A stretch of 64,000 nucleotides of DNA from an uncultured Gammaproteobacteria bacterium (lineage in GTDB: Bacteria > Patescibacteriota > Patescibacteriia > Magasanikbacterales > UBA10003), in the NCBI GenBank assembly GCA_964365025.1, contig CAYIOJ010000002.1, positions 20,208-84,207 on the forward strand, given 5' to 3'. The notes beneath the pieces were generated by a model. That model was not told the origin of the DNA, did no database searches, and saw nothing but the letters and a program-made list of their open reading frames with translations. This document shows positions 1 through 64,000 of the stretch, one piece after another. Numbering within the stretch: the stretch's first letter is position 1; each line of letters starts with the position of its first letter. The translations under genes and the position numbers were made by a program.

Positions 1-974
1 ACGGAATGAAAGTGCGCGTGTTTGGCTATCCGAAAATTTATCAAAAATCTGGCAAGTTTTCTTTGACCGTGAATAAAGTGGAGCTGTTGGGCGAGGGAAC
101 TTTGAAAAAAGCGTATGATTTGTTAAAAAAAAAATTAACGGCCGAAGGATTGTTCGCTTCGGAGCGCAAGCGGCCGATTCCGCGTTTTCCAACGAGAATC
201 GCTTTGATTACCTCGCCCGGAGCCGCGGCTTACACTGATTTTTTAAAAATTTTGAATAATCGCTGGGGTAGCGTGGAGGTGGATTTGATTCCGGTGACAG
301 TGCAGGGAGTTTCGGCGATTGGAGAAATTGTCAACGCTTTTAAATGGCTTAATAATCACGCGGATGATTATGATGTTTGCGTTTTGACGCGCGGTGGCGG
401 GTCAATGGAGGATTTGCAAGCGTTCAACAGTGAAGAGACGGCGCGGGCAGTATACGGCTCCAAGGTGCCGGTGATTTGCGGCATTGGACACGAACGCGAT
501 GAATGTTTGGCCGAATTTGCGGCTGATGTCCGCGCCTCCACGCCGTCTAATGCCGCCGAGCGTGTCGTGCCCAACCGCGCGGAAATTTTGGGTGAGCTGA
601 GTTTCATCATTGAACAAATGGAGAGCAATTTGAATTATAAAATCAGTAATGTCAGCCACGAGGTGGATAGAATTTTTTCTTTGATTGAGCATCAAGCGCG
701 CGCGCCATTGATCAAGTGTCAGGAATTATTTGGAAATTTTAAACATCGTTTTGAAAGTTTCTTTTTTCAGCTGGAAAATTATGACAAGGGGTTGGATAAT
801 TTTCAAAAAATGCTGGTGAATTTGGATCCGGCGCGGCTGTTGTCGCGCGGTTACAGTATTGTGCGCGGAGAGCGCGGAATTATTCGCCGCGCCGAGGATG
901 TAGCCATCGGGGAGGAAATTGTGGTAGAATTGGGGAGGGGGAAATTGGGCGCAAGTGTTAATAAAAAATATTGA
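1..974 (+). CDS. xseA: Exodeoxyribonuclease VII large subunit, C-terminal part (5' end lies outside the window)
   Basis: The translation has the XseA catalytic-core pattern (ALITSPGAAAYTDFL ... CVLTRGGGSMEDL ... CGIGHERD). The small-subunit gene xseB lies immediately downstream. Confidence 0.8.
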   Translation, partial: GMKVRVFGYPKIYQKSGKFSLTVNKVELLGEGTLKKAYDLLKKKLTAEGLFASERKRPIPRFPTRIALITSPGAAAYTDFLKILNNRWGSVEVDLIPVTVQGVSAIGEIVNAFKWLNNHADDYDVCVLTRGGGSMEDLQAFNSEETARAVYGSKVPVICGIGHERDECLAEFAADVRASTPSNAAERVVPNRAEILGELSFIIEQMESNLNYKISNVSHEVDRIFSLIEHQARAPLIKCQELFGNFKHRFESFFFQLENYDKGLDNFQKMLVNLDPARLLSRGYSIVRGERGIIRRAEDVAIGEEIVVELGRGKLGASVNKKY

Positions 975-1008
975 ATAACCGACCGCTACCGGTCGGCTTT
1001 TCAACGGA

Positions 1009-1080
1009 TGGAGCGAGGGGGAATCGAACCCCTAAAAGCAAGATGGTAAGCCTGCTCCTGGAACCATCCAGACTCGCCCC
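1009..1080 (-). tRNA. tRNA, anticodon unresolved (hand fold gives an 8-nt anticodon loop CUUACCAU)
   Basis: The reverse complement is GGGGCGAGTCTGGATGGTTCCAGGAGCAGGCTTACCATCTTGCTTTTAGGGGTTCGATTCCCCCTCGCTCCA. It has a 7-bp acceptor stem, a D-arm CTGG/CCAG and a T-arm GGGG-TTCGATT-CCCC. The anticodon stem GCAGG/CTTGC closes an 8-nt loop when folded by hand. Confidence 0.55.
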
Positions 1081-1217
1081 TCAACTCTCCACCCAACTGA
1101 AATTATATCACAAAAACAAAAAAGCCCCCAAAAGGGGCTTTCAAGGGCCGGATGGCCTTTCCAGAAACAGGTCTTACCATCAATAAATAGAGTATCAAAA
1201 AAATAAAATAATGTCAA

Positions 1218-1487
1218 GTGGATAACTTTATGTCAGCTAAAATATCAGGTAAAATAAATTTCGCCAAATCATACGATGAGCTTCAAAAGCTGGTGGAGTG
1301 GTTTGAAAAGGGTGATGTGGATTTGGAAGAAGGCGTGAAAAAATTTGAAGAGGGGATTAAGCTGGTGGGCGAGTTAAAAAAGTATTTGGGCAATATTGAG
1401 GCCAAGGTGAAACAAATTAAAATTAAGTTTGAAAATAACGATGAAGATGAAGACGGGGAAGAAGAAAAGGACGGAAAATTATTTTAG
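1218..1487 (+). CDS. xseB: Exodeoxyribonuclease VII small subunit
   Basis: The ~85-aa protein has the XseB helical pattern (YDELQKLVEWFEKGDVDLEEGVKKFEEGIKLVGELKKYL) followed by an acidic tail. It sits beside xseA. The true start may be the Met at 1230. Confidence 0.75.
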   Translation: MDNFMSAKISGKINFAKSYDELQKLVEWFEKGDVDLEEGVKKFEEGIKLVGELKKYLGNIEAKVKQIKIKFENNDEDEDGEEEKDGKLF

Positions 1488-1496
1488 TAATTATAA

Positions 1497-1568
1497 GCGA
1501 AGCTTGAAATTTCGTCGGGCTTCGCAAGTCAAAAACAAGTTTTTGACTTGGCTCATCCCTTGAAATTA
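1497..1568. repeat. 72-bp double-hairpin repeat, copy 1 (second copy at 52320-52390)
   Basis: The sequence is GCGAAGCTTGAAATTTCGTCGGGCTTCGCAAGTCAAAAACAAGTTTTTGACTTGGCTCATCCCTTGAAATT, about 90% identical to the copy at 52320-52390. It contains a GCGAAGC/GCTTCGC hairpin and a CAAAAAC/GTTTTTG hairpin. Confidence 0.7.
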
Positions 1569-1724
1569 TGAAAAATTATTCTCGCAAAACATCAACTCCC
1601 GGCAAGACCGCCTATCGCACGCCCAGCCGCTTTCGCGTGACGAAAAACATTGAGATTACGCAGGAAAAAGCGCGGTATTGCAAGGGGACTAAAGGAAAAA
1701 GAGTTTGTTAGCAACTAAATATTA

Positions 1725-2384
1725 TTGAAATTTATGAAAAAAAAGTTATTCATTTTCGTTATAATTATTTCGTCACTTGTTGTTTTGGTCATGATAATGT
1801 TAACGGCTTTGTTTTATTTTGTTCAACCACCAGATGATTATGCCAGGAATTCATTATATAGTTTATTCTACAGTGAATTACCACAGCCATTGGCACTCCC
1901 AAGGGAGGTGGCATGTCGTTTAAAAGGAGGTAGAATAAAGGTGGCGGGTTGCGGTTTAACATGCAGTTATGCTTGTTTTCCATCTCTTCCAAATGCTGGG
2001 AAGCCATGTAAATCGTCACAAGAATGTGGCGGAACGAAGTGTTTGTTGACGAATAAATCCGAATTAAAAAAATTAAATGGTCGAGAACAAATACAGGTAG
2101 GCGACTCTATCGGTTTAAATCATTTATTTTATGGGTCTATGGAGGCTCTGTATGTCCCAGAAGGATGTTCGCTTGAGTATGAGTTTGAAAAAGACAATGG
2201 TGTGCCGTGGTGGAATGGCGGGTTAATTATAGATTGCAAAGATAAAGAATTATTTGTTGGAGCAGAGTGTCAGGAGTTTGAATTTGGAGGTTGTGAACCA
2301 GCTACAGAATATTTGGGTAAAACAGAGGGCGGTGTTTACAGAATCAGGAGTCTTGAGGGGCCATCATGTAGAAATGTTGGATAA
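1725..2384 (+). CDS. Secreted or membrane-anchored cysteine-rich hypothetical protein
   Basis: It has an N-terminal hydrophobic segment and then a soluble domain with about 16 Cys. No recognisable family. Confidence 0.5.
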   Translation: MKFMKKKLFIFVIIISSLVVLVMIMLTALFYFVQPPDDYARNSLYSLFYSELPQPLALPREVACRLKGGRIKVAGCGLTCSYACFPSLPNAGKPCKSSQECGGTKCLLTNKSELKKLNGREQIQVGDSIGLNHLFYGSMEALYVPEGCSLEYEFEKDNGVPWWNGGLIIDCKDKELFVGAECQEFEFGGCEPATEYLGKTEGGVYRIRSLEGPSCRNVG

Positions 2385-2410
2385 ACCTAAAAAATTGTTT
2401 AAGGTTTCAT

Positions 2411-3100
2411 ATGTTAAAAAATGAGATAGTTGTTTTATCTTTGGGCGGCTCTTTGATTATTCCAAAAGACGGATTTAATTTGGAATTTCTCAAGGGCTTT
2501 AAGAATTTAATTTTGAAATTTGTAAAAAAAGGCACTCGTTTTATTATTGTCTGCGGCGGTGGGCAAACCGCGCGGTCTTACCAGGCCATCGCGCGGGAAA
2601 TCGGCGAACTGACTCCGGAAGATATTGATTGGATTGGCATTCATTCCACGCGGTTAAATGCCCATTTCATGCGCACAATTTTTCGTAAATGGGCGCATCC
2701 GATTGTGGTAAAAGACCCAACGCGAAAATTGCAATGGACAGAAAAGATTTTGGTCGGTTCGGGCTGGAAACCCGGCTGGTCAACTGATTATGACGCGGTG
2801 AAATTAGCGGAATTATATGGAGCCAAACTTGTAATCAATCTTTCCAATGTAGCTTATGTTTGTGACAAAGACCCTAAGAAATTTCCCGACGCGAAAAAAT
2901 TGGAAAAAATTTCTTGGTCTGGATATAGAAAAATCGTGGGCGATAAATGGAGTCCGGGCGCCAATTGGCCGTTTGATCCGGTGGCGAGCAAAGAAGCGGA
3001 AAAAATGAAATTAAAAGTAATTGTAATGGATGGGACAAATTTATTGGAGGTGGAAAAAGCGATAGGGGGAAAGAAATTTAAAGGAACAGAAATTATATGA
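2411..3100 (+). CDS. pyrH: UMP kinase, archaeal-type PyrH of the amino-acid kinase family
   Basis: Carries the VVLSLGGS motif, IVCGGGQTAR, GWKPGWSTDYDA and a DKDP-type motif. The length of 229 aa is typical of archaeal-type UMP kinases. Confidence 0.7.
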   Translation: MLKNEIVVLSLGGSLIIPKDGFNLEFLKGFKNLILKFVKKGTRFIIVCGGGQTARSYQAIAREIGELTPEDIDWIGIHSTRLNAHFMRTIFRKWAHPIVVKDPTRKLQWTEKILVGSGWKPGWSTDYDAVKLAELYGAKLVINLSNVAYVCDKDPKKFPDAKKLEKISWSGYRKIVGDKWSPGANWPFDPVASKEAEKMKLKVIVMDGTNLLEVEKAIGGKKFKGTEII

Positions 3101-3285
3101 CTGAAGGAAGACCAATTTCTTTGGAGGAGTTAAGGGCGAGATTTGAACAAGAGCAAGCAACTAATGCCAGATTGAAAAGTTTGGATGGAATGACGCGCAA
3201 GGGTGGGGCGCAGGCCGAAGCGGCTGAAAGAGCCAAGCGTCGGCTGGTGTTTGGAAATGAGGGGAAAAGGAAACAATCCGCTTGA
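3097..3285 (+). CDS. Small hypothetical protein (62 aa)
   Basis: Its ATG overlaps the pyrH stop as ATGA. It is charged and helical, with no family assignment. Confidence 0.3.
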   Translation: MTEGRPISLEELRARFEQEQATNARLKSLDGMTRKGGAQAEAAERAKRRLVFGNEGKRKQSA

Positions 3286-3309
3286 CACATTTTTTATATC
3301 CTGTATAAT
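3282..3309 (+). promoter_or_regulatory. Sigma70-like promoter (TTGACA-16-TATAAT) in front of a ~200-nt leader before rplJ
   Basis: TTGACA lies at 3282-3287 and TATAAT at 3304-3309. A long untranslated leader runs up to rplJ, consistent with an L10-leader type autoregulatory region. Confidence 0.55.
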
Positions 3310-3515
3310 ATAGTTAACCATAGACAGCAGGTGGCCGATTTGGCCTTAATTGCCTGCCGAGGTTTGAGCTAAAAGTGCCTGTTTAAGGCGTTTTAAGGTC
3401 GAAGCCAACCGTAGATTCTGTGGTAAAACACAGTTTTTTTATAATTTCAAAGGCCGAACAGGTTGAAAAAATTATTTTTCAATTTGTGAGGCCTGCCGAA
3501 ATTTCAAACTTGTTT

Positions 3516-4037
3516 ATGCCAAAAACACGAGATGAAAAGACACAAATCGTAGCTGATTTGACTAAACTCTTTAAAGAGATGAAATCGGCTGTTTTTGCCG
3601 ATTTTAAGGGTTTAAAGGTCAAAAACATCACTGAATTGCGCCGGCTTTGCCAAGGACAAAAAGTTTCCTATGGTCTGGCCAAAAAAACATTAATTCGGCT
3701 GGCCGCGAAAAACGCCGGTGTGGATTTTAATCCCGACAGCGTTGACGGTTCTTACGCTTTGGCTTTTGGGTTGGAAGACGAGGTCGCGCCGGCCAAAGTG
3801 TTGGCGGATTTTGCCAAAAAGCATGAGGCCTTGAAAATTCTCGGCGGCATTTTGGAGGGCAAGATGGTGGACAAGGTGGTCATTGGCTCCTTGGCCAAAT
3901 TGCCAAGCAAGCCGGAACTTCTGGCCAAATTGGTTGGTTCTTTGCAATCACCCATTTCCGGTATGGTCAATGTTTTAGCCGGTAATTTGCGCGGTTTAGT
4001 GCAAGTTCTTAATGCTTACCAAAAATCTAAAGCTTAA
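3516..4037 (+). CDS. rplJ: 50S ribosomal protein L10
   Basis: The L10 pattern begins at [15 protein letters not shown]. The ORF opens at 3420 but the conserved start is the Met at 3516. rplL follows. Confidence 0.85.
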
Positions 4038-4048
4038 TTAAAAAATAT

Positions 4049-4450
4049 ATGTCTGACGAACAAAAAAAAGAAGTGCCTGAAAAATTCAAGGCCTTAGTTG
4101 AACAGATTGAAAAATTGTCTGTTCTTGACCTTGCCGAATTGGTGAAGGTTTTAGAGGAAAAATTCGGCGTTTCCGCCGCCGCGCCAGTCGCAGTCGCGGC
4201 TGTCGGAGCCGGAGCGTCCGCGCCAGCCGAGGAAGAAAAGTCATCCTTCAACGTGGAATTGATTGAAGCCGGCGGCAACAAAATCGCGGTGATTAAAGTC
4301 ATTCGCGAAGTTACCGGTTTGGGTCTGGCCGATGCCAAGGGTTTGGTTGACGGCGCTCCCAAGATGGTTAAAGAGGGTGTGGATAAGGCCACAGCCGAGT
4401 CCATTCAAAAGAAGGTGACTGAAGCCGGCGGTAAGGTGACCTTAAAATAA
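4049..4450 (+). CDS. rplL: 50S ribosomal protein L7/L12
   Basis: It shows the Ala/Val-rich hinge and the C-terminal domain [33 protein letters not shown]. Confidence 0.9.
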
Positions 4451-4463
4451 TTTTTAAGCAAAT

Positions 4464-4492
4464 ACTAAAAAATTCCTCACGGGGAATTTTTT
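4464..4492. terminator. Bidirectional rho-independent terminator between rplL and the convergent minus-strand gene
   Basis: AAAAAATTCC-TCAC-GGGGAATTTTTT hairpin with flanking T and A runs. Confidence 0.5.
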
Positions 4493-6677
4493 AGTATTCA
4501 ATACTTTGTATTTTCATTCCGTTCAACAAGTAGATTGTTTTATTTTTCTCGTTGACGCTTAGATCTTGAAGGTCGGTGAATTCTTCGGCTGTGTATTGGG
4601 CAACCAATTTTTGCGTTTTTTTATTCCAGATAATCACTCGTTTTTGTCCCGGGTCTAGAATAAAGATGTTCTGCGAATCGGGCGAGCTAAAAATTTTTAC
4701 GGCTGAATTTAACTGCGGGTCTAGCGCGGAGAGCGAAAAATTTTGTAAATGGCCGCTGTCCAGTTTTGACACGCTGCCGTAAGGCCTCGCAATGTAGATT
4801 GATCCATCAATGGCCCAGCCGGTAAGGTCAGACACTGAAATATCTTCTTTGAGCCAACCGGCTCCTTTGGCAAAACCGGTGGTGCTTTCTTTGTGTTTGG
4901 CAATCAGATTATTTTTTACATCCAATGAGTACAGATAAGTATTATAATGGCCAATGAGTTTTATTTCCGAATCAGTCTTGGGCCAGATTATTTCCAAAGA
5001 AGAAAATTCGCCTGTTTTGAGGTCAAATTGCGTCAGTCGGTCTTTGCCATTGAGCAGTAACACTAATCCGTCTTTTTTTACGAATTTATATTTTAATTCT
5101 CCCGCAAGAGGCGAAGTTAAGGCGACTGATGTTTTGCTTTTTGTGTCGTATCGCCAAAGATTAGTATCATTATTGCAGAAAAAGAAAAAAGATAATTTGG
5201 CGGCGATAAGGTCGGTCGGTTGGCAAGTTAGATTTAGCGCGGACAAATCAGCCGCGAGTGTTGGCACAATCGTTTTCAGGTGGCGGAGCTTAGCGGCGAT
5301 AATTTCGGCGTTGACGAGTAAATTTTGCCGCATGGTTCGCCGGTTGGCGGAATTTTGGGGAAATTCAGTTAGGTCATTTTTAATTTCTGTCAGCAATTTT
5401 TCAGCTTGTTCTTCGTCTTTATAGATAATGCTTGATTCGGCTTGGTCTATTTTTTCTTTAATGCCATTCAACAGTTGATTATATTTTTCCTGCTCCAAAC
5501 GATTGTTGTTTTGTTGATAACTCCAGCCCACGCTTACGATAAAAATCGCGCCAACGATCAGCGCTCCTAAAAATAAGTAGCGGCGAGTCGGCGGTAATGC
5601 TAGAATTTTGGCGCGTGGGGCTTGCCAGAGTTTTTGGGCCAGCGCGCGCAGGGCGGTGATACCGGCTGTTTTTTTCACTATCGGTTCAGTCGGCGGCTTG
5701 GCCGTTCGGCTGAAAAATTTAATCATTTCACGCCAGGTTTTTTTCATCTGCCCCTGCCAGCCGGTCAGGCGGTTATAGATTTTTGTGATTTTTTTAATTG
5801 TTTCCAAATCCGAATCCTGTTTATTTTTCGTTTTGTTAAAGAATTTTTTGAACATCAGCCAAAGTGAAGGCGACAGGATGTTTTCCGTCTCTTTTTCTTT
5901 ATACACTAAGCGGCGGATAGAATTGTCCGGCGTAACGCGTTCGGTGGAAGCGATTTGAATTTGCCTTTGCGCCGATGGCGTTAAAAGATTAATAATCAAC
6001 CCGCCGAAAGAAAGCTGGTTGGCGATTTGATTTAAAGTTTTTTCCAAATAACGGCAGGCGTTTTCCATTGGGCGCGACAAAATAATTTTTTCCAAGCGGT
6101 CAATGGTAATAAAATCAAAAACCGCGCCCGTGCAAAATATAACCAGATTGTCCGGGCTCAAATCACCGGAAACCAGATTAGAGAAAAAAGGCCCGGCTTC
6201 TTTCTGTCTATCTCCGTAAGTTTTAATTAGGTCAAGATGGCGGTATTTTTCGCCGTCTTTAAAAATGATGTAGCCGCTAATGCGGCCATTGAAAGTAAAT
6301 TGTAATTGATTATTTTTTATGCCGCCAAAAATAAAATTCAATTCGTTTAATTCATCGGGTTTAAGCATTTGGCCGATCAGACGGTTGGCCCACTCCAAAT
6401 TGTGTTCAAAAGCGTTGTCCGGGTTGTCTTTGATTTCTTCCTCATAGTGACGAAGCATTTGATTGATGAGAATCGGCATTGTTTCTCTAAGATGGGGCGT
6501 CGGATGATATTCCACCATGGCGAAAAGACGGCTCATCGGCAGATTGTGCTTGGGCGGCGGCGCCAAAGACAAAAGTACGCGCGAATGGTCTTTGAGCGAC
6601 GACTGGGTGAGGAAGGTATTTAGTTCAGTGGAATTAATTGGCATAAACAAAGCGGCGTTTGACTGCGCACCTTGCAT
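4491..6677 (-). CDS. Single-pass membrane protein with a cytoplasmic N-terminal domain (possibly PP2C-like) and an extracytoplasmic beta-propeller-like repeat domain
   Basis: 728 aa with one TM helix (YLFLGALIVGAIFIVSVGW) near residue 360. The N-terminal domain has a weak PP2C-like segment (VSGDLSPDNLVIFCTGAVFDF). The C-terminal half is repetitive and beta-rich. Confidence 0.5.
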   Translation of the reverse strand: MQGAQSNAALFMPINSTELNTFLTQSSLKDHSRVLLSLAPPPKHNLPMSRLFAMVEYHPTPHLRETMPILINQMLRHYEEEIKDNPDNAFEHNLEWANRLIGQMLKPDELNELNFIFGGIKNNQLQFTFNGRISGYIIFKDGEKYRHLDLIKTYGDRQKEAGPFFSNLVSGDLSPDNLVIFCTGAVFDFITIDRLEKIILSRPMENACRYLEKTLNQIANQLSFGGLIINLLTPSAQRQIQIASTERVTPDNSIRRLVYKEKETENILSPSLWLMFKKFFNKTKNKQDSDLETIKKITKIYNRLTGWQGQMKKTWREMIKFFSRTAKPPTEPIVKKTAGITALRALAQKLWQAPRAKILALPPTRRYLFLGALIVGAIFIVSVGWSYQQNNNRLEQEKYNQLLNGIKEKIDQAESSIIYKDEEQAEKLLTEIKNDLTEFPQNSANRRTMRQNLLVNAEIIAAKLRHLKTIVPTLAADLSALNLTCQPTDLIAAKLSFFFFCNNDTNLWRYDTKSKTSVALTSPLAGELKYKFVKKDGLVLLLNGKDRLTQFDLKTGEFSSLEIIWPKTDSEIKLIGHYNTYLYSLDVKNNLIAKHKESTTGFAKGAGWLKEDISVSDLTGWAIDGSIYIARPYGSVSKLDSGHLQNFSLSALDPQLNSAVKIFSSPDSQNIFILDPGQKRVIIWNKKTQKLVAQYTAEEFTDLQDLSVNEKNKTIYLLNGMKIQSIEY

Positions 6678-6733
6678 AAATTATACTATAAGAAAGACAT
6701 TATTATCAAATTTTGTTAATTTTAATCTTAAAT

Positions 6734-7354
6734 ATGCTTGAATACCTTTTTGGTTCAAAGACGCGCCTTAAGCTTTTACGCCTTTTTTTTAATCAGCCGG
6801 AGCAAAAATTTTTTGTCCGCGAGCTGACGCGGCTGGTCAATACGCAGATTAATTCCGTGCGCCGCGAATTAGTACACTTATTGAACGCCCAGATTATTAT
6901 TCCGGGCGAAGCTGATGAGCCGGCGGCTGAAAAAAAAGACAAAAAGAAGATGGATGGCAAAAGAAAGTATTATTGCTTGAATCCGCGCGGCGTGATTAAT
7001 TCCGAGTTGCGAGCGCTTTTGCTCAAGGCCCAATTTTGGGGGGAGAAGCAGTTGATTGAAACGGTAAAGAAGATCGGGCACATTGATTTTTTAGTTTTGG
7101 CCGGCCGTTTTGTCGGCTTGCCTGAAGCGCCTACCGATTTGCTGATTGTTGGCAACTTGGCCAAAAAAGATTTGAGCAAATTGATTCGCGTGTTTGAAGA
7201 TGATTTTGGCGGCGAGGTGCGTTATACCGTGATGACGCCAAAAGAATTTTTGTATCGGCGCGATGTGGCTGACAAATTTTTATCGGCTATTTTTGAAAAT
7301 AAGCATCTGGTGGCGGTGGATAATCTGCCCACTCCGTACAGTTTGGAAAAATAA
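6734..7354 (+). CDS. Winged-helix (ArsR-like) DNA-binding domain protein
   Basis: N-terminal wHTH pattern (LFGSKTRLKLLRLF ... FVRELTR) with an uncharacterised C-terminal domain. Confidence 0.4.
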   Translation: MLEYLFGSKTRLKLLRLFFNQPEQKFFVRELTRLVNTQINSVRRELVHLLNAQIIIPGEADEPAAEKKDKKKMDGKRKYYCLNPRGVINSELRALLLKAQFWGEKQLIETVKKIGHIDFLVLAGRFVGLPEAPTDLLIVGNLAKKDLSKLIRVFEDDFGGEVRYTVMTPKEFLYRRDVADKFLSAIFENKHLVAVDNLPTPYSLEK

Positions 7355-7355
7355 T

Positions 7356-7775
7356 ATGGCCGGATTATTTTTAATAATTGATGTTACTGATTTTGACAGG
7401 CTGGTCATGGCTTTTGGCGGCAGGGGGAAAACTATGCGCAAATCATGGAAAAAACTACCCGGCCGGCATTTGAATATCCTGTTATGTTTGGATAAATTTT
7501 TAAAGCGAGCCAAGACGAAACTGAAAGATTTGACCGGTTTAGTTTTATTGGAAGGTGGTGGCAGTTTTTCAGGTACGCGTCAGGCCGCGGCGATTTTAAA
7601 CACAATTTGCTTGGTGGAGAAAATTCCCGTTTTGGGATTGGATAAAAGAAAATACGGCGATGATCGGCAAAAAATTACGGAAATTGCGGAAAGATATTTC
7701 CGCCGGTCCCAAAAGGGTAAATTTATTAAGCCGATTTATAGCGGTGAACCGAATATCACATGTCCGACTATTTGA
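7356..7775 (+). CDS. tsaB: tRNA threonylcarbamoyladenosine biosynthesis protein TsaB (short single-domain form)
   Basis: Begins MAGLFLIIDVTD and carries LVLLEGGGSFSGTRQAAAILNTICL, the YeaZ/TsaB signature. The ORF opens at 7263 but the conserved start is at 7356. Confidence 0.65.
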   Translation: MAGLFLIIDVTDFDRLVMAFGGRGKTMRKSWKKLPGRHLNILLCLDKFLKRAKTKLKDLTGLVLLEGGGSFSGTRQAAAILNTICLVEKIPVLGLDKRKYGDDRQKITEIAERYFRRSQKGKFIKPIYSGEPNITCPTI

Positions 7776-9241
7776 AATATCGTTTTTTGGAAATTATTCC
7801 AGGTTTCATGGTCTGGTTTACTTTGATAATGTCCGTGGTTTTGTCGTTTATAAAACCGCTGTGGCTCATGTATTTTGTGATTGTGTTTGACCTGTATTGG
7901 TTTTTCCGCGTCAGTTATTTTATTTTTTATCTTTTTATTTCCGGTTGGCGTTTGAATCGCATCAAAAAAATTGACTGGCTGGCCAAATTGCGCCAGGAAA
8001 TTTTCGGCTGGGAAAATAAATATCATTTGATTTTTTTGCCCACGGCTAACGAACCGCTGAAAGTGATTGAGGGCACTTTTAAAGCGTTGACCGAGGCCGA
8101 GTATCCCTTGGATAAATTTATTGTGGTTTTATGCGGCGAAGAGCGTGGCGGCAAAGAAAGATTTTTAAATATCGCTGAAAAAATCAAAAATCAATTTGGC
8201 GATAAATTTAAAAAATTTATTATCACCGTACACCCGGACGACCTCGTGGGCGAAATCAAAGGCAAGGGGTCAAATTTGAATTATGCCGGACATTTGGTTC
8301 AAAAAATGATTGACGCCTGGAAAATTCCTTACGACGACATTATTGTCTCCAGTTTTGACATAGATACGCGCGTGCATCCGCAATATTTTGCCTATCTGAC
8401 GCATCTTTATTGCACCGAGTCGAGGCCGACGCACGCTTCGTATCAGCCGGTGGCGCTATACAATAATAACATTTGGCAGAGCAATCCTTTATTGCGCGTG
8501 ACGGCTTTTGGCACGACTTTTTGGATTATGACTGAATTGGAGCGGCCGGATCGGCTATTCACCTTTTCCTCGCACAGCATGTCTTTCCGCGCTTTGGTGG
8601 ATGTGGGGTTTTGGCAAAAAAACATCGTTACCGAGGATTCGCGTATTTTTTTACAATGTTTCTTGCGCTACAGCGGGGACTATCGCGTGGTGCCGATGTA
8701 TTTGCCGGTGTCCATGAACACGGCCGAAGGCGAACATTTTTGGGACAGCGTTAAAAATGTGTACAAGCAACAGCGGCGCTGGGCTTGGGGCGTGGAGCAT
8801 TTTCCTTTTATGGTGTGGCATTTCTTGCGGCACAAGCATATTCCTTGGGCGAAAAAAATAAAATATCTTTGGAATTTGGGCGAGGGGATGTATTCCTGGG
8901 CTTCGGCCCCCATTTTAATTTTTATTCTGGGCCGCTTGCCCTTGTATTTAGCGCCCGAGGCCGTGCGCGGTTCGGCTTTTTATCAAAACACGCCGTTCAC
9001 CCTGGAGTCGCTGATGAATTTGGCCATGGCCGGCATTTTGTTTTCCGCCATTTTTAATATTTTGCTTTTGCCCCGGCCGCCCAACTCCAAACCCTGGAAC
9101 TATCCAATTATGATTTTGCAATGGATTTTTTTGCCAATCACTTTAATTATTTTCGGCTCTATTCCGGCCATTGACGCGCAGACGCGGCTGATGCTGGGCC
9201 GTTATCTTGGTTTTTATGTCGCCAAAAAGAAAACTGATTAA
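7760..9241 (+). CDS. Membrane glycosyltransferase, family 2 (cellulose-synthase-like)
   Basis: N-terminal TM helices, a D,D,D-type GT-A core and a QQRRWAWG (QxxRW) motif, followed by C-terminal TM helices. Confidence 0.75.
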   Translation: MSDYLKYRFLEIIPGFMVWFTLIMSVVLSFIKPLWLMYFVIVFDLYWFFRVSYFIFYLFISGWRLNRIKKIDWLAKLRQEIFGWENKYHLIFLPTANEPLKVIEGTFKALTEAEYPLDKFIVVLCGEERGGKERFLNIAEKIKNQFGDKFKKFIITVHPDDLVGEIKGKGSNLNYAGHLVQKMIDAWKIPYDDIIVSSFDIDTRVHPQYFAYLTHLYCTESRPTHASYQPVALYNNNIWQSNPLLRVTAFGTTFWIMTELERPDRLFTFSSHSMSFRALVDVGFWQKNIVTEDSRIFLQCFLRYSGDYRVVPMYLPVSMNTAEGEHFWDSVKNVYKQQRRWAWGVEHFPFMVWHFLRHKHIPWAKKIKYLWNLGEGMYSWASAPILIFILGRLPLYLAPEAVRGSAFYQNTPFTLESLMNLAMAGILFSAIFNILLLPRPPNSKPWNYPIMILQWIFLPITLIIFGSIPAIDAQTRLMLGRYLGFYVAKKKTD

Positions 9242-10649
9242 AATTTTGTTGTTTGTCATTTTAATTGCCGCGGCCGGCTGGGCGGTAAAATTTTTTTGGC
9301 AGTCAAAAATTAACCTTGGTCCGGCCGCATCGGAAAAAAGCGACAACGGATTGTCTCAAATTTTTAAAAATACATCTGAATTGAAAGAAGCGGTTTCATT
9401 GATGCCTAATTTTTTGGGTTACGACAAACCGCGCACTTATTTGGTTTTGTTTTTAAACAATGCCGAGATTCGGCCGGGCGGCGGATTCATCGGCAGTTAT
9501 GCTTTGGTAAAAATAGACAAAGGCAGATTGGCGTTTTTTGCCACCAGCGGTTCGGAAAATTTGGATTGGGCGGCGAGCGATGATTTTAAAGTTGAGCCGC
9601 CGGAAGCGCTGAAAAAATATCTGTATTTGACCAATTGGTATTTTCGCGATGCCAATTGGTCGCCGGATTTTCCGGAAAGCAGCCGCGCCGCGCTGTGGTT
9701 TTATCGGTTTGAGGGCGGCCAAGACGGTTCTAAAATTGACGGGGTCATCGGACTGACTCCGCGCGTAGTTGAAGAATTGGCCAAAATTACCGGACCGGTG
9801 ACAGTGGCTAACAAAGTTTTTAACGCGGAAAATATTATTGATGAATTGCAATATCAAGTGGAGGTCGGATTTTTGAAAGATGACACGCCGCGAGCGGAGC
9901 GCAAGGAACTGGTGGGGGATTTGGGGCGCGAGTTGCTTAAAAAAGTCGCGGATTTGCCGCCGTGGAAATGGGCCGGCATTTATTCAATGGCGCAAAAGAT
10001 GTTTGGGGAAAAACAGCTGATGATCTGGAGCGCCAATGATGCCATGGAGGCGGCTTTGGTCAAACAGGGGTGGGCCGGAGAAATTAAAAAAGTTGCCGGC
10101 GATTTTTTAATGGTAGTGGACGCGAATTTATCGGCCTTGAAAACTGATCCCAAGGTTGACCGCTTCATTCGTTATGAAATTAAGCCGGAAGGCGCGCGGC
10201 TGAAAGCTCGGGCAACAATTGCGTATAATCATCATGGGCAATTTGATTGGAAGACCACTCGTTATCGCACCTATACGCGCGTGTATGTTCCATTTGGCAG
10301 TGAATTAATCAGCTCAAGCGGTTTTGTGGAAAACGATAAAATCAAGAGCAAAGGAAAGATTGAGCCCGTGCCAGCCAAAGTAACCGAGGAATTGGGCCAG
10401 ACGGTGTTTGGCGGATTTATTGCCGTGGAACCGGGAGAAAAAGAAACTTTGATTTTAGAGTATTATTTGCCGGAAAAAATCGTTCAGCAAGCCGCTCGCG
10501 GGTTGTATACATTATTTGTTCAAAAGCAATTGGGCAGTGCGGCGTACAAATTGACAGTGGAAGCGAATTTTGGTAAAAAGGACGGGCAGGGAAATTTGCG
10601 CGCGGAAACGGATTTGAGAGAAGACAGAAGTTTCGACTCGTCATTCTGA
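9207..10649 (+). CDS. DUF4012-family envelope protein
   Basis: Has an N-terminal membrane anchor and the NNAEIRPGGGFIGSYA motif typical of DUF4012. The last three codons plus the stop are supplied by the repeat at 10639-10666. Confidence 0.55.
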   Translation: MVFMSPKRKLIKILLFVILIAAAGWAVKFFWQSKINLGPAASEKSDNGLSQIFKNTSELKEAVSLMPNFLGYDKPRTYLVLFLNNAEIRPGGGFIGSYALVKIDKGRLAFFATSGSENLDWAASDDFKVEPPEALKKYLYLTNWYFRDANWSPDFPESSRAALWFYRFEGGQDGSKIDGVIGLTPRVVEELAKITGPVTVANKVFNAENIIDELQYQVEVGFLKDDTPRAERKELVGDLGRELLKKVADLPPWKWAGIYSMAQKMFGEKQLMIWSANDAMEAALVKQGWAGEIKKVAGDFLMVVDANLSALKTDPKVDRFIRYEIKPEGARLKARATIAYNHHGQFDWKTTRYRTYTRVYVPFGSELISSSGFVENDKIKSKGKIEPVPAKVTEELGQTVFGGFIAVEPGEKETLILEYYLPEKIVQQAARGLYTLFVQKQLGSAAYKLTVEANFGKKDGQGNLRAETDLREDRSFDSSF

Positions 10650-10666
10650 GCGAAGCGAAGAATCTC
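10639..10666. repeat. GTCATTCTGAGCGAAGCGAAGAATC element, short variant of the GTCATTGCGAG...GAAGCAATC family
   Basis: The sequence is CGTCATTCTGAGCGAAGCGAAGAATCTC. It overlaps the stop codon of the upstream ORF. Confidence 0.7.
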
Positions 10667-10671
10667 TTTAT

Positions 10672-11679
10672 ATGTTCATCAAAAAAATTGCCATTGATTT
10701 GGGAACCACGAGCGTTCTGGTGCATGTACCCGGACGCGGCGTTGTGATAAATGAACCGTCAGTAGTGGCTATTTCCAGAGACGACCGCAAAATTTTGGCA
10801 GTGGGCGGCGAAGCCAAAGAAATGCTCGGCCGCACGCCCGAGACAATCATTGCCATGCGGCCGCTTAAAGACGGGGTAATCGCCGATTATCGCTCCACCG
10901 AAGCGATGTTGCGTTATTTTATAAACAAAGCCATTGGCGGATTTAGAATTTTGCGTCCGGAAGTGATGGTGGCGGTGCCGGGCGGCATCACCTCCACCGA
11001 GCGCCGCGCCGTGATTGACGCCACCATTGCCGCCGGCGCCCGCGCCGCCTACATTATTAAGGAGCCGATTGTGGCGGCGATTGGCGCGGACATTCCCATT
11101 GGCAGTGCGTCGGGACATTTGATAGTGGACATTGGCGGCGGCACGGCCGAGATGGCGGTGATCTCACTAGGCGGCATTGTGACAAGCAAATCAGTGCGCA
11201 TTGGCGGCAATCGGCTGGACGCGGCCATTCAGGATTACACACGGCGCAAATACGGCCTGGCTATTGGCGAGCGCACGGCCGAAGAAGTTAAAATCGGTAT
11301 TGGCTCGGCCATGTTTTTGGACAAGAAATTGGAAATGGAAATAAAAGGCCGCGATATGGTTTCCGGTTTGCCGCGCATTTTAAATTTAACTTCTGATGAC
11401 ATTACTGAAGCCATTCAGCCGGAATTGGAAGGCATGGTTAATTCTTTGAAAGAACTATTATCTGAAACGCCGCCCGAACTCGCGGCTGACGTTATGGACA
11501 AGGGTATGGTGCTGTCCGGCGGTTCTTCGCAGTTGCGCAACATTGAACAATTATTTTCCAAAGCCACCGGCGTGCCGGCTTTTGTGGCTGATGAGCCGGT
11601 ATTTTGCGTGGTCAAAGGTACTGGCATTGCTTTGGAAAATTTGGAATCTTACAAAAGATCAATTTTGGCGACAAGGTAA
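10672..11679 (+). CDS. mreB: Rod-shape-determining protein MreB
   Basis: Carries IDLGTTSVLV, the actin-fold phosphate and adenosine motifs (DIGGGTAEMAV, LSGGSSQL), at full length. Confidence 0.9.
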   Translation: MFIKKIAIDLGTTSVLVHVPGRGVVINEPSVVAISRDDRKILAVGGEAKEMLGRTPETIIAMRPLKDGVIADYRSTEAMLRYFINKAIGGFRILRPEVMVAVPGGITSTERRAVIDATIAAGARAAYIIKEPIVAAIGADIPIGSASGHLIVDIGGGTAEMAVISLGGIVTSKSVRIGGNRLDAAIQDYTRRKYGLAIGERTAEEVKIGIGSAMFLDKKLEMEIKGRDMVSGLPRILNLTSDDITEAIQPELEGMVNSLKELLSETPPELAADVMDKGMVLSGGSSQLRNIEQLFSKATGVPAFVADEPVFCVVKGTGIALENLESYKRSILATR

Positions 11680-11689
11680 AGGGTTGTCG

Positions 11690-12125
11690 TTCAAAAAAAA
11701 GACCGCCCGAGCCGAAGCCGGGGCGGAGGGAGCGGAATCAGTTGCGATTCCGCAGGTTGGTTTGAGTTGCGCCGTTTGCGGGTGCGGCGCCGGACTGCGT
11801 CACTGCAGACCTTCCTTGTCGCGGTTCTCTCGCGGTTTAAGAGGCTCGAGCGCCCTAGGAGAAGGGCGTCCCCCCCACGAGGTTAGAAACGAGGTAGCAG
11901 CAATCCAGTCCGCACCCGCATTCAGCGACCTTCATGGAAAAAAGCAGCCTATCATGTTTACCGTGCGGTCGCCCCCCGACGAACGCACAGTTATGATAGG
12001 GCGGGTAATTACTTAACCCGCGCCAGTTCCCGGACACGAACGGTCCGTACTCCGCTTCTTCCTTCTTGGCCGTGAAGGTCGGCCGGTTGAGGAATTTCGG
12101 CAGGAGTGTCCTGCCGAAATCTAAA
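11690..12125 (-). ncRNA. Candidate structured ncRNA, possibly RNase P RNA (rnpB). Strand and identity are tentative
   Basis: A ~430-nt stretch with no credible ORF and GC far above the local background. On the minus strand it ends in a GC-rich hairpin followed by a U8 run (11690-11730), like an intrinsic terminator. The minus strand also has GUCCGGG, GCACGGUAAAC and CCCCGGCUUCGG motifs in the order expected of bacterial RNase P RNA, but the canonical GGAAAGUCC is absent. Confidence 0.35.
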
Positions 12126-12232
12126 CGCGCTTTGAGAATACGCTCTCGCCGCGCGCCCAGACCAAGTTTGCGAATATGGCTTATGCTACCATAAATTGAC
12201 TGTGATTGTCAATAAATAAGCTGTGAATATCT

Positions 12233-13393
12233 ATGCTATTATTGATTGACGCTTCGCGCGCCAACAATGAACAAAAAACCGGCGTAGAATGGTACGCTTT
12301 TTTTGTGATTCAGGAATTGAAAAAAATTGTGCCGACGGAGACGCGCGTGGTTCTTTACACCCGCGAGCCGCTCCAGGGTGAGTTGGCGCGATTGCCGTCA
12401 AATTGGCAGGAGCAAGTTCTGCCTTGGCCGCCACGGCGGCTCTGGACGCAGATTCGTTTGTCCTGGGAGATTTGGCGCGTGAAAAGAGGGGCGCGTGATT
12501 ACGCCGCCGGCGCCAAAGAGAAAGAGTTGGCGCTGTTTGTGCCGGCGCATGTTTTGCCTTTAATTTGCCCGATCAATACTTTTATCACCATCCATGATTT
12601 GGGGGGTTTGCGTTTTCCAGCCGGCTATTCTTTGTTTGAAAAATGGTACGCGCGATTTGCCACTTGGTTCGCCCTGCGCCGCGCTACAGTTTTTACTCCG
12701 TCGGAATTCAGCCGTCGAGAGATTATGAACGTGTTTGGCAATGGGAAAATTATAGTCGCGCCCAATGGTTTTGATGATTCAAAATATCATTTGATTGATG
12801 ATAAAAAAGCGATCGGGCAAATTTTGGAAAAATATAATATCCGGCCGCCGTATTTTTTAAGCATCAGCCGGCTGGAAGAAAAGAAAAACACGGTCGGTAT
12901 TGTTGAGGCGTATAAAATTTTTAAAGAAAAAATATCTCTGCAATCCAATTCAGAAAATTATTCACTGGTTCTTTTGGGCAAGCCCGGATTTGGTTATACA
13001 AAAGTGGCGGAGGCGATTAAGAAATCCGGCTATCAGCACACCATTATTATACCCGGGTGGGTAAAGGCCGAGGATGTGCCGTATTTGATGAGTGGCGCCA
13101 GCGCTTTTATTTTCCCGAGTTTTTACGAGGGCTTTGGCATTCCGGTTTTGGAAGCCATGGCTTGCGGCGTTCCGGTAATTGTTTCTAATCGCGCGGCTTT
13201 GCCCGAGGTGGCGGACAACGCCGCTTTGCTCGTTGACCCATACAAGCCCGGGGACATCGCGCGGGCAATGCTGGAAATTGTTTCTTCTCCGGCCTTGAGT
13301 GACGAATTGGTTGGGCGGGGATTGGCTCGGGCACGGGAGTTTGGGTGGGAGAGGGCTGCGGGGAAGATTTGGGGTATTTTGACAAAATACTGA
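12233..13393 (+). CDS. Glycosyltransferase family 4 (GT-B fold)
   Basis: C-terminal EGFGIPVLEAMACGVPVIVS motif and the overall GT4 layout. Confidence 0.75.
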   Translation: MLLLIDASRANNEQKTGVEWYAFFVIQELKKIVPTETRVVLYTREPLQGELARLPSNWQEQVLPWPPRRLWTQIRLSWEIWRVKRGARDYAAGAKEKELALFVPAHVLPLICPINTFITIHDLGGLRFPAGYSLFEKWYARFATWFALRRATVFTPSEFSRREIMNVFGNGKIIVAPNGFDDSKYHLIDDKKAIGQILEKYNIRPPYFLSISRLEEKKNTVGIVEAYKIFKEKISLQSNSENYSLVLLGKPGFGYTKVAEAIKKSGYQHTIIIPGWVKAEDVPYLMSGASAFIFPSFYEGFGIPVLEAMACGVPVIVSNRAALPEVADNAALLVDPYKPGDIARAMLEIVSSPALSDELVGRGLARAREFGWERAAGKIWGILTKY

Positions 13394-13445
13394 TTTATGC
13401 TATAATTGATGTATATGTTAATTTTAGCGTAATAATCTATTTTTT

Positions 13446-14657
13446 ATGTATATTAAGCGAAAAATTGAGGATGAAATTCTCAAATATATTAAAAGGCCGG
13501 AAATTATAGCTTTAGTTGGCCCTCGCCAGTGCGGGAAAACAACCACTATTAAAAAAATTTATAACGATTTGAAAAAAGCGATTTTTTTGACCTTTGAGGA
13601 TCAGGATACCCTTAATTTGTTTGAAAATAGTATCAAAAAGTTTATCAGTGTTTATGTCGCCGGCAACGACTATGTTTTTATTGATGAGTTTCAATATGCG
13701 AAAAACGGGGGAAAACTTTTGAAATATATCTACGACATCCACCACACGAAGATAATTATATCCGGGTCATCAGCTCTTGACTTGACTGTCAAGGCGGCGA
13801 AGCATCTGGTGGGCCGGGTGTTTGTTTTGGAAATGCTGCCGTTTGATTTTGGGGAATATCTGCTGTATCGCGACGGAGAATATTATGCCATTTATGAAAA
13901 AAATAAAATTGATTTAAGAAGTATTATCAAAAATTCATTAACCGAAAAACAAAGTAAAATTATAAAAAAATATTTTGAAGAATACGCCCTTTGGGGAGGA
14001 TATCCGGCCGTGGTTTTGTCAAAAACCGAGGAAGAAAAAAAAGAAGTTTTGAAAAATATCTACAATACTTATTTTTTGCGAGATGTGAAAGATATTTTGG
14101 GATTAGTCGATGATTACAAATTAGGAAAATTGATTAAGGCGCTGGCTCTGCAAATCGGTAATATGATTGAATATGGAGAACTAACGGAAGTTTCCGAATT
14201 TTCCTATCATACATTGAAAAAGTATCTTAATTTTTTGAGTAAAACATACATAGCCGGTTTTATTCATCCTTTTTACGGGAACAAAAGGAAAGAAATTGTG
14301 AAGAATAAAAAAGTGTATTTTTTTGATACCGGTCTGCGAAATCACATTGTAAATGATTTTCAGATATTAAGCGCGCGTCAAGATGTTGGCGCTTTGCTTG
14401 AAAATGCTTGTTTTATGCAGTTTATCAAAAACAAATATTCGCCGCAGTATTGGCGGGATAAGAATAAAAACGAAGTAGATTTTATTTTAGACATCGGAGA
14501 CGGAAAATATTCGGCTCTGGAAATAAAGTTAAATCAAAATAAATGTCGCCTGCCCGCCGTTTTTAAAGATAACTATAAAGATTTTTTGACCTTTTGCGCG
14601 TATTTTAATGAAACCAATAAAGAGAAAGAAAATGGTCTGTTTTTACCTCTGCTCTAA
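13446..14657 (+). CDS. AAA+ ATPase with a C-terminal DUF4143-like domain (COG1373-type)
   Basis: Walker A GPRQCGKTT, Walker B VFIDEF, and the C-terminal region typical of DUF4143. The gene is AT-rich. A divergent paralogue lies at 38498-39742. Confidence 0.65.
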   Translation: MYIKRKIEDEILKYIKRPEIIALVGPRQCGKTTTIKKIYNDLKKAIFLTFEDQDTLNLFENSIKKFISVYVAGNDYVFIDEFQYAKNGGKLLKYIYDIHHTKIIISGSSALDLTVKAAKHLVGRVFVLEMLPFDFGEYLLYRDGEYYAIYEKNKIDLRSIIKNSLTEKQSKIIKKYFEEYALWGGYPAVVLSKTEEEKKEVLKNIYNTYFLRDVKDILGLVDDYKLGKLIKALALQIGNMIEYGELTEVSEFSYHTLKKYLNFLSKTYIAGFIHPFYGNKRKEIVKNKKVYFFDTGLRNHIVNDFQILSARQDVGALLENACFMQFIKNKYSPQYWRDKNKNEVDFILDIGDGKYSALEIKLNQNKCRLPAVFKDNYKDFLTFCAYFNETNKEKENGLFLPLL

Positions 14658-14671
14658 GTGTGTTAATACAT

Positions 14672-14706
14672 GAGATTGCTTCATCGCTTCGTTCCTCGCA
14701 ATGACA
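14672..14706. repeat. GTCATTGCGAG...GAAGCAATC family element in reverse orientation
   Basis: The sequence is GAGATTGCTTCATCGCTTCGTTCCTCGCAATGACAG. Confidence 0.7.
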
Positions 14707-14773
14707 GTTGTTGGGCAGTCTGTCAGGATAAAAAATTGTTGCCAATTAAACTCGCGACTGGTATAATAAGGTC

Positions 14774-15784
14774 ATGCTTATCGGCCATTCAGCCCAGCTA
14801 AATTTTTTACGCCGTTCCTTTGATAGCGGTCGTTTGGCGCACGCCTATATTTTCGTCGGGCCGGAAGGAGTAGGCAAAAAAAAAATGGCGTTGGAATTGG
14901 CTAATTGGTGTTTGGAGCGAATCGCACCTGCTGGATTCCCGATCAGGTCGGGAATGACAACGGCTGAATCAGCTGATGATTTAAGCCATGACTGGCAGAT
15001 CAAATTTGTGGAGCGGGTTTATGACGATAAAACCGGCAAACTGCGCAAAGACATTTCCATTAAACAAATTCATGAAATTCGGGAATCGCTAAATCATCAT
15101 TCTTTGGTAAGTTCCTATAAAATTGTTATAATAGATTCAGCCGAGCGGATGAGCATTGGCGCGGCTAATGCCTTGCTTAAAACTTTGGAAGAGCCCAGCC
15201 CCAAAACATTGATTGTGCTTTTGACTATTGATGAAAAGGCCTTGCCCAGCACCATTGTTTCGCGCTGTCAGGTCGTGCGATTTTATCAAGTGCCAACCAA
15301 GGAAATTTATGAGGCGTTGGTGGAAAAAGGTGTGAAGAGAGACGCGGCTTTGGAAACCGCCCGTTTGTCTTTTGGTTCGCCCGGCCGGGCGCTTAATTTA
15401 TTGGCTGATTCTGAAAAATTAAAATTTTGTCAAGATGAACGCGCTCGATTTTGGGAATTATTAAAAAATGGACTGGCGGAAAGATTGGCGCGAGTGGCTG
15501 ATTTATTCGGGAGCAAAGACGACCACATGGAAGCGCGCGATAAATTGATTGAAATTTTGCAGATTTGGCAGATTTTGTGGCGCGATATTTTGTCGGCGCG
15601 GCAGGGAGCGGTGGAACTGGTGGCCAATATTTCCGAGGAAGAGGAAATCCAAAAACAAACCAAAAGATACAGTGGGGCGCAAATCTTTGGCGTGATTAAA
15701 AAAATTGAAGAATCAATTGTCCTGTTGCGCCAAAACATCAATCCAAAATTGATAATTGAAAATTTAATTTTGAGTTTTTATTAA
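14774..15784 (+). CDS. holB: DNA polymerase III delta' subunit
   Basis: Carries HAYIFVGPEGVGKKK and the SRCQ motif. An extra segment after the P-loop (PAGFPIRSGMTT) is encoded by a small hairpin ATTCCCGA-TCAGG-TCGGGAAT. Confidence 0.8.
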   Translation: MLIGHSAQLNFLRRSFDSGRLAHAYIFVGPEGVGKKKMALELANWCLERIAPAGFPIRSGMTTAESADDLSHDWQIKFVERVYDDKTGKLRKDISIKQIHEIRESLNHHSLVSSYKIVIIDSAERMSIGAANALLKTLEEPSPKTLIVLLTIDEKALPSTIVSRCQVVRFYQVPTKEIYEALVEKGVKRDAALETARLSFGSPGRALNLLADSEKLKFCQDERARFWELLKNGLAERLARVADLFGSKDDHMEARDKLIEILQIWQILWRDILSARQGAVELVANISEEEEIQKQTKRYSGAQIFGVIKKIEESIVLLRQNINPKLIIENLILSFY

Positions 15785-15794
15785 AAATAGAAAA

Positions 15795-15872
15795 TGTCAT
15801 GCTGAATTTATTTCAGCATCTCATGAGATCCCGAAACCTGCCTACCGGACAGGCAGGCAAGTTCGGGATGAC
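15795..15872. repeat. Composite hairpin repeat: ATGCTGAA...TTCAGCAT plus ATCCCGAA...TTCGGGAT. The inverted partner lies at 16981-17040
   Basis: The left copy is TGTCATGCTGAATTTATTTCAGCATCTCATGAGATCCCGAAAC[CTGCCTACCGGACAGGCAGG]CAAGTTCGGGATGAC. Its reverse complement matches 16981-17040 except for the bracketed CTGCC...GGCAGG module. Confidence 0.75.
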
Positions 15873-15883
15873 GCGGTAAATAT

Positions 15884-16960
15884 ATGCGCAAAACAATTAT
15901 TTTTTTCGGTTTAATTCTCTCCGCACTGGTGTTGGTTGGCGCCGGCTGCCAGATCGGGCCCTTTAGTTTTGGCGGTGGCGGGGCCGCCGGCAATGATGGC
16001 GGAATTTTCAAAAGCGCTGACAAAGCCGAGACTTGGGTGCAGAAGACGCAAATTTTGGCCACGGGCGGACAAATTAAAAATTTTGGCAACATTAATATCA
16101 TCAGTTTCGTTTTTGATCCGTCTGATCGCAACGCTTTTTATGCCGGGTCTGCCGGCAACGGCCTATTTTACAGCTATGACGCGGGCGCGAGCTGGCAACA
16201 ACCGGCGCAGATTACGGCCGGCGCGATTCGCTCCATTGCCGTTGATCCGAAAAATAAATGCGTGATTTACCTTGCCGTTGGTAATCAGATTTTGAAATCA
16301 GTTGATTGCAATCGCAACTACGTTTCAATTTATCAGGAAACGCGGCCGGACGTGATTTTGAATCAAATTGCAGTTGATTCTTACAATACAACCAATCTTT
16401 TTGTGGGTAATAGCGTTGGCGATTTGATAAAGAGTTCTGACGCCGGCAAGTCTTGGGTAGTGATTCGCCATTTTGATAATTCTGTTGCCAAGATACTCAT
16501 GAATCCGCTGGATACGCGTAAAATGTACGTGGCCACGCAGGATTATGGAATCTTTCGCACCGGCGACGCGGGGAAATCCTGGGTGGATTTGAATCAGGGA
16601 TTGAAGCAGTACGGCGGCGCGTTTGTGTTTCATGATTTGATTTTGATGGACGCCAAGGCCGAGAGTTTACTTCTGTCTTCGCAGTACGGTTTGATTAAAT
16701 CCGGCGATGCCGGAGTCAGTTGGACCGCGCTGGCACTTTTGACTCCGCCTTCCGGCGCTGATATCAGGGTCGCGGCAATCAATCCGCAAAATCCGCAGGA
16801 AATTTTTTACGCCACGCCGTCAACTTTTTACAAATCATTTGACGGCGGAGTAAAATGGACCACTAAAAAATTGCCGAGCACGCGTTTGCCGACCGTTTTG
16901 GTCAACGATCCGACAGAACCAAAAATAATGTATATGGGATTTTTACAAGTGAAAAAATGA
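15884..16960 (+). CDS. BNR/Asp-box repeat beta-propeller lipoprotein
   Basis: Signal peptide with an LVGAGC lipobox, then at least five SxDxGxxW repeats (SYDAGASW, SSDAGKSW, TGDAGKSW, SGDAGVSW, SFDGGVKW). Confidence 0.75.
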   Translation: MRKTIIFFGLILSALVLVGAGCQIGPFSFGGGGAAGNDGGIFKSADKAETWVQKTQILATGGQIKNFGNINIISFVFDPSDRNAFYAGSAGNGLFYSYDAGASWQQPAQITAGAIRSIAVDPKNKCVIYLAVGNQILKSVDCNRNYVSIYQETRPDVILNQIAVDSYNTTNLFVGNSVGDLIKSSDAGKSWVVIRHFDNSVAKILMNPLDTRKMYVATQDYGIFRTGDAGKSWVDLNQGLKQYGGAFVFHDLILMDAKAESLLLSSQYGLIKSGDAGVSWTALALLTPPSGADIRVAAINPQNPQEIFYATPSTFYKSFDGGVKWTTKKLPSTRLPTVLVNDPTEPKIMYMGFLQVKK

Positions 16961-16980
16961 CCCCGATGAATATCGGGGTC

Positions 16981-17040
16981 ATCCCGAACTTGTTTCGGGA
17001 TCTTATTTCTAGAAGATGCTGAAACAAGTTCAGCATGACA
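16981..17040. repeat. Inverted partner of the composite hairpin repeat at 15795-15872
   Basis: The sequence is ATCCCGAACTTGTTTCGGGATCTTATTTCTAGAAGATGCTGAAACAAGTTCAGCATGACA. A GACCCCGAT-GAAT-ATCGGGGTC hairpin precedes it at 16958-16980. Confidence 0.75.
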
Positions 17041-17598
17041 TCAATTATGCTCAACTTAGACACTTTTCGTCCTCAATTCACTAAAATTCTTGACCATCTG
17101 AAAAACGAACTCGGCTCTTTGCGCACGGGCCGGGCCAACGCCGCTGTTTTGGATTCGGTTCAGGTGCAGGCTTATGGACAAAGTATGCTGTTAAAAAGCA
17201 TTGCTTCGATCAGCGTGCCGGACGCGCGCACCATTGCCGTGGAGCCTTGGGATAAGGGATTGCTCAAAGATGTGGAAAAAGCGATTGTGGAAGCCAAACT
17301 CGGTATCAATCCTGTTAATGAGGGCCAGTTGATTCGTTTGCCCATGCCCTCTTTGACCGAGGAATCGCGCCGGGATTTAATTAAGATTCTCAATCAAAAG
17401 TTGGAACAAGGGCGCATTACCGCGCGCCAGCTGCGCGACACGGTGCGGGAAAAAATCGTGCAGGAAGAAAAAGAAAAATTAATCGGCGAGGACCAGCGCT
17501 TTCGCCTTCAGCAAAAATTGGATGAAATGGTGAAAGAAATAAACGACAAAATCAAGGTGATGGGTGAAGAAAAAGAAAAGGAAATAATGACAGTTTAA
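17035..17598 (+). CDS. frr: Ribosome recycling factor
   Basis: RRF pattern throughout (VQVQAYGQSMLLKSIASISVPDARTIAVEPWDKGLLKDVEKAI). The start is probably the Met at 17047. Confidence 0.85.
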   Translation: MTSIMLNLDTFRPQFTKILDHLKNELGSLRTGRANAAVLDSVQVQAYGQSMLLKSIASISVPDARTIAVEPWDKGLLKDVEKAIVEAKLGINPVNEGQLIRLPMPSLTEESRRDLIKILNQKLEQGRITARQLRDTVREKIVQEEKEKLIGEDQRFRLQQKLDEMVKEINDKIKVMGEEKEKEIMTV

Positions 17599-17599
17599 T

Positions 17600-18982
17600 A
17601 TGCCGACGTCGGAATCAACAAAAATGGACAAATTAATTTCTCTCTGCAAGCGCCGCGGTTTTGTTTTTCCGTCTTCGGAAATTTACGGCGGATTTTCCGC
17701 CGCCTATGATTGGGGCCCTTTGGGGGTGGAGTTGGCTAATAATATAAAAAAGGCCTGGTGGCAAATGTTCGTACGCGAGCGGGAAGATATGGTGGGTGTG
17801 GATGCGGCGATTATTATGAATCCGCGCGTCTGGGAGGCCTCTGGCCATGTACAGAATTTTTCCGATCCTTTGGTGGAGTGCAAAAAATGCCACCAAAGAT
17901 TTCGTGAAGATCATTTACTGGAAGCGCGAAGCCGCGAGCCGGGTTATGATAAAGAAAAACCAATTGACAAAGGCGATTTAAAGTGCCCGGAATGTGGCGG
18001 AACTTTGACCGAAGCCAAACAATTTAATTTGATGTTTAAAACTTTTGTCGGACCGACCGAGAATTCGGCTGCGGCGGCGTACTTGCGCCCGGAAACCGCC
18101 GGCGGGATTTTTGTCAATTACAAAAATATATTGCAATCATCGCGCAAAAAATTGCCTTTTGGCATCGCGCAAATCGGCAAAGCCTTCCGTAATGAAATCA
18201 CCGTGGAAAATTATATTTTTCGCGTACGTGAATTTGAACAGATGGAAGTGGAATATTTTATCAATCCCAAAAATTGGGAGAAGCATTTTGCCGAGTGGCT
18301 GGAGATGATGAAAAAATGGTGCGCGTTTTTGGGATTAAAGGATAATGATTTGGTGTTTCATGAAATTCCGGACAGCGAGCGCGCGTTTTATTCCAAACGC
18401 ACGATTGATATTGAATATAAATATCCGTTTGGCGTAAAGGAATTGTACGGTTTGGCTTATCGCACTGATTATGATTTGAGCCGCCATCAGCAATCTAGCG
18501 GCGAGGATTTGAGTTATTTGGACGCGGAAACAGGCGAAAAATTTATTCCGCATGTGATTGAGCCGTCGCTCGGGTTGCAGAGAAGCGTTTTAGCAACGCT
18601 TTTGTCCGCTTATGAAGAAATCAAAGGCGGCCGCACCACCACCACCGAATCAGCCAAAGAGGAAGAAGTTGTTCTGCGTCTACCCTATGCTCTCTCGCCG
18701 GTAAAGGTGGCGATTCTGCCATTGTCTAAAAAAGAGCCGCTCGCGACTATGGCGCGCGAAATCGCGGCTGATTTACGCCGATATTGGAGTGTGCAATACG
18801 ATGACGCGGCCTCCATTGGTCGCCGTTATCGCCGGCAGGATGAAATAGGCACACCTTATTGCGTAACGGTGGATTTTGAGTCAGTGGAAGATAAAAAAGT
18901 GACAGTGCGCGATAGAGACACAATGAAGCAGGAGCGCGTGGCCATCGCTGAATTAAAAGATTATTTAAAAGAGAAAATTTAA
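17600..18982 (+). CDS. glyQS: Glycine--tRNA ligase, class II dimeric type
   Basis: Carries the FVFPSSEIYGG and RPETAGGIFVNYKN motifs and a C-terminal anticodon-binding domain. Confidence 0.9.
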   Translation: MPTSESTKMDKLISLCKRRGFVFPSSEIYGGFSAAYDWGPLGVELANNIKKAWWQMFVREREDMVGVDAAIIMNPRVWEASGHVQNFSDPLVECKKCHQRFREDHLLEARSREPGYDKEKPIDKGDLKCPECGGTLTEAKQFNLMFKTFVGPTENSAAAAYLRPETAGGIFVNYKNILQSSRKKLPFGIAQIGKAFRNEITVENYIFRVREFEQMEVEYFINPKNWEKHFAEWLEMMKKWCAFLGLKDNDLVFHEIPDSERAFYSKRTIDIEYKYPFGVKELYGLAYRTDYDLSRHQQSSGEDLSYLDAETGEKFIPHVIEPSLGLQRSVLATLLSAYEEIKGGRTTTTESAKEEEVVLRLPYALSPVKVAILPLSKKEPLATMAREIAADLRRYWSVQYDDAASIGRRYRRQDEIGTPYCVTVDFESVEDKKVTVRDRDTMKQERVAIAELKDYLKEKI

Positions 18983-18992
18983 TTCTTAATTT

Positions 18993-19571
18993 TTGTTTAT
19001 GTCCAAAACCACAAAAATTGTGCTCGGAATTGCGGCGATAGCAGTCGTTATCGCCCTGACTCTCGTTAGCATGTACAACGGTTTAGTGCGCGGCAATGAG
19101 AGCGTGACCACTGCCTGGGCGCAGGTGGAAACGCAATATCAACGCCGTTTTGATTTGATCCCCAATTTGACCGAGAGTGTTAAATCGGTCTTGAAGCAAG
19201 AGCAAAAAGTGTTTGGCGACTTGGCTGAAGCGCGCACTAAATATGCCGGTGCGGTTAGTCCGGAAGCTAAAGTTGCGGCGGCCAATGGCGTGGAAAGTGT
19301 TTTGTCCCGTTTATTGGTGATAATGGAAAATTATCCGCAATTAAAATCCAATGAGACGGTGCAAACCCTGATGGCGCAATTGGAGGGAGCGGAAAATCGC
19401 ATCAGCGTGGAGCGGAGCCGCTATAACGATGCCGTGAAAGTGTTTAACATTAAAGTTAAAACTTTCCCGACCAATCTGATTGCCGGCTGGTTTGGCTTTA
19501 GCCCGCGCACCATGTTTGAGGCGGTCAAAGGCGCGGAAACTGCGCCGAAAGTGGATCTGAAATTAGAGTAG
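18993..19571 (+). CDS. lemA: LemA family protein
   Basis: N-terminal TM segment plus the LemA core (YNGLVRGNESVTTAWAQVETQYQRRFDLIPNL). Confidence 0.85.
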   Translation: MFMSKTTKIVLGIAAIAVVIALTLVSMYNGLVRGNESVTTAWAQVETQYQRRFDLIPNLTESVKSVLKQEQKVFGDLAEARTKYAGAVSPEAKVAAANGVESVLSRLLVIMENYPQLKSNETVQTLMAQLEGAENRISVERSRYNDAVKVFNIKVKTFPTNLIAGWFGFSPRTMFEAVKGAETAPKVDLKLE

Positions 19572-19579
19572 AGTTGAGA

Positions 19580-19601
19580 CGACCCCGATACTCATCGGGG
19601 T
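19580..19601. terminator. GACCCCGAT-ACTCAT-ATCGGGGTC hairpin after lemA (same motif as at 16958-16980)
   Basis: A perfect 9-bp stem followed by GGTTTG. It may act as a terminator. Confidence 0.4.
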
Positions 19602-19621
19602 CGGTTTGAAATAACTGAATT

Positions 19622-20515
19622 ATGAAAATGAAGATACTGGCAATTTTATTTTTTTCTTTATTTTTCCCTTTGGGAGTTTGGGCATATTATCCGCTTCCGC
19701 ATCCGGCCGGGTTTGTAAATGACTACGCCGGTATGTTGAGCGCGAATATGAAGGCGCAACTGGAGACGGAGCTGGCGGCTTTTCAGGAGCAAACCAAACA
19801 CGAAATTGCCGTGGTGACTATTAAAAGTTTGGAAGACGACACGATTGAAAATTTTGCCGTGAAATTATTTGAAGCTTGGGGTGTGGGAACAATTGGGGCG
19901 GACAATGGCGTGTTATTTTTAATTTCAAAAGATGATCGACAGATGAGGATTGAAGTGGGGTATGGACTGGAGGGCGCTTTGCCCGACGCCACGGCTTGGC
20001 AGATTATTGATAAAATTGCGACGCCGGCTTTTAAAAATAGCGATTTTGATAACGGAATTTTACAATCGGTCAGGGCAATAGAGTCGGCTGTCAAAGGTGA
20101 GGATGTGAGCGGGCGTTTGGCGGAGACGAATAAAAAAAACGGCTGGTTCGGCATGATCAATCAATTTGGCTATCTTTTTTTCTTTTTATTTTTAGCCGCA
20201 ATGGAATTGTTCGCCCATTTTTTGAGCAAAAGCAAAAGATGGTGGCCGGGCGGATTGATCGGTGCTGTTTTAGGTTTAATAATCGGCTTGATTGTTTTTG
20301 CGACGGTTGGCGCGGTAGTTTTGACCATAATTTTGGGTTTGCTTGGTTTGTTAATTGATTATAAAGCGTCTAAAAGAGGCCCGGACGGTTGGGGTAAGGG
20401 CGGCCGCGGCGGAATGTTTTTCGGCGGCGGCGGCCGCGGCGGATTCGGCGGCGGGGGATTTGGCAGCTTTGGCGGCGGACACTCCGGCGGCGGCGGGGCT
20501 GGCGGGAGATGGTAA
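19622..20515 (+). CDS. TPM-domain (YgcG-like) membrane protein with a Gly-rich tail
   Basis: Signal peptide, a TPM phosphatase-like domain, TM helices and a GGRGG/GGFGG tail. LemA and TPM genes form a conserved pair. Confidence 0.8.
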   Translation: MKMKILAILFFSLFFPLGVWAYYPLPHPAGFVNDYAGMLSANMKAQLETELAAFQEQTKHEIAVVTIKSLEDDTIENFAVKLFEAWGVGTIGADNGVLFLISKDDRQMRIEVGYGLEGALPDATAWQIIDKIATPAFKNSDFDNGILQSVRAIESAVKGEDVSGRLAETNKKNGWFGMINQFGYLFFFLFLAAMELFAHFLSKSKRWWPGGLIGAVLGLIIGLIVFATVGAVVLTIILGLLGLLIDYKASKRGPDGWGKGGRGGMFFGGGGRGGFGGGGFGSFGGGHSGGGGAGGRW

Positions 20516-20518
20516 GAT

Positions 20519-21796
20519 ATGTTTAAAACAAATAAATTATTAAATGGAATTACTTTATTGACCGTTCCGGTCGCGGGCACCGAAGCCGTGACTGTTTTGG
20601 CATTGTTTCCGGTTGGTTCGCGCTACGAAACAGCGCGCCAAAGCGGCATTTCGCATTTTATTGAGCACTTGATGTTCAAAGGCACGGCCAAACGTCCTGC
20701 TACTTTGGATATTTCGCGCGAGCTGGATAAAGTCGGCGCTGAATACAACGCCTATACCGGTCGCGATCATACCGGCTATTATGTAAAAGTCAGCGCGGAT
20801 AAAATTGAACTGGCTTTGGATTTGCTTTCAGACATGCTGTGGCATTCTAAATTTGATAAAGACGAAATTGAACGGGAAAAAGGCGTGATTGTGGAGGAAT
20901 TGAACATGTATAAAGACAACCCGACCATGTATGTTGAGGAATTATTTGAAGAGTTGATGTATAAAAATAATTCTTTGGGCAGAGACATCGGCGGCACACC
21001 AAAAACTGTGCGCGCCGCGAGCCGCGAAATGATTATCAGTTATTATCATCAGTTTTATAATCCTCATAATTTAGTTTTGGTCGTGGCCGGCAAGATCGGC
21101 AAAAATATCCGGCCGATGATTGATAAATATTTTTCTATGGCCGGATCTAAAAAAATAAAACCGACTTTTCCCGCTTTTTCTTTTCCGTCTAGATCAGCAA
21201 TGGAGGCGTCGGTTCATTTTAAAAAAACAGACCAAACGCACCTGGCCATGGGTTTCCCGGGATTTTCCTATGATGATCCGCGCTCGCCCGCGCTCGCGCT
21301 TTTGAACATAATTTTGGGCGCGACCATGAGCTCGCGACTTTTTACCGAAGTGCGCGAACGCCGCGGCCTGGCTTATGTAATCCAGTCCGGACTTAATCGT
21401 TATCATGAAACAGGTAATTTGGTGATTAAAGCCGGTTTGGACAAAAGTCGGCTGGCCGAGGCTATGAAAGTAATTTTGGCAGAATTGGAAAAAATTAAAA
21501 AACAAGGCGTTATGTACGAGGAATTACAAACGGCCAAGGATAATTTAGCCGGACACATGATTTTACAATTGGAGGATTCTAGCGCCCAAGCCGATTGGTA
21601 CGGCCGCGCCGCGCTTTTGAAAAAGAAAATCAGGACGCCGCAGGAAGAGCTTGCGATTTATCGCGCGGTCAAATTACCCGAGATTAAAAAAATTGCCAAT
21701 CAGATTTTTCAAATGCCGCGTTTGCGTTTGTCGGCCATCGGGCCGTATCAAGATAATTTGGAATTGAAGAAGATGTTGAAAACTAGTATAATGTGA
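20519..21796 (+). CDS. M16 family zinc peptidase (pitrilysin/insulinase-like)
   Basis: Inverted zinc-binding motif HFIEHLMFKGT (HxxEH), with E at the EELN position. Confidence 0.85.
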   Translation: MFKTNKLLNGITLLTVPVAGTEAVTVLALFPVGSRYETARQSGISHFIEHLMFKGTAKRPATLDISRELDKVGAEYNAYTGRDHTGYYVKVSADKIELALDLLSDMLWHSKFDKDEIEREKGVIVEELNMYKDNPTMYVEELFEELMYKNNSLGRDIGGTPKTVRAASREMIISYYHQFYNPHNLVLVVAGKIGKNIRPMIDKYFSMAGSKKIKPTFPAFSFPSRSAMEASVHFKKTDQTHLAMGFPGFSYDDPRSPALALLNIILGATMSSRLFTEVRERRGLAYVIQSGLNRYHETGNLVIKAGLDKSRLAEAMKVILAELEKIKKQGVMYEELQTAKDNLAGHMILQLEDSSAQADWYGRAALLKKKIRTPQEELAIYRAVKLPEIKKIANQIFQMPRLRLSAIGPYQDNLELKKMLKTSIM

Positions 21797-22533
21797 GTAT
21801 GTCAAAATTAATTGTTGCCAATTGGAAAATGTATCTTTCGCCTAAAAATTCGGTGGAAATTTTTAGCGTTGCGGCGGGGAAAAGGGGCGTGGTGATTTGT
21901 CCGTCTTTTGTGGCTTTGAATCAATTGAGCTCTTTGGCTAAAAAGAATGGGGTTAGTTTGGGCGCGCAAAATTGTTTTTGGGCGGATCGCGGGGCGTATA
22001 CCGGTGAAATTTCTCCCGCGGATTTGAAAGAGATTGGCTGCGAATATGTGATTGTCGGGCACAGCGAACGGCGCGGTTATTTGGCGGAAACCGATGAAAT
22101 AATCGGGAAAAAATTGCAAGCCGGTTTGGCCGCCGGTTTGATTCCCATTTTATGCGTGGGCGAAAATGAAACCGAAAAAAAGGCGGGGGACGCCAACGAA
22201 CGCGTTGCCGAGCAGTTGGAAAAAGCTTTATCGGGGCTCGGCCGGTTGCCAGCCGGGCAGAAAATTATTATTGCCTATGAACCGGTCTGGGCCATTGGCA
22301 CAGGCCAGGCCTGCAGTCCCGAGGCGGCAGGGGAAATGCACCGATTGATAAAAGATAAAGTGGCTGAATTGATTGGCGTAAAAAATGTTTTAGCGCTTTA
22401 CGGCGGCAGTGTGGATGATAAAAATATCGCGAGCTATTTGGAAAAAGCGGAGATTGACGGCGCCTTGGTCGGCGGAGCCAGCGCTAAAAAAGATATTTTT
22501 GCGTCACTGCTTAACGCGGCCGCTAATTTTTAA
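21793..22533 (+). CDS. tpiA: Triosephosphate isomerase
   Basis: Carries ANWKM, VGHSERR and AYEPVWAIGTG. Confidence 0.9.
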   Translation: MSMSKLIVANWKMYLSPKNSVEIFSVAAGKRGVVICPSFVALNQLSSLAKKNGVSLGAQNCFWADRGAYTGEISPADLKEIGCEYVIVGHSERRGYLAETDEIIGKKLQAGLAAGLIPILCVGENETEKKAGDANERVAEQLEKALSGLGRLPAGQKIIIAYEPVWAIGTGQACSPEAAGEMHRLIKDKVAELIGVKNVLALYGGSVDDKNIASYLEKAEIDGALVGGASAKKDIFASLLNAAANF

Positions 22534-22535
22534 AT

Positions 22536-23498
22536 ATGTTTTATTCTTTTTTCCCCATTGTTTTAATTTTTGTGAGTTTGGCGACGATGGCGATTGTTAT
22601 TGTGCGCAAATTTCCGCAGATGACCGGTCTAGACACGGAAAAATTGCCAGAAGTAAAGCAGGCCAAGATCAAAGAAGAAATAAAATTTCAGAAATTTTTG
22701 CGGCACATTTCCGATCTGGGCGCAAAATTTCAAAATTGGTCAAAGTATTTCATTTTTTTTAAAAAAAGTTGGTTATGGCTGCAAGGCAGATTTCGCGTGG
22801 CCACGCACAATTTGCAGGAGAAATATAAAAAATCAGTGATCGCTGAATTCAGAAATAGCGCGAAAGAACAGGCGGCGGAAAAGACAAAAAGGGTATCGGT
22901 TAAGAAAAAAACAACCATGCCGCACGGAGCGCCGGATTCTAGCGTTGATCCTTTAAAACAGGCGGAAAAGAGCAGAGAAGCCGGTGATTTGCCAACGGCC
23001 GAGCGTTTTTTTATTGAAGTGATTAAAACCAATCCGCGCGAAGTAGAGGCTTATCGCGGGCTGGGCAAGACATATTTGGCCATGGAGAAATTGAAAGAAG
23101 CCAAAGAGACTTTTGAATTTTTAGCCAAACTGAAACCTGATGAAGACCGAGTGTATAACTATCTGGGCATGGTGGCTGAAGCGCAGGGTAAAAAGGCCGA
23201 GGCCATCAGGTATTTTGAAGAAGCTGTGCGCTTGAACGATAAGTTGGCCGTGCGATTTTATGATTTAGGCCGGATGTACGCGTCGGTCAAGCGGCCGGCG
23301 GCGGCCTTGCGGAATTTCGCGCGCGCGGCGGAAATTGAGCCTAATAATCCCAAATACCTTGACCAATTGCTGGAAATGAGTATAATTACTGGAGATGTGG
23401 ATTTGGCGCGGGAGATCTATGACCGTCTTCGCTTAACCAATCCCGACAATCAAAAACTGCCCGGATTTAAGCAGAGGATTGAAGAAATGGAGGAATAA
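22536..23498 (+). CDS. Membrane-anchored TPR-repeat protein
   Basis: N-terminal TM segment followed by tetratricopeptide-like helical repeats (AYRGLGKTYLAMEKLKEAKETFEF ...). Confidence 0.55.
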   Translation: MFYSFFPIVLIFVSLATMAIVIVRKFPQMTGLDTEKLPEVKQAKIKEEIKFQKFLRHISDLGAKFQNWSKYFIFFKKSWLWLQGRFRVATHNLQEKYKKSVIAEFRNSAKEQAAEKTKRVSVKKKTTMPHGAPDSSVDPLKQAEKSREAGDLPTAERFFIEVIKTNPREVEAYRGLGKTYLAMEKLKEAKETFEFLAKLKPDEDRVYNYLGMVAEAQGKKAEAIRYFEEAVRLNDKLAVRFYDLGRMYASVKRPAAALRNFARAAEIEPNNPKYLDQLLEMSIITGDVDLAREIYDRLRLTNPDNQKLPGFKQRIEEMEE

Positions 23499-23514
23499 AA
23501 TTTAACAATTTAAT

Positions 23515-23590
23515 GCCGTTGTAGCTCAGCTGGTAGAGCAACTCCATGGTAAGGAGTAGGTCCGCGGTTCAATTCCGCGCAACGGCTCCA
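23515..23590 (+). tRNA. tRNA-Thr (GGU)
   Basis: GCCGTTG acceptor stem, anticodon arm ACTCC-ATGGTAA-GGAGT, T-loop TTCAATT, and an encoded CCA. Confidence 0.85.
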
Positions 23591-23595
23591 CTTTT

Positions 23596-23678
23596 GGGTG
23601 GGTACCGAAGCGGTCAAACGGGGCAGACTGTAAATCTGCTGGCTTTCGCCTTCCTAGGTTCGAATCCTAGCCCACCCA
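23596..23678 (+). tRNA. tRNA-Tyr (GUA)
   Basis: GGGTGGG acceptor stem, anticodon loop CTGTAAA, and a long variable arm. It closely resembles bacterial tRNA-Tyr. Confidence 0.85.
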
Positions 23679-23700
23679 GGTAAGATTATCAAGCGGTCAT

Positions 23701-23777
23701 GGGCGGCTAGCTCACTTGGTTAGAGCGCTACATTGACATTGTAGAGGTAACAGGTTCGATTCCTGTGCCGCCCACCA
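23701..23777 (+). tRNA. tRNA-Val (GAC)
   Basis: GGGCGGC acceptor stem, anticodon arm CTACA-TTGACAT-TGTAG, T-loop TTCGATT, and an encoded CCA. Confidence 0.85.
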
Positions 23778-23778
23778 C

Positions 23779-23850
23779 GCCGCCTTAGCTCAGTGGTAGA
23801 GCAATGCTTTTGTAAAGCAAAGGTCCTCGGTTCAAATCCGAGAGGCGGCT
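23779..23850 (+). tRNA. tRNA-Thr (UGU)
   Basis: GCCGCCT acceptor stem, anticodon loop TTTGTAA on a TGCT/AGCA stem, and T-loop TTCAAAT. Confidence 0.75.
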
Positions 23851-23886
23851 AATCCATTGTTTTAAATTAATTTTTATTAAAAATTT

Positions 23887-24042
23887 ATGTCCCAGGACAA
23901 TCTTATCAAGTTAGAATGCACGGTTTGCAAGCGCGTGACGCATCATTCGCATAAAAATAAAAAAATTCTCAAGACCCGCTTGGAATTAAATAAATTTTGC
24001 AAACACTGCAAAAAGCACACCAAACATAAAGAGACGAAGTAA
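23887..24042 (+). CDS. rpmG: 50S ribosomal protein L33
   Basis: The 51-aa translation [51 protein letters not shown] is the L33 zinc-ribbon pattern. It is too short to appear in the supplied ORF track. Confidence 0.85.
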
Positions 24043-24051
24043 AGATTTTTC

Positions 24052-24123
24052 GTCATTGCGAGCCAGACTGTCCGAGAATTGTCATTGCGAGGAGCAAAGC
24101 GACGAAGCAATCTAGTAGCTCGG
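24052..24123. repeat. Two tandem partial copies of the GTCATTGCGAG...GAAGCAATC element
   Basis: GTCATTGCGAGCCAGACTGTCCGAGAATT followed by GTCATTGCGAGGAGCAAAGCGACGAAGCAATCTAG. Confidence 0.7.
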
Positions 24124-24176
24124 TGTTTATTTTTTAGTTTTACTCCTTGCAACGATCGTAACGGAAAAGTTTTTTA

Positions 24177-24250
24177 GGGGGCGTCGTATAGTGGTAGTAC
24201 TTTCCTCTCCAAAAGGAATAGCGTGGGTTCGATTCCTACCGCCCCTGCCA
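24177..24250 (+). tRNA. tRNA-Trp (CCA)
   Basis: GGGGGCG acceptor stem, anticodon arm TTCCT-CTCCAAA-AGGAA, T-loop TTCGATT, and an encoded CCA. Confidence 0.85.
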
Positions 24251-24316
24251 GATAAATTTTATCATTTTCAAAAAGGTTGCCTTCATGGGCGATTTTTAGG
24301 TTTAAAAAATGAAGCT

Positions 24317-25768
24317 ATGTCCGAAAATGTAATTTTACGATTTGACAATGCCACCTTTGAATATGAAGAAAAAAAACCGCTTCTTGACGAAGCGAGTTTT
24401 AGCGTGCGCCAGGGCGCGAAAATTACTTTAATGGGACAAAATGGAGCCGGTAAAAGCACTATATTCAAATTAATCAAAGGCGAATTAAAACCAACGCAAG
24501 GCAATGTTTTTATCACCAATAACGCGACTATTGCCACCGCCTTGCAAATGATTGACAAGCAAGATTTGGATTTAACCGTGGAAAAATATTTTGCCAAGGC
24601 CTTTGCCGCAGTACCCGGTAATATTAAAAGCCAGATCAGCAAAGTGATGACCGCGGTTAATTTAACAGTTCCGATTGATAAAAAAGTGGGGGATTTGTCC
24701 GGCGGCCAGCAAGCCAGAATTTTATTGGCCTATGCTTTGATTCAAAATCCGGATATTTTGCTTTTGGACGAGCCGACCAATAATTTGGACAAAGCCGGCA
24801 TTGACCATTTGATAGAATTTTTAGTGATGTATGATAAAACAGTGATAGTAATTTCCCACGACGCTGATTTTTTAAATTGTTTTACCGAAGGAGTAATTTA
24901 CCTGGATGTTTTTACCAAAAAAATTGAGACCTATGTCGGCGACTATTTTTCCGTGGTGGAAGAAATCACCGCCAGAATTGAAAGAGAAATAAAGAAAAAC
25001 GCTCAATTGGAAAAAGAAATTTTGGACAACAAAGCCAAGGTGAACTTTTTTGCCAACAAAGGCGGCAAGATGCGCAAGCTCGCGAGTAAATTAAAAGAGG
25101 AAATTGAAGAGCTGGAAGAAAACAAAGTGGAGGTGCGACGCGAAGACAAAACCATCAGGGATTTTAAAATTCCGGCGCAGGGAATTATCGGCAAGGTGGC
25201 GACAATTAAGTCGGTAAAAATAATTAAAAATCACAAGCCGCTAATCAAAGAAGTGAATATCGTTTTGCGGCAAAGAGATCGCTTATTGATTTCCGGACCG
25301 AACGGCATTGGCAAAAGCTCGTTGTTGCGTTCTTTGGTAAATGCCACTAGTGAAGACACGGTGATTTTGTCAGACACTCGCGTTGGTTATTACAGTCAGG
25401 ATTTCGCCACTTTGGATTATAGTCAAACTGTTTTTGATTCTTTGAAAAGCGTATTGACCGAAGGCGCGGACATTCAAGACGTGCGTTCGGTAGCAGCCGG
25501 ACTTTTGATTACTGGCGACTTGATGGGTTTGCCGATTTCCAGTTTGTCAGATGGGCAAAAAGGATTGCTTTCTTTCGCGCGATTGGTGTTGATGAAGCCC
25601 GGACTTTTGATTTTGGACGAGCCGACCAATCATATTAATTTTCGCCATATTCCGGTGATTGCTAGAGCCATAAATAATTATGACGGCACGATAATTCTTA
25701 TCAGCCACATGCCGGATTTTGTTAAAGCGATTAAAGTTAATGAAAGATTGGATTTGGGAGCGTTGTGA
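24317..25768 (+). CDS. ABC-F family ATPase: two ABC domains, no TM domain
   Basis: Two Walker A motifs (GQNGAGKST and GPNGIGKSS), two signature motifs (LSGGQQ and LSDGQK) and an inter-domain linker. The conserved start is the Met at 24317. Confidence 0.85.
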   Translation: MSENVILRFDNATFEYEEKKPLLDEASFSVRQGAKITLMGQNGAGKSTIFKLIKGELKPTQGNVFITNNATIATALQMIDKQDLDLTVEKYFAKAFAAVPGNIKSQISKVMTAVNLTVPIDKKVGDLSGGQQARILLAYALIQNPDILLLDEPTNNLDKAGIDHLIEFLVMYDKTVIVISHDADFLNCFTEGVIYLDVFTKKIETYVGDYFSVVEEITARIEREIKKNAQLEKEILDNKAKVNFFANKGGKMRKLASKLKEEIEELEENKVEVRREDKTIRDFKIPAQGIIGKVATIKSVKIIKNHKPLIKEVNIVLRQRDRLLISGPNGIGKSSLLRSLVNATSEDTVILSDTRVGYYSQDFATLDYSQTVFDSLKSVLTEGADIQDVRSVAAGLLITGDLMGLPISSLSDGQKGLLSFARLVLMKPGLLILDEPTNHINFRHIPVIARAINNYDGTIILISHMPDFVKAIKVNERLDLGAL

Positions 25769-25835
25769 AAAGCGCCATTGACAAAATACCCCGCGCCATT
25801 TAAGGCACGGGATATTTTTATCTTTTTGACAAAGA

Positions 25836-26036
25836 TTAAGCGCGAGTGACATTCACTGCGCGAGGTCCTTTGTCAGACTGTTCCTCATCAAAGTTGACCG
25901 CGTCGCCTTGTTTCAATTCAGAGAATTGAATTCCGACCAAACCGGTTTCATGAAAGAAGAGATCTTTTACGCCACCGTCAGGTGTAATAAAGCCAAAATG
26001 CTTTTCAGCAATTATTGTTTTAATAGTACCTTTCAT
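25836..26036 (-). CDS. cspA: Cold-shock protein, CspA family
   Basis: MKGTIKTIIAEKHFGFITPDGGVKDLFFHETGL contains the RNP1 and RNP2 motifs. Confidence 0.9.
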   Translation of the reverse strand: MKGTIKTIIAEKHFGFITPDGGVKDLFFHETGLVGIQFSELKQGDAVNFDEEQSDKGPRAVNVTRA

Positions 26037-26146
26037 ATTGGTAATAAAAATAAAATTTCTATCCGTTTAAGAAAACCGACCAATTTTCTAAGGATGTGGA
26101 TATTATACCACAAACGCAGGGAATTGTCAACAGCCAGCTCATTTCC

Positions 26147-26175
26147 TTGACAAAAACGCCATTTTGTGCTATACT
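26147..26175 (+). promoter_or_regulatory. Sigma70-like promoter (TTGACA-17-TATACT) with a ~90-nt 5' UTR before the DEAD-box helicase gene
   Basis: TTGACA lies at 26147-26152 and TATACT at 26170-26175. The leader is long, as in cold-shock genes, and shares the intergenic region with the divergent csp gene. Confidence 0.5.
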
Positions 26176-26264
26176 TGTATATTCTGGCTGTATTAAGCAG
26201 CCAACGACTCGGATCTCTTGTGTCATTATGTGTGGCCCAGCAGAAACTCGGGTCACCAATTAAT

Positions 26265-27497
26265 ATGACACACACAAATCAAATTGTGCCCGGTTTTAAC
26301 ACACTGGGCATTGCTCCGGAAATGCTTGAGGTATTGAGCCGCTTGCGTTTCACCACTCCCACGCCCATTCAGCACCAGTGTATTCCGGCCGCCTTAGAGG
26401 GTAAAGACATTGTTGGTATTGCTCAAACAGGCACAGGCAAGACCCTAGCTTTTGGCATACCCATGATTCAACTGCTTGGCCAAAACAAAGGTCAGGGATT
26501 GATTTTATTGCCAACTCGCGAATTGGCTTTGCAGGTGAATGAAGTATTGCAGACGCTTGGCCACAAATTTGGTTTGCGTACCGCTGTGGTAATCGGCGGG
26601 GCATCTTCTTTTCAGCAAATTCAGGCTATTCGCCGCCGTCCGCACATTATCGTGTCCACACCGGGACGGTTGATTGATCATTTGCAAAACAAAAATATCT
26701 CTTTGGAAAAAGTGAAAATGATTGTGATGGACGAGGCTGACAGGATGTTTGATATTGGTTTTCTTCCGCAGATCAAACAAATTTTGAGCGCCGCCCCCAA
26801 AGAGCGCCAGACGCTAATGTTTTCGGCGACTATGCCTAAGGCCATTGCCGAGGTGGCCGCGCGGTTTATGAAAATGCCGTGGCGCATTGAAGTGGCTCCG
26901 GCCGGCACTCCAGCCGCTCAAGTGGAACAAGAGATTTTTATCGCGTCCAAAGATGTTCGCGTTCAACTTTTAGATAAATTATTAACTGATACTCCCGGCA
27001 CTGTTTTGATTTTTTCCCGCACCAAACACGGCGCCAAAAGAATTGCCGGACAGGTTCGGGATATGGGTCATTCGGCGATTGAAATTCATTCCAACAGATC
27101 GCTTGCGCAAAGACAGGCGGCCATGGCCGGATTCAAGGCCGGCAAGTATCGCGTGCTCGTGGCTACAGACATTGCCGCCAGAGGAATTGATGTGGAAGAT
27201 ATTGCCTTGGTTGTTAATTATGATTTGCCTGATAATCCGGAAGATTATGTGCATCGTATTGGCCGCACTGGTCGCGCCGGCAGTACAGGCAGAGCGGTTT
27301 CTTTTGCCGGGCCGGATCAAAGAATGGATGTTAAACAAATTGAACGGATTATTAAAAAAACAATTCCGGTTTCCGAGCTTCCGGTTTTGCCGGCTCGCCG
27401 CGCGGCTAGAGTCAGCGCCAAAGTAACGCCTGTCGGGCAATATCGCGGCGGCAACAGGCCGTTCCGCGGGCAAAATAGAAAATTTCGTCATCGTTGA
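26265..27497 (+). CDS. DEAD-box ATP-dependent RNA helicase
   Basis: Q-motif, AQTGTGKT, PTRELA, DEAD, SAT and HRIGRTGRAG motifs, followed by an RG-rich C-terminus. The conserved start is the Met at 26265. Confidence 0.9.
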   Translation: MTHTNQIVPGFNTLGIAPEMLEVLSRLRFTTPTPIQHQCIPAALEGKDIVGIAQTGTGKTLAFGIPMIQLLGQNKGQGLILLPTRELALQVNEVLQTLGHKFGLRTAVVIGGASSFQQIQAIRRRPHIIVSTPGRLIDHLQNKNISLEKVKMIVMDEADRMFDIGFLPQIKQILSAAPKERQTLMFSATMPKAIAEVAARFMKMPWRIEVAPAGTPAAQVEQEIFIASKDVRVQLLDKLLTDTPGTVLIFSRTKHGAKRIAGQVRDMGHSAIEIHSNRSLAQRQAAMAGFKAGKYRVLVATDIAARGIDVEDIALVVNYDLPDNPEDYVHRIGRTGRAGSTGRAVSFAGPDQRMDVKQIERIIKKTIPVSELPVLPARRAARVSAKVTPVGQYRGGNRPFRGQNRKFRHR

Positions 27498-27506
27498 TTT
27501 TTCAAC

Positions 27507-27536
27507 AAAAAGGCGCGACCAATCGCGCCTTTTTTG
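27507..27536 (+). terminator. Rho-independent terminator after the helicase gene
   Basis: AAAAAGGCGCGA-CCAA-TCGCGCCTTTTTT. Confidence 0.8.
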
Positions 27537-27696
27537 GTATATTTTCGACATTGGTGTATGGCTCATTCGGCGGCAGACCCTTGTTCGCTTGACTTTTGCG
27601 ATGGCTTTTATTAAGATAGCGAATAACTGCTTGCTGAATTCAGCGTCAAGACGGCGTTGGAAAAAGCGAGCGTAGATGTTCAAGAAGGAGTATCCA

Positions 27697-28149
27697 ATGG
27701 CCTTGATTGATCCCAAGCGTGCGGCTGTAAATGCGGTGTTGCCGGAAGCTCTCAGAATGGGATTGACAAACAAGTCTCCCTGGCCAACTTCCAACACTCG
27801 TGTCCAGTGGCATTTTTCCGTGGATGGTGGCAAGCAAGTTTCTCTGTTCTACATCAGTCAGCCATTTGGCGGAGGATTGGGGCCACAAGACAGGGTGGCG
27901 GTATTTGTCGATGTTGATGAGTACGGTCAAGGTGGATTGGCGGAAAAGTGCGCGCGCGATAAATTGCTTTCGGCCGATATTGGCCAAGTCAGCGTTGCCG
28001 TTCTCTTGCGTTGGGCCACTGACGCGGAACGCGAAAGCGGCGGAGGACTTCGCGCAGCCATGACACTGCTCGAACCGAACGACGTGGGCACTGATGGATG
28101 CTGCTTCCGCATTGTCGGCATCACCTCGCTGTTCAACTTCGCGGGCTAG
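27697..28149 (+). CDS. Hypothetical protein inside GC-rich island 1
   Basis: 150 aa with a strong AAGGAG Shine-Dalgarno 7 nt upstream. GC is about 55% against a ~40% background. No family was recognised. Confidence 0.45.
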   Translation: MALIDPKRAAVNAVLPEALRMGLTNKSPWPTSNTRVQWHFSVDGGKQVSLFYISQPFGGGLGPQDRVAVFVDVDEYGQGGLAEKCARDKLLSADIGQVSVAVLLRWATDAERESGGGLRAAMTLLEPNDVGTDGCCFRIVGITSLFNFAG

Positions 28150-28190
28150 GTTGGTCCGCGTGAATTACAAACCTGAGAAGGAGGAATTCA

Positions 28191-28496
28191 ATGGGGCGAG
28201 CCAAATTGGCTAGTACTGGAGTGCGCGGCCGCAGTGATGGGCGCGTGGAGAGAAGGATGAAGGAGTGCAAGTGCGTCCAGCCCTGTGCCGACATGAGCGG
28301 CGTCTGCCCGACCGCGCAAAAGCCGTGCGAGCGCGCAGTGCGTGTCGCGTCGGCGCGGCACGCGGTGAGCGCTTCCCACCCGTTCGAAGACAGTGGGCCG
28401 TGGATTTGCCAGGCCTGTGGCACTCAAAATAATCTCGGCGACGATGTCTGTTTTTCCTGTCGCGTGGTGTGCGGTAGCGTCCACGACATGCCCTGA
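28191..28496 (+). CDS. Cys-rich zinc-ribbon hypothetical protein inside GC-rich island 1
   Basis: 101 aa with an AAGGAGG Shine-Dalgarno site. Cys pairs CxC..C, CPTAQKPC and CQAC...CFSC suggest zinc ribbons. Confidence 0.45.
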   Translation: MGRAKLASTGVRGRSDGRVERRMKECKCVQPCADMSGVCPTAQKPCERAVRVASARHAVSASHPFEDSGPWICQACGTQNNLGDDVCFSCRVVCGSVHDMP

Positions 28497-28555
28497 CAGC
28501 ACAGGGCACAGTCAACATTCCCCGCCTTTCTAACCAATTCAACATTTTAGCCACT

Positions 28556-28589
28556 GACGGCCTGCCAACCCAGCGCCGTCTTTTTTTTA
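28556..28589 (+). terminator. Rho-independent terminator closing GC-rich island 1
   Basis: GACGGC-CTGCCAACCCAGC-GCCGTC followed by T8. Confidence 0.6.
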
Positions 28590-28638
28590 TATAGCATTTT
28601 ATTGTCAAATTTTTATATTTCCAGTATAATTACCCTGT

Positions 28639-29850
28639 ATGATCTATCTTAGTAAGATACTTGGAGCAAAAATCAAAGATAGCGCCGACCAGACCGTTGG
28701 TGTTTTGAAAGATGTGTTGGTAAAACCAACACCCGGCGAGTATTCGCCTTTGGAGGCCTTGTTGGTAAAATCAAAAAAGAAGCGTCAACATTTCTACATT
28801 CCATATCACTATGTGGAAAATTTGGCGGCCGATGAAATAACTTTGAAAACTTTGGAAGATAAAATTATTGATTACGCGGCCGAGGCCGGGGACATACTTC
28901 TCCTGCGCGATGTTTTGGACCAGCAGATTGTGGATACGGCCGGCGCGCGAGTGGTGCGGGTCAATGATTTACAGATTGGAGAGGTGGAGGGCGAGATGTG
29001 CGTGTTGGGAATTGACATCAGCACGCGAGGGCTTTTACGTCGTCTGGGCCTGACGAAAACAGGCCTTTTCAATTGGCTTCACGTGAATCTTATTGATTGG
29101 CAACAAGCCCAGCCAATGCGCGGAACTTTAAAACTAGAAACTTTATCCAAAGATTTGGTAAAATTACATCCGGCGGATTTGGCCAATATCGTAGAAAAAT
29201 TAAACATCAAGCAGGGTCGGGCCTTGGTGGAGGCCATGGACACGAAAACAGCGGCCAAAATTTTGGAAGAAATGAATCCGCGCGTGCAGAAAATTTTGGT
29301 GCAGGCTTTAGGGCCGGCCAAAGCGGCAAAAATTTCCGAACGGATGTCCATTGACGAATTAGTGGATTTGATAAAGTTGTTGCCATATGACGAGGCTAAG
29401 GAAGTTTACTCAACCTTCCAAAGCGGCCGCAAGAGCAAGTTGGAAAAATTATTGACCTATAAAGACGATACGGCCGGCGGGTTAATGACTACGGAATTTA
29501 TCGGCGCCCTGCCCAGCTGGACAGTACAGCAGGTAATTGATGAAATAAAACGCACATCAGAATCATTTCGGTCAATTTTATATATTTATGTTTCCGACGA
29601 CAACGGAATTTATAAAGGCGTGGTTTCTCTGCGTCGTCTTTTGACATCTGAGCCGACGGATAAAATTGATAAAGTGATGAAAAAAGCCAAACGCCTGCCC
29701 TGCGCCAAAGTACATCAAAAAATCAAAGAAGTGGGAAAATTAATGACCAAATACGATTTGAATTCAGTGGCAGTGGTGGACCACCATCATCGTATTCTGG
29801 GCGTGGTGACGGTTGATGATGTGATGCGTCACTTTTTCCCGCACGCGTAA
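28639..29850 (+). CDS. Soluble MgtE-N/CBS-pair protein with an N-terminal PRC-barrel-like domain and no transmembrane region
   Basis: MgtE N-terminal helical domain followed by two CBS motifs (YVSDDNGIYKGVVSLRRLL and VVDHHHRILGVVTVDDV). The membrane domain of MgtE is absent. Confidence 0.65.
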   Translation: MIYLSKILGAKIKDSADQTVGVLKDVLVKPTPGEYSPLEALLVKSKKKRQHFYIPYHYVENLAADEITLKTLEDKIIDYAAEAGDILLLRDVLDQQIVDTAGARVVRVNDLQIGEVEGEMCVLGIDISTRGLLRRLGLTKTGLFNWLHVNLIDWQQAQPMRGTLKLETLSKDLVKLHPADLANIVEKLNIKQGRALVEAMDTKTAAKILEEMNPRVQKILVQALGPAKAAKISERMSIDELVDLIKLLPYDEAKEVYSTFQSGRKSKLEKLLTYKDDTAGGLMTTEFIGALPSWTVQQVIDEIKRTSESFRSILYIYVSDDNGIYKGVVSLRRLLTSEPTDKIDKVMKKAKRLPCAKVHQKIKEVGKLMTKYDLNSVAVVDHHHRILGVVTVDDVMRHFFPHA

Positions 29851-29853
29851 ATT

Positions 29854-31095
29854 ATGGGCAAACTAAAACATTGGGGTTCAAGAATTTTATTGATCTTAAG
29901 CGTGATCGGCCCGGGCCTTATTACCGCGAACGCCGACAATGATGCCGGTGGCATTAGTACCTATTCAATTGTCGGAGCTCATTATGGCTATTCTTTGCTG
30001 TGGGTGCTTTTTTTAATTACTTTCGCGCTGGGCATTACGCAGGAATTTGGCATGAGATTGGGCATTGTTACGGGAAAGGGCCTGGCCGCCTTGATTCGGG
30101 AAAAGTTCGGCGTTAAACTCACGGTTTTTGCCATGCTGACCATGCTGGTGGCTAATCTGGGCACTATTACCGCTGAATTTTCCGGCGTAGCCGCAAGTTT
30201 AAGTTTGGTTGGCGTGAGCAAATATTTTTCCGTGCCTTTTTTCGCTTTTATCGTTTGGCTGGTTTTATACAAAGGTTCATTTAAAAAAGCGGAAAAGATA
30301 TTTTTGCTTTTATCTTCTTTTTACATTGTATATTTTGTCGCCGGTTTTTTGGTCAAGCCGGATTTTGGCGCCGCCGCCGCGGCTTTGGTCACGCCGAGTT
30401 TTCGTTTTGACATAAAATATCTGATTGCTTTTATCGCTCTAATCGGCACCACCATTACTCCTTGGGGGCAATTTTTTATACAATCATACGTGGTGGATAA
30501 AGGTGTACACTTAAAAAATATTAATGTTTCTCGATTTGAAGCGTATTTCGGGGCAGTGATTACTAATTTGGTGAGTTTTTTTATCATCGTTACCACGGCT
30601 AACACTTTATTTAAGTATGGATTATCTATCACTAACGCTGGCGACGCGGCTCTGGCCTTGCGGCCGCTGGCAGGGGAATTCGCGCAATTTTTGTTCGCTT
30701 TTGGACTGTTTAGCGCCTCTATGCTCGGTGCGTTCATACTGCCCGTGGCCACCGCTTATGCTGTCTGCGAGGCCTTTGGCTGGGAATCCGGTTTTAATTT
30801 GAATTGGGCCAGGGGCAAAATTTTTTATAGTCTAATTATTATCTCCATCGCCATTCCCGCCGCCATCGTGCTTTTGCCGCGGGTCAATTTGATGTTTTTA
30901 ATGCTGATGTCGCAGGCCGTGAACGGCATGCTTCTGCCCGTGATTTTGATTTATTTGATGCGTTTGATGAATGATCAAGAATTGTTGGGTAAGCATGTTA
31001 ACGGCAGGATTGTCAACCTAGTGGCTGGTATCACCGTTGTCGGTTTAATTATAGCTTCAATAATTTTAATTGGAGCCTCATTTTTCCCCAGTTAA
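29854..31095 (+). CDS. mntH: NRAMP-family divalent metal transporter (MntH-like)
   Basis: Carries the GPGLITANADNDAGGISTYS signature and about 11 TM helices. Confidence 0.85.
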   Translation: MGKLKHWGSRILLILSVIGPGLITANADNDAGGISTYSIVGAHYGYSLLWVLFLITFALGITQEFGMRLGIVTGKGLAALIREKFGVKLTVFAMLTMLVANLGTITAEFSGVAASLSLVGVSKYFSVPFFAFIVWLVLYKGSFKKAEKIFLLLSSFYIVYFVAGFLVKPDFGAAAAALVTPSFRFDIKYLIAFIALIGTTITPWGQFFIQSYVVDKGVHLKNINVSRFEAYFGAVITNLVSFFIIVTTANTLFKYGLSITNAGDAALALRPLAGEFAQFLFAFGLFSASMLGAFILPVATAYAVCEAFGWESGFNLNWARGKIFYSLIIISIAIPAAIVLLPRVNLMFLMLMSQAVNGMLLPVILIYLMRLMNDQELLGKHVNGRIVNLVAGITVVGLIIASIILIGASFFPS

Positions 31096-31109
31096 AGGCC
31101 TGAATTTTT

Positions 31110-31775
31110 ATGAAACACGGAATAAAGTTTCAAGCAATCCTGTTTGACATGGACGGCATTATTATTGACAGCGAAATTTATTGGGAAAAAATTGAACGGA
31201 TTTATGCCAGACAAAAAGGCATCAGCTACACTTTGGCGTATCATCGCGATATTATGGCCTTGAGTCCGCCGGAATTGGCCGAGGTATTGCGGCGAAAATA
31301 CGGTTTGAAAGAAATGGTTGAGCAAATTATAGTTGAGCGAGACAGGATCGCTTTGGAAATTTATGAAACCAAGGCCAAACTGCTGCCGGATTTTTTGGAT
31401 TTGATTAAGAGATTGCGCGGGAGATACAAAATCGCGCTCGTCAGCTCCTCTCCATTTGAATGGATTAATCCGGTTTTGCGCCGATTCAGGTTGCGGCCGT
31501 ATTTTGACGAGATAGTTTCCGCCGAAGAAATGCGCGATGGGCATGGCAAGCCGCATCCGGCGATTTATTTTTTCGCCGCGCGGCGTTTGAAAGTAAGGCC
31601 AAAAGAGTGCGTGGTGTTTGAGGATTCGGTTAATGGCATTAAAGCCGCCAAAGCCGCCGGAATGTTTTGCGTTGCCGTGCCTGGAAAATGGGTAAAAGAT
31701 AGGCGCGGAGTTAGCAAGGCGGATTTAGTGGTTCGGCATTTGGGAGATAGGAGAATAGCTGAAATTTTGGTATAA
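31110..31775 (+). CDS. HAD-superfamily hydrolase, subfamily IA (beta-phosphoglucomutase-like)
   Basis: Motif I AILFDMDGIIIDSE, motif II VSSS, and a C-terminal FEDSVNGIKAAKAAG. Confidence 0.8.
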   Translation: MKHGIKFQAILFDMDGIIIDSEIYWEKIERIYARQKGISYTLAYHRDIMALSPPELAEVLRRKYGLKEMVEQIIVERDRIALEIYETKAKLLPDFLDLIKRLRGRYKIALVSSSPFEWINPVLRRFRLRPYFDEIVSAEEMRDGHGKPHPAIYFFAARRLKVRPKECVVFEDSVNGIKAAKAAGMFCVAVPGKWVKDRRGVSKADLVVRHLGDRRIAEILV

Positions 31776-31785
31776 TAATAGATGT

Positions 31786-32925
31786 ATGCAAGAAAAATCT
31801 CTTTCTTTTTTTGAGGCCTTGGCAGTGCTGGTCGGCTCGGTGATTGGAGCCGGTGTTTTGGGTATTCCTTATGCTGTTGCTAAAGTCGGCTGGGGCATCG
31901 GCGTGATTTATCTCGCGGCTTTGGGTGTTTTGGTGATGGGCTTAAATTTACTTTTGGGCGAGATTGTTTTGCGCACCAAACACCATTTGCAGATTCCGGG
32001 ACTGGCTAATAAGTATCTTGGGACAAAAGGCAAATATTTTGTCACTTTTTCCGTGCTTTTCGGCTCGTACGGCGGTCTTTTGGCCTATGTGATCGGCGAG
32101 GGACAGGTGCTGAAAGCGCTTTTTGGTGGCGATGCTTTTTGGTGGAGCTTGTTTTTTTGGGTGGCCGGCTCCTATGCGGTTTTTTACGGTTTGCGGTTGA
32201 TTAAAAAATTGGATTTGATTTTGACTTTGATAATTTTTGCCGTGGTTTTGATAATTACCGTGTGGAGCGCGCCGGATATTCATTGGCCGAATTTAGGCAA
32301 TCATGTCACTTGGGCTAATTTATTTCTGCCTTACGGCGTGATTTTATTCGCTTTGCAAGGCGCTTCGGCCATTCCGCAGGTGAAAGAAATTTTGCCGCAT
32401 CAGCAGAAAAATTTGCGGTCGGTGATTACTTGGGGCGGACTCATTCCAATTTTTGTCTATTTTTTATTCATGACAGCTGTGGTTGGCGTTACCGGTACTG
32501 CCACAACCGAAGTGGCTACAGTCGGATTGGGGCAAAAACTCGGGCCGGCTTTGGTGATTTTTGGCAATTTGTTCGCTCTATTTGCCATGGGCACTTGTTT
32601 TTTAAACAATGCAATCGCGGTAAAGAAACAATTTGAATGGGATTATAAACTGGATAAATTTAATGCTTGGGTTTTGACAATAATGGCGCCATTGCTTTTG
32701 TTTTTACTCGGCGCCAGAAATTTTATTGGCACTTTGGAAATCGTGGGCGCGCTGTTTGGCAGTTTTAACGCCATTATTATTATAATTATTTATTGGCAGG
32801 CCAAACGAAAGGGCGATTTGCCCGTGCGTTGGTACAGTTTGCACCACGCCCTGCTTTTAAGCATTTTAATTATTTTAATTTTTGTCATTGGAGCGGTTTT
32901 AACTTTTTGGCAAATTGGGAGATAA
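31786..32925 (+). CDS. Amino-acid permease-like membrane transporter (aromatic amino acid / Trp-Tyr permease-like)
   Basis: About 11 TM helices. The N-terminal FEALAVLVGSVIGAGVLGIPYAV is typical of amino-acid transporter families. Confidence 0.55.
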   Translation: MQEKSLSFFEALAVLVGSVIGAGVLGIPYAVAKVGWGIGVIYLAALGVLVMGLNLLLGEIVLRTKHHLQIPGLANKYLGTKGKYFVTFSVLFGSYGGLLAYVIGEGQVLKALFGGDAFWWSLFFWVAGSYAVFYGLRLIKKLDLILTLIIFAVVLIITVWSAPDIHWPNLGNHVTWANLFLPYGVILFALQGASAIPQVKEILPHQQKNLRSVITWGGLIPIFVYFLFMTAVVGVTGTATTEVATVGLGQKLGPALVIFGNLFALFAMGTCFLNNAIAVKKQFEWDYKLDKFNAWVLTIMAPLLLFLLGARNFIGTLEIVGALFGSFNAIIIIIIYWQAKRKGDLPVRWYSLHHALLLSILIILIFVIGAVLTFWQIGR

Positions 32926-32962
32926 GATGTAGTTATAGAAGGGGGAAAATAGATTAAAATAT

Positions 32963-33347
32963 ATGAACGATTACGAAGATTTCAAAGATAGATTTAAATT
33001 ACTGGCGAGCAAGAATCATCATTTAATAGTGAACACGCTTTCTAATATTTTTACGATGCGTTTGATAGGCAACAAAACACATGGCGACCTCGCTGAAATT
33101 GGTATGGCTGAATTCATCAATCAATTCATGTACGACTTCAAAAGTATCCATGTTGGAAAAGATCTTTTTAGGGCAAAAAAAACACGAAGAAGATATCGTA
33201 ATAATCAATGAAATAACCAATACAAAATTTCTTGTTAGTTTGAAGGCATATGGAGACGGCCCGCTTCAACTTTCAACGGATAGCAGACAAAAATATTCCC
33301 ATACCTTGAAAATCAAGGATTACAAATTAAAAATTCTAAACAAATAG
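32963..33347 (+). pseudogene. Small ORF split by a +1/-1 frameshift at an A8 homopolymer run; possibly a small restriction endonuclease partnered with the adjacent methyltransferase
   Basis: ORFs 32963-33211 and 33081-33347 overlap in different frames around GGGCAAAAAAAACACG. Removing one A joins them into a single ~128-aa protein. The region is AT-rich. Confidence 0.45.
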
Positions 33348-33491
33348 CCAAAATTTTTAAAAAGGATGGATAGATTACTCGCATAATCATGCACTGGTAA
33401 AATTATTTAGTCTCGCTTTAAATAGCTCTGAAAAAGGGCACAAATTGGCTAATGAAATTTTGCAAAAAGACATAGACAGATTAAAAAAGCT

Positions 33492-34718
33492 ATGATAAAT
33501 CAGCAGCTCAACATATTTGGAAATAAAATATTCACCGCCCCAAAGACGCAGGGTATAAAATACACAGTATCTAAATTGAAGATTCTGCCTCATATTGTCC
33601 AAATTTTGAGTGAGCTGGATGGCATAAATAATGTGCTCGACGGATTTAGCGGCACAACGCGCGTTTCACAAGCTTTCGCGCAATTGGGTTACAACATGAC
33701 CTCAAATGATATTTCTATTTGGTCAGAGGTGTTTGGAAATTGTTATTTGCTTTCCAAAAAACCGGATTCATTTTATCAAAAAATTATTAATTATTTAAAC
33801 TCTTTAAAAGGATATGATGGTTGGTATACAGAACATTACGGCGCTGAAATCGCTGAAAATAAAAGACCTTTTCAAGCGAAAAATACTCGCAAATTAGACG
33901 CGATACGAGATGAAATTGAAAAACTCAATCTTGGTTGGGAGGATAAATGCGTAATTCTTGCCAGTCTTATTTATGCGTTGGATTCTGTTGATAGTACTCT
34001 GGGGCACTATGTGGCTTATTTATCAAAATGGTCGCAACGGTCACATAACGATTTATTTCTAAAATTGCCGAAAAGGTTTGAAATATTTGGTGAGCATAAA
34101 GTAATTCGTAATGATATTTTTGATACTGTATTAAAAAATAGTTTTGATTTAGCATATTTTGACCCGCCATACGGCTCAAACAACGAAAAAATGCCACCAA
34201 GCAGAGTGCGTTATGCATCTTATTATCATATTTGGACAACAATAATAAAACACGACAAACCGGAGATTTTTGGCAAAGCGAATCGACGCGTAGACAGCAG
34301 AGACGGTGTGGCAGCTTCAGTATTTGAAGAATTTAGAAAAAATGATGATGGTTCGTTTATTGCCATGGAAGCGTTAAGAAGATTAATTCAAACGACCGAT
34401 TCTCGTTATATTTTATTGTCATACAGTTCTGGAGGCAGAGCCACAAAACAAGAGCTAAATGAAATAATTGACGAATCTGGAAGGCTGTTAAAAGCGATAG
34501 AGATCAACTATAAGAAAAATGTGATGGGAAATATGCGATGGACAAACGAATGGATAAATAGTGATGAAAAACATTGCGAATATTTATTTTTAATGGAGAA
34601 AAATACTATTTCCACAAATCAGACACAAGCCAAAGCGACTTGGTTTTCCAGCGTTCACGCATTTAATTCCTCACCGCCGTCCGCCCAAAAAGAAAAAATA
34701 AAATTGGCCTCTCTTTAA
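33492..34718 (+). CDS. N6-adenine DNA methyltransferase (Dam-like)
   Basis: Carries the FDPPYGS (DPPY) catalytic motif and an N-terminal AdoMet-binding region (LDGFSGTTRV). The gene is AT-rich. Confidence 0.7.
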   Translation: MINQQLNIFGNKIFTAPKTQGIKYTVSKLKILPHIVQILSELDGINNVLDGFSGTTRVSQAFAQLGYNMTSNDISIWSEVFGNCYLLSKKPDSFYQKIINYLNSLKGYDGWYTEHYGAEIAENKRPFQAKNTRKLDAIRDEIEKLNLGWEDKCVILASLIYALDSVDSTLGHYVAYLSKWSQRSHNDLFLKLPKRFEIFGEHKVIRNDIFDTVLKNSFDLAYFDPPYGSNNEKMPPSRVRYASYYHIWTTIIKHDKPEIFGKANRRVDSRDGVAASVFEEFRKNDDGSFIAMEALRRLIQTTDSRYILLSYSSGGRATKQELNEIIDESGRLLKAIEINYKKNVMGNMRWTNEWINSDEKHCEYLFLMEKNTISTNQTQAKATWFSSVHAFNSSPPSAQKEKIKLASL

Positions 34719-34769
34719 GAGTGTTCATCTTGGGCCGATAAAGGAAAATATAACTAACGAAGATAAATT

Positions 34770-35756
34770 ATGTCAAAAGTCTGCATTCTTGGCAGTGGGA
34801 GCATGGGCACGGCTCTCGCGCATTTGATAGGCGGCAACGGGCACAAGGTGGTAATTTGGAGTATTGATAAAGAAGCGGCCGAGCACATCAATACTAATCA
34901 TGAAAATAAAAAGTTTTTGCCCGGTGTTTCTTTGAATAAAAATGTTTCAGCAAGTTTAATTTTGCCGCTGGCACTGGCTGACGCTTCGGTTGTGATTGTG
35001 GCTTTGCCAACGCAAGTAGTGAATCAAGTAATGCCGGCTCTTCACAATCACACGGCTAAAGACGCTGTGATTTTGAGTGTGTCCAAGGGCATTGATGTGA
35101 AAAGCGGGCAGACGGTCTCGCAAATTATCAAATCAATTTTGCCGGAGGTGCGTCATAAAAACATTGCCGCATTGATGGGGCCGTTGTTTGCGTCGGAAAT
35201 TTCCGCCAAGGTACCAAGCGTGGGGCTTTTGGCAATCAGCGACCTAAAAGTTTTTAAGTTTTTACAAAAGATTTTGGTTAATAAACATTTTTTTGTCAGA
35301 TATTCCGATGATTTGATCGGCGCGGAATTGGCCGGCGCTTTGAAAAATATTTACGCCATACTTTTGGGAGTGTGCGATGGCATGGGCTATGGCTGGAATA
35401 CCAAATCGGCCTTGATGACAGCGGTAGTGAAAGAAATGTCCGAGGTGGGGCAGTATCTGGGCGGGAAAAAAGAAACATTTTATGGTTTGGCCGGAATGGG
35501 GGATTTATTAACCACGGGATTTGGCGAAAAAAGCCGCAATCGTCGGTTTGGCGAGAAATTGTGTTCAGGCAAAACAGCGCAAGAAGTGATTAAAGAAATC
35601 GGTCATGTGGTAGAGGGCGCGGCTACGGTTAAGTCGGTGATGAAAGCGCTTATTTCTTTTAAAAAGCAGGCGCCATTACTATCAGCTGTGAATGACATTG
35701 TGAGCAAACGCAAAAATCCTTGTACAATTTTACAAAAGCTGTTTAATGTGATATGA
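34770..35756 (+). CDS. gpsA: NAD(P)H-dependent glycerol-3-phosphate dehydrogenase
   Basis: ILGSGSMGTALA Rossmann motif and C-terminal GpsA domain motifs (GLAGMGDLLTT). Confidence 0.85.
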   Translation: MSKVCILGSGSMGTALAHLIGGNGHKVVIWSIDKEAAEHINTNHENKKFLPGVSLNKNVSASLILPLALADASVVIVALPTQVVNQVMPALHNHTAKDAVILSVSKGIDVKSGQTVSQIIKSILPEVRHKNIAALMGPLFASEISAKVPSVGLLAISDLKVFKFLQKILVNKHFFVRYSDDLIGAELAGALKNIYAILLGVCDGMGYGWNTKSALMTAVVKEMSEVGQYLGGKKETFYGLAGMGDLLTTGFGEKSRNRRFGEKLCSGKTAQEVIKEIGHVVEGAATVKSVMKALISFKKQAPLLSAVNDIVSKRKNPCTILQKLFNVI

Positions 35757-35769
35757 TTGAAGCGAATCT

Positions 35770-36474
35770 ATGCATTTTTTAGTTGAAATTTGGAACAATT
35801 TTTTATATATTCCGCTGTTGAACGCTTTGATTTGGTTTTATAATGACTGGGGCAAGGAAAATCTCGGCTACGCGGTTATTATTTTAACTGTTGCTTTGCG
35901 CATTGTGCTTTTGCCTTTGAGCATTGTTTCCGAACGCAATAAATTAAGATATAAAACACTGGACAAAAAAATAGTTGAAGCGGAAAAGGCGTATAAAAAA
36001 GATCGCGTTTTGTTAAAAGAAAAAATTCGCGAGTTATTAAAACAATACAAAATCAGTCCTTGGGCCAAGACGGTAATTTTAGGGATTCAGGCCTTGGTGT
36101 TGGTGCTGTTGTATCAAGTTTTTATTCATGGCATCACCCGCACCAAATTGAATGTGTTGTATCCTTTTGTTGACCGGCCGGAAATCATTTATACGAATTT
36201 TTATGGATTTGAACTTGGCCTGCGCAATTTATGGTGGGCGGTGGCAGTTGGAGCCGTGCTGTTCATTGAAATTTATCTTGACCAGCGTCGCCGCAAGTCG
36301 CAAGTGACCAAAAATGAGCAGGTCTACGCCATTTTGTTTCCCATTATGAGCGTTCTCGCGCTTTACGCCCTGCCCATGGTAAAATCGCTCTTTATCTTGA
36401 CAACTTTGGCTTTTTCATATATGCTATCTATATTTCGGGTGGTATTTTATCCCGAAGAAAAAGAAGAACATTAA
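35770..36474 (+). CDS. yidC: Membrane protein insertase, YidC/Oxa1 family (short form)
   Basis: About 5 TM helices and the conserved motifs RIVLLPL and LLYQVF. Confidence 0.7.
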   Translation: MHFLVEIWNNFLYIPLLNALIWFYNDWGKENLGYAVIILTVALRIVLLPLSIVSERNKLRYKTLDKKIVEAEKAYKKDRVLLKEKIRELLKQYKISPWAKTVILGIQALVLVLLYQVFIHGITRTKLNVLYPFVDRPEIIYTNFYGFELGLRNLWWAVAVGAVLFIEIYLDQRRRKSQVTKNEQVYAILFPIMSVLALYALPMVKSLFILTTLAFSYMLSIFRVVFYPEEKEEH

Positions 36475-36486
36475 ACATAAATCTAT

Positions 36487-37059
36487 ATGGCAGAATCATT
36501 AGACAAGTTAATGTATTCATTCGTAGTTGAGGATGTTTTGAAAGGCGTGTTCATCTATGTTCCACCCGGCTATGTGGCTTGCGTTTATGATTTGGGTCGC
36601 GGCGTTTTGAAAAAGGTTTTGGCGCCGGGATTGCATTTGAAAATTCCATTTTGGCAAAAAGCTAAATTGTTTAACACCCAGACTTTGGAATACACCATCA
36701 GCGATGAATTTGATTTGGGCAATGAAAAAGCCATGGGCGATGTGCCTGTATCGGTGATTACCAAAGACAACCGTAAAATCACAGTGCAGGGCTCGGTTTT
36801 GCTTCGTTTGGATGTGCACCAAATTCCGGCTATCTGGCAGACCATTGGCGAGGATTTTGTCGCAAAAATCGTGCGGCCGACAATTCGCAGTCGCGTGCGC
36901 ATGGTTTTGGCGCAATACGCCAATCAGGATATTATCGCGGACAAACGCGACAACATTGAGCAGGAACTCAAAAGCGAGCTGGAACGGATTTTTTACCCTC
37001 GCGGGATTTATGTGGAAAATGTGCTGTTGAGCGAAGTGGGCGGTGGAGGGAAGGAATAA
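36487..37059 (+). CDS. SPFH (band 7 / prohibitin-like) domain protein
   Basis: SPFH core pattern (KDNRKITVQGSVLLRLD ... IVRPTIRSRVRMVLAQY ... YPRGIYVENV). Confidence 0.65.
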   Translation: MAESLDKLMYSFVVEDVLKGVFIYVPPGYVACVYDLGRGVLKKVLAPGLHLKIPFWQKAKLFNTQTLEYTISDEFDLGNEKAMGDVPVSVITKDNRKITVQGSVLLRLDVHQIPAIWQTIGEDFVAKIVRPTIRSRVRMVLAQYANQDIIADKRDNIEQELKSELERIFYPRGIYVENVLLSEVGGGGKE

Positions 37060-37069
37060 TAAAAAAAGT

Positions 37070-37099
37070 AAAACTCCTCTGATTTTCAGAGGAGTTTTT
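37070..37099. terminator. Bidirectional rho-independent terminator between the SPFH gene and convergent tsaE
   Basis: AAAACTCCTCTGA-TTT-TCAGAGGAGTTTTT. Confidence 0.8.
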
Positions 37100-37526
37100 G
37101 ATTTATTGAGATTTTTCTTTCGCCATTTTTTAGAATTGAGATTTTGATTTTTCGCGTTTGGAATTTTTTCAGCAGCGGCGCGATTTTTTCCGGCCATTCA
37201 ATGGCGCAGACAGTATCAGGCGCGGCCAAGTGCTCCAAAAGTCCGATGTCAATAACTTCTTGCGTTGAATGAAGACGATAGCAATCCAGATGAACAAATT
37301 GTTTTATCTTTTTTTGTTTTGGTAATTTATAAATTTTCATTAAATTAAAACTCGGACTGCGCACGGTTTGCTTAATGCCAAATCCAGACGCCAATCCTTT
37401 GATAAAAACAGTTTTGCCAGCTCCCAATTCTCCGGACAATGTTAAAATATCGCCCCCGCGCAAACCCGTGGCGATATTTTTGCCTAGATTGAAAGTTTGG
37501 GTTGTGTTATTGGAGTAGTAAAGCAT
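37086..37526 (-). CDS. tsaE: tRNA threonylcarbamoyladenosine biosynthesis ATPase TsaE
   Basis: Walker A GELGAGKT, then HLDCYRL and WPEKI motifs, 146 aa. It lies in the same open frame as folD upstream (see repeat 37531-37590). Confidence 0.75.
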   Translation of the reverse strand: MLYYSNNTTQTFNLGKNIATGLRGGDILTLSGELGAGKTVFIKGLASGFGIKQTVRSPSFNLMKIYKLPKQKKIKQFVHLDCYRLHSTQEVIDIGLLEHLAAPDTVCAIEWPEKIAPLLKKFQTRKIKISILKNGERKISINQKLL

Positions 37527-38435
37527 ATTTATGTCATTGCGAGCGCCTGCCTGCCGGCAGGCAGGAAGCGAAGCAATCTCGCGCCATTTTACAGTCAATA
37601 AATATACATTTTCCAAAAGCATGGCCACGGTCATTGGCCCCACGCCGCCTGGCACCGGTGTAATCCAGCCATTTTTGTCGCGCGTTGATTCAAAATTTAC
37701 ATCGCCGCAGATCGCGCCACTGCCAACCTGACCAGCAGGCAGGGGCAGGCGATTGATACCAACATCAATCACTATTGCGCCATCTTTAAAATTATCGCCA
37801 CGCAAAAAATTCGGTTGACCAACAGCAATGATTACAATATCAAATTGTTTGGTTATTGAGCCATCGAATTGTTTAGAGTGAAGATGGGAAGCGTCCAGTC
37901 CTTTTTGTTTTAAAAATAATTCCAAGGGCTCGGTAAAAGCATCGCTGTTGCCGATGATAAGGCATTTTTTCGCGTCCAGGCCGGCATTTTTTCGCGCGTC
38001 TTCAATTAAGCGCCAAATTGCTTTGGCTAAAACAGGTTCCACAGCCGGTTGGCCTTCTCGCATTTTTTTTACATTATCAGGATGAAATCCATCAACATCT
38101 TTGGTCGGGTCAATCGCGGCAATCACGCTGTTTGGATTGAGGGGGGATGGGAGTGGCAACTGTATTAAGATACCGTGAATGTTCGGCGCGGCGTTTAACT
38201 CTTGAATTTTTTGAATAATAGTTTCTTCCGCGGCGTCAGTTGGAAAAAGATATTTTTCAAAATATATTTCGGCCTCGGCGCAGGCCTTTTCTTTCAGGCG
38301 CACATACAAATGCGAGGCCGGATCATTGCCAACCAAAATAACACCAAGCCCCGGTGTAATTCCCAAGGCGGCGATTTTGTCTTTCAATTCCGCTCGGATT
38401 TTTTTGGCCAATGAGCGGCCGTCAATTAAACGCAT
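37527..38435 (-). CDS. folD: Bifunctional methylenetetrahydrofolate dehydrogenase/cyclohydrolase. There is no stop codon before tsaE
   Basis: Carries LVGNDPASHLYVRLKEKAC and PVPGGVGPMTVAMLLEN. The reading frame continues through the repeat into tsaE. Confidence 0.8.
37531..37590. repeat. GTCATTGCGAG...GAAGCAATC element with an internal CCTGCCTGCCGGCAGGCAGG module. It bridges folD and tsaE in-frame
   Basis: On the minus strand it translates without stops as KWREIASLPACRQAGARNDIN, joining the FolD C-terminus to the TsaE start Met. Confidence 0.75.
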
Positions 38436-38497
38436 ATTAAGCCCAAGTTTCGTTTTTTGGTATTAAATAAGTAGCTTGTTTCTATAATATTAGAAAC

Positions 38498-39742
38498 TCA
38501 ATTATTTGTTAATAGCCATTTCCACAATGGCTTGACTTCAATTGTAACTCCATTTTGTTTGATGATTTTTTCTTGATTGATTGTTAAAATCAGTCCCTTT
38601 TTAAGACGGCTGGCATTCAATGCTTCTGATAATCCGTTTATCTCTCGTTCTTGATTTTCATCTCCCAAATAAGCCGTGACCTGAATTGCCGAGGTTATTT
38701 TATTTTTTTCTTTTATTAAAAAGTCGCATTCTTTTTTATTTTTGAAATAATAAATTTCGTGACCGCGCCGTTTTAATTCAATAAACACCAAATTTTCCAA
38801 CAGTCGTCCTTTGTCCGCGGAGACGGAAAAAGCTATTTCATTGCGCAGGCCATTGTCAATAACAAATATCTTTTTGTCGGAAATAAATTGTTTTTTCAGC
38901 GAATAATCATATTTCATCAATTTAAAAACCAAATAGGCCTCGGTCATAAAACTAACATGTTTGCGCACAGACACCGGGCTTTTATAGCCCAGTATTTTTT
39001 TAAGACCATTATAGCTGATTTCTTTGCCGACATTAGAAAAAAGGAAAGCGGCCAACTGTTGGAATAATTTTGTTTCTCTGATTTTAAATCTGGCGATTAA
39101 ATCTTTATACAAAACATCTTCATAAATTCTTTTTAGATATTCTTTTTCTTGATATTTTATCGCTTCGGGAAATCCGCCGCCAGCCAGATATTCGTCGAAT
39201 TTTTTTAACAATGTCGCTTGTCCGGCCGAAGAATCATCAGCGAGGTTTATATTTTTAAATATCAGAAATTCTCTGAAAGAAAAAGGATAAAGTTCAATTT
39301 TAAAATAACGGCCGGTTAAATGCGTGGCCAATTCCGAACTTAACAGTTTGGCATTGGATCCGGTGATAAAAATTTTATAACCTTCTTCATAAAGACGGCG
39401 CGCGAATCTCTCCCAGCCGATTACATTTTGCACCTCATCCATAAAAATTACATTGGCTTGGCGCGATTTTTTGAAAGCGAGCATCAAATCAGAAAAATCA
39501 TCAATCGTAAAATTGATGAGCCGTTCGTCATCAAAAGTGATGTAGTAGAAATCAGGGAAGCGAGTGGAAAATTGTTTGAGCAGGGTGGATTTACCGCTTC
39601 TCCGGACGCCGGAGATGGCGGTGATTTGTTTGGTTTTAAGATATTTGGAAAAATCCAGTTCGCGGGCGATGCCGCGGTCTTTGGCTTCAAAGTTTTTTCT
39701 TTGGTCAGCGATGGTTTGTTCAAGCAAATTCAGCTCTATCAT
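38498..39742 (-). CDS. AAA+ ATPase with a C-terminal DUF4143-like domain (COG1373-type), second paralogue
   Basis: Walker A GVRRSGKST, Walker B IFMDEVQ, and the DUF4143-like C-terminus. The gene is AT-rich. Confidence 0.65.
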   Translation of the reverse strand: MIELNLLEQTIADQRKNFEAKDRGIARELDFSKYLKTKQITAISGVRRSGKSTLLKQFSTRFPDFYYITFDDERLINFTIDDFSDLMLAFKKSRQANVIFMDEVQNVIGWERFARRLYEEGYKIFITGSNAKLLSSELATHLTGRYFKIELYPFSFREFLIFKNINLADDSSAGQATLLKKFDEYLAGGGFPEAIKYQEKEYLKRIYEDVLYKDLIARFKIRETKLFQQLAAFLFSNVGKEISYNGLKKILGYKSPVSVRKHVSFMTEAYLVFKLMKYDYSLKKQFISDKKIFVIDNGLRNEIAFSVSADKGRLLENLVFIELKRRGHEIYYFKNKKECDFLIKEKNKITSAIQVTAYLGDENQEREINGLSEALNASRLKKGLILTINQEKIIKQNGVTIEVKPLWKWLLTNN

Positions 39743-39788
39743 ATATTACTAATATACATTTTATGTAATTTTATATATTAGTAATATA
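39742..39788. promoter_or_regulatory. 16-bp perfect inverted repeat (ATATATTACTAATATA ... TATATTAGTAATATAT) just upstream of the AAA+ ATPase start; candidate operator
   Basis: Perfect inverted repeat with a 15-bp spacer, lying in the divergent intergenic region between 38498-39742(-) and 39895-40545(+). Confidence 0.45.
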
Positions 39789-39842
39789 TGGTACGGGAGG
39801 AATTTTGTCAAGACACTTATCCACAATTGGGGGTTGCGTTTA

Positions 39843-39856
39843 AGAGAGAGAGAGAG
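39843..39856. repeat. (AG)7 dinucleotide microsatellite
   Basis: AGAGAGAGAGAGAG in the same intergenic region. Confidence 0.8.
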
Positions 39857-39894
39857 TAGTATAAGGACAGGGTAAATTTATTTAATGAATTTAT

Positions 39895-40545
39895 ATGTCC
39901 GAAAATTCACGAGGAGATAAAGGGGCAAAAAATTTTAAACCGCCGATTATTCCGGCTCGTTTAGATGGTTCATTAGACCAAAAGACGGTAGAATATGTGC
40001 GGAGTAATGAGGCCAAAGACGCGGCTTTTGAAGAACGCGTCAGATTGTTGAAAGAATATATAGTAAAAAATAGAGTTAATGCTGATGAACTTGACCATGC
40101 GACAATTAAAGAGATATTTGATCAGGCGGGTCAAATTGCCAACACAAAATGGGATAAAAAACGATTTTATGATGGATGGCAAGAATTACCAAACAGTTCT
40201 TTGATTTACGCGGAAGGTCGCACAATGACACATTCAAGGCGATTAAAAGAAACCGTGACGGATGATGAAGAAATTTCTAACATTCATACTGGCGCTGCAC
40301 AAATTGAATTATGTTATAAAGACAAGGAAGGCAAATTGGTAAGAATGATATTGGATACCTCAAAAATACCTGGGCATGAAAATTGGGGCCAGTTGGCTTC
40401 AGTCGGCAGACTTAGGACTGAGATAAGTCAATTTTTAGCAGAAAACGATTCTGGTGATCTGGATTGGAGGAATGCTTATGTGGTACAAGCAGTACTTGAT
40501 GAAGTAGAAAAAAAGAAGCCTGGTAATTCGACAGAGCCGTTGTAA
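39895..40545 (+). CDS. Hypothetical protein, no recognisable family
   Basis: 216 aa, soluble and charged, transcribed divergently from the AAA+ ATPase gene. Confidence 0.45.
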   Translation: MSENSRGDKGAKNFKPPIIPARLDGSLDQKTVEYVRSNEAKDAAFEERVRLLKEYIVKNRVNADELDHATIKEIFDQAGQIANTKWDKKRFYDGWQELPNSSLIYAEGRTMTHSRRLKETVTDDEEISNIHTGAAQIELCYKDKEGKLVRMILDTSKIPGHENWGQLASVGRLRTEISQFLAENDSGDLDWRNAYVVQAVLDEVEKKKPGNSTEPL

Positions 40546-40561
40546 ATTAACAATAACAATT

Positions 40562-40598
40562 AAAAAAAGTCTGGGTTTTAGCCAGACTTTTTTGGATT
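40562..40598. terminator. Bidirectional rho-independent terminator between the hypothetical gene and convergent glyA
   Basis: AAAAAAGTCTGG-GTTTTAG-CCAGACTTTTTT. Confidence 0.75.
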
Positions 40599-40623
40599 TG
40601 ATTTTTAAGGACTTTCGCGCCCA

Positions 40624-41859
40624 TTAATACAGCGGAAATTTTTTCGTCAATTCCACCACCTGTCGGCGAATTTCTGCGAGCGCGGTTTCGTTCTGCCAAT
40701 TTTCAATTGCCTCGTCAATCCAGCCGGCAATTTGTATCATTTCAGTTTCTTTCATTCCGCGGGTGGTAATGGCCGGCGTGCCTAAACGGATACCGGACGG
40801 ATCCATTGGCGAGCGCGGGTCATCAGGCACCATATTTTTGTTCACGGTAATACCTGCCTTATCCAATGCAATCTGCGCCTGTTTACCAGACAGGCCTTTA
40901 TTTGTCACATCAATCAACAGCAAATGATTGTCCGTGCCGCCGAAACAGAGTTTGTAATCGCGTTTTTTTAATTCTTCTTCTAAAATTTTCGCGTTCTTTT
41001 TAATTTGCCGCGCGTAATCCTTGAAAGCCGGTTCCAACGCTTCTTTAAAAGCCACTGCTTTAGCCGCGATATTGTTTTCATGCGGCCCGCCTTGGAGTCC
41101 GGGAAAAACCGCTTTGTCAATTTGTTTGGCCCATTTTTCCTTGCACATAATCATACCGCCGCGCGGTCCGCGCAGTGTCTTGTGCGTGGTGGTGGTGACT
41201 ACATCAAAAATCGGCACAGGATTATTCATCTCTCCAGCGGCAATGAGCCCGGCAATATGAGCGATGTCCGCCATGGTCAAAGCGCCAACTTCATCAGCAA
41301 TTTTTTGCACAGCTTGGTAATCGATCTCGCGCGAATAGGCCGAGTAGCCGACCAAAATCATTTTTGGCTTGTGTTCCAAAGCCATCTGCCGCAGATTTTC
41401 CAGATCAATCAAGCCCGCAGAATTTGTTTTGTAGCGCACAAAATTGAAAATCTGCGCCATGTGGGTGACTGGATGGCCATGCGTCAAATGCCCGCCGTGT
41501 GATAAATCCATGCCAAGTATTGTCTCGCCAGGTTTAAGCAAAGCAAAATACACCGCGATGTTGGCCGGCGCGCCGGAAAGCGGTTGGACATTGACATGCT
41601 CGGCGCCAAAAAGTTGCTTGGCGCGATCAATGGCCAACTGCTCAACTTCATCAATAAATTGACATCCGCCGTAGTAGCGCTTGCCAGGATAGCCCTCGGC
41701 ATATTTGTTGGTTAAAATTGAACCAAGCGCTTCCAATACTGCGGGAGATACAAAATTTTCCGATGGAATCATTTCCAGTCCTTCTTCTTGCCGCTGTTTT
41801 TCGCGTTTAATCGCGGCGTGAATGTCCGGATCAAATTGTTGGAGTGTTTGTTTGTGCAT
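40624..41859 (-). CDS. glyA: Serine hydroxymethyltransferase
   Basis: Carries the PLP-lysine motif [14 protein letters not shown] and [20 protein letters not shown]. Confidence 0.9.
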
Positions 41860-42012
41860 AATAAACCCCCGCGGGGTATTTTATCTGCGCTTGCTCGGAA
41901 ATGAAAAATTGCGGTTTTTTATTTCTCTCGCTTCGCTTGATAATAAAAAATAAAAAAATTATTCATCTTCGTCCGTTTCATTCATTTTATTTAAACTCCA
42001 ACGATTCAAAAA

Positions 42013-42420
42013 TCATAGCCCCTTTTTGTAATCTTTTATAACTTCATAAACATTTGGCGCGCAATCGGACGGCAAATTGTCAATGTCATGCCAGCCCCAT
42101 TCTATAGTTTGAGGTCCCGGATTGATTTCTCCAATTCTTTCAGCTAGGAAATGTACTAAAATGGCTAAACTCCCCTCAACACCTATACGGTGTACCATCC
42201 TTGTTTGTAATGGTTTGATGATTTTTACATCAATACCCATCTCTTCTTTTACTTCGCGTCGGCAGGTTTCTTCCAGTGGAATATCAAAATCTTCAACCAT
42301 ACCGCCCGGAAACATCCACATATCCGAGCCGTGCTCTTTTTTCTCCTTATTTAAGAGGACTTTATTGTTTTCAATTATCACCGGTCCTGAGGCGACAATT
42401 GAGTTGGGGGGTAATATCAT
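42013..42420 (-). CDS. NUDIX hydrolase
   Basis: Nudix box GGMVEDFDIPLEETCRREVKEEMGI. Confidence 0.85.
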   Translation of the reverse strand: MILPPNSIVASGPVIIENNKVLLNKEKKEHGSDMWMFPGGMVEDFDIPLEETCRREVKEEMGIDVKIIKPLQTRMVHRIGVEGSLAILVHFLAERIGEINPGPQTIEWGWHDIDNLPSDCAPNVYEVIKDYKKGL

Positions 42421-42576
42421 AGCCCTCTTATTGTATCAGCAATACTTGACAAATTCAACTGGCTATATTAGGATAATTAATCCAGTGGTGGAGGTGGATG
42501 CGGGCCGGCCGGGGTAGGCATGAGCCCAAGAGGAAAACAACAACCTACTAGAGGAGGGTGAAGAAAGGGGGCGGTA

Positions 42577-42966
42577 ATGATGTGCGCGCAAAGCAGTGAT
42601 CATATCCATGTCAGTGATCACGCCTTGGAACGATTTCGTCAAAGGCGGGTACGACTGGGGTTGGATGATTTCGACGGCAACATAATGATGCTGGAGGCAG
42701 AACTTCGGCGTATCTTCGCTCAGAGTACGAAATTGGATATCACGAAATTGCGCAATTGGAGGGAACGCAGAAGGAAATATCCGGATTCAACTTATTTTCG
42801 CAACGAGCGTTTTGTTTTGGTGATGAATTTTGCCAACAACACGCTGGTCACTTGTTTTCTGTTTCAGGGACGCCGCGCCACGCGCCTCAAACCCAGAGAC
42901 CGCGATGAGCGAGCGCACCACAAGACGGTTCTGCGTCGGCACTTGCACGAAGGCGGAGAACTTTAA
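42577..42966 (+). CDS. Basic hypothetical protein inside GC-rich island 2 (possibly a small toxin-like or nucleic-acid-binding protein)
   Basis: 129 aa, Arg-rich, with AGGAGG and AAGGGGG Shine-Dalgarno elements upstream. The region is about 52% GC. The N-terminal HVSDHALERFRQRRVRL is faintly like DUF4258/RelE-type small proteins. Confidence 0.35.
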   Translation: MMCAQSSDHIHVSDHALERFRQRRVRLGLDDFDGNIMMLEAELRRIFAQSTKLDITKLRNWRERRRKYPDSTYFRNERFVLVMNFANNTLVTCFLFQGRRATRLKPRDRDERAHHKTVLRRHLHEGGEL

Positions 42967-42994
42967 CCTTTTTGGAGGGAACAACTGCGTAATG

Positions 42995-44620
42995 TCATTT
43001 GCCTCGACGGCTTCGTCGGGGCAGTTTTTTTACCATGTAAGTTTTTTGTAGTTTGTAACCAAGTTTTTTATAATATCCGCGCACGCCAATGCCAGAGATA
43101 ACTGCGATTGTATCCGCGCCGTGTTCGCGGGCGATTTTTTCCGCTTCGGCAATCAAGCGTCGACCCAAACCGCGATGTTGGCTGGCTTTTTTTGACCTTT
43201 GGCCAAGCGGCATAAGTTGGCCGTAAGTGTGCAGTTCGCGGATAAAAGCCGGATACAGGCCCCGGGCGTCCAGGCGCAGGCGGCAGAAAGCAAAAACCGC
43301 GCGCCGCGCCGTATCTTCAAAACTTAAAAAATATTCCGTGCCGCCGGACGCTTCATATTGATCAATAAATAATTTGATTTTGGCCGGATGACTAAGTTGT
43401 TGGTGCCCGATTTCTCGGCAACGCAAACATTGGCAGGTGAGTCCGTCTTCAACCATTTTAGCTTGAATTATTTGACGCAAGTTGGTCGCTAGATTGCCCG
43501 CGATTATTTCCGTGGAAGGAATGTCGCGAATCAGACGCGAGATTCGGCAATAGCGCGGAATAATTTTTGATTTTACTTTCATCAGCATGGCAATCAGTTT
43601 TTTATCAGCGTAGGGTTTGAATTGGCCTTTTTTATACCAGCGGTACAGTTCGGAATTGATAACAACCGTGCAGGGATAAATTTTAATCATATCCGGCCGC
43701 AAATCAGGGTCGGCAAAAATTTTTTCAAACATTTTGTAATCCTTGGTCGGAGTGGAGCCTGGCAATTGCGGCATTAAATGAAAATCAATTTTAAATCCAT
43801 AGCCGCGCAATAACGCGGTTGCTTTTTTCGCGTCTTCAATAGTATGCCCGCGTTTTGTTAGGCGCAAAATTTTGTTATCAGTATGTTGTATTCCCATTTC
43901 CACGCGAGTGCAACCCAAGATACGCATTTGCCCGGCTGTTTTATGAGTGATTAAATCCGGCCGTGTTTCCAAAGTCAGGCCGATCAGACGATGAGCCGCG
44001 GTTTCATTTTTTTTCTGCGTCATTGCGAGGGAGCGCAGCGACCGAAGCAATTTCGTTGATTTTGGTACAACGAGATTGCTTCGCTTCGCTCGCAATGACG
44101 CGGTAAACTCATTTGTCGCCCTAAAACACTCTTTGATAAACCAAACTTGATATTTCCAAGGATAAACGTTCCAGCTGCCGCCTTTTACAATAAGTTCAAT
44201 CTTGTCGGTTAGGTGCCCATTGTTGTAAAGCATCTGTAAGCGGGAAATAACTTGATTATACGGATTAAATTTGTTAAAATAAGCGCGTTGGGCAGCCGGC
44301 TCGCTTTTAAGATAACTTTTTGGCATGCCCGGCTCCAATGGGCAATAAATACACTGTCCCGGGCATGGCCAGGGCTTGGTCAAAACAGTGACGATGGCCA
44401 CGCCTGAAAGTGTGCGCACCGCGCGTTTTTGCAAAATGGATTCCAACAGCGCCGAGGATTTTGTTTTTTTTCCAGCAACCAGACGCCTATATTCTTTTAA
44501 AACTTCGGCTGTGGATGGCGCGCTGCGGAAATTCAAACGCGACCAACTGTTTTTCAATTCGTCAAGTCGTGGGCGCGTCAGGCCTTTCTGTCGGATTAAT
44601 TTTTTGATGAAAGTTTTCAT
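42995..44620 (-). CDS. elp3: Elp3-like radical-SAM/GNAT enzyme (elongator catalytic subunit homologue)
   Basis: Radical-SAM region (CPGQCIYCP) followed by a C-terminal GNAT domain (QHRGLGRRLIAEAEKIA). The ORF opens at 44722 but the Met at 44620 (MKTFIKK) is the likelier start. It contains an in-frame repeat at 44038-44120. Confidence 0.7.
   Translation of the reverse strand: MKTFIKKLIRQKGLTRPRLDELKNSWSRLNFRSAPSTAEVLKEYRRLVAGKKTKSSALLESILQKRAVRTLSGVAIVTVLTKPWPCPGQCIYCPLEPGMPKSYLKSEPAAQRAYFNKFNPYNQVISRLQMLYNNGHLTDKIELIVKGGSWNVYPWKYQVWFIKECFRATNEFTASLRAKRSNLVVPKSTKLLRSLRSLAMTQKKNETAAHRLIGLTLETRPDLITHKTAGQMRILGCTRVEMGIQHTDNKILRLTKRGHTIEDAKKATALLRGYGFKIDFHLMPQLPGSTPTKDYKMFEKIFADPDLRPDMIKIYPCTVVINSELYRWYKKGQFKPYADKKLIAMLMKVKSKIIPRYCRISRLIRDIPSTEIIAGNLATNLRQIIQAKMVEDGLTCQCLRCREIGHQQLSHPAKIKLFIDQYEASGGTEYFLSFEDTARRAVFAFCRLRLDARGLYPAFIRELHTYGQLMPLGQRSKKASQHRGLGRRLIAEAEKIAREHGADTIAVISGIGVRGYYKKLGYKLQKTYMVKKLPRRSRRGK
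44038..44120. repeat. Complete palindromic GTCATTGCGAG...GAAGCAATC element (83 bp) inserted in-frame in elp3
   Basis: The sequence is CGTCATTGCGAGGGAGCGCAGCGACCGAAGCAATTTCGTTGATTTTGGTACAACGAGATTGCTTCGCTTCGCTCGCAATGACG. On the minus strand it reads ASLRAKRSNLVVPKSTKLLRSLRSLAM. Confidence 0.75.
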
Positions 44621-44622
44621 GT

Positions 44623-45375
44623 ATGCATTTGAGCGAGGCAAAAAAGATAATAAAAAAAGTTGAAAATGATTACGACGCCGTGGCGCGCGACTGGGATACA
44701 TCGCGATTTTCCGCCAGAGCAAGTCAGATTAAAATTGCCAATCAAATAAAAAATGGCGAGAGATTGCTGGATGTTGGCTGCGGCAATGGTGTATTTTATC
44801 CTGTTTTAGCTGATAAGTCAATCAATTATGTGGGAATGGACATTAGTAAAAAATTATTGGCGTTGGCCAGTCAAAAAGCGCGAAAAATTAAGAGCGGGTC
44901 CAAGGTAAAATTTATTAAAGGCAGTATTACCAAATTGCCGTTTAGAAATAATCAATTTGATTGGGTGTGCGTTTTCGCGGTTTTGCATCATATTCCAAGT
45001 GAGGAATTACGATTGCGCTCGGCGCAAGAAATTTGGCGCGTGTTGAAACCCAGTGGCAAAGTAATAGTGACTGTTTGGAATATGTTTTCCAATTGGGCTG
45101 AAAAAAAATTTAACATCAATGAACAATTGAAAAATATTCACGAAGGATTTGACCATGGCGACGTAATAATTCCGTGGAAGGGGACTGTTGGCAAAGTAAT
45201 TCAAAGATACATGCGCGCGTTTGCTAAAAATGAATTGAGCAAATTATTTAAAGACGCGGGATTTAAAAAGGTTTCGACATATTACGCCATCAAAGAAATA
45301 GGAGTAAAATCACAGAATGCCAAAGAGGGGAAGAATTTGGTTTTGATGGCAAAAAAAGCAGGCGGAGGCAGATAA
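44623..45375 (+). CDS. Class I SAM-dependent methyltransferase, Trm9-like
   Basis: The N-terminal VENDYDAVARDWDTSRFSAR resembles the Trm9/ALKBH8 N-terminal pattern. Motif I is LDVGCGNGVF. The start lies 3 nt from the divergent elp3 start. Confidence 0.6.
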   Translation: MHLSEAKKIIKKVENDYDAVARDWDTSRFSARASQIKIANQIKNGERLLDVGCGNGVFYPVLADKSINYVGMDISKKLLALASQKARKIKSGSKVKFIKGSITKLPFRNNQFDWVCVFAVLHHIPSEELRLRSAQEIWRVLKPSGKVIVTVWNMFSNWAEKKFNINEQLKNIHEGFDHGDVIIPWKGTVGKVIQRYMRAFAKNELSKLFKDAGFKKVSTYYAIKEIGVKSQNAKEGKNLVLMAKKAGGGR

Positions 45376-45422
45376 TTTTTGAAGCGATGATATGTTTGAG
45401 CCAGATCGAGGCATCCTGCTAT

Positions 45423-45499
45423 AGGGGGCGCGCAAATATCTTTTTTTGCGCTGCGGACTCATCGCCGCGACTGCAAAAAAAGAAATTTGCGCGCCCCCT
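45423..45499. repeat. Type-2 palindromic element: outer inverted repeat AGGGGGCGCGCAAAT, inner TTTTTTTGC...GCAAAAAAA around a GCTGCGGACTCATCGCCGCGACTGC core
   Basis: Nested palindromes. The core matches the reverse complement of the core of the element at 47006-47073. Confidence 0.7.
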
Positions 45500-45509
45500 A
45501 ATCAAGAAT

Positions 45510-46994
45510 ATGGATTTAGCGACGATTAAAAAAATTCACTGCGTAGGCATTGGCGGAATTGGCGTATCAGCTATTGCCAAGTTTTTTTTGTCGCTCGGCG
45601 CGACTGTGACTGGTTCCGATGTTTCATCCTCGGTTATTACGCAGGATTTGGAAAAACGCGGAGTGAAAATTTTTTATGGACACAAGGCCGAAAATGTTTC
45701 AAATGATGTTGATTTAATAATTTATTCTCCTGCTGTGCCCAAAGACAATCCCGAGCGGCAAAAAGGCATCCAAGAATTATCTTATCCTGAATTTTTGGGA
45801 GAATTATCAAAACAATATTTTACCATCGCCATTTCCGGCACGCACGGCAAAAGCACCACTACGGCTTTGATTGGCTTGATTTTGGAGGCGGCGGGTTTTG
45901 ATCCATTGGTAATTGTCGGGTCGCGCGTGCCCGGCTGGGAGTTGGGCAATATCCGCCTTCCCGCGTCATTGCGAGCGCCTGCCCCTGCCTACCGGCAGGC
46001 AGGTGCCGACAAGGCAGGCGAAGCCGAAGCAATCCCGAACAATAAAAAAATTTTTGTGGTAGAAGCCTGCGAACATCAGGCCAATATGCTCAATTTGTGT
46101 CCGCAGGCCGTGGTAATCACCAATATAGAGCCGGACCATTTGGATTTTTATGGCAATTTTGATAATGTTAAAAGCGCTTTTCAAAAGTTCGTTCGTTTGG
46201 TTCCTAAAAATGGGCTGGTGATTTTTAATGGCGATAGAGAGGCGGAATTGGATTGGAATTATGCCAGGCCAAGCATGTGGAAATTAATTTGGCAGGTTTT
46301 ATTCAGCCGCCGCGTCAAATGGCGCAGTTTTGGTTTTAAGACGCCCAATGATTATCAGGCTCTGGATAGAGAAGTAAAAAATGGCAATCAGTTTTTTAAT
46401 GTTCAAAGTGGGTTGTCCAAATTTCATGTAAAATTAAGTATCCCCGGTAAGTTTAACGCGTATAATGCTTTGGCAGCCATGGCTGTGGTGCTGGAACTTG
46501 GCGCACCAGTGGAAGTTTGTCAGAAAGTTTTAGCGAATTTCAAAGGTATTTGGCGCCGGTTTGAAATTTTAAAAGAAAAGCCATTGATTATTTCCGATTA
46601 TGGCCACCACCCGACAGCTATTGCCGAAACTGTGAAGGCCGCGCGCGAATTTTATCCCGGTCGGCGCGTGGTTTTGGTGTATCAGCCGCATCAGCATCAT
46701 AGAACAAAAATGTTATTCAATGATTTTGTTTCGGCTTTGGCTTTACCAGATGTATTAATTTTATCAGATATATATGATGTGGCAGGCAGAGAAGAGGTAA
46801 CAGATCAAGATGTAAGTTCTGAAAAGATTTTGGAGGCGATAAAAGTGTCGGGTGGAGCGGGCGAGTATTTTTACAGTGGCGATTTGGCCACCACCGAACG
46901 ATTAGCGCGAGAGATTATAAAAGAAAGCGATGTTATATTGGTGATGGGAGCTGGGGATGTAGATATCATTGCCAGGCATCTATCTATATTTTGA
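45510..46994 (+). CDS. murC: UDP-N-acetylmuramate--L-alanine ligase
   Basis: Carries GIGGIGVSAIA, GTHGKSTTT and a C-terminal Mur ligase domain. The conserved start is the Met at 45510. A 26-aa in-frame repeat insertion lies at 45964-46034. Confidence 0.85.
   Translation: MDLATIKKIHCVGIGGIGVSAIAKFFLSLGATVTGSDVSSSVITQDLEKRGVKIFYGHKAENVSNDVDLIIYSPAVPKDNPERQKGIQELSYPEFLGELSKQYFTIAISGTHGKSTTTALIGLILEAAGFDPLVIVGSRVPGWELGNIRLPASLRAPAPAYRQAGADKAGEAEAIPNNKKIFVVEACEHQANMLNLCPQAVVITNIEPDHLDFYGNFDNVKSAFQKFVRLVPKNGLVIFNGDREAELDWNYARPSMWKLIWQVLFSRRVKWRSFGFKTPNDYQALDREVKNGNQFFNVQSGLSKFHVKLSIPGKFNAYNALAAMAVVLELGAPVEVCQKVLANFKGIWRRFEILKEKPLIISDYGHHPTAIAETVKAAREFYPGRRVVLVYQPHQHHRTKMLFNDFVSALALPDVLILSDIYDVAGREEVTDQDVSSEKILEAIKVSGGAGEYFYSGDLATTERLAREIIKESDVILVMGAGDVDIIARHLSIF
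45964..46034. repeat. GTCATTGCGAG...GAAGCAATC element (with a CCTGCC...GGCAGG module) inserted in-frame in murC
   Basis: The sequence is CGTCATTGCGAGCGCCTGCCCCTGCCTACCGGCAGGCAGGTGCCGACAAGGCAGGCGAAGCCGAAGCAATCC. It translates as ASLRAPAPAYRQAGADKAGEAEAIPN between conserved MurC segments. Confidence 0.75.
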
Positions 46995-47005
46995 ATTACG
47001 AATAA

Positions 47006-47073
47006 GGGATGTGCCTATTCTTTTTTGCAGTCGCGGCGAAGTCCGCAGCAAAAAAAAGATATAGGCACATCCC
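47006..47073. repeat. Type-2 palindromic element, second copy: outer inverted repeat GGGATGTGCCTAT, with the core in opposite orientation
   Basis: The sequence is GGGATGTGCCTATTCTTTTTTGCAGTCGCGGCGAAGTCCGCAGCAAAAAAAAGATATAGGCACATCCC. The two type-2 copies bracket murC. Confidence 0.7.
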
Positions 47074-47094
47074 GAATAATGAATTTTATTTATC

Positions 47095-48012
47095 ATGCTA
47101 ATACAAGAAAACATTTCACTTGCTCCATTGACGACTTTTAAAATCGGCGGGCCGGCCAGATTTTTTGTTGAAGTTGGCACAGCTGAAGAAATTGTTCAAG
47201 CAAAAAAATTCGCGCGAGAAAAAAATCTTCCGGTTTTAATTTTTGGCGGAGGGAGTAATGTTTTAATCAATGATAATGGATTTCCCGGATTGGTCATCCG
47301 TCTTATCAAAGGCGGGTGGACTATAAACGGCAATCAAATTGAGGTGGGCACAAGCGTATATATGGCAGCTTTAGCTTTTATGGCCTCGCGAAATGGTTTG
47401 CGCGGACTGGAATGGGCCGGCGGCTTGCCCGGCACCGTGGGCGGAGCGATTCGCGGCGATGCCGGCGCGTTTCGTTTTGAAATCAGCCAAAATGTGAAAT
47501 CAGTGGAAGTCTTGCGCGGCGACCAAATAATTCAACTCAAGCCGGAAGAATGCGGTTTTGGTTATCGCACCAGCTACTTTAAAAATAAATTAAAAGATGA
47601 TATAATTTTATCAGCGCGGTTGGAGCTGACAGCGGGCGACGCTAAAGAAAGCGAGAAACAATTGCAGGATTTTTTACAGCATCGCCAGGCGCATCAGCCG
47701 CCTCATCCAAGCGCCGGTTGCATTTTTAAAAATTTTTCTTTTACTGATGACGCGGATATTGCGGAAATAAAAAATATTGTACCGGTGGAGTTTTTAAAAT
47801 ATAAAAAAATTCCCGCGGCTTGGATCGTTGAGCGGGCAGGTATGAAGGGTGTGCTGGTTGGACAAGCGCAGGTGTCGTTGACGCACGCCAACTTCATTGT
47901 CAATCTGGGTGGAGCCAAAGCAGTAGATGTCTTGACACTTATTAGACAAATTAAAGAGAAAGTGTATAATAAATTCCATATTAAATTGGAAGAAGAAGCG
48001 CAAATAATATGA
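47095..48012 (+). CDS. murB: UDP-N-acetylenolpyruvoylglucosamine reductase
   Basis: FAD-binding region (LTTFKIGGPARFF ... IFGGGSNVL) and the C-terminal MurB domain. Confidence 0.85.
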   Translation: MLIQENISLAPLTTFKIGGPARFFVEVGTAEEIVQAKKFAREKNLPVLIFGGGSNVLINDNGFPGLVIRLIKGGWTINGNQIEVGTSVYMAALAFMASRNGLRGLEWAGGLPGTVGGAIRGDAGAFRFEISQNVKSVEVLRGDQIIQLKPEECGFGYRTSYFKNKLKDDIILSARLELTAGDAKESEKQLQDFLQHRQAHQPPHPSAGCIFKNFSFTDDADIAEIKNIVPVEFLKYKKIPAAWIVERAGMKGVLVGQAQVSLTHANFIVNLGGAKAVDVLTLIRQIKEKVYNKFHIKLEEEAQII

Positions 48013-48362
48013 AGATAATTATCAAAGCCACTGATTTAACGCTCACTCCGGCCATTCATGATTATATTGAAGAGAAAATCGGCGGGCTGGCCAAATATTT
48101 GCCCACCCCGGATTCAACAGCTGTGGAGGCGCGGGTGGAGGTGGGACGCACGACTAAGCATCACCAGAAAGGTGACATATTCCGCGCCGAACTTAATTTA
48201 AAAATTCCCGGCGGACTTCTGCGCGCCGAACGGGAAACCGGCGATCTGTATGCGTCAATTGATTCTGTCCACGATGAAATGAAACGCCAGATAATTTCTT
48301 TTAAAGAAAAAAGAATTTCTAAAAAAGTCCGCGCCGCCAGGCGGGCGAAAATTGTCGCGTAG
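48009..48362 (+). CDS. hpf: Ribosome hibernation promoting factor (RaiA/HPF family)
   Basis: Begins [32 protein letters not shown], the S30AE pattern. Confidence 0.8.
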
Positions 48363-48400
48363 CGTCATCCCCGCGAAAGCGGGGATCTAAACCTTATTTT

Positions 48401-48943
48401 ATGGTACCAAGCAAAATTTTTTTCACGAAAGGCGTGGGGAGGCACAAAGATTATCTGCAGTCATTTGAGCTGGCGCTTCGCGACGCCGGCATTCAGCCGT
48501 ATAATTTGGTGAATGTCTCCAGTATTTTTCCTCCGGGATGCAAACGAATCAGCAAAGAGGAAGGCGCGAAAATTTTAAAGCACGGCGAGGTGGTTTTCTG
48601 CGTCATGGCGCGCAATGCCACGAACGAGCCGAATCGCCTGATTGCCGCTTCAATCGGCTTAGCCTTGCCGGCTGATGAAAGTCAGTATGGTTATCTTTCA
48701 GAGCATCACCCTAACGGCGAAACAGATGAAAAAGCCGGTGAATACGCCGAGGATTTAGCCGCCTCAATGTTGGCCAACACTTTGGGTATAGAATTTGACG
48801 CCAATCAATCCTGGGACGAACGCGAGCATGTGTATAAAATGAGCGGTAAAATCGTTAAGACCACCAATATCACCCAATCGTCCGAAGGCCACAAAGACGG
48901 GCTCTGGACTTCAGTGGTGGCGGTGGCGGTGCTTGTGCCATAA
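48401..48943 (+). CDS. pdaD: Pyruvoyl-dependent arginine decarboxylase
   Basis: [11 protein letters not shown] start, a VSSIFPPG Ser-Ser self-cleavage site, and the ~180-aa length of the PdaD/AaxB family. Confidence 0.7.
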
Positions 48944-48947
48944 TAAT

Positions 48948-48977
48948 GTCATTCTGAGCCCGTAGGGCGAAGAATTT
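48948..48977. repeat. GTCATTCTGAGC...GAAGAAT short variant of the element family
   Basis: The sequence is GTCATTCTGAGCCCGTAGGGCGAAGAATTTT. Confidence 0.6.
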
Positions 48978-49001
48978 TAATTTAATTTTAAAAAATAAAA
49001 T

Positions 49002-50168
49002 ATGCCAGAAATGTCCAAGGGGGCCATGTTATTCACTTCCGAATCCGTGACCGAAGGTCATCCGGATAAAATTTGCGATCAGGTGTCTGACGCTATTTTA
49101 GATAGTTTAATTGCTCAAGATCCGGGGTCGCATGTGGCAGTGGAGGCCTTTACCACCACCGGACTTATGATTGTCGGCGGTGAAGTAACCACGCGCGGGT
49201 TTGTGGATGTGCAAAAAGTGACGCGCGGTGTTTTAAGAAATATCGGTTATGTTAATCCGGAATACGGTATTGATTGCGACGACGCCGGAGTTTTGGTTTC
49301 CATTCATGAACAATCGCCGGACATTGCCCAGGGCGTCAATCGCGCCACCACCGAAGAACAGGGGGCAGGGGATCAGGGTTTGATGTTTGGTTATGCCTGT
49401 ACTGAAACGCCGGAGTTGATGCCGTTGCCCATTATGCTAGCCCATCATTTGGCTAAAAAATTGTCCGTTGTGCGCAAAAAAGGTGTTTTGCCGTATTTGC
49501 GTCCGGATGGCAAGTCGCAGGTGGCGGTGGAATATCGCGACGGTAAGCCGGTGCGTTTGCACAATGTGGTAATTGCCGCCCAGCATAATCCCGAGATCTC
49601 CACCGAGCAATTGCGCGCCGATATTATTGAACAAGTAATAAAGCCGGTGTGCGGCCAATATCTGGACGCGCAGACTGAATATCATATTAATATGACCGGC
49701 CGTTTTGTGGTCGGCGGGCCGCAGGGGGATACCGGCCTCACCGGCAGAAAGATTATTGTTGACACTTACGGCGGCATGGGTCGGCATGGCGGAGGCTGTT
49801 TTTCCGGCAAAGATCCGTCCAAAGTTGATCGTTCCGGCGCCTACATGGCGCGTTATGTGGCTAAAAATATAGTGGCGGCCGGCTTAGCCGAGCGTTTGGA
49901 GGTACAAATTTCCTATGTTATTGGCCGCGCTTTGCCCACGAGTGTGTCAGTCAATGCCTTTGGCACAGGCAAATTGTCTGATGACAAATTAGTGGAAATT
50001 GTTAATAAGCATTTTGATTTGCGGCCGGCTAAAATCATTGAGCACCTGCAATTATTGCGACCGATTTACCAGAAAACAGCGGCTTACGGTCATTTTGGCA
50101 GAAACGAAGAAGAATTTAGCTGGGAAAAAACAGACAAAGTTGAAGAATTGAAACAATATCTCGTCTAG
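49002..50168 (+). CDS. metK: S-adenosylmethionine synthetase
   Basis: Carries [28 protein letters not shown] and [16 protein letters not shown]. Confidence 0.9.
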
Positions 50169-50169
50169 T

Positions 50170-51039
50170 ATGGCTTATCAAAGGAGAGTGACTCCGAATA
50201 ATTTCGGCGGCTTGTCTGATCAAAGTTTTGACGCGGCTAAGGCCGTAATTTTGCCCGTTCCTTATGAAGGCACGGTTTCTTACGGTTTGGGAGCGTCCAA
50301 AGGCCCGCAGGCGATTATTCAATCATCGCGTTTCATGGAATGGTATGATATTGAATTAGATGCGGAGATATATAGGAAGCCCGGAATTTTTACTTTGGAG
50401 CCGATGGCAGTTGGCGCTTTGGATCCGGAAGACATGACCGTAGAAGTTGAAAAAGAATACGCCAGATTAGTGGCGGCCGATAAATTCACGGTGATGCTCG
50501 GGGGAGAGCATTCCATTTCTTACACCGCGGATCGACCATTGCGAGAAAGATATTCCGATCTGTCAATTTTGCAATGGGATGCGCATGCTGATTTGCGCGA
50601 TTCTTTTGAAGGCACGAAATTCAGTCATGGCTGCGCAATGAGACGATTTTATGATAATGCAAAAAGAATTGTGCAAGTTGGCGTTCGCAGTTATTCAGCT
50701 GAAGAAGCCGAATACATTAAGAAAAATGATTTGCGCGGAAATATTTTCACGCCGATGGAATTTAATGTGGAAAAAATAATTGACCGGCTTTCGTCAAATG
50801 TTTATGTTACTGTTGATTTGGATGGTTTTGATCCGTCAGTGCTGCCGGCCACCGGCACTCCGGAACCCGGCGGTCTTTATTGGCCTGATTTTTTGAAATT
50901 GATGCGCGCGGTTTTTGCCAAAAAGAATGTGGTGGGTTGCGATGTGGTGGAGTTGGCGCCGATTGCCGGACAACCGTCATCTGATTTTCTTGCCGCGCTC
51001 GCGGTTTACAAAATGATTGGATATAAATTTTGTCAATAA
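50170..51039 (+). CDS. speB: Agmatinase (arginase/ureohydrolase family)
   Basis: Arginase-fold metal ligands GGEHSIS, DAHADL, DLDGFDP and SGCDVVELAP. It sits beside pdaD. Confidence 0.8.
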   Translation: MAYQRRVTPNNFGGLSDQSFDAAKAVILPVPYEGTVSYGLGASKGPQAIIQSSRFMEWYDIELDAEIYRKPGIFTLEPMAVGALDPEDMTVEVEKEYARLVAADKFTVMLGGEHSISYTADRPLRERYSDLSILQWDAHADLRDSFEGTKFSHGCAMRRFYDNAKRIVQVGVRSYSAEEAEYIKKNDLRGNIFTPMEFNVEKIIDRLSSNVYVTVDLDGFDPSVLPATGTPEPGGLYWPDFLKLMRAVFAKKNVVGCDVVELAPIAGQPSSDFLAALAVYKMIGYKFCQ

Positions 51040-51196
51040 TTTTTTTAAATTAAAAAAAGAGAACGCTTAATGGTGTTCTCTTTTATTTTTTTTTGTTGCC
51101 TGTGGATAACTTTTTTAAAATTTATATCCAATTTTTTATTTTTGTTGTATAATATAAATGAAATGAAAATAATTTTTTAAAATTTTTTTTCAAAAA

Positions 51197-52303
51197 ATGA
51201 AAATCGCGATTCTCTCCAACATTTTTGAAAGCAATTCCGAAAACAAAGAAGTGGAAGACGATTTGATGGAAGTGGGAAAGAAAACCAAAGCGGCGTTGGA
51301 ATCATACGGACACGAGGTGGCCTTCTATGATGTGAATGAAAGAGTATTTGAAAAATTGCGCAAGGCTAAACCTGACGCGGCTTTTAATGTTTGCGAGCGT
51401 TTTAATGGTTCCAGCTTGTTTGAGCCGCATGTGGCCTCAATGCTGGAGCTTTTGGGTATCCCTTATACCGGTTCCGGCCCATTGGCCTTGGCCACTTGCA
51501 TGAATAAGCCCATGGTAAAGGCTGTCTTAATGCACCATGAAATTCCCACGCCCAAGTATCAGGTGTTTTACTCCCGTTATCGCAAACTTGACCCCGAGCT
51601 TAAATTTCCTTTAATCGTTAAACCGTGTTCAATGGACAACAGCATCGGCATTACGCCGGAATCCGTGGTCAAAAATGAAGAGGACCTGCGCCGCCAGATC
51701 AATTTTATTTTAAAAACCTATTCCCAGCCGGCGCTGGTGGAAGAATTTATGGCCGGCCGCGAATTTACCGTCAGTATTTTAGGCAATGACAAGGAAGCCA
51801 TGCCCTTGCCGGTTTGCGAAATTGAAATGGGAAATGTTCTCAATAATCCGAATAAAATTTACAGTTATGACGCCAAGTGGGATGAGAATGGCGTTAATTA
51901 CAATCAAACTTACATTGATTGTCCGGCCAAAATTCCCAAATATCTGGAATTGAAATTGCAAAAAGTCGCTTTGGAAACGCATCGCGTGCTTGGCGTGCGC
52001 GATTACAGCCGCGTGGATTTGCGTTTGGATGAAGAAAACAATCCGTATGTTTTGGAAATGAATCCCAATCCGGGAATTAGCGCGGATTGTTTTCTGCCGT
52101 ATTCAGCCACGGCCTTGAACATCAATTACAATCAACTCATTAATATCATTTTTTGTTGCGCCTTGGAACGTAATGGAATTGAAAATGACAAAAAAATCAG
52201 CCGCGTGGCTGACATAATCAAAGAAGACGGAGTGAAGACCGGCGCGGAGGAAGAAGTGAAAGTCCCGTTGGCTGTTAAAGCGTTTTCGGCGCAAGCGGCT
52301 TAG
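51197..52303 (+). CDS. ddl: D-alanine--D-alanine ligase (ATP-grasp)
   Basis: The Ddl N-terminal pattern (MLELLGIPYTGSGPLALATCMNKPMVK) and an ATP-grasp C-terminal domain (EEFMAGREFTVSILG ... VLEMNPNPG). Confidence 0.7.
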   Translation: MKIAILSNIFESNSENKEVEDDLMEVGKKTKAALESYGHEVAFYDVNERVFEKLRKAKPDAAFNVCERFNGSSLFEPHVASMLELLGIPYTGSGPLALATCMNKPMVKAVLMHHEIPTPKYQVFYSRYRKLDPELKFPLIVKPCSMDNSIGITPESVVKNEEDLRRQINFILKTYSQPALVEEFMAGREFTVSILGNDKEAMPLPVCEIEMGNVLNNPNKIYSYDAKWDENGVNYNQTYIDCPAKIPKYLELKLQKVALETHRVLGVRDYSRVDLRLDEENNPYVLEMNPNPGISADCFLPYSATALNINYNQLINIIFCCALERNGIENDKKISRVADIIKEDGVKTGAEEEVKVPLAVKAFSAQAA

Positions 52304-52306
52304 GAT

Positions 52307-53281
52307 ATGGAAATTATAAGCGAAGCTTCAAATTTCGGCGGGCTTCGCAAACCAAAAACAAGTTTTTGGTTTGTCTCATCCCTTGAAATTTTCAAAGATA
52401 CGGCGGAGAATCAGTCATTGATTGAGGAGGAGATTCAAAAGTACGGTTATGCCCCCGAGCATAATTTTTTTTGTTTTAGAGATGATCAGGGCGAGGGTAC
52501 GCAGAATTGGCTTTTCAAAACCGACAAGGGTTCAATTTTAGCGCGCCGGGAAGATGAAGTTTGGTATCTTTTTTCCGAAATTCTCGCGCCGCCGCCTGAT
52601 AAGTTAAAAATTTTGTCGGAATTTTTAACGCATTGTTTCAACGATAAAAAAACAGATCGAGTCAGCGTGGAATTTGAAACTGATTTTTACCGCGAAGTAT
52701 TAAAATTTTTAAAATCATCGCCGTGGCGCGCTTGTACTGTAAATTATTCTTTAACTTGGCCGATTTTTGATTTAACAAAATGGAATCCGGAATTGCCGGG
52801 AGGCGAGTGGAAAAAACTGCGTTATCAAATCGGATTGTTTTATCGCCGGCATAAAGTGGAAATAGTTGACGCCCGCGATTGTAAGCCGGATGATTTGAAA
52901 AAAATAGTGGAAGCGTGGAGAAAAAAACGGCAAGGTGGAGACAGGAGTTATGATTACCATTATTTGAATTTGATTGATAATAATTTTGCTGGCGTAAAAT
53001 TTTGCCGTGTTTTTGTAGTAGATGGCGCGAAGGCTACCATTACAGCCGGTTGGGAGATCCCCAATCAACCATGTAGTTATTATTCAGCTGTGGGTTTGCA
53101 TAATTATTCTTGCGATTATTTGGGCGAGGCGGCTAATGTTGATGATTTATCGTTTTTAAAAAAGCAGGGTTATCAATTGGCGAATTTTGGCGGGGGGGAA
53201 GAAGAATTGACCGGATTTAAAATGAAATTTCATCCCCGCCGAACCTACGATACGCATGTTTTTTCAATTAAAAGGCGTTAA
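52307..53281 (+). CDS. Hypothetical protein. Weak resemblance to DUF2156, the MprF C-terminal-like aminoacyl-transferase fold
   Basis: 324 aa. The first ~28 codons are supplied by the 72-bp repeat (52320-52390). Downstream the sequence has a GNAT/FemAB-like feel (WNPELPGGEWKKLRYQIGLFYRR). The assignment is tentative. Confidence 0.35.
   Translation: MEIISEASNFGGLRKPKTSFWFVSSLEIFKDTAENQSLIEEEIQKYGYAPEHNFFCFRDDQGEGTQNWLFKTDKGSILARREDEVWYLFSEILAPPPDKLKILSEFLTHCFNDKKTDRVSVEFETDFYREVLKFLKSSPWRACTVNYSLTWPIFDLTKWNPELPGGEWKKLRYQIGLFYRRHKVEIVDARDCKPDDLKKIVEAWRKKRQGGDRSYDYHYLNLIDNNFAGVKFCRVFVVDGAKATITAGWEIPNQPCSYYSAVGLHNYSCDYLGEAANVDDLSFLKKQGYQLANFGGGEEELTGFKMKFHPRRTYDTHVFSIKRR
52320..52390. repeat. 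72-bp double-hairpin repeat, copy 2
   Basis: The sequence is GCGAAGCTTCAAATTTCGGCGGGCTTCGCAAACCAAAAACAAGTTTTTGGTTTGTCTCATCCCTTGAAATT. It overlaps the 5' end of ORF 52307-53281. Confidence 0.7.
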
Positions 53282-53333
53282 GCCGGCAAGCTCTTTACAG
53301 ATAAGCTGGAAAAAGGTATATTGGGTCTAATGT

Positions 53334-56078
53334 ATGTCAATCTTTAAAACCCTTTTTGGCAGCCCAAATTTAAGAGTAATCAAGCAAATTCAGCCGATAG
53401 TTGAGGAAATCAATAAATTGGAATCGGAATTGGCCAAATTATCAGCTGATGAACTCAAAAATAAAACCGTTGAATTTCGCGAACGACTGGCTAAAGGCGA
53501 GGCGTTGGACGCACTTTTGTCCGAGGCCTTTGCCACTGTTCGCGAAGCGGCCAAACGCACTATTGGCCAACGGCATTTTGACGCGCAATTGATTGGCGCG
53601 GTTGTTTTGCATCGCGGGCAGATTTCTGAAATGCGCACTGGTGAAGGCAAAACCCTGACCGCGACCTTAGCAGTGTATTTAAACGCGTTGGAGGGCAAGG
53701 GCGCGCAGGTGGTAACGGTGAATGATTATTTGGCCAAGCGCGACGCAGTATGGATGGGGCAGATTTATAATGCCTTGGGCATGACTGTCGGGTGCATTCA
53801 ACAGCAGACGCGTAGTTTTATTTACGAACCAGGGTATCAAGCGGCCGCACCTGTTATTAAAGAAATCAGTGGTAAAGAAGATGAAGTCAAAGAGTCCTTG
53901 GTGAAAATTGAGCCGTCGCATTTGCGTCCGTGCCAGCGTCGCGAGGCCTATCATTGCGATATTACTTACGGCACCAATAATGAATTTGGTTTTGATTATT
54001 TGCGCGACAACATGGTGGCGAATTTGGCGGAAATGTCCCAGCGCGATTTGCATTACGCCATTATTGATGAAGTTGATTCAATTTTAATTGATGAAGCGCG
54101 CACCCCTTTGATTATTTCCGCTCCGGCAGAGGAAGCGACTGATAAATATTACCAGTTTTCCGAATTGGTCAGCCGTTTGACGGAAAATGAGGATTACAAC
54201 ATTGATGAAAAATTGCGCTCGGCCACTTTGACCGAGGCTGGTATTGAAAAATTGGAAAAATGGCTGGGTTTGGATAATATTTACGCCGAAGGCGGGATGC
54301 AAACAGTGCATCATTTGGAGCAGGCGCTTAAAGCGCGCGTGCTTTTTAAATTGGACAAGGATTATGTTGTGAAAGACGGCGAAGTTATTATTGTGGATGA
54401 ATTTACCGGCCGTTTGATGTTTGGCAGGCGCTTTAGCGAAGGCCTTCATCAAGCTATTGAGGCCAAAGAAAAAACTAAGATTCAGCGCGAATCGCAAACG
54501 CTTGCCACCGTCACTTTTCAAAATTATTTTCGTCTTTACAAAAAAATCGCCGGCATGACCGGCACGGCGGCCACCGAGGCCGAGGAATTTTCCAAAATTT
54601 ACAATTTGGAAGTGGTGGAAATTCCCACGCACCGGCCGATGATTCGTCGCGACGAGCCCGATCGCATTTATAAAAATGAGGAGGGCAAGTTTCAGGCCGT
54701 GATTAAAGAAATCAAAGAACGCAATACCAAAGGTCAGCCGGTTTTGGTCGGCACGATTTCCATTGAAAAAAACGAAGAGTTGAGCCGTCTTTTGGAAATG
54801 GAAGGGATACCGCACCAAATTTTAAACGCTAAAAATCATGAAAAAGAAGCGGAGATAATTTCTCAAGCCGGTCGTTTTGGCGCGGTTACTTTGGCCACGA
54901 ATATGGCCGGTCGCGGCGTGGATATTATTCTTGGCGGCAACCCGGCTATATCGGAAGAAGCAACCAAGGTGCGCGAAGCTGGCGGTTTGCATGTGCTTGG
55001 CACCGAACGGCACGAATCGCGGCGCATTGACAATCAATTGCGCGGCCGTTCCGGCCGCCAGGGCGACCCGGGTTCGTCTCAATTTTATGTGTCTTTGGAA
55101 GATGATTTGATGCGCATTTTTGGCTCGGACCGAATCAAAAAAATGATGGAATTTTTGAAAATGCCGGCGGATATGCCGATTGAAAATAAAATGGTGTCGC
55201 GGGCGCTGGAATCGGCGCAGAAAAAAGTGGAAGGGCACAATTTTGACATTCGCAAACACTTGCTTGATTATGATGATGTGTTGAATAAGCATCGCGGGGT
55301 GATTTACAAAAAACGGCGGGAAATTTTGGCCGAATACGAAGCGGAAAAATCAGGCGGACAAAAAAATGTTTTAAAAGCAAGAGTTTTGGAATTGGTGGAG
55401 CAGGAAATTGAGCAGGTGGTTTTTTTCCACACCGGCGGCACTGCGGGCGGGGATTGGAACATTAAAGAAATTTATGAAACAGCTATCACTATTTTTCCTT
55501 TGAATGAGTCGGAAAAAGAGGAATTGTTTAAAATTGCCCGTGAAGACGAAGGCCGCCGCGCTGATGCCGAGGCCCGTTCGCGTTTGGTGGAATTTTTGAT
55601 CGGCCTGGCCAAGACTCGTTATGATGAAATGAGGCAGAAAATAAATAATCCGGAAATGGTGTTGGAAATGGAAAAAGGCATTCTTTTGCGCGCGATTGAC
55701 ACCCTGTGGGTGGATCATTTGGTAGCGATTGATTATTTGCGCGCCGGTATTGGACTGCGCGGCTATGGCCAGCGCGATCCGTTGGTGGAGTATAAAAAGG
55801 AAACATACCGCTTATTCGGCGAGTTATTGAATTTGATTCAAAAAGAGGTTGTCTATAGTTTTTACAAAATTGGTACGGCCCTGGATTTAGCGCCGTCTTT
55901 GATGCAGAGAAGCAACATCCAGATGTCCGGCGCGGCGAAAGATGGCGGCTCGGCGGCCTCTATCGCGGAGACGCGGCCAAAAGAGTTTACGAAAACCGCC
56001 ACGGGTGATAAAATAGGCAGAAATGATCCCTGCCCCTGCGGGTCGGGGAAGAAATATAAGAAGTGTCATGGGAGATAA
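53334..56078 (+). CDS. secA: Protein translocase ATPase SecA
   Basis: Full-length SecA motor (GEGKTLTATLAVYLNAL, DEVDSILIDEARTPLIIS) with a C-terminal zinc-binding CPCGSGKKYKKCHG. Confidence 0.95.
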   Translation: MSIFKTLFGSPNLRVIKQIQPIVEEINKLESELAKLSADELKNKTVEFRERLAKGEALDALLSEAFATVREAAKRTIGQRHFDAQLIGAVVLHRGQISEMRTGEGKTLTATLAVYLNALEGKGAQVVTVNDYLAKRDAVWMGQIYNALGMTVGCIQQQTRSFIYEPGYQAAAPVIKEISGKEDEVKESLVKIEPSHLRPCQRREAYHCDITYGTNNEFGFDYLRDNMVANLAEMSQRDLHYAIIDEVDSILIDEARTPLIISAPAEEATDKYYQFSELVSRLTENEDYNIDEKLRSATLTEAGIEKLEKWLGLDNIYAEGGMQTVHHLEQALKARVLFKLDKDYVVKDGEVIIVDEFTGRLMFGRRFSEGLHQAIEAKEKTKIQRESQTLATVTFQNYFRLYKKIAGMTGTAATEAEEFSKIYNLEVVEIPTHRPMIRRDEPDRIYKNEEGKFQAVIKEIKERNTKGQPVLVGTISIEKNEELSRLLEMEGIPHQILNAKNHEKEAEIISQAGRFGAVTLATNMAGRGVDIILGGNPAISEEATKVREAGGLHVLGTERHESRRIDNQLRGRSGRQGDPGSSQFYVSLEDDLMRIFGSDRIKKMMEFLKMPADMPIENKMVSRALESAQKKVEGHNFDIRKHLLDYDDVLNKHRGVIYKKRREILAEYEAEKSGGQKNVLKARVLELVEQEIEQVVFFHTGGTAGGDWNIKEIYETAITIFPLNESEKEELFKIAREDEGRRADAEARSRLVEFLIGLAKTRYDEMRQKINNPEMVLEMEKGILLRAIDTLWVDHLVAIDYLRAGIGLRGYGQRDPLVEYKKETYRLFGELLNLIQKEVVYSFYKIGTALDLAPSLMQRSNIQMSGAAKDGGSAASIAETRPKEFTKTATGDKIGRNDPCPCGSGKKYKKCHGR

Positions 56079-56087
56079 TTTTAAAAT

Positions 56088-57536
56088 ATGAAAAAAATAT
56101 TTTCTCACAAGATTTTAATCATCGGTTACGGCGCGGTGTCGCAGTGCACCTTGCCGATTTTATTGGACAAGATTGATGTTCCTTTTGGCAATGTCACCAT
56201 CATTGATTTTGAAGATAAATCGCAATTATTGAAAAAATACACTGATAAAGGTTTGAATTATATTCATGAACGGATTACCCAAGAAAATTTAGGCCATGTT
56301 TTGTCAAAGCATTTGGATGATGGGGGATTGCTGATTGATCTGGCTTGGAATATCGGCGCCAATGATATTCTTAGCTGGTGCCATGATCATAATGTTTTGT
56401 ATGTGAATACTTCGGTAGAGGTTTGGGATTCATTGGCTGGTGTTTTCACCGACAGTCCATTTGAAAAATCATTGTATTGGCGGCAAATGAAACTTCGGGA
56501 AATGATTAAAGATTGGAAAGACGCGCCGACTGCCGTGGTGGATCACGGCGCTAATCCCGGATTGATTTCGCATTTTGCCAAACAAGGACTTATGGATATC
56601 GCCGCGAAATTGATTGCCGATAACAAAGCAACCGGACAAGATAAGGAAGAAATGCAGCAATATCAAAAAGACAAGAATTTTGCCAAACTTGCGCAAAAAC
56701 TGGGAGTAAAAGTTATTCATTGCAGTGAGCGGGACACGCAAATTACCAATCGTCCAAAAGCAGTTGATGAATTTGTGGGCACTTGGAGCATTGAAGGCCT
56801 GCGCGAAGAAGGGACGGCGCCGGCGGAAATGGGGTGGGGGACACATGAACAAAAATTGCCGGCTTTGGCGCAGGTGCCGCCGTATGGCCCTAAAAATCAA
56901 ATTGCTCTTGCCCAGATGGGCGTCAACACTTGGGTGAGGTCGTGGATACCCAATGAAGAAATTGTGGGTATGGTGATTCGTCACGGCGAGGCCTTTGGGC
57001 TTTCCGACCGTTTGACTGTTTGGGATGGGGACAAGGCCATCTATCGGCCGACAGTGCATTACGCGTATATGCCTTGTCACGAAACACTGTCTTCTTTGTG
57101 CGAATTGCGCGGACGAAATTATGTTTTGCCGCCAAAATTGAGAATTATGGGAGATGAAATTACTTGCGGAGCTGATATTTTGGGCGCGTTACTCATGGGG
57201 CATCAATTTAATTCTTGGTGGACCGGCAGCGCTTTGACTATTGAAGAGGCGAGGCGGCTGGCTCCTGGGCAAAATGCTACTACGCTTCAAGTTGCTTTGG
57301 GAGTCATTTCTGCGGCGCTGTGGATGATTGATAATCCGCGTCGCGGGCTTAACTTGCCGGATGATTTGCCTCATGATTTTGTTTTGGATATTGCGAAGCC
57401 TTATCTGGGCGATTTTATTTCCACGCCTTCTGATTGGACGCCCTTGAAAAATCGTGTGATTTATTTTAAAGAAAATCCAGCCAGCCGGCCGCATCCGGAC
57501 ACTTGGCAGTTTGAGAATTTTAAATTTTTGTCATAA
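56088..57536 (+). CDS. hss: Homospermidine synthase-like / saccharopine-dehydrogenase-family enzyme
   Basis: 482 aa with an N-terminal Rossmann fold (ILIIGYGAVSQ) and length and pattern typical of bacterial homospermidine synthase. It lies in a polyamine gene neighbourhood. Confidence 0.55.
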   Translation: MKKIFSHKILIIGYGAVSQCTLPILLDKIDVPFGNVTIIDFEDKSQLLKKYTDKGLNYIHERITQENLGHVLSKHLDDGGLLIDLAWNIGANDILSWCHDHNVLYVNTSVEVWDSLAGVFTDSPFEKSLYWRQMKLREMIKDWKDAPTAVVDHGANPGLISHFAKQGLMDIAAKLIADNKATGQDKEEMQQYQKDKNFAKLAQKLGVKVIHCSERDTQITNRPKAVDEFVGTWSIEGLREEGTAPAEMGWGTHEQKLPALAQVPPYGPKNQIALAQMGVNTWVRSWIPNEEIVGMVIRHGEAFGLSDRLTVWDGDKAIYRPTVHYAYMPCHETLSSLCELRGRNYVLPPKLRIMGDEITCGADILGALLMGHQFNSWWTGSALTIEEARRLAPGQNATTLQVALGVISAALWMIDNPRRGLNLPDDLPHDFVLDIAKPYLGDFISTPSDWTPLKNRVIYFKENPASRPHPDTWQFENFKFLS

Positions 57537-57582
57537 ATTAAAAAAGGCGCTGAACAGACCGTTTGGTCCGTCGCGCCCTATA

Positions 57583-57918
57583 TTACAGGTTCATGAGTAT
57601 GACCCCGGCCATAGATAGGGCCATTCCGAACGCATGTAGTGGCTGAATTTTATCTCCAAAATACAAACAGCCAATTAGTATAGCGCAGACGCCGATTATC
57701 GCCATTTGCATGATGCAAAGCCGTCCCAGCTCCCACTTTAATTGGAACAAGTAGATGAAAAGAATACTTTGAATTAGGTAGAGAGCTACGATTGGCGCCA
57801 TCAGCCAATGGAACACGCCCTGCGCCAAGGTGGAAGTATTATTAGCCAATTCTTTGGTCAGGGAATCGGCTATCACGGCCGATATTGCCGCAACAACCAT
57901 CATCAACGCCTGTGTCAT
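57583..57918 (-). CDS. Small 4-TM membrane transporter, SMR/DMT-like
   Basis: 111 aa with four hydrophobic helices and an EmrE/MdtIJ-like size and layout. Confidence 0.5.
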   Translation of the reverse strand: MTQALMMVVAAISAVIADSLTKELANNTSTLAQGVFHWLMAPIVALYLIQSILFIYLFQLKWELGRLCIMQMAIIGVCAILIGCLYFGDKIQPLHAFGMALSMAGVILMNL

Positions 57919-57972
57919 TTGTCTCCTCTTTCATTTTTTGAACTGGCTATAATTTAGCATAATTATTTATTT

Positions 57973-59169
57973 TTGTCAAGGACCATCATTATGATGACCG
58001 AACAACGAAAAAAACTTTTGCAGGAATTGGCCGCCAAGCGCGGCACGCCGCTATTCGTGATTGACCACGAAATCCTGCGGCAGAATTTTCAGGAATTTCG
58101 GGAAAAACTGCCCGATATTCAACCGTATTTCGCGGTTAAGGCTAACCCTGATCCGGAAATAATCAAAACCATGTTTGATTTGGGTTCAAGCTTTGACACG
58201 GCTTCAATTTATGAATTTAAAATGGTCCACGAGCATATCAAAGATTGGTCGGAAAAACAGCGGCAGGATTTTATCTGGGACAAGATTATTTACGCCAACA
58301 CCATCAAGCCGGCGAAAGTTCTAGCCAAGTTGAATCCTTATAAAATTCTAGTTACTTTTGACAATATTGAAGAATTAAAAAAAATCAGACAGCACGCGCC
58401 AGACGTGGGACTGATTCTGCGCCTGCGCGTGCCCAATACCGGCTCCATGGTGGAGCTTTCTTCAAAGTTTGGCGCTCATCCCGGCGAGGCGGTGGACCTG
58501 ATGCTTGAAGCCGCACAGATGAATTTGGGAGTGGAGGGTATTAGTTTTCATGTGGGCAGTCAGTGCAATAATTTTGATAATTATGTGCAGGCCCTGAATT
58601 TTGTTTCTTCAATTTTTAAAGAAGCGAAATTGCGCGGATTGGAAATCGGATTTGTGAGAGACGGCCAAAGGACCAAAGTGGTGGATATTGGTGGCGGCTT
58701 TCCGGTAAAGTACACGCCAGACGTGAAATCGTTCACCGCGCTCGCCAAAAAAATAAATTCGGAAATCAAGCGGTTGTTTAATAAAGATCGCGTTCAGATC
58801 ATTGCCGAACCCGGCCGGTTTATGGTGGCGGCGGCCTGTACTTTGGTAACCAAGATTATCGGCAAGTCGGTGCGCGACGGCAAGACCTGCTATTATTTGG
58901 ATGACGGGGTTTACCACACTTTTTCCGGACAGGTTTTTGATCATCAGCATTACCCGCTGCATTCTTTTAAAGAAGGCGAGAAAAAAGTTTGCGCCACTTT
59001 CGGCCCGACCTGCGACGCCTTTGACACGATTTCTCTGGCTGATGAATTGCCGGAGGACTTGCAAATTGATGATTTGCTTTATGCCGAAAATATGGGCGCC
59101 TATACCACGGGTTCAGCCACTTTTTTCAATGGTTTTCCACCGGCCAAAGTGGTGCATATAAACAAGTAA
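57973..59169 (+). CDS. PLP-dependent decarboxylase, fold type III (ornithine / diaminopimelate / carboxy(nor)spermidine decarboxylase family)
   Basis: Carries the FAVKANPDPEI PLP-lysine motif, the GGGFPV glycine-rich loop and a C-terminal beta-barrel domain. Confidence 0.75.
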   Translation: MSRTIIMMTEQRKKLLQELAAKRGTPLFVIDHEILRQNFQEFREKLPDIQPYFAVKANPDPEIIKTMFDLGSSFDTASIYEFKMVHEHIKDWSEKQRQDFIWDKIIYANTIKPAKVLAKLNPYKILVTFDNIEELKKIRQHAPDVGLILRLRVPNTGSMVELSSKFGAHPGEAVDLMLEAAQMNLGVEGISFHVGSQCNNFDNYVQALNFVSSIFKEAKLRGLEIGFVRDGQRTKVVDIGGGFPVKYTPDVKSFTALAKKINSEIKRLFNKDRVQIIAEPGRFMVAAACTLVTKIIGKSVRDGKTCYYLDDGVYHTFSGQVFDHQHYPLHSFKEGEKKVCATFGPTCDAFDTISLADELPEDLQIDDLLYAENMGAYTTGSATFFNGFPPAKVVHINK

Positions 59170-59247
59170 ATACACAAGCTTGTTTATTTTTCCATTCTAT
59201 TATATAATAGAGTCAATCTTTTTGATTCTTAATTTTTAAGTTTTTCT

Positions 59248-60978
59248 ATGGGTATTCGCAATTTCCGCGTAACCAATACAATGTCGCGCCAGCGCATCAG
59301 ATGGGGGACGATCGGCGTGGCTGTGTTATTAATTTTTACCGCTCTGTTTTCCTTTCCGCAGGCGTATGATAAAGTGTCGGACGGATTGAAAAGCAAAAGT
59401 GGCATTGATTTGGGGCACTTTCCATGGCAGACGCCGTTTCGGCTGGGGTTGGATTTGCTTGGCGGCACGCATTTGGTATATGAGGCCGATGTGGCCAAAA
59501 TGTCTTCTGGCGGAAAAGCCGACGCGGTGGAAGGAGTGCGCGATGTGATTGAGCGGCGCGTCAACGCTCTTGGCGTGTCCGAACCGGTGGTGCAGACCGA
59601 TCGCGCGGGAGAATCTTGGCGCGTAATCGTGGAGTTGGCCGGCATTAAAGACGTGAATCAGGCCATTAAAATGATTGGCGAGACGCCTATTTTGGAATTT
59701 AAAGAAGAAGCGGGATTTATTGGATTAACTGACGAGCAAAAAAAAGGAATGGAAACATTTAATAAAGCCGCGGAGAAAAAGGCCAATGATGTTTTAAAAC
59801 AAGCTTTGAAATCAAAAACTGACTTTGTCGCGTTGGCCAAAAAATATTCTGAAGACCCGGGCTCGGCCGCTAACGGCGGGGCCTTGGGTTGGTTTGGCGA
59901 AGGCATGATGGTGAAATCGTTTGAAAACGCGGTCAAAACACTGTCGGTAAATCAGTTGACTACAAAATTAGTTCAATCGCCATTCGGTTATCACATCATT
60001 AAAAAGACCGGTGAGAGGGAAGTGGAAAAAGACGGTGAGAAAGTAAAAGAATACGAAGCCAGTCACATTTTATTGAAAACTAAAAGCGAGGCGGATTACG
60101 CTCCTGCCGATCAGTGGAAATTGACCGGTTTGTCCGGCCAGCAATTGAAAAAATCTTCAGTGCAGTTTGATCCAAATTCCGGCATGCCCACAGTAGCTTT
60201 GGAATTCAATGCCGAGGGCAAGGATTTGTTTGCCGCCATTACCGAGCGCAATGTCAATAAACAGGTGGCCATATTTTTGGACGGGGATCTAATTTCCAGT
60301 CCGGTCGTGAGAGAAGCGATTCGTGATGGGCAAGCCGTTATTTCCGGCGATTTCAGCATTGCCGAGGCTAAACAATTATCCCAACGTCTGAACGCCGGCG
60401 CTTTGCCTGTGCCTGTCACTTTGATCGGCCAGCAGACAGTCGGAGCGAGCCTGGGAGCCGATTCATTAGACAAAAGTTTGTTTGCCGGCTTGATTGGATT
60501 TGTTGCTGTGGCTGTGTTTATGATTTTGTTTTATCGTTTGCCCGGAGTGCTCGCGGTTTTGGCTTTGATTCTCTATACATTTATAACTCTCACGATTTTC
60601 AAGATGATCCCGGTAACTTTGACTTTGGCTGGTATTGCCGGTTTTATTCTTTCTATTGGCATGGCTGTGGACGCGAATGTTTTAATTTTTGAACGCACTA
60701 AAGAAGAATTGCGCCGCGGACTCACCATCACGCAGGCGCTGAACGAGGGCTTCGCGCGCGCCTGGCTGTCAATACGTGATTCCAACGCCTCCAGTTTGAT
60801 TACTTGTTTGATTCTGATGTGGTTTGGCACGAGCGTGGTTAAAGGTTTCGCCATTACTTTGGCCATTGGTATTTTGGTAAGCATGTTTTCGGCCATTACG
60901 GTTACTCGCGTTTTGCTACATTTTGTCGGGCCGTGGATAAAAAATGCCAAATGGTTTTTGGGAGGGGTAAAAAAATAA
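59248..60978 (+). CDS. secD: Protein translocase subunit SecD with an embedded parvulin-like PPIase domain
   Basis: SecD TM1, P1 head and a C-terminal 6-TM bundle. Inside the periplasmic domain is a segment FVALAKKYSEDPGSAANGGALGWFGEGMMVKSFENAV ... SPFGYHIIKK ... EASHILLKT that matches the parvulin/PrsA signature. Confidence 0.8.
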   Translation: MGIRNFRVTNTMSRQRIRWGTIGVAVLLIFTALFSFPQAYDKVSDGLKSKSGIDLGHFPWQTPFRLGLDLLGGTHLVYEADVAKMSSGGKADAVEGVRDVIERRVNALGVSEPVVQTDRAGESWRVIVELAGIKDVNQAIKMIGETPILEFKEEAGFIGLTDEQKKGMETFNKAAEKKANDVLKQALKSKTDFVALAKKYSEDPGSAANGGALGWFGEGMMVKSFENAVKTLSVNQLTTKLVQSPFGYHIIKKTGEREVEKDGEKVKEYEASHILLKTKSEADYAPADQWKLTGLSGQQLKKSSVQFDPNSGMPTVALEFNAEGKDLFAAITERNVNKQVAIFLDGDLISSPVVREAIRDGQAVISGDFSIAEAKQLSQRLNAGALPVPVTLIGQQTVGASLGADSLDKSLFAGLIGFVAVAVFMILFYRLPGVLAVLALILYTFITLTIFKMIPVTLTLAGIAGFILSIGMAVDANVLIFERTKEELRRGLTITQALNEGFARAWLSIRDSNASSLITCLILMWFGTSVVKGFAITLAIGILVSMFSAITVTRVLLHFVGPWIKNAKWFLGGVKK

Positions 60979-61006
60979 TTGACGCCAAGCGTCACCTTGA
61001 ATAATT

Positions 61007-61909
61007 ATGACCAATTTCAATCTTGTTAAAAATCAAAAATATTTTCTAGTTTTTTCCGGCGTTTTGATTGTGGCCGGTTTGCTCGCGATTTTGATTTGGG
61101 GGCTGAAGCCTGGTTTGGATTTTACCGGCGGCTCGCTTTTGGAAGTGGCTTTTCAGGACGCCCGTCCGGACAATCAAGAGGTTGAACAAAAAATTAGTTC
61201 ACTCGCGGAAAAGCCGGTTTTGATTCCGGCCGGGGAAAAAGATTTGATTATTAAAATGAAAGCGGTTGATGAGGCCAAACATCAGCAGATTTTGTCAGCC
61301 TTGAAAGAGCTGGGCGGTGGAGGGGATAAGGTGATGGAGAAAAGATTTGAAATGATTGGTCCCACTGTCAGCGCGGAGTTGAAAACAAAATCATTTTTAG
61401 CCATTGTTTTTGTGCTGCTGGCTATTATTCTCTACATCGCTTTTGCTTTCCGCAAAGTTTCACGTCCGGTCAGTTCTTGGAAATACGGCGTTTGCGCGGT
61501 CTTGGCCCTGTTTCACGATGTGATTATTCCGACCGGCGTCTTTGCCGTTTTAGGGCGCTTTCTCGGCGTGGAGGTTGACACCTTGTTTGTTACCGCGCTT
61601 TTAACTGTACTCGGCTTCTCGGTTCATGATACAATAGTGGTGTATGATCGCATTCGTGAAAATCTGCTGAAATTTCCGCGCGAGACTTTTGATGAAGTGG
61701 TTAACCGCAGTGTTAATCAAACCGCGGTGCGTTCGGTAAACACTTCCCTAACTGTGCTTCTGGTGCTACTCGCCACTTTCTTTTTTGGCGGTGAATCAGT
61801 CAAGTATTTTGTGCTGACTTTGATTATCGGCGTGGTCTTTGGAACTTACTCATCAATTTTTATCGCGAGCCCACTGCTTGTGATTTGGAATCGAGCGGCG
61901 AAAAAATAA
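61007..61909 (+). CDS. secF: Protein translocase subunit SecF
   Basis: SecF TM pattern and conserved FHDVIIPTG ... VHDTIVVYDRIREN. Confidence 0.9.
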   Translation: MTNFNLVKNQKYFLVFSGVLIVAGLLAILIWGLKPGLDFTGGSLLEVAFQDARPDNQEVEQKISSLAEKPVLIPAGEKDLIIKMKAVDEAKHQQILSALKELGGGGDKVMEKRFEMIGPTVSAELKTKSFLAIVFVLLAIILYIAFAFRKVSRPVSSWKYGVCAVLALFHDVIIPTGVFAVLGRFLGVEVDTLFVTALLTVLGFSVHDTIVVYDRIRENLLKFPRETFDEVVNRSVNQTAVRSVNTSLTVLLVLLATFFFGGESVKYFVLTLIIGVVFGTYSSIFIASPLLVIWNRAAKK

Positions 61910-61921
61910 TTTTAACGCCCG

Positions 61922-62320
61922 ATGATTTCTATGCGAGGAGAATCATTAATGGGTTACACCTACGATGAGGTAGAGGCGTACCGCCATGGCGCTTCTCTTT
62001 TGATTTGTTTCGCGGTCATTTTAATGTTTTTTGGCGGTTATTTTTCAGCGCAATTGGAATGGAAATGGCTGCAAATTTCCGCCTTGCTCGCGGCCTGGCA
62101 AACATTTCAGTATTTGGGCTCCATGGAAGTAAAAATGGATTTTTACACGATGATTATCAGAGTTATTGCGTCGCTTTTGGTCGGTCTGGTTTTCTGGTTG
62201 ATTTTTTTATGGGGTTTTTATGTCGGACCCAAGCACGCTTGGTGGGCCTTTTTGCCATTGGTTTTGGTTTATTTTATTTCGGCTAAATACATTCACAAGC
62301 CTTACAAACGCGGTCATTGA
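61922..62320 (+). CDS. Hypothetical 4-TM membrane protein
   Basis: 132 aa with four hydrophobic helices. No family recognised. Confidence 0.4.
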   Translation: MISMRGESLMGYTYDEVEAYRHGASLLICFAVILMFFGGYFSAQLEWKWLQISALLAAWQTFQYLGSMEVKMDFYTMIIRVIASLLVGLVFWLIFLWGFYVGPKHAWWAFLPLVLVYFISAKYIHKPYKRGH

Positions 62321-62321
62321 T

Positions 62322-63722
62322 ATGATTTCTATTGATTTCAGCTATTTTGATTGGTTTCTCAATTTTATTACCGTGGCCCCGCCGACCGAAGTGTATATCT
62401 ACCTTTTCACTCACGGCGGTTGGCTAATTTTATTTTTTGTCGTCTTTAAATCTTTTTGGCAGTTTTATCATCTTTCCCGCACCGGCGCGTATCTCGGAAA
62501 ACTGCCGTGGGTGCTTCTGGCAGTGGACATTCCCAAAGGCAATGAACAGACGCCAAAAGCGGTGGAGCAGATATTCGCGCACTTGGCCGGCGCTCACAAA
62601 ACACCTGATTTGGAGGAACAGTTTTTATACGGCTTTATGCCGGCTTGGTTTTCGTTTGAAATCGTGAGCATTGAGGGCTATATTCAATTTATTATCCGTA
62701 CTATTAAAAAATATCGCGATTTGGTGGAAGCCTCCATTTACGCGCAATACCCGGAAGCGGAAATCACTGAAATTGAAGATTATACCAATGATTTTCCGTC
62801 GCATTTTCCCAATAAAGAATACCAACTGTTCGGCACTGAATATATTCTTACCAATAAAGAGCAGAGTTATCCCATCCGCACTTACAAAGATTTTGAGCAC
62901 ACGGCCGCGGAAGATATTTTTAAAGACCCTATTGCCGCGCTTTTGGAAACATTCAGCCGTGTGGGCAAGGGCGAATTTACCGGTTTGCAGATTTTAGTGA
63001 AACCAATCAGCAACAGATGGAATAATTGGAAAGAGCACGGCGAGGCGGTGGTAAAAAAAATGATTGGAGCCAAGGTAAAAATTAAAGATTCTATTATTAG
63101 CAAACTTGGCAGCTTGCCCGGACAAGTTTTGGATACAACAGTTGAAGCAGTGGCCGGATACGCGGTGGGAGCGGAAGAAGCAATGAATAAAAAAGAAGAA
63201 GCGCCCTCTTTGATGTTGCACTTGCCGCCCGGATTTAAAGTTAACGTGGAAAAAGTGGAAACAAAAATCAGCAAGATTTGTTTTGCCACGAAAATCCGCT
63301 GGATTTATATGGCGAAGAAAGACATCTATAATCGCGCCAAAACCAGCTATGGCGTGACCGGCGCTTTTAAACAATATAATGTAGAAGATATGAACGGCCT
63401 TAAACCTGAATTTGCCTCAATTGGCACGCATGTGCATTATTTTATGATAAAGACGCGTCAAAATTGGCGCCGCACTCGCCTGATTAACGCTTATAAAGCG
63501 CGGAGCCGCTGGAAGGGCGCCATGGAATATCTTTTAAACATTGAAGAGCTGGCTTCGTTGTGGCACTTCCCGATGCTTACGGTCAAGGCGCCGATGGTCG
63601 CCGGCACTCAAGCCAAACGCGGCCAGCCGCCGGCTACATTGCCGGTGGAGAGAGAAGGTGGCTTGTTAAGGCCGGTGGAGAAAAAGGCTAAAGGCGCTCC
63701 GCCGCCGAATTTGCCGGTATAA
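62322..63722 (+). CDS. Hypothetical membrane-anchored protein with a large soluble domain
   Basis: N-terminal TM helix (WLILFFVVFKSFW) and a ~400-aa soluble region with no nucleotide-binding motifs. It precedes a coupling-protein-like ATPase gene. Confidence 0.4.
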   Translation: MISIDFSYFDWFLNFITVAPPTEVYIYLFTHGGWLILFFVVFKSFWQFYHLSRTGAYLGKLPWVLLAVDIPKGNEQTPKAVEQIFAHLAGAHKTPDLEEQFLYGFMPAWFSFEIVSIEGYIQFIIRTIKKYRDLVEASIYAQYPEAEITEIEDYTNDFPSHFPNKEYQLFGTEYILTNKEQSYPIRTYKDFEHTAAEDIFKDPIAALLETFSRVGKGEFTGLQILVKPISNRWNNWKEHGEAVVKKMIGAKVKIKDSIISKLGSLPGQVLDTTVEAVAGYAVGAEEAMNKKEEAPSLMLHLPPGFKVNVEKVETKISKICFATKIRWIYMAKKDIYNRAKTSYGVTGAFKQYNVEDMNGLKPEFASIGTHVHYFMIKTRQNWRRTRLINAYKARSRWKGAMEYLLNIEELASLWHFPMLTVKAPMVAGTQAKRGQPPATLPVEREGGLLRPVEKKAKGAPPPNLPV

Positions 63723-63728
63723 GTATAT

Positions 63729-63809
63729 TGTCATTGCGAGGAGGCGAAGCCGACGAAGCAATCTCATATCTAGAATTGCGAGATTGCTTCGCTACGCTCG
63801 CAATGACAG
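63729..63809. repeat. Complete palindromic GTCATTGCGAG...GAAGCAATC element (81 bp), intergenic
   Basis: The sequence is GTCATTGCGAGGAGGCGAAGCCGACGAAGCAATCTCATATCTAGAATTGCGAGATTGCTTCGCTACGCTCGCAATGAC. Confidence 0.75.
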
Positions 63810-63820
63810 TGGTAAACATT

Positions 63821-64000
63821 ATGAAAGAAGAACCTAAAGCACAACCTAAACCATTATCAGAAATTACTTTTTTTGCCGAAACCAGCTTCCGCGGCCAGGG
63901 TCGGCGTTTTGGCATTAAGACAGATGACCGCCGCCGGCATATGTATATAATAGGAAAGACCGGCATGGGCAAAACCAACATGATGGAGCAGATGGTGCTC
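63821..64000 (+). CDS. P-loop ATPase, N-terminal fragment of a VirD4/TraD/FtsK-HerA-like protein (3' end lies outside the window)
   Basis: Walker A in the context RHMYIIGKTGMGKTNMMEQMVL, which is typical of type-IV coupling proteins and DUF87 ATPases. Confidence 0.45.
   Translation, partial: MKEEPKAQPKPLSEITFFAETSFRGQGRRFGIKTDDRRRHMYIIGKTGMGKTNMMEQMVL

Follow-up and report, generated by a model that had tools for sequence, protein, structure and literature searches.

A CGTC-tagged palindromic repeat dimer carried in frame within the Elp3 gene of a Candidate Phyla Radiation bacterium

Introduction

How does a complete 83-bp palindrome come to be translated from end to end inside an enzyme gene, and does its open frame tell us anything about the repeat family to which it belongs? 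The locus in question lies in a 64-kb window (the whole stretch of DNA analyzed here), where an Elp3 gene on the minus strand reads through the palindrome. The original prediction held that a stop-free frame across such an element was unlikely by chance and that it implied a family constrained to be translatable.

REPs are small, hairpin-forming repeats that are probably selfish or mobile. Their CGTC-tagged super-family (Di Nocera, De Gregorio & Rocco 2013, BMC Genomics 14:522; PMC3733652) is defined by an unpaired CGTC, TGTC or CCTC tag, a stem that opens with A-T and T-A pairs, and an unpaired 3-nt tail, mostly CCA. The stem measures 8-9 bp and the loop 4-5 nt; loops deviate from this in CGTC-1 of Bradyrhizobium and in part of CGTC-3. 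The units occur mainly as head-to-head dimers, including heterodimers, that can fold into one long hairpin; they have no associated transposase, and occasional intragenic dimers encode 20-30 aa (PMC3733652). CGTC REPs are spread across many phyla and are abundant in Bradyrhizobium, sphingomonads and Rickettsiales, with the Rickettsia repeats RPE-4 and RPE-6 corresponding to CGTC-4 and CGTC-1, respectively, according to Di Nocera et al. (PMC3733652). RPEs are palindromic repeats found in frame in unrelated housekeeping genes, where they are translated at fold-compatible sites (PMC10969869, PMC3733652).

Results

The host gene and the site of the insert

The gene and the codons of the insert are placed as follows.

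42995-44620, minus strand: Elp3 gene (tRNA U34 cm5-modification radical-SAM/GNAT enzyme), assigned from TIGR01211, PDB matches and a structural model
44018-44101, minus strand: insert codons for ASLRAKRSNLVVPKSTKLLRSLRSLAMT; ORF residues 208-235, model residues 174-201

The encoded protein matches TIGR01211 over its full length (546.6 bits, cut-off 350, covering positions 4-522 of the 522 in the profile) and PDB entries 6ia8/6iaz with E ~1e-124. Its AlphaFold2 model has a pLDDT of 89.7 and reaches a Foldseek target-normalised TM-score (TMt) of 0.91 to archaeal Elp3 6ia8/6iad (range 0.85-0.91). The start is probably the ATG at 44620; the listed ORF, 42995-44722(-), extends to a TTG at 44722. 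Read-through of the palindrome on the minus strand, as originally described, is confirmed: the quoted peptide ASLRAKRSNLVVPKSTKLLRSLRSLAM(T) is the exact product of residues 208-235 of this ORF, and the reading across the palindrome is (T)ASLRAKRSNLVVPKSTKLLRSLRSLAMT.

The insert had been placed between the radical-SAM and GNAT halves of the protein, which is incorrect. It sits within the radical-SAM domain, past the CxxxxCxxC cluster and ahead of both the NETAxHR..ETRPD strand and Radical_SAM_C (Pfam 343-424), and the GNAT part begins near residue 512. In the AlphaFold2 model, pLDDT values over residue blocks 171-200 are 65/51/80, with coil at 178-194, and the final insert residues merge into a helix at 195-205. 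Of the two outcomes that had been considered for the insert, a surface loop or a helix, the loop describes most of it (low-confidence coil) and the helix only its last residues. The peptide is strongly basic (+9, with nine basic residues). Among homologs, loop length at this site ranges from 11 to 60 aa; the permissive site is a surface linker, Lys-rich and hypervariable, that joins two helices within the radical-SAM domain.

Anatomy of the palindrome

A strong 83-bp palindrome within the Elp3-like gene was recovered both by reading the sequence and from its inverted repeats, although the coordinates first given (44038-44120) were ~20 nt too far right. Counting the CGTC/GACG end bases, it occupies 44018-44100; its 81-bp stretch from GTCATTGCGAG to CTCGCAATGAC covers 44019-44099, and an imperfect extension spans 44011-44107. 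The folding energy of the single strand is -45.9 kcal/mol for RNA (z = -7.45) and -32.7 kcal/mol for DNA (z = -8.08), in each case matched by 0 of 200 dinucleotide shuffles. Two CGTC-tagged REP units joined head to head make up the element, as listed here.

44018-44100, no strand assigned: head-to-head CGTC REP dimer, 83 bp (from sequence, inverted repeats, fold z-scores and core enrichment)
44018-44054, plus strand: REP unit A, segmented as tag C+GTC, ATTGCGAG, variable segment GGAGCGCAGCGACC, GAAGCAAT and tail TTC
44055-44071, no strand assigned: spacer, the loop of the long hairpin, whose ends lengthen the inner stem (CGTTG...CAACG)
44072-44100, minus strand: REP unit B, segmented as CGTC, ATTGCGAG, variable segment CGAAGC, GAAGCAAT and tail CTC

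With variable segments of 14 nt and 6 nt, the Elp3 copy is a heterodimer. The 14-nt segment of unit A recurs in the MurC unit of a relative (L001), and the CGAAGC of unit B forms GCGAAGC. Both arms carry the tag form GCGTCATTGC.

A widespread repeat family

Membership in a repeat family, also part of the original prediction, is borne out by the core GTCATTGCGAG, which occurs nine times in the window (0.95 expected). Doublets of the family were found at no fewer than 120 genome loci from many phyla, in 110 viral contigs and in at least 120 metagenome contigs. All doublets retrieved are head-to-head, with tags pointing outward. Among 89 doublets, GTCAT is preceded by C in 69 cases and by T in 18, and position +1 on the opposite side holds G in 75; in the window, all 11 units have CGTC or TGTC tags. 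Of 167 distinct doublets, 124 end in a CCA(N) tail, and the CTC/TTC variant of the window's Elp3 copy is also common in metagenome contigs. The two arms have complementary tails in 108 doublets, compared with 53.8 when partners are permuted. Each unit's stem starts ATTGC…GCAAT, with five Watson-Crick pairs followed by GAG/GAA purine positions, and encloses an inner segment of 6-50 nt that is often GCGAAGC or a GC hairpin of its own. Sub-families show compensatory stem changes (ATCCT/AGGAT, ATTCT/AGAAT, ATCGC/GCGAT).

These features agree with CGTC REPs in the tag, the A-T/T-A stem start, the 3-nt tail, the head-to-head heterodimeric arrangement and the lack of a transposase. The units differ in having five Watson-Crick pairs around an inner segment of 6-50 nt instead of an 8-9 bp stem with a 4-5 nt loop, and in the CTC/TTC tail of the window genome, where CCA prevails in CGTC REPs. 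CPR/Patescibacteria, Chloroflexi, Cyanobacteria and Firmicutes lie outside the five phyla given for CGTC REPs (PMC3733652). The family is also present in one Rickettsiales MAG and one Tisiphia endosymbiont. In a plasmid collection, it occurs at 40 or more places on a Novosphingobium megaplasmid, where it carries no annotation.

Rfam returned nothing for the element at the gathering threshold, and in E-value mode miRNA precursors were all it matched, as generic hairpins scoring well under their thresholds. The insert peptide in five frames had no NCBIfam match at E <= 10, a search in which short queries are filtered hard and whose models may not include RPE domains. A protein search for host proteins with the concatenated element peptide gave no candidates, and literature text matches to the element's DNA motif strings were unrelated primers only.

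Seven further loci in the 64-kb window carry units of the family.

45964-46037, plus strand: lone CGTC unit in frame within MurC, enclosing a long hairpin rich in GC, …LPASLRAPAPAYRQAGADKAGEAEAIPNN…
37532-37582, plus strand: lone TGTC unit where FolD and TsaE meet; minus-strand read-through gives REIASLPACRQAGARND
63729-63808, no strand assigned: intergenic doublet, 78 nt plus TGTC tags, beginning a few nt past the stop of ORF 62220-63722
14672-14706, minus strand: intergenic single unit, 15 nt past the stop of ORF 13446-14657
24051-24112, plus strand: a truncated and then a full unit, lying between a small ribosomal-protein-like ORF/tRNA cluster and tRNA-Trp
10639-10668, plus strand: sister sub-family unit, CGTC-ATTCTGAG-CGAAGC-GAAGAAT-CTC
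48947-48978, plus strand: sister sub-family unit, TGTC-ATTCTGAG…GAAGAAT, a few nt past the PvlArgDC stop

The unit at the FolD/TsaE junction fuses both genes into one 449-aa ORF, and a DUF4012 gene ends within the unit at 10639-10668, from which it takes its final three codons and its TGA stop.

The element was inserted and is inherited in frame

We considered whether the palindrome might be an ancestral or chance feature of the loop, or whether the gene might be a pseudogene or an assembly artefact. The last residues, SLAMTQKKNE, do resemble the ancestral helix start ELLKAQKKNE of homologs. Against an ancestral origin, the DNA belongs to a repeat family whose identical cores recur elsewhere in the window and at hundreds of unrelated loci, and homologs lack the element. 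A HMMER alignment with archaeal Elp3 leaves a 21-residue gap at the insert, and more than 90 Elp3 homologs (nearly all of 120) have a Lys-rich linker there. These include an ortholog (P0005/L001) that is 81% identical and syntenic, with a Lys-rich linker in place of the element. The original prediction had named matching residues in other Elp3 proteins as the sign of an ancestral segment; no such residues were found, and the element is an insertion. A sequencing error, which it had also raised, is excluded, since homology stays in frame on both sides and four independent assemblies have the same arrangement. The ORF is intact, and the regions flanking the insert show dN/dS of 0.11-0.19 at dS 0.49-0.90, so the Elp3 gene is still functional and under constraint. 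Taken with these observations, an ancestral, degenerate or artefactual origin has a negligible probability.

Four close orthologs (L003-L006) carry the element at identical junctions and with homologous spacers, to which the spacer of the Elp3 copy is ~52% identical by hand count. The five orthologous copies measure 75, 81, 81, 87 and 102 nt, all divisible by 3, even though the indels that distinguish their internal segments are not. Shared junctions, homologous spacers and lengths divisible by 3 together indicate a single inherited event that is still translated. Two independent insertions, or transfer by recombination, are possible alternatives, because the element-free ortholog groups by dS with the element-bearing L003 and L005, and its placement in the tree has a bootstrap of 40%.

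Other CPR Elp3 genes hold different palindromes in the same loop, which we verified on the DNA. Across different Elp3 insertions, all three forward frames are in use (SLRAKRSN, VILNEAK and CHPERSEGS). Repeated invasion of the Elp3 loop by differing palindromes across the CPR is a new result.

An open frame is not unusual for this family

If the family had been selected to be stop-free and coding-compatible so as to live in genes, open frames should be in excess. Some counts do lean this way: the Elp3 copy is open in four of six frames and one family unit in five of six; ORFs read through three of the eight unit-bearing loci in the window, and a fourth unit gives a gene its final codons and stop; and spacers contain 123 stop trinucleotides, compared with 228 in mononucleotide shuffles. 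A given frame of a shuffled 81-mer is nonetheless open with p = 0.27, and 39% of random 27-codon windows of the 64-kb sequence are open, so that a stop-free reading of the Elp3 copy is not the improbable event it had been taken for.

The six-frame stop count across copies of the family, suggested originally as a check, was run on 167 distinct doublets from many phyla and revealed no deficit of stops: 3.24 of six frames are open per doublet, against 3.07 in dinucleotide-preserving shuffles. Doublet lengths modulo 3 are flat (59/59/49), and in the invariant core one frame per strand always contains TGA. Metagenome doublets (n = 78) are almost always intergenic or at gene ends, with almost none within genes, and in the two doublets that are read through in low-GC metagenome contigs the length is no multiple of 3. 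At doublets in high-GC genomes and viral contigs, 35 candidate read-through ORFs were rejected as spurious-looking, being Arg/Ala/Gly-rich antisense frames by composition. The intergenic copies in the window begin 0-15 nt past stop codons, a placement typical of REPs (PMC3733652).

The inferred constraint on translatability is therefore not supported, as stop content matches the shuffle expectation, lengths have no mod-3 bias and different Elp3 insertions are read in all three forward frames, and we regard selection of the family for translation as very improbable. Selection on the host gene (survivorship) and the dinucleotide composition of the element are enough to account for the open frame. 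Survivorship in a permissive loop explains the Elp3 case with no special translatability needed, and nothing shows that the palindromic repeat is built to be translated.

Core sequences outlast synonymous divergence

Among the five orthologs, the element cores are 95.2% identical, with 97/94/94% identity at codon positions 1/2/3. In the flanks, identity is 64-75% at third positions and 59-74% at four-fold sites. Core identity that outlasts synonymous divergence is a new result. The inner segments and the encoded peptide differ greatly among the same orthologs (SLRAKRSNLVVPKSTKLL… vs SLRPANRRGSNLVNPEPTGLLRLLRQLAELL… vs SLRGAKQRSNLISKPRDCF…), and the inner variable segments are common to copies at other loci. 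A purely neutral passenger should have decayed; something thus acts on the nucleotide sequence, either conversion or selection. We favour the view that the cores are kept by repeated gene conversion from other genomic copies, or by recognition of the hairpin at the nucleotide level.

The conserved cores could also be read as exaptation, in which the basic 27-aa loop serves Elp3 (for example in tRNA contact) or the hairpin has a regulatory or structural role in mRNA or DNA. Conservation of the cores at all codon positions over dS 0.5-0.9, nine basic residues that replace a Lys-rich linker, the stability of the RNA hairpin and retention of the element in five lineages would all fit such a role. 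Opposed to it are the divergence of the inner segments and peptide, the existence of an element-free ortholog, unrelated palindromes in the same loop elsewhere, and the finding of no terminator-like or promoter-like site at the Elp3 element. Gene conversion, moreover, would conserve the cores equally well, variable segments being common to other loci. Exaptation is accordingly improbable in our estimation. At the protein level, the basic peptide may have a role, resembling as it does the Lys-rich linker that it replaced; for the enzyme, the insert is probably neutral or nearly neutral.

A bolder reading sees in the intragenic REP dimer a dual-use element instead of a decaying passenger: it would be translated, and selection would at the same time preserve it as nucleotide sequence. 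This reading draws on the contrast between 26-41% synonymous-site change and the 95% identity of the four cores, and on the swapped inner segments; we consider it unlikely.

Discussion

With a probability of roughly 85%, we conclude that the Elp3 palindrome is a CGTC REP dimer that inserted in a permissive loop and has been inherited in frame. In the course of events that we propose, the element would have landed in the Lys-rich linker of Elp3 in an ancestor of a small Magasanikbacteria-like (CPR) clade, with the palindrome replacing most of the linker. The gene would have stayed open because the inserted copy had a length divisible by 3 and was read in one of its four stop-free frames. The 27-28 extra residues would form a mostly disordered basic loop, the final ones replacing the beginning of the helix that follows. 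The insertion would then have been tolerated and inherited, and selection on Elp3 since that time would keep the element in frame.

A REP/RPE-type palindrome read in frame within genes is an already known kind of event, and we do not describe a new kind of system. RPEs offer a close parallel: the element is an in-frame insertion at a fold-compatible site, and several genes are affected (Elp3, MurC and the FolD/TsaE junction) in one small, reduced genome. The parallel, drawn from descriptions of RPEs, differs in its CPR host, which is not Rickettsia, and in size, as the classic RPE-1 is ~150 bp.

REPINs, REP doublets mobilised by RAYT transposases (Bertels & Rainey 2011, PMC3116915), likewise consist of two inverted REP units with a short spacer that form a one-hairpin unit, and the co-varying arm tails of the present family fit that likeness. 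Their tag is GTAG and they have a cognate RAYT (IS200/IS605-like) gene, whereas the tags here are CGTC/TGTC and no RAYT-like ORF was found in the 64-kb window with approximate query sequences of limited sensitivity. Neither was there a recurrent neighbouring ORF within 300 bp among the 120 genome loci listed. An association with GIY-YIG proteins (YhbQ/COG2827) was rejected, given no recurrent neighbouring ORF and no phmmer match in ~1 Mb, again with approximate queries and limited sensitivity. The flanks of 89 doublets show no target-site duplication, only a C…G extension of the palindrome.

Intragenic MITEs such as Coxiella QMITE, ERIC and Correia elements are short and non-autonomous, can be read through in frame and are able to alter proteins (PMC5896051, PMC10969869). 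The Elp3 element shares with them a short, non-autonomous repeat readable in frame; it differs in having neither a target-site duplication nor IS-derived terminal inverted repeats, and in consisting, as a whole, of two short hairpin units.

Our findings add the Candidate Phyla Radiation to the groups in which this phenomenon was known, namely Rickettsia and some few other bacteria, with a single 64-kb stretch showing such repeats in Elp3, in MurC and at the FolD/TsaE junction. For annotators, they account for odd basic CPR peptides such as SLRAKRSNL…SLAMT and CHPERSEGS, and they warn that inserts of such palindromes split Pfam domain matches. The orthologous filled and empty sites provide material for studying how transposase-less CGTC repeats are maintained and whether sequence context targets them. 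If the hairpin is recognised in situ by a maintenance or mobilisation machinery, the CPR would be a tractable case for the persistence and movement of CGTC REPs. Such a machinery, if real, would be common to phyla, the cores being the same from Bradyrhizobium to the CPR, and the Elp3 loop would be a targeted hot spot, more than a permissive site.

A palindromic REP dimer inside the radical-SAM barrel of Elp3

The palindrome occupies 83 bp at 44018-44100 (CGTCATTGCGAG … CTCGCAATGACG), which confirms the element described in the original prediction and moves it from 44038-44120, coordinates that lay ~20 nt too far right. Its parts are as follows.

Components of the palindrome (+ strand reading)
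44019-44029, outer core of arm A, GTCATTGCGAG
44030-44043, variable segment of arm A, GGAGCGCAGCGACC
44044-44052, inner core on the arm A side, GAAGCAATT
44053-44073, spacer, 21 nt
44074-44082, inner core of arm B, GATTGCTTC
44083-44088, variable segment of arm B, GCTTCG
44089-44099, outer core of arm B, CTCGCAATGAC

Folding energies of the single-stranded element are -45.9 kcal/mol for RNA (z = -7.45) and -32.7 kcal/mol for DNA (z = -8.08), values that none of 200 dinucleotide shuffles matched.

The minus-strand ORF 42995-44722 runs through the element as T-ASLRAKRSNLVVPKSTKLLRSLRSLAMT-Q, the same peptide that had been quoted from the sequence alone. This ORF is Elp3: it matches TIGR01211 (546.6 bits; profile positions 4-522 of 522) and archaeal, bacterial, and eukaryotic Elp3 structures (E-values 1e-124 to 5e-87). 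Homologs indicate that the start is likely the ATG at 44620 rather than the listed TTG; starting at the TTG, the ORF shares 100 nt (44623-44722) with the divergent methyltransferase gene. The insert comprises ORF residues 208-235. Because it is flanked upstream by the Fe-S cluster motif and a helix ending …WFIKECFRATNEF, and downstream by QKKNETAAHRLIGLTLETRPD, we place it inside the radical-SAM barrel, and not between the radical-SAM and GNAT halves as first proposed; the Pfam Radical_SAM match is split by the insert, resuming only at residue 239 (profile position 73), and the GNAT domain starts near residue 512. On the opposite strand, Elp3 is adjoined by a 129-aa ORF without Pfam match (42577-42966, + strand), conserved in four of five related loci (L001, L003, L004, and L005), with a 131-aa ORF nearby in L006.

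An AlphaFold2 model of Elp3 built on 81 sequences (pLDDT 89.7, pTM 0.87) superposes on solved Elp3 structures, the target-normalised TM-score being 0.91 for 6ia8/6iad and 0.85 for the human ELP3 of 8ptx. Here the insert (model residues 174-201) is predicted to begin with one helical turn and to continue as coil (178-194; block pLDDT 65 and 51). Its last residues (…SLRSLAMT), standing where relatives have an ELLKAQKKNE-type helix start, would join helix 195-205, which continues as QKKNETAAH.

The palindrome is inserted, not ancestral

The HMMER alignment to Methanocaldococcus infernus Elp3 shows a 21-residue gap opposite the element. Among the best 120 Elp3 homologs, all from CPR/Patescibacteria (closest named: Candidatus Magasanikbacteria), a hypervariable segment of 11-60 residues, typically Lys-rich, separates CF.A.N from Q.KNE. 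The 81%-identical Elp3 P0005 carries QSNKKHENQNLAKT at the element site and no palindrome, and its locus (L001) has the gene order of the window (MurC, methyltransferase, Elp3, 129-aa ORF, SHMT, FolD, TsaE). The four closest proteins (82-86% identical; loci L003-L006) contain a palindrome at identical junctions (…N[DE]F-xx / (C/T)GTCATT(G/A)CGA… …CTCGCAATGAC(G/A) / CA(G/A)…, slashes marking the junctions). On these alignments, the palindrome is an insertion in Elp3; matching residues in homologs, as expected of an ancestral segment, were not found, the site holding a Lys-rich linker or a gap instead. Since the empty site still encodes an ancestral-type linker, the element replaced ~11 codons and was not merely added. 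At this empty site (L001 6001-7584: …CAGTCA-33 nt-AAAACGCAAAAA…), GTCA and ACGCA lie exactly at the positions of the element ends in filled sites, possibly representing microhomology at the site of insertion or replacement.

Common junctions and homologous spacers (~52% identity by hand count) of the five filled sites point to one ancestral insertion event. A second independent insertion, or transfer by recombination, is possible: within the six-gene Elp3 clade (bootstrap 100%), the placement of the empty P0005 reaches only 40%, and by dS it clusters with two element-bearing genes.

A widespread family related to CGTC-tagged REPs

The core GTCATTGCGAG occurs nine times in the window (0.95 expected). 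The whole-doublet pattern was found at at least 120 loci when searching one genome per species and at 110 loci in IMG/VR viral contigs, and a CTC-tail variant at at least 120 loci in metagenome contigs. Genome matches listed include Bradyrhizobium (many), sphingomonads, Rickettsiales, and a Tisiphia endosymbiont, and further Chloroflexi, Patescibacteria, Bacteroidota, Ignavibacteriota, Zixibacteria, Nostoc, Planctomycetes, Spirochaetes, and Firmicutes. All doublets are built on one plan: (C/T)GTC – ATTGCGAG – variable segment – GAAGCAAT – tail – spacer – mirror image. Of 89 doublets, 69 have C and 18 have T 5' of GTCAT. CCA forms the tail of 124 of 167 doublets, and in 108 of these 167 the tails of both arms match each other (53.8 with permuted partners). 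Sister sub-families share the scaffold with compensatory stem changes, ATTCT/AGAAT in the window (at 10639 and 48947) and ATCCT/AGGAT and ATCGC/GCGAT in other Elp3 genes. Neither an Rfam family for the element nor an NCBIfam model matching the insert peptide was found.

The 11-nt and 9-nt cores are identical across many bacterial phyla (L007-L126) and the 110 viral contigs (L127-L236). A Novosphingobium resinovorum megaplasmid holds the family in at least 40 places, none annotated, and viral contig L201 has three tandem doublets ~156 bp apart.

Di Nocera, De Gregorio and Rocco (2013; PMC3733652) described a super-family of REPs with a CGTC (sometimes TGTC) tag, a stem starting with AT, and a 3-nt CCA tail, which mostly form head-to-head dimers (often heterodimers), lie just after coding regions, and have no associated transposase. 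Intragenic copies encode 20-30 amino acids, more than half being dimers or groups, and in Rickettsia conorii CGTC-1 equals RPE-6 and CGTC-4 equals RPE-4 (PMC3733652). Our element shares the tag, the start of the stem, the tail, and the dimeric organisation of this super-family and likewise lacks a transposase, which supports its membership, with CGTC-1 to CGTC-4 compared by description only. Its stem and loop dimensions deviate: in the unit, only five base pairs are Watson-Crick and purine-purine positions come next, and the inner segment, of 6-50 nt, is often GCGAAGC or a GC-rich hairpin of its own. Hirao and colleagues described GCGAAGC as a DNA mini-hairpin of very high stability. Approximate queries revealed no transposase-like neighbor (120 genome loci; ~1 Mb for YhbQ-type; the window for RAYT). 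We rejected a REPIN in the strict sense (no GTAG tag, no RAYT gene found) and a MITE, as no target-site duplication was seen at the flanks of 89 doublets. Our literature search found no report of such elements in CPR genomes, which is absence of evidence only.

Survival of in-phase copies suffices to explain the open frame

Four of the six frames of the window copy are stop-free, both closed frames containing the TGA of the invariant …GCAATGAC. The original prediction considered the absence of stops in the host gene's frame unlikely by chance and the elements constrained to be translatable. Neither view is borne out. In a shuffled copy, each frame has a 0.27 probability of lacking stops, and 39% of random 27-codon windows in the 64-kb sequence are open. 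Counting stops in six frames across 167 distinct doublets gave a mean of 3.24 open frames, matching dinucleotide-preserving shuffles (3.07), and doublet lengths modulo 3 are distributed 59/59/49. Stop trinucleotides are indeed rarer in spacers than in mononucleotide shuffles (123 versus 228), as might be expected of elements built to be translated, but this deficit is not seen once dinucleotide content is kept. Among 78 metagenome-contig doublets, nearly all are intergenic or touch gene ends only; in high-GC genomes, read-through ORFs look spurious by amino-acid composition. The frame of the unit also differs among Elp3 insertions (SLRAKRSN…, VILNEAK…, CHPERSEGS…).

With about every second frame open and one in three lengths in phase, a noticeable fraction of random insertions in a tolerant loop would survive. 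Such survival, together with selection on the host gene, would explain the open frame. The elements in the five filled sites measure 75, 81, 81, 87, and 102 nt, all divisible by 3, although single segments differ by indels that by themselves would shift the frame (L006 versus L003: -4 in the spacer, -8 in one variable segment), which indicates selection for the downstream frame. The element-bearing gene is still functional, with dN/dS of 0.11-0.19 at dS 0.49-0.90 for all pairs (Elp3 outside the loop). The original observation is correct apart from its coordinates and its interpretation partly so, the open frame having been over-read.

For REP entry, ssDNA hairpin-based transposition or template switching is usually proposed. 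In our proposal, a REP dimer would enter the Lys-rich linker and be tolerated by Elp3 as a surface excursion, and we regard the encoded peptide as a passenger. Both mechanism and kind of event match those known for Rickettsia RPEs and for CGTC REPs within genes (PMC3733652, PMC10969869).

Core conservation at the DNA level

Across the five orthologs, the four element cores share 95.2% identity (400/420 pairwise positions), about equally at codon positions 1, 2, and 3 (97, 94, and 94%), versus only 64-75% at third positions and 59-74% at four-fold sites of the flanking gene. Between orthologs, the variable segments defy alignment, but they reappear at other loci: window arm A and the MurC unit of L001 share an identical 14-nt segment. 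Pure neutrality does not account for these features of the DNA, and we infer either recurrent gene conversion by other copies of the family or a direct nucleotide-level constraint on the hairpin.

Further units and repeated invasion of the Elp3 loop

Eleven CGTC/TGTC units lie at eight loci of the window; five of these loci are at gene 3' ends, starting 0-15 nt past the stop codon or overlapping it.

Selected units in the window
10639-10668, ATTCT/AGAAT-stem unit that ends a DUF4012 gene, contributing its last three codons and TGA stop
24051-24112, truncated unit with a full unit directly after it, between a small ribosomal-protein-like ORF/four-tRNA cluster (23515-23850) and tRNA-Trp (24177-24250)
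37532-37582, single TGTC unit, reverse orientation, FolD/TsaE junction, ORF 37086-38435 (- strand)
45964-46037, + strand, single CGTC unit in frame in MurC ORF 45387-46994, long GC-rich internal hairpin, ASLRAPAPAYRQAGADKAGEAEAIP
48947-48978, ATTCT/AGAAT-stem unit a few nt past the stop of a pyruvoyl arginine decarboxylase gene

The MurC unit is present in two of three orthologs examined (L001 and L006, with differing internal segments); L003 lacks it and keeps CCGCAATCC, possibly a deletion footprint. The TGTC unit removes the FolD stop, fusing FolD and TsaE into one 449-aa ORF (Pfam THF_DHG_CYH and TsaE). At this junction, L003 has a unit in opposite orientation, within which FolD ends, and L001 has none, both genes overlapping.

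By eye, at least 15 of the best 120 Elp3 homologs show CGTC-type signature peptides in the same loop, and several others carry different long inserts. A DNA check of four (L357, L358, L359, and L360) revealed palindromes in all: a doublet of the same family that differs in position and frames, a hybrid dimer with ATTGC and ATCGC stems, an ATCCT/ATTCT-stem doublet (CHPERSEGS…LRMT), and an unrelated G/C-rich palindrome encoding PPLGKGRLGG. These palindromes mark the loop as a recurrent landing or survival site. Translated intragenic REP/RPE palindromes are already known as a type of event, of which this is a further case; the nucleotide-level core conservation and the repeated invasion of one Elp3 loop add modest interest.

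Follow-up and report, generated by a model that had tools for sequence, protein, structure and literature searches.

Layout of the locus and the Elp3 protein

Two divergent genes lie at positions 42995-45375 of the window, by which we mean the whole stretch of DNA analysed here (64,000 nucleotides). The minus-strand gene, elp3 (42995-44620), encodes a stand-alone Elp3 of 541 amino acids with radical SAM and GNAT domains, as identified by TIGR01211, Pfam and PDB matches. The plus-strand gene (44623-45375) encodes a class I SAM methyltransferase of 250 amino acids, which is assigned to the Trm9 family by Pfam Methyltransf_11 and profile matches and is predicted to be a tRNA (cm5U34)-O-methyltransferase. 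The plus strand at 44618-44625 reads ttttCATgtATGcat (CAT-gt-ATG), with the two start codons head to head. Two nucleotides separate the ATG codons, and their first bases are 3 nt apart; this direct reading of the sequence confirms the coordinates and the geometry given in an earlier note on this DNA. The longest minus-strand open reading frame of Elp3 opens at a TTG codon at 44722. Homology favors the ATG at 44620, which we take as the start because TIGR01211 matches from residue 6 and the five closest homologs begin with MKT. An intergenic region is absent, and therefore each promoter must sit within the coding sequence of the partner gene. In a promoter scan, a sigma-70-like site inside the methyltransferase gene (44821-44793, minus strand) was not enriched relative to shuffled sequence.

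The Elp3 is genuine and complete. It scores 546.9 bits on TIGR01211 against a cut-off of 350, with residues 6-533 matching positions 4-522 of the 522-position profile, and this full-length match bears out the earlier identification of an Elp3 homolog with radical SAM plus GNAT. Its Pfam domains are Radical_SAM, Radical_SAM_C and Acetyltransf_1 (GNAT, residues 479-522). Among PDB sequences it matches Methanocaldococcus infernus Elp3 (MinElp3) at 420 bits, with the alignment starting at query residue 12, Dehalococcoides mccartyi Elp3 (DmcElp3) at 377 bits, starting only at residue 65, and eukaryotic Elp3 at about 300 bits. Like M. infernus Elp3 (6IA8/6IAZ) and D. mccartyi Elp3 (5L7J), it combines radical SAM with GNAT, carries a zinc-type cysteine triad, and stands alone with no Elp1/2/4/5/6 partners. 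It is longer than DmcElp3 by about 64 N-terminal residues. This N-terminus is of the archaeal type, extended and basic, as in MinElp3, which needs it for tRNA binding.

The catalytic sites can be located individually. The radical-SAM [4Fe-4S] motif C86-PGQ-C90-IY-C93 (CPGQCIYCP; 44342-44365, minus strand) aligns with the cluster motif of MinElp3, although the spacing is Cx3Cx2C in the window Elp3 and Cx4Cx2C in MinElp3; C86, C90 and C93 are invariant in an alignment of 10 CPR Elp3 proteins. The triad C396/C398/C401 in the interdomain linker (43418-43435, minus strand), also invariant in the Elp3 alignment, corresponds to the prokaryote-type zinc site, and such a zinc-binding cysteine triad of prokaryotic Elp3 has been described (PMC6367351). 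Motif A of the GNAT domain, which serves acetyl-CoA, is Q481-H-R-G484-L-G486 (43163-43180, minus strand), with Q481, H482, G484 and G486 invariant. Older annotations describe Elp3 as a histone acetyltransferase, a label that persists in some database names, and the protein might accordingly be imagined as something other than a tRNA enzyme (e.g., a protein acetyltransferase or an enzyme with another radical-SAM role), with the methyltransferase serving that pathway. We consider this exceedingly improbable, since the protein has every catalytic motif as well as the tRNA-binding N-terminus, and since tRNA is required to trigger acetyl-CoA hydrolysis by bacterial, archaeal and eukaryotic Elp3 proteins (PMC6367351).

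The earlier note called bacterial Elp3 rare, a statement that is now outdated. At least 6049 protein clusters match at E≤1e-20, a lower bound drawn from the 8000 candidates sharing the most words. Among the 120 best Elp3 clusters, all organisms named are Patescibacteria (mostly Magasanikbacteria) or an unclassified bacterium.

Family and active site of the methyltransferase

The second gene had been described as encoding a class I SAM methyltransferase with an N-terminal signature resembling Trm9/ALKBH8. The Pfam Methyltransf_11 match supports the former, and the latter also holds, the signature Y..IA..F..(S/T)R being common to the methyltransferase and Trm9. Further motifs shared with Trm9/ALKBH8 are D.GCGNG, A(V/I)(L/I)HH, VW, D(V/L).(V/I)PW and RY.H. 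SAM-binding motif I, L49-DVGCGNG-56 (44767-44790, plus strand), is identical to the Trm9 DxGCGNGKY motif; D50, G52 and G54 are invariant and C53 and N55 nearly so across the methyltransferase family, and in fungal Trm9 G64-C-G-N-G-K-Y70 is invariant.

A search of the PDB with the single sequence ranked Trm9 seventh and an uncharacterised M. mazei methyltransferase first. This search did not discriminate, and a family profile was therefore needed. Among 177,635 PDB sequences, the best match of the family profile is Yarrowia lipolytica Trm9 (5cm2_Z; 99.3 bits, E = 1.7e-27), covering chain residues 3-187 of 205, with a lead of only 7 bits over 3sm3, an uncharacterised archaeal methyltransferase. 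The alignment with 10 fungal Trm9 sequences by hhalign (probability 100, E = 1e-42) spans 204 columns, beginning at the N-terminal helix and ending at the C-terminal N-W motif, with 26% identity over aligned columns. In the reverse direction, a fungal Trm9 HMM gives the window methyltransferase 77.7 bits and 30 generic methyltransferases 15-42. When single sequences are compared with the fungal Trm9 profile in hhalign, the window methyltransferase reaches 149.8 over 188 columns, and the generic ones do not exceed 107, over about 105 columns. Chloroflexota-type linked methyltransferases overlap the generic ones in Trm9-HMM score. These sequence comparisons suggest that the window methyltransferase is closer to Trm9 than to other class I methyltransferases in both directions, by moderate margins.

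An AF2 model of the methyltransferase has a pLDDT of 94.4. In a Foldseek comparison against the PDB, which took in no archaeal Trm9 structure (6F5Z is Hvo_0019 and not Haloferax Trm9), Trm9 ranks third by E-value and has the highest target-normalised TM-score (0.80) and the lowest rmsd (3.4 Å) among the 50 matches listed. The protein resembles the Y. lipolytica Trm9-Trm112 structure (PDB 5CM2) in its class I fold, in the extra beta-hairpin region and in end-to-end alignment. Judged from this model, the fold by itself does not separate class I methyltransferases in Foldseek.

That lack of discrimination by fold is one point in favor of reading the protein as an ordinary methyltransferase of the UbiE/UbiG/MenG type, or as another enzyme that does not act on tRNA, with its position next to Elp3 due to inherited synteny or chance. 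Ubie_methyltran, MenG and UbiG also appear among its Pfam and NCBIfam matches, and homologs are called "UbiE" in some databases. The scores are nevertheless far under the cut-offs, 65.3 bits versus 158 for TIGR01934 and versus 235 for NF001243 (both MenG/UbiE) and 56.2 versus 103 for UbiG (TIGR01983), and the protein falls below the cut-off for all 25 NCBIfam families listed. The C-terminal half aligns specifically with Trm9. Taken together with the linkage to Elp3 described below, this reading is strongly disfavoured. Among the longer members of the family (P0475 and others), no fusion was informative; in one of them the methyltransferase is attached to a WecG glycosyltransferase domain, possibly through an error of gene calling.

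The active site of yeast Trm9 includes ten residues that are needed according to mutagenesis or were placed by docking: R29, D72, H116, W145, W168, R241, Y243, N271, H115 and Y18 (PMC4678810). Mapping by hmmalign and hhalign shows that 9 of the 10 are kept in the window methyltransferase. The yeast pair H115/H116, the catalytic histidines that position the cm5U carboxylate, corresponds to H122-H123 (44986-44991, plus strand), of which H123 is fully conserved across the family and H122 almost so. Yeast R29 and D72 correspond to R28 and D73, both invariant, and Y18, W145, W168, R241 and N271 correspond to Y17, W152, W185, R195 and N238. The exception is yeast Y243, which is M197 in the window at a position that is variable across the family; in yeast, H116A is inactive and Y243A retains about 10% activity (PMC4678810). 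The window protein also carries R198 where its family and fungal Trm9 have His.

Eukaryotic Trm9 and, in vivo, Haloferax Trm9 need Trm112. We found no Trm112-like open reading frame in the 64-kb window, nor within 4 kb of 46 loci carrying the Elp3/methyltransferase pair, in single-sequence phmmer searches of low sensitivity with an E. coli YcaR query. The six positions of hydrophobic contact with Trm112 are R47, N68, I98, P106, R108 and F112 in the window methyltransferase; three of them are polar or charged, with V59, F78 and P112 of Y. lipolytica Trm9 (YlTrm9) replaced by R47, N68 and R108, respectively. The Trm112 hot spot E100 of YlTrm9 is a lysine (K96). It may be, speculatively, that the window methyltransferase works without Trm112.

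This unconserved Trm112 interface, the variable Y243 equivalent and the replacement of His by R198 would also fit an enzyme that acts with Elp3 on tRNA through a reaction other than that of Trm9, with an end product other than plain mcm5U. Such an enzyme might modify another atom of xcm5U34 or a neighbouring base, act on another carboxylated wobble base as CmoM does on cmo5U, or accept the 2-thiolated form only. Haloferax trm9 mutants accumulated no cm5U, which indicates that archaeal xcm5U chemistry can go in unexpected ways, and the gene linkage shows functional coupling and not chemistry. We regard this explanation as unlikely, given that the residues proposed for the carboxylate (R28, H123), for the uracil (H122, N238) and for stacking (W152, W185) are all kept, and that no chain named CmoM or SmtA occurs, by chain names only, among the 60 best PDB matches of the sequence or of the family profile.

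Linkage of the two genes across bacteria

Loci were sampled with a 10-sequence alignment of the methyltransferase, which gave 80 species-representative loci. A methyltransferase of the signature type is found in 50 of them, and the other 30 hold generic methyltransferases. R28, the His pair, W152 and RY.H are kept in nearly all 50 signature-type loci. A full Elp3 open reading frame lies within 8 kb at 38 of the 50, divergently in 37, and two further loci are cut inside Elp3. Among the 48 loci with enough upstream sequence to judge, Elp3 adjoins the signature-type methyltransferase in 40, versus 0 of the 30 generic ones (P = 1.4e-14, Fisher's exact test); eight signature-type loci have no nearby Elp3. 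The CAT-gt-ATG geometry is repeated at loci L001 and L002, and start gaps of 1-13 nt occur at L017 and L021.

The linkage is also seen starting from Elp3. The methyltransferase is divergently adjacent in all four sampled CPR Elp3 homologs on long contigs and at loci L090 and L091, and two CPR-like Elp3 loci are without it; the metagenome scan for Elp3 comprised 5 loci, and the reverse linkage rests on the four contig look-ups plus L090-L093. The earlier note had proposed gene-neighbourhood conservation as a check, and it had named a UbiE/UbiG-type methyltransferase together with no conserved linkage as evidence against its reading. On both points the results favor that reading, as the linkage is conserved across phyla and in both directions, and the quinone-type scores are below their cut-offs.

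The pair is present in Patescibacteria, Chloroflexota and Myxococcota, with differing flanking genes. Clustering of the neighbouring open reading frames around the pair loci did not turn up any conserved gene besides these two; the recurrence of SHMT, FolD and a Mur ligase near the pair is limited to within lineages. The same divergent pair occurs in 46 non-identical loci of several phyla, and the pairing is therefore not due to chance. Its retention in three phyla among unrelated flanks, and the lack of a nearby Elp3 at all 30 generic methyltransferases, also stand against the quinone-type explanation. In several bacterial phyla the two genes behave as one unit that evolution has conserved. 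At L008 an HD-domain gene separates Elp3 from the methyltransferase, but this gene recurs in only three loci.

With clustering at 50% identity, the Trm9-type methyltransferase family amounts to about 2,500 clusters (E≤1e-30). In a neighbor-joining tree, 10 fungal Trm9 and 54 signature-type methyltransferases form one clade with all 30 generic ones outside, and fungal Trm9 has as its sister one archaeal methyltransferase of the signature type (L028, Nezhaarchaeales). Bootstrap support is 35 of 60 (58%) for Trm9 plus the window methyltransferase and 24 of 60 (40%) for Trm9 plus all signature-type sequences, with Trm9 represented by fungal sequences only.

The Elp3 and Trm9-type pair is probably a two-gene bacterial module for xcm5U34 of the archaeal/eukaryotic type in a Magasanikbacteria-like CPR bacterium, in which Elp3 would make cm5U34 and the methyltransferase would convert it to mcm5U34. 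By family membership, the stand-alone Elp3 is expected to bind the tRNA anticodon stem-loop via its extended basic N-terminus and central cleft, and its radical-SAM [4Fe-4S] and GNAT acetyl-CoA sites would put a carboxymethyl group on C5 of U34. Homology, active-site conservation and linkage suggest that the methyltransferase then moves the SAM methyl group to the cm5U carboxylate. The predicted roles are carboxylate positioning for R28 and H123, uracil recognition for H122 and N238, and stacking for W152 and W185. The earlier proposal of a complete Elp3-Trm9 route is thus largely upheld: the Trm9-like profile, the active site and the linkage speak for it, with the bootstrap value of only 58% and the failure to find Trm112 as reservations.

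The predicted route has counterparts in known systems. The archaeal route likewise uses Elp3 without other Elongator subunits, followed by methyl esterification of the Trm9 type, and the two genes are physically clustered in at least one archaeon, Sulfolobus solfataricus (PMC2584109). The pair described here differs in being bacterial, divergent and widespread in Patescibacteria and Chloroflexota, and Haloferax Trm9 differs in its dependence on Trm112. As with eukaryotic Trm9, the methyltransferase is genetically coupled to the maker of its predicted substrate; unlike eukaryotic Trm9, it has a bacterial host, a Met at a variable Y243 position and no detected Trm112 partner. Bacterial MnmE/MnmG (with MnmC) and CmoM share the same target, C5 of wobble U34, and CmoM also methyl-esterifies a wobble-base carboxylate (cmo5U). 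MnmE and MnmG are unrelated enzymes, using GTPase, FAD and methylene-THF chemistry versus radical SAM and acetyl-CoA.

Tentatively, and with some doubt, we suggest a wider possibility, that Elp3 and a Trm112-independent Trm9 form a self-sufficient cassette that makes mcm5U34 in several phyla, above all CPR and Chloroflexota, has spread as a unit, and replaces or coexists with MnmE/MnmG. If so, Trm9 would have a greater age and a wider distribution than has been assumed, and Trm112 dependence would be a later archaeal/eukaryotic addition.

According to reviews, Trm112-dependent methyltransferases, including Trm9, have no homolog detectable in bacterial genomes (PMC5372719), and Elp3 is restricted among bacteria to Dehalococcoides, evidence for xcm5U derivatives being absent (PMC7663514). 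In contrast, a Trm9-type family is tightly linked to Elp3 in Patescibacteria, Chloroflexota and other phyla. The searchable literature returned nothing relevant on Elp3 in Patescibacteria/CPR, on tRNA modification in Patescibacteria or on mcm5U in Chloroflexi, and the pair would add to a known pathway a new bacterial member that we did not find described there. If confirmed, wobble chemistry regarded as archaeal/eukaryotic would be a common bacterial trait too, small, soluble and possibly Trm112-independent Trm9 enzymes would become available for structural work with tRNA, and it would become possible to test directly how the Elongator/Trm9 pathway evolved and how it relates to MnmE/MnmG. The finding also provides a concrete rule by which to annotate thousands of genes that now carry the label "class I SAM-dependent methyltransferase" or "UbiE".

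A palindromic insert in elp3

The window Elp3 also differs from the M. infernus and D. mccartyi proteins by an in-frame palindromic repeat element of about 97 nt (44011-44107, minus strand), located in a variable surface loop (approximately residues 173-200). The insert consists of nested inverted repeats with arms of 22, 16 and 11 nt. An Elp3 homolog that is 84% identical (P0108) is without it, and the host loop is variable. The 25-mer core of the insert is found again at 63782-63806 of the window, where 0 copies are expected by chance.

The divergent gene pair and its Elp3

The window derives from a bacterium of the candidate phyla radiation (CPR), and its closest database proteins come from Candidatus Magasanikbacteria. 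It is evident from the DNA that elp3 and the methyltransferase gene lie head-to-head, as the earlier note had claimed. The elp3 ORF was called at 42995-44722 on the minus strand, beginning at TTG. Homology favours a later start, the ATG at 44620: counted from there, the TIGR01211 match begins at residue 6, and the nearest homologues begin with MKT. The methyltransferase ORF occupies 44623-45375 on the plus strand. Direct reading of positions 44618-44625 gives CAT-gt-ATG, so the divergent start codons are separated by 2 nucleotides. A related contig from Magasanikbacteria (L001/L002) shows this geometry as well, and 1-13 nucleotides separate the divergent starts at other CPR loci. The promoter of each gene must lie inside the coding sequence of its partner. 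A scan for promoter consensus sequences yielded one sigma-70-like site for elp3, located in the coding sequence of the methyltransferase; shuffled sequences yield at least as many.

Elp3 (541 amino acids) covers the entire TIGR01211 model at 546.9 bits (cut-off 350) and carries the Pfam domains Radical_SAM, Radical_SAM_C and GNAT. Against Elp3 proteins with solved structures, it scores 420 bits with the archaeal M. infernus protein (MinElp3), 377 bits with the bacterial D. mccartyi protein (DmcElp3) and about 300 bits with eukaryotic ones. The alignment runs from query residue 12 with MinElp3, whereas it runs only from residue 65 with DmcElp3; the window protein therefore shares with MinElp3 an extended basic N-terminus that DmcElp3 lacks, and that is needed in MinElp3 for tRNA binding (PMC6367351, PMC7663514). 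Among 10 aligned CPR Elp3 homologues, the cluster cysteines C86, C90 and C93 (window numbering), the prokaryote-type Zn cysteines C396, C398 and C401, and the acetyl-CoA motif Q481-H-x-G-x-G486 are all invariant. Bacterial Elp3 had also been described as rare, which does not hold: our search returned at least 6049 protein clusters at E ≤ 1e-20, and among the best 120 of these all named organisms are Patescibacteria lineages or unclassified bacteria.

Resemblance of the methyltransferase to Trm9

In Pfam the methyltransferase matches Methyltransf_11 only, and no NCBIfam model reaches its cut-off. A PDB search with the single sequence was not decisive, with Trm9 in seventh place. We then ran the profile of a 28-member family alignment (A1) against 177,635 PDB sequences. 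The top match was Trm9 of Y. lipolytica (YlTrm9; 5CM2 chain Z; 99.3 bits, E = 1.7e-27); it extends over residues 3-187 of 205 and takes in the C-terminal motifs D-V-x-V-P-W and R-Y-Y-H. It leads the runner-up, 3SM3 from M. mazei (a methyltransferase that is uncharacterised; 91.9 bits), by a small margin only. When A1 was compared profile to profile with an alignment of ten bona fide fungal Trm9 proteins (A3), the probability was 100 and the E-value 1e-42; the 204 aligned columns begin at the N-terminal helix and end at the C-terminal N-W motif. As a control, the fungal Trm9 profile was set against every methyltransferase from our genome scan, one at a time. The score of the window protein is 149.8, with 188 columns aligned; 30 generic methyltransferases, which share only motif I, reach 56-107 with a median of 105 columns (the Rossmann core only). 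With the fungal Trm9 HMM, the window protein reaches 77.7 bits, its CPR-type relatives 66-125 and the generic methyltransferases 15-42. The structure predicted by AF2 is of high confidence (pLDDT 94.4), and in a Foldseek search of the PDB Trm9 ranks third by E-value and has, among the 50 matches listed, the highest target-normalised TM-score (0.80) and the smallest rmsd (3.4 A). These results bear out the suspected Trm9 resemblance. The alternative of a UbiE/UbiG-type enzyme is very unlikely, the NCBIfam models for UbiE, MenG and UbiG scoring far under their cut-offs.

Mutagenesis of yeast Trm9 has shown that R29, D72, H116, W145, W168, R241, Y243 and N271 are needed and that H115 contributes to activity, and docking puts Y18 near the cm5U carboxylate (Létoquart et al. 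2015, PMC4678810). Mapped through hmmalign and hhalign, nine of these ten residues are retained in the window methyltransferase. R28, D73 and H123 (yeast R29, D72 and H116) are invariant in the family; Y17, H122 and W152 (Y18, H115 and W145) are nearly invariant; W185 and R195 (W168 and R241) are kept by most members; and N238 (N271) is mostly N, with some D, S or E. The exception is Y243, which is M197 here and is not conserved in the family. In addition, R198 replaces a His of the family and of fungal Trm9.

Eukaryotic and Haloferax Trm9 require Trm112. The hydrophobic Trm112 contacts described for YlTrm9 are V59, F78, V102, A110, P112 and F116, which correspond to R47, N68, I98, P106, R108 and F112 in the window protein, and the hot spot E100 is replaced by Lys (K96). 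In yeast, the positions equivalent to E100, V102 and F116 (N89, L91 and F105) are among the interface positions reported as substituted by Lys, Arg and Glu. With three of the six hydrophobic contacts lost and the hot spot changed, it is plausible that this methyltransferase acts independently of Trm112. A search of low sensitivity, with a single E. coli YcaR sequence as query, revealed no Trm112-like ORF in the window or around the pair loci.

In a neighbor-joining tree of 54 signature-type methyltransferases, 10 fungal Trm9 proteins and the 30 generic methyltransferases, Trm9 and all signature-type proteins form one clade, with all 30 generic ones outside and an archaeal protein (L028) as sister to fungal Trm9. 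Bootstrap values are only 35/60 for Trm9 with the window protein and 24/60 for Trm9 with all signature-type proteins. The tree is consistent with orthology to Trm9 and does not establish it.

Conserved linkage and the proposed pathway

The earlier note's call for a check of linkage in other bacteria is answered by several samples. In the contigs of three methyltransferase homologues (79%, 37% and 37% identity), the upstream neighbor is in each case a divergent Elp3-type radical-SAM gene, and the flanking contexts differ. A scan in which each GTDB species was represented by one genome yielded 80 loci, 50 with signature-type methyltransferases (A1 HMM ≥110 bits plus the Trm9 residues) and 30 with generic ones. 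A full Elp3 ORF lies within 8 kb in 38 of the 50, divergently in 37 and mostly within about 350 nucleotides, and two further loci end inside an Elp3 fragment. Linkage is thus found at 40 of 48 evaluable signature-type loci and at none of the 30 generic ones (p = 1.4e-14, Fisher's exact test). By record title, of which a few may be unreliable, linked loci occur in many Patescibacteria classes, Chloroflexota (Anaerolineae, Caldilineaceae, Aggregatilineales and Chloroflexia), Myxococcota and some proteobacterial-labelled bins. No Elp3 lies within about 5-8 kb of the remaining eight signature-type methyltransferases (L010, L026, L028, L029, L041, L043, L044 and L059), of which one belongs to a Nezhaarchaeales archaeon. 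In the reverse direction, all four CPR Elp3 homologues sampled on long contigs have a divergent methyltransferase (235-242 amino acids), as do the Elp3 loci L090 and L091; two CPR-like loci (L092 and L093, Elp3 48% identical) lack one in the upstream sequence available, which covers 2.5-6 kb. Clustering of neighboring ORFs at 46 non-identical pair loci found no conserved third gene, and synteny around the pair (SHMT, FolD, Mur ligase) is at lineage level only. The methyltransferase family comprises about 2,486 clusters at 50% identity (full-library search, E ≤ 1e-30).

The domains and motifs of both proteins are identified and the physical coupling of their genes is conserved; the methyltransferase is very probably a Trm9-family homologue functionally coupled to Elp3. 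Elp3 would make cm5U34 from acetyl-CoA and SAM, a synthesis established for archaeal Elp3 and Elongator (PMC6367351; a 2026 paper), and the methyltransferase would then methyl-esterify it to mcm5U34, as Trm9 does (PMC4678810). The wobble modification route suggested earlier is supported as an interpretation, and mcm5U34 is its likely product.

Elp3 and Trm9 genes are known to cluster in Sulfolobus (PMC2584109), and mcm5U is known from Haloferax. A 2017 review (PMC5372719) considered homologues of Trm112-partner methyltransferases not detectable in bacteria; a 2020 review (PMC7663514) placed bacterial Elp3 only in Dehalococcoides, with no evidence for xcm5U; and the 2026 paper refers to Elp3 in "numerous bacteria" and names no methyltransferase partner. 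In the literature searched, no account of a paired Elp3 and Trm9 in bacteria came up, and a few homologues are already named "TRM9" or "ALKBH8" by automated pipelines. The pair may be a bacterial addition to a known pathway, possibly with a Trm112-independent twist.

Repeats, inserts and neighboring genes

A palindromic repeat of ~97 nucleotides (44011-44107; core TCATTGCGAGCGAAGCGAAGCAATC) lies in frame within a variable surface loop of Elp3 and translates as ...SLRAKRSNLVVPKSTKLLRSLRSLAMT...; it is absent from an 84% identical Elp3 homologue (P0108) and present in three closer relatives. The core 25-mer has a second copy in the window at 63782-63806, where 0 copies are expected by chance. 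A continuous 449-amino-acid ORF (37086-38435, minus strand) joins FolD (residues 4-280) and TsaE (residues 309-441) through a repeat-like linker (...REIASLPACRQAGARNDI...). FolD and TsaE are two separate overlapping genes in L001, and the joined ORF could be a repeat-mediated in-frame fusion or a sequencing or assembly effect. In MurC (45387-46994), conserved ligase segments are interrupted by a repeat-like insert of low complexity (...LRLPASLRAPAPAYRQAGADKAGEAEAIPNNKK...), which resembles those of Elp3 and FolD-TsaE. Long intergenic palindromes are found just 3′ of the methyltransferase stop (45422-45500; 28-nucleotide arms, 96% complementarity) and between murC and murB (47006-47073; 21-nucleotide arms). 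The listed murC ORF spans the former, and its true start is probably near 45510, since the Mur ligase domain begins only at residue 49.

A 129-amino-acid ORF (42577-42966, plus strand) without matches in Pfam or NCBIfam converges on the elp3 3′ end. In L001/L002 a gene of equal length, likewise without a Pfam match, is called at the same position, which makes a genuine conserved hypothetical gene probable. The block Elp3-(NUDIX)-SHMT-(FolD) is syntenic 3′ of elp3 in several CPR lineages (window 40624-42420, with the 135-amino-acid NUDIX gene at 42013-42420; L095-L098). At the Patescibacteria locus L010, where no Elp3 lies within 8 kb, a 155-amino-acid ORF (7461-7928) is directly upstream of the Trm9-like methyltransferase on the same strand, and its N-terminus resembles, by eye only, SpoU/TrmH-type RNA 2′-O-methyltransferases.

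Five tRNA genes cluster at 23515-24250 (Thr-GGT, Tyr-GTA, Val-GAC, Thr-TGT and Trp-CCA). Thr-TGT is the sole U34 tRNA of the window; the classical mcm5U/mnm5U substrates (Lys, Glu, Gln, Arg-UCU and Gly-UCC) are not encoded there. At 48401-50168, a Pfam-confirmed pyruvoyl-dependent arginine decarboxylase is followed by a 388-amino-acid ORF matching the SAM synthetase (MetK) of L001, where an arginase-family gene comes next. This predicted polyamine/SAM cluster lies 3 kb from both SAM-consuming tRNA enzymes.

Follow-up and report, generated by a model that had tools for sequence, protein, structure and literature searches.

The window, that is, the whole 64-kb stretch of DNA that was analyzed, contains a murC gene with an extra in-frame segment, and further copies of hairpin repeats in other genes and between genes (Table 1). 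The murC ORF as listed opens at 45387 (45387–46994); homologs, and the MurC protein proper, start from about 45510 (MDLATIKK). All three Mur ligase domains, Mur_ligase, Mur_ligase_M and Mur_ligase_C, are found in the product by Pfam, and MurC entries of the PDB are matched at E ~1e-74. The AF2 model has a pTM of 0.87 and, when compared with 1p3d, TM scores of 0.83–0.89.

Inside murC, bp 45965–46034 read GTCATTGCGAG-CGCCTGCCCCTGCCTACCGGCAGGCAGGTGCCGACAAGGCAG-GCGAAGCC-GAAGCAATC, with a C preceding at 45964. The translation across the element is ASLRAPAPAYRQAGADKAGEAEAIPN, residues 152–177 of MurC, and the reading frame is intact. The predicted junction peptides are ..GNIRLPASLRAPAPAYR.. and ..GEAEAIPNNKK.., also written as ..RLPASLRAP.. 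and ..EAIPNNKK... A sequence-only reading of this DNA had proposed that a ~70-bp copy of a dispersed repeat, carrying a CCTGCC..GGCAGG module, adds 26 residues in frame between conserved ligase segments, and both points were borne out. The 11-mer head GTCATTGCGAG occurs nine times in the window, a count that none of 100 shuffles attains (shuffled expectation, 0.95), and the module gives five pattern matches at three places versus 0.06 expected. We refer to the repeat family as F1.

Table 1. Coordinates of murC and of the hairpin repeats in the window
Feature	Position	Strand	Remarks
murC (UDP-N-acetylmuramate--L-alanine ligase), host gene	45510..46994	+	Pfam, PDB matches, AF2 model
F1 repeat unit in murC: tag C, head GTCATTGCGAG, variable apical part, GAAGCAATC, tail CC	45964..46036	+	Encodes MurC residues 152-177; same codon position in L001, L002, L004
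Nested 42-nt GC-rich palindromic module CGCCTGCCCCTGCCTACCGGCAGGCAGGTGCCGACAAGGCAG	45976..46017	+	Missing from orthologous units
Inverted pair of F1 units, heads outward, 21-nt spacer, in-frame in elp3-like radical-SAM/GNAT gene (42995-44722, minus strand)	44019..44099	.	Hairpin fold z = -8.4
F1 unit with nested CCTGCCTGCCGGCAGGCAGG module at folD/tsaE junction	37533..37578	+	L005 unit at same junction
Single F1 unit, intergenic	14674..14705	-	
Truncated F1 head, then full F1 unit, between tRNA genes	24052..24112	+	
Inverted pair of F1 units, just past stop codon of ORF 62220-63722	63730..63807	.	Fold z = -6.5
Canonical CGTC-1/NTS-like hairpin unit TGTCATTCCCGACCTGATCGGGAATCCA, in-frame in holB-like gene (14774-15784)	14932..14958	-	Reads ..GFPIRSGMT..
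Two CGTC-type hairpins, GTCATGCTGAA..TTCAGCATC and GTCATCCCGAA..TTCGGGATC, as a head-out heterodimer	15796..15872	.	
Head-out heterodimer, same two CGTC-type hairpins as 15796..15872, without nested module	16978..17039	.	
NTS-like unit CGTCATCCCCGCGAAAGCGGGGATCTA in 38-nt intergenic gap	48364..48389	+	

Comparison with other MurC proteins agrees with an insertion. Against the H. influenzae MurC structure 1gqq, query residues 140–179 align to chain residues 155–167, leaving ~27 extra residues, and the segment is lacking in distant MurC proteins and in the solved MurC structures. The identical 26 residues are present in P0001, a protein of 99% identity encoded in a different assembly; therefore, the insert is no assembly artefact. 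In the AlphaFold model (mean pLDDT 85.5), residues 157–176 have pLDDT values below 50 and no secondary structure. The insert is predicted to be a disordered loop, eight residues N-terminal of the catalytic Glu strand. Unrelated tandem repeats occupy the same loop in three other homologs. Together, the low pLDDT and these tandem repeats suggest that the insertion site is a permissive surface site.

The synteny of the elp3-like, methyltransferase, murC and murB genes is kept across related genomes. In three related Magasanikbacteria (L001, L002 and L004), a 28-nt core unit sits at the identical murC codon position. The L001 site reads GTCATTGCGAG-GCGAATCC-GAAGCAATC, the L002 site reads GTCATTGCGAG-GGAGCGCAGCGACC-GAAGCAATC, and the L004 site has an inverted pair of units. 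Only CAATCC is present at the L005 site. Rather than as an empty site, L005 is better understood as a deletion remnant, because synonymous divergence groups L005 with the carriers L002 and L004. Neither a clean empty site nor a target-site duplication was found. The five orthologs compared differ at 37–52% of their 4-fold sites. Both element termini are identical in all four murC carriers, a degree of conservation seen for only 4.4% of murC 11-mers and 7.2% of 9-mers, and the internal part varies freely. A homologous loop free of the repeat, which the sequence-only reading had named as contrary evidence, was not seen: the corresponding residues of related MurC proteins are encoded by shorter versions of the same nucleotide repeat. 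The five genomes provide a stepwise record of an element evolving inside a protein, with a single unit, a paired unit, a unit expanded by nesting, and a unit deleted almost entirely.

The murC copy is a composite of an old 28-nt core unit and a lineage-specific 42-nt nested palindrome. Apart from 42 nt placed between GAG and GCGAAGCC, the window unit is the same as that of L001. The same kind of palindrome is nested in two other hairpin repeats of the window, including the second hairpin of the heterodimer at 15796..15872, where the module (15837–15857) lies in the loop. The idea of one 70-bp copy was therefore correct as to the presence of a repeat and not as to its unity. Likewise, the description of the element as palindromic applies to part of it. 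The nested module gives the murC copy a fold z of -2.5 versus shuffles, and good folding is restricted to this module and to inverted F1 pairs; a single basic unit folds no better than shuffles (z ~0) and is not a convincing palindrome.

The F1 consensus is (C/T)GTC-ATTGC-GAG-(variable mini-hairpin)-GAA-GCAAT-CCA. Of 181 units from many phyla, 118 have C and 55 have T immediately before GTC (173/181), and C or T precedes the head in all nine window units. In the tail, 117 of these 181 units have C and 58 have T at the second position, and 99 have A and 65 have C at the third; the first base, C, was fixed by the search pattern and so is not counted as variable. The apical part spans 4–60 nt. 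It is mostly CGNAGC with any N, forming with the preceding G a GC-GNA-GC mini-hairpin, and otherwise is a longer, variable, compensated hairpin. Rare stem variants are compensatory, GTCGTTGC..GCAACC and GTCGCTGC..GCAGTC, and thereby support the short F1 stem. Identical F1 units occur in many phyla, in more than 100 genomes, and inverted pairs are also frequent at the F1 loci of other genomes. Among genes recurring within 2 kb of F1 units at 120 loci, only generic ABC/UvrA-type ATPases clustered and no dedicated neighbor emerged; one of these ATPase genes, uvrA of L112, holds an in-frame F1 pair. Literature searches with the nucleotide motif, on both strands, and with typical encoded peptides returned unrelated primer and peptide matches only, and the RepRanger paper does not cover the F1 family. 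In Rfam, no family covers 45800–46200 even at E ≤ 1, and none was found at the repeats window-wide at the gathering threshold.

Five of the six reading frames of an F1 unit are open. All intragenic copies examined are free of stop codons and keep the downstream frame; these comprise four murC versions of different lengths, three elp3 versions, the folD-tsaE junction, holB, and uvrA of L112. FolD and TsaE form a single 449-aa ORF that is read through the F1 unit (37086–38435, minus strand). The elp3-like copy at 44019–44099, already pointed out by the sequence-only reading, is real and in frame, reading ..TASLRAKRSNLVVPKSTKLLRSLRSLAMTQ..; the pair is shared by L001 and L005 but not by L002. A preferred insertion frame, proposed from the shared ASLRA of elp3 and murC, is not supported, as intragenic copies use at least four frames (SLR.., VIAS.., ..ARND and ..LAMT). 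In related genomes, which the sequence-only reading had suggested searching, the element lies inside murC of L001, L002 and L004 and inside the elp3-like gene of L001 and L005.

By its architecture, F1 belongs with the CGTC-tagged REP and NTS-SRM elements. The CGTC-tagged REP superfamily was described by Di Nocera, De Gregorio and Rocco (2013, BMC Genomics 14:522; PMC3733652) and includes intragenic copies. Its members include Rickettsia RPE-4 and RPE-6 (CGTC-4 and CGTC-1, respectively) and Neisseria dRS3, and are defined by a stem of 8–9 bp whose first two positions are complementary A-T residues, a loop of 4–5 nt, an unpaired CGTC or TGTC, and a 3-nt CCA tail (PMC3733652, Table 1); most units form inverted dimers. 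In R. conorii, copies in murB, uvrA/B/C, dnaE and polA are read through (PMC3733652). F1 has the same unpaired head, (C/T)GTC, the same stem opening of A-T and then T-A, and a CCA-like 3-nt tail. F1 inverted dimers are head-out, as are the intragenic R. conorii dimers, and F1 copies lie inside read-through genes without an adjacent transposase. In the window, dimers are found at 44019–44099 and 63730–63807, and intragenic copies in murC, elp3, folD-tsaE and holB, the last being a related NTS-like unit. The parallel to Rickettsia palindromic elements drawn by the sequence-only reading is apt, and closer than the sequence alone could show, given that RPE-4 and RPE-6 are members of this superfamily with a head, tail and dimer layout common to F1 (PMC3733652).

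F1 differs from these elements in several respects. Instead of 8–9 bp, its stem has five Watson–Crick pairs (ATTGC/GCAAT), beyond which GAG and GAA form a purine-rich mismatch; its variable apical part of 4–60 nt contrasts with a 4–5 nt loop; and no fold is predicted for a unit on its own. F1 is outside the four described CGTC families, an identical F1 unit spans many phyla, and its host here is a CPR bacterium, a group outside that survey. F1 is not a member by sequence of the Rickettsia RPE families, as only the head GTCATT and the tail AATCC are common to F1 and CGTC-1. CGTC-1 units, of the family that includes RPE-6, encode SFPRKRES or DSRFRGND, e.g., GTCATTCCCGCGAAAGCGGGAATCC. Canonical CGTC-1-like units (GTCATTCCCGA..TCGGGAATCCA and GTCATCCCCGCGAAAGCGGGGATC) are present in the same window. 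Another Rickettsia element, RPE-1, reportedly described by Ogata et al. in 2000, is said to be a selfish palindromic repeat of 100–150 bp, restricted to Rickettsia, that is found in frame in housekeeping genes, tolerated on protein surfaces and common to orthologs of related species. F1 is likewise found in frame in conserved genes, at structurally permissive sites and in related orthologs; in contrast, its units are 26–34 bp, occur across phyla and are unrelated in sequence.

The second comparison is with the NTS, or Ssn-related motifs, and the GIY-YIG single-stranded DNA nuclease SsnA (Chenal et al. 2025, Nat Commun 16:2388; PMC11893778). The Neisseria NTS motif is cut by SsnA, a small GIY-YIG enzyme, and a GTC directly 5′ and a C directly 3′ of the stem are critical for SsnA cleavage and binding (PMC11893778). 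F1 has both, and its loop is free to vary or lengthen. F1 also lies beside small single-domain GIY-YIG (ssn) genes, as do SRM/NTS elements, in other phyla only: F1 units lie within ~130 nt of all five Ssn-like GIY-YIG genes examined, which encode proteins of 95–99 aa of one subfamily (PF01541). The units are on both sides of the gene in L067 and on one or both sides in L129–L132, and one L129 unit has a core identical to the murC unit core. The Tyr-Tyr-Glu spacing of the L067 protein (Y9, Y20, E67) is that of SsnA (Y6, Y17, E64). NCBIfam leaves the small GIY-YIG proteins unclassified, and in the PDB they match a distant UPF0213 relative only. GIY-YIG ORFs from a first regular expression included nothing real; a looser expression together with jackhmmer yielded the GIY-YIG genes of L072, L020 and L067.

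The differences are as follows. F1 consensus units fall outside the SRM consensus, HGTCWYN(0-2)YYVSBRHN(0-5)WNVSBRGN(0-2)RNCYNB (PMC11893778), with no matches in the window, whereas a canonical NTS control matches. F1 fails this consensus as well as the published stem and loop criteria, and therefore it is a divergent family. The 64-kb window has no GIY-YIG ORF, and thus no ssn-like gene. Copies inside coding regions are not treated in PMC11893778. Finally, cleavage has been demonstrated for SsnA, whereas F1 cleavage by the neighboring GIY-YIG enzyme is putative. We infer that an Ssn-type enzyme may recognize or spread F1 in the window organism.

F1 also resembles the REPIN–RAYT systems, in which inverted pairs of short units form long hairpins and single units look like pair remnants, pairs persist vertically over long periods, and a single-copy nuclease gene is flanked by the repeat. 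However, the F1 tag is CGTC or TGTC and not GTAG, the F1-flanked gene is a GIY-YIG nuclease gene and not one for an IS200-like Y1 (HUH) transposase, and REPINs are almost exclusively extragenic, whereas F1 is also intragenic.

The murC insert is a copy of F1, a small dispersed hairpin repeat related by architecture to the CGTC-tagged REP and NTS-SRM elements. The murC case is a real and tidy example of a phenomenon already described. We think it likely that the element inserted into murC in a common ancestor of these Magasanikbacteria. Its survival would be owed to a tolerant site, a surface turn of the central domain, to the use of one of the five stop-free frames, and to the addition of a multiple of three bases. 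Transcribed along with murC, the copy is probably also translated, as a disordered and presumably neutral loop of MurC. It would then have evolved on site, becoming a pair in one lineage and being mostly deleted in another. In the window lineage, it was enlarged by the 42-nt GC-rich palindrome that now sits within the apical part.

A function at the DNA or RNA level, rather than neutrality, could explain the conserved termini. The element might be kept as the target of an Ssn-type nuclease affecting recombination or transformation near cell-wall genes, or as an mRNA hairpin that tunes murC translation, the peptide being a by-product. Identical termini in four lineages that differ so widely at 4-fold sites, and the better-than-shuffled fold of the murC copy with its nested module, point this way, as does the Neisseria NTS, which clusters around particular genes and modulates transformation via SsnA (PMC11893778). 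Nevertheless, we think such a function unlikely. Orthologs vary freely in the internal part, L005 has lost most of the element and L002 the elp3 pair while both genes stayed intact, copies reside in unrelated genes and intergenic gaps, concerted evolution with other copies would equally keep the termini, and no nuclease gene is present in the 64-kb window. It is very improbable that the insert escapes translation, being removed from the transcript as a mini-intron or bypassed by a translational hop. Such removal comes to mind only because of the conserved termini and of the intervening sequences for which the rRNA genes of CPR bacteria are known; removal before translation would not need every intragenic copy examined to be stop-free and frame-keeping, Rfam finds no family over the region, and F1 units are also found in non-coding DNA. 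A reading of the 26 residues as a loop native to MurC in this lineage, with a coincidental likeness to the repeat or with the dispersed copies derived from murC, is scarcely credible: related MurC proteins do have extra residues here, but these are encoded by the same nucleotide unit, which is also found in other genes, between tRNA genes and in the genomes of many phyla, and distant MurC proteins and solved structures are without the segment.

Returning to F1 as an inserted repeat, a broader proposal can be made, which we offer as a possibility that we rather doubt as a whole. F1 might be the cognate DNA motif of a very conserved Ssn-type GIY-YIG subfamily that moves horizontally between phyla; in the gene-dense genomes of CPR bacteria, essential genes (murC, holB, elp3 and folD-tsaE) would have been colonized, with the F1 termini kept by continuing nuclease-dependent copying or gene conversion; and the CCTGCC..GGCAGG palindrome would act as an element of second order, with the apical loops of these hairpins as its specific targets. 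If so, an Ssn–F1 system would be actively reshaping the loops of proteins and could even bring about gene fusions.

A repeat with copies across many phyla is now linked to an Ssn-like GIY-YIG gene subfamily, and the published SRM consensus misses it. CGTC/NTS-type hairpin repeats, until now mainly described in Proteobacteria, also occur in CPR bacteria (Patescibacteria), where genes leave little space between them and the repeats come to lie in essential genes. In annotation, such inserts are to be treated as repeats and not as lineage-specific protein features. F1 translations are presumably common in databases as spurious "hypothetical proteins", with segments such as ..SLRGAKRRSNL.., ..CHCEERSDEAI.., ..LLRFARND.. 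and ..CFASLAMT...

The repeat at 45965-46034 reads GTCATTGCGAG / CGCCTGCCCCTGCCTACCGGCAGGCAGGTGCCGACAAGGCAG / GCGAAGCC / GAAGCAATC, and the base directly 5' of it is C. Its host ORF (45387-46994) encodes, from about 45510 on, a complete MurC, in which the Mur_ligase, Mur_ligase_M and Mur_ligase_C domains are found. The element is translated in an unbroken frame to give ASLRAPAPAYRQAGADKAGEAEAIPN, residues 152-177 of MurC, and the same insert is present in the 99%-identical MurC of a separate assembly. The 11-mer head of the unit is found nine times in the window, versus 0.95 expected. The sequence-only reading, which placed a copy of a dispersed repeat in frame within murC, is thus borne out by the sequence, the open frame, the excess of heads and the second assembly. 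Just upstream of the murC start, in the 5' extension of the ORF, is a 28-nt inverted repeat (arms 45422-45449 and 45473-45500, 96% complementary), which may be a terminator or belong to another repeat family; a related arm lies at 22479-22503.

The murC copy belongs to F1, a dispersed hairpin-repeat family. Single F1 units fold about as well as shuffled sequence (z about 0), F1 pairs give long hairpins (z -5.6 to -8.4), and the folding of the murC copy (z -2.5) is owed only to its nested module. Of 181 F1 units from other genomes, 118 have C and 55 have T just 5' of GTC, and the tail 3' of GCAAT is CCA-like. The commonest middle is CGNAGC (N being any base), and with the G before it this makes a GC-GNA-GC mini-hairpin; the alternative is GAG, a variable, compensated hairpin, and CGAC. 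Compensatory stem variants are GTCGTTGC..GCAACC and GTCGCTGC..GCAGTC.

Repeat features of the window and murC sites of related Magasanikbacteria loci
Feature	Position	Strand	Description
F1 places (six)	14674-14705; 24052-24112; 37533-37578; 44019-44099; 45965-46034; 63730-63807		inverted pairs at 44019-44099 and 63730-63807
CCTGCC..GGCAGG modules	15837-15857; 37546-37565; 45978-46003		each in the apical part of a hairpin repeat
Canonical unit TGTCATTCCCGACCTGATCGGGAATCCA	14932-14958	-	in frame in holB-like (DNA polymerase III delta'-like) ORF 14774-15784; peptide ..GFPIRSGMT..
Canonical unit CGTCATCCCCGCGAAAGCGGGGATCTA	48364-48389		
Head-out heterodimers	15796-15872; 16978-17039		
L001 murC site	same codon position		GTCATTGCGAG-GCGAATCC-GAAGCAATC, 28 nt
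L002 murC site	same codon position		GTCATTGCGAG-GGAGCGCAGCGACC-GAAGCAATC, 34 nt
L004 murC site	same codon position		inverted pair; second in-frame unit farther down murC
L005 murC site	same codon position		only CCG-CAATCC-GCCGCGGCC-AAA

The GC-rich module CCTGCC..GGCAGG, for which 0.06 matches are expected, occupies three places in the window: the murC F1 unit, the F1 unit at 37533, and the loop of a non-F1 repeat at 15837. The last, filled repeat is GTCATCCCGAACTTG[CCTGCCTGTCCGGTAGGCAGG]TTTCGGGATC, and its empty counterpart lies at 16978-17004. The module may be a second-order insertion, or else hairpin tips may undergo palindromic expansion recurrently. In murC, the 42-nt module looks like a 20-nt core lengthened by slippage.

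The canonical units of the window belong to the CGTC-tagged REPs described by Di Nocera et al. 2013. These elements have a CGTC or TGTC tag, an AT-opening stem, a 4-5 nt loop and a CCA tail, form mostly inverted dimers, and lack a dedicated transposase (PMC3733652). Many copies are read through within genes in Rickettsia, Sphingomonas, Rhodopseudomonas and Coxiella; the genes so occupied include R. conorii murB, and in Rickettsia RPE-4 equals CGTC-4 and RPE-6 equals CGTC-1 (PMC3733652). F1 resembles them in tag, AT opening, tail, dimers and intragenic habit, but its stem and loop lengths lie outside those set for CGTC REPs. The Neisseria CGTC-1 element is the NTS, whose single-stranded DNA is bound and cut by SsnA, a 94-aa GIY-YIG nuclease (Chenal et al. 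2025, PMC11893778). Cleavage needs GTC 5' of the stem, binding needs C 3' of it, the loop is dispensable or extendable, and ssnA is typically flanked by NTS copies (PMC11893778). F1 keeps exactly those SsnA-critical positions, with GTC 5' of the stem, C 3' and a free loop. It does not match the published consensus of the Ssn-related motif (SRM), for which the 64-kb window holds no match.

The exact F1 unit is present in at least 120 loci in a scan of one genome per species. Hosts among the matches listed are Alpha-, Gamma- and Deltaproteobacteria, Chloroflexota, Bacteroidota, Cyanobacteria, Planctomycetota, Zixibacteria, Omnitrophota, Helicobacter, Sporomusa and Patescibacteria. When a small GIY-YIG ORF from an F1 locus served as the query of a profile search, a 96-aa GIY-YIG gene with F1 units on both sides, heads outward, was found on a Planctomycetota contig (L067). 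This gene has more than 8000 relatives of 95-99 aa, with about 70% identity across phyla, and its product has the Tyr-Tyr-Glu spacing of SsnA. Four further relatives were chosen without regard to repeats, from a Deltaproteobacteria, an Anaerolineales and a Marinimicrobia MAG and one other contig; all four have F1-type units at most about 130 nt from the GIY-YIG gene, and the core of one such unit, GTCATTGCGAGGCGAAGCCGAAGCAATC, matches the core of the murC unit exactly. This flanking and the shared spacing make it very probable that F1 is the repeat cognate to an Ssn-like subfamily. Within the 64-kb window, no GIY-YIG ORF was found. Short inverted F1 pairs look like gene flanks left after loss of an Ssn-like gene. 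In Candidatus Doudnabacteria (L020, 4092-4923), two F1 halves about 300 nt apart, with 27-nt tandem repeats between them, adjoin a divergent GIY-YIG ORF with an in-frame TAG, and an 85-nt segment is duplicated, one copy on either side.

The closest MurC matches are from Candidatus Magasanikbacteria, and the order elp3-like / methyltransferase / murC / murB is kept in four related loci. The window murC copy corresponds to an L001-type unit plus 42 nt between GAG and GCGAAGCC. Among the compared murC genes, 37-52% of four-fold degenerate sites differ, and by these divergences the genes group as (window, L001) and (L002, L004, L005). Since L005 groups with L002 and L004, it most likely lost the murC element and retained the CAATCC tail. 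A pair in the elp3-like gene is found in the window, L001 and L005 and is missing from L002; between the window and L001 its arms are unlike and its orientation is apparently flipped. The shared sites and lineage differences in the two genes indicate that the insertions are old and vertically inherited, then remodelled or lost lineage by lineage. L004 MurC has two separate in-frame repeat insertions (1807-1832 and 1346-1421), a pair at the studied loop and, within the central domain, a single unit (..RLLRVARND..). The two termini of the murC unit do not vary among the four carriers; such conservation is seen in just 4.4% of the 11-mers and 7.2% of the 9-mers of murC, and this suggests nucleotide-level constraint or homogenisation with other copies. 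That the murC copy has a DNA- or RNA-level function is, in our estimation, improbable.

Read from sequence, five of the six frames of the F1 unit are stop-free, only IASLRSQ* being closed. The SLR.. frame is used in murC and elp3 copies, ..ARND in the folD-tsaE copy and the second L004 murC unit, ..LAMT in an elp3 copy, and VIAS.. in a gammaproteobacterial uvrA copy; these data lend no support to the preferred insertion frame proposed earlier. Removal of the murC insert before translation is very unlikely, as all intragenic copies are open and in phase. FolD and TsaE form one 449-aa ORF, 37086-38435 (-), joined via the F1 unit 37533-37578 (..WREIASLPACRQAGARNDINM..); the two genes are separate but overlapping in L002, and a unit lies at their junction in L005. 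The uvrA pair (L112, uncultured Gammaproteobacteria, about 2896-2921; ..VIASKAKQS..IATSPLAPRND..) is in frame and echoes the reported repair-gene bias of intragenic CGTC/GTAG REPs. In a Patescibacteria locus (L047, 3703-3793), an F1 pair encodes the last ~40 residues of a 524-aa membrane protein and also provides its stop codon (..SLRGSLATKQSPVSRNKSEIASLPSVARNDRQF*).

Residues 155-167 of the H. influenzae MurC chain correspond to query residues 140-179, leaving about 27 extra residues in the query, and in an alignment of 17 homologs the distant ones read GNLRVGKG-xYFVVEACE at the insertion site. Both comparisons show that the segment has been inserted when this MurC is set against others. Nucleotide identity of the insert to the dispersed copies contradicts the idea that the 26 residues are a native MurC loop, and this idea can practically be dismissed. 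In the AlphaFold2 model (mean pLDDT 85.5, pTM 0.87; TM 0.83-0.89 against 1p3d), residues 157-176 have pLDDT <50 and no secondary structure, and the insert is flanked by a short strand near residue 148 and by strand 181-185 (FVVEA), which bears E185, the equivalent of catalytic Glu173. Because it precedes this strand at its start, the insert should, by fold topology, lie at the sheet edge facing away from the active site. Unrelated short tandem repeats, CGGAACTAA-like and TCCGCGTNA-like, occur in frame in the same turn in other CPR lineages (MurC homologs P0006, P0007 and P0010, encoded at L126, L128 and L127, respectively); this turn tolerates insertions.

The best-supported account of the murC repeat has four steps. 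A CGTC/SRM-type hairpin repeat would have entered murC in an ancestor of the clade; it would have been retained through a permissive turn, an open frame and a length that is a multiple of three bases; it would be translated as a disordered loop; and it would later have been duplicated, trimmed or enlarged, lineage by lineage. The leading candidate for how CGTC elements spread is a process that depends on Ssn and acts on single-stranded DNA. Translated intragenic hairpin repeats are already described in Proteobacteria; what this case adds is a host from the CPR, a divergent family (F1) that is linked to Ssn-like genes, the nested module, and a series of several genomes compared at a single codon position.

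The window also carries an 88-nt direct repeat (1489-1576 and 52312-52399, 89% identical), an inverted relative of which lies near 3435-3511, beside the ribosomal protein L10 leader (Rfam, 3300-3448).
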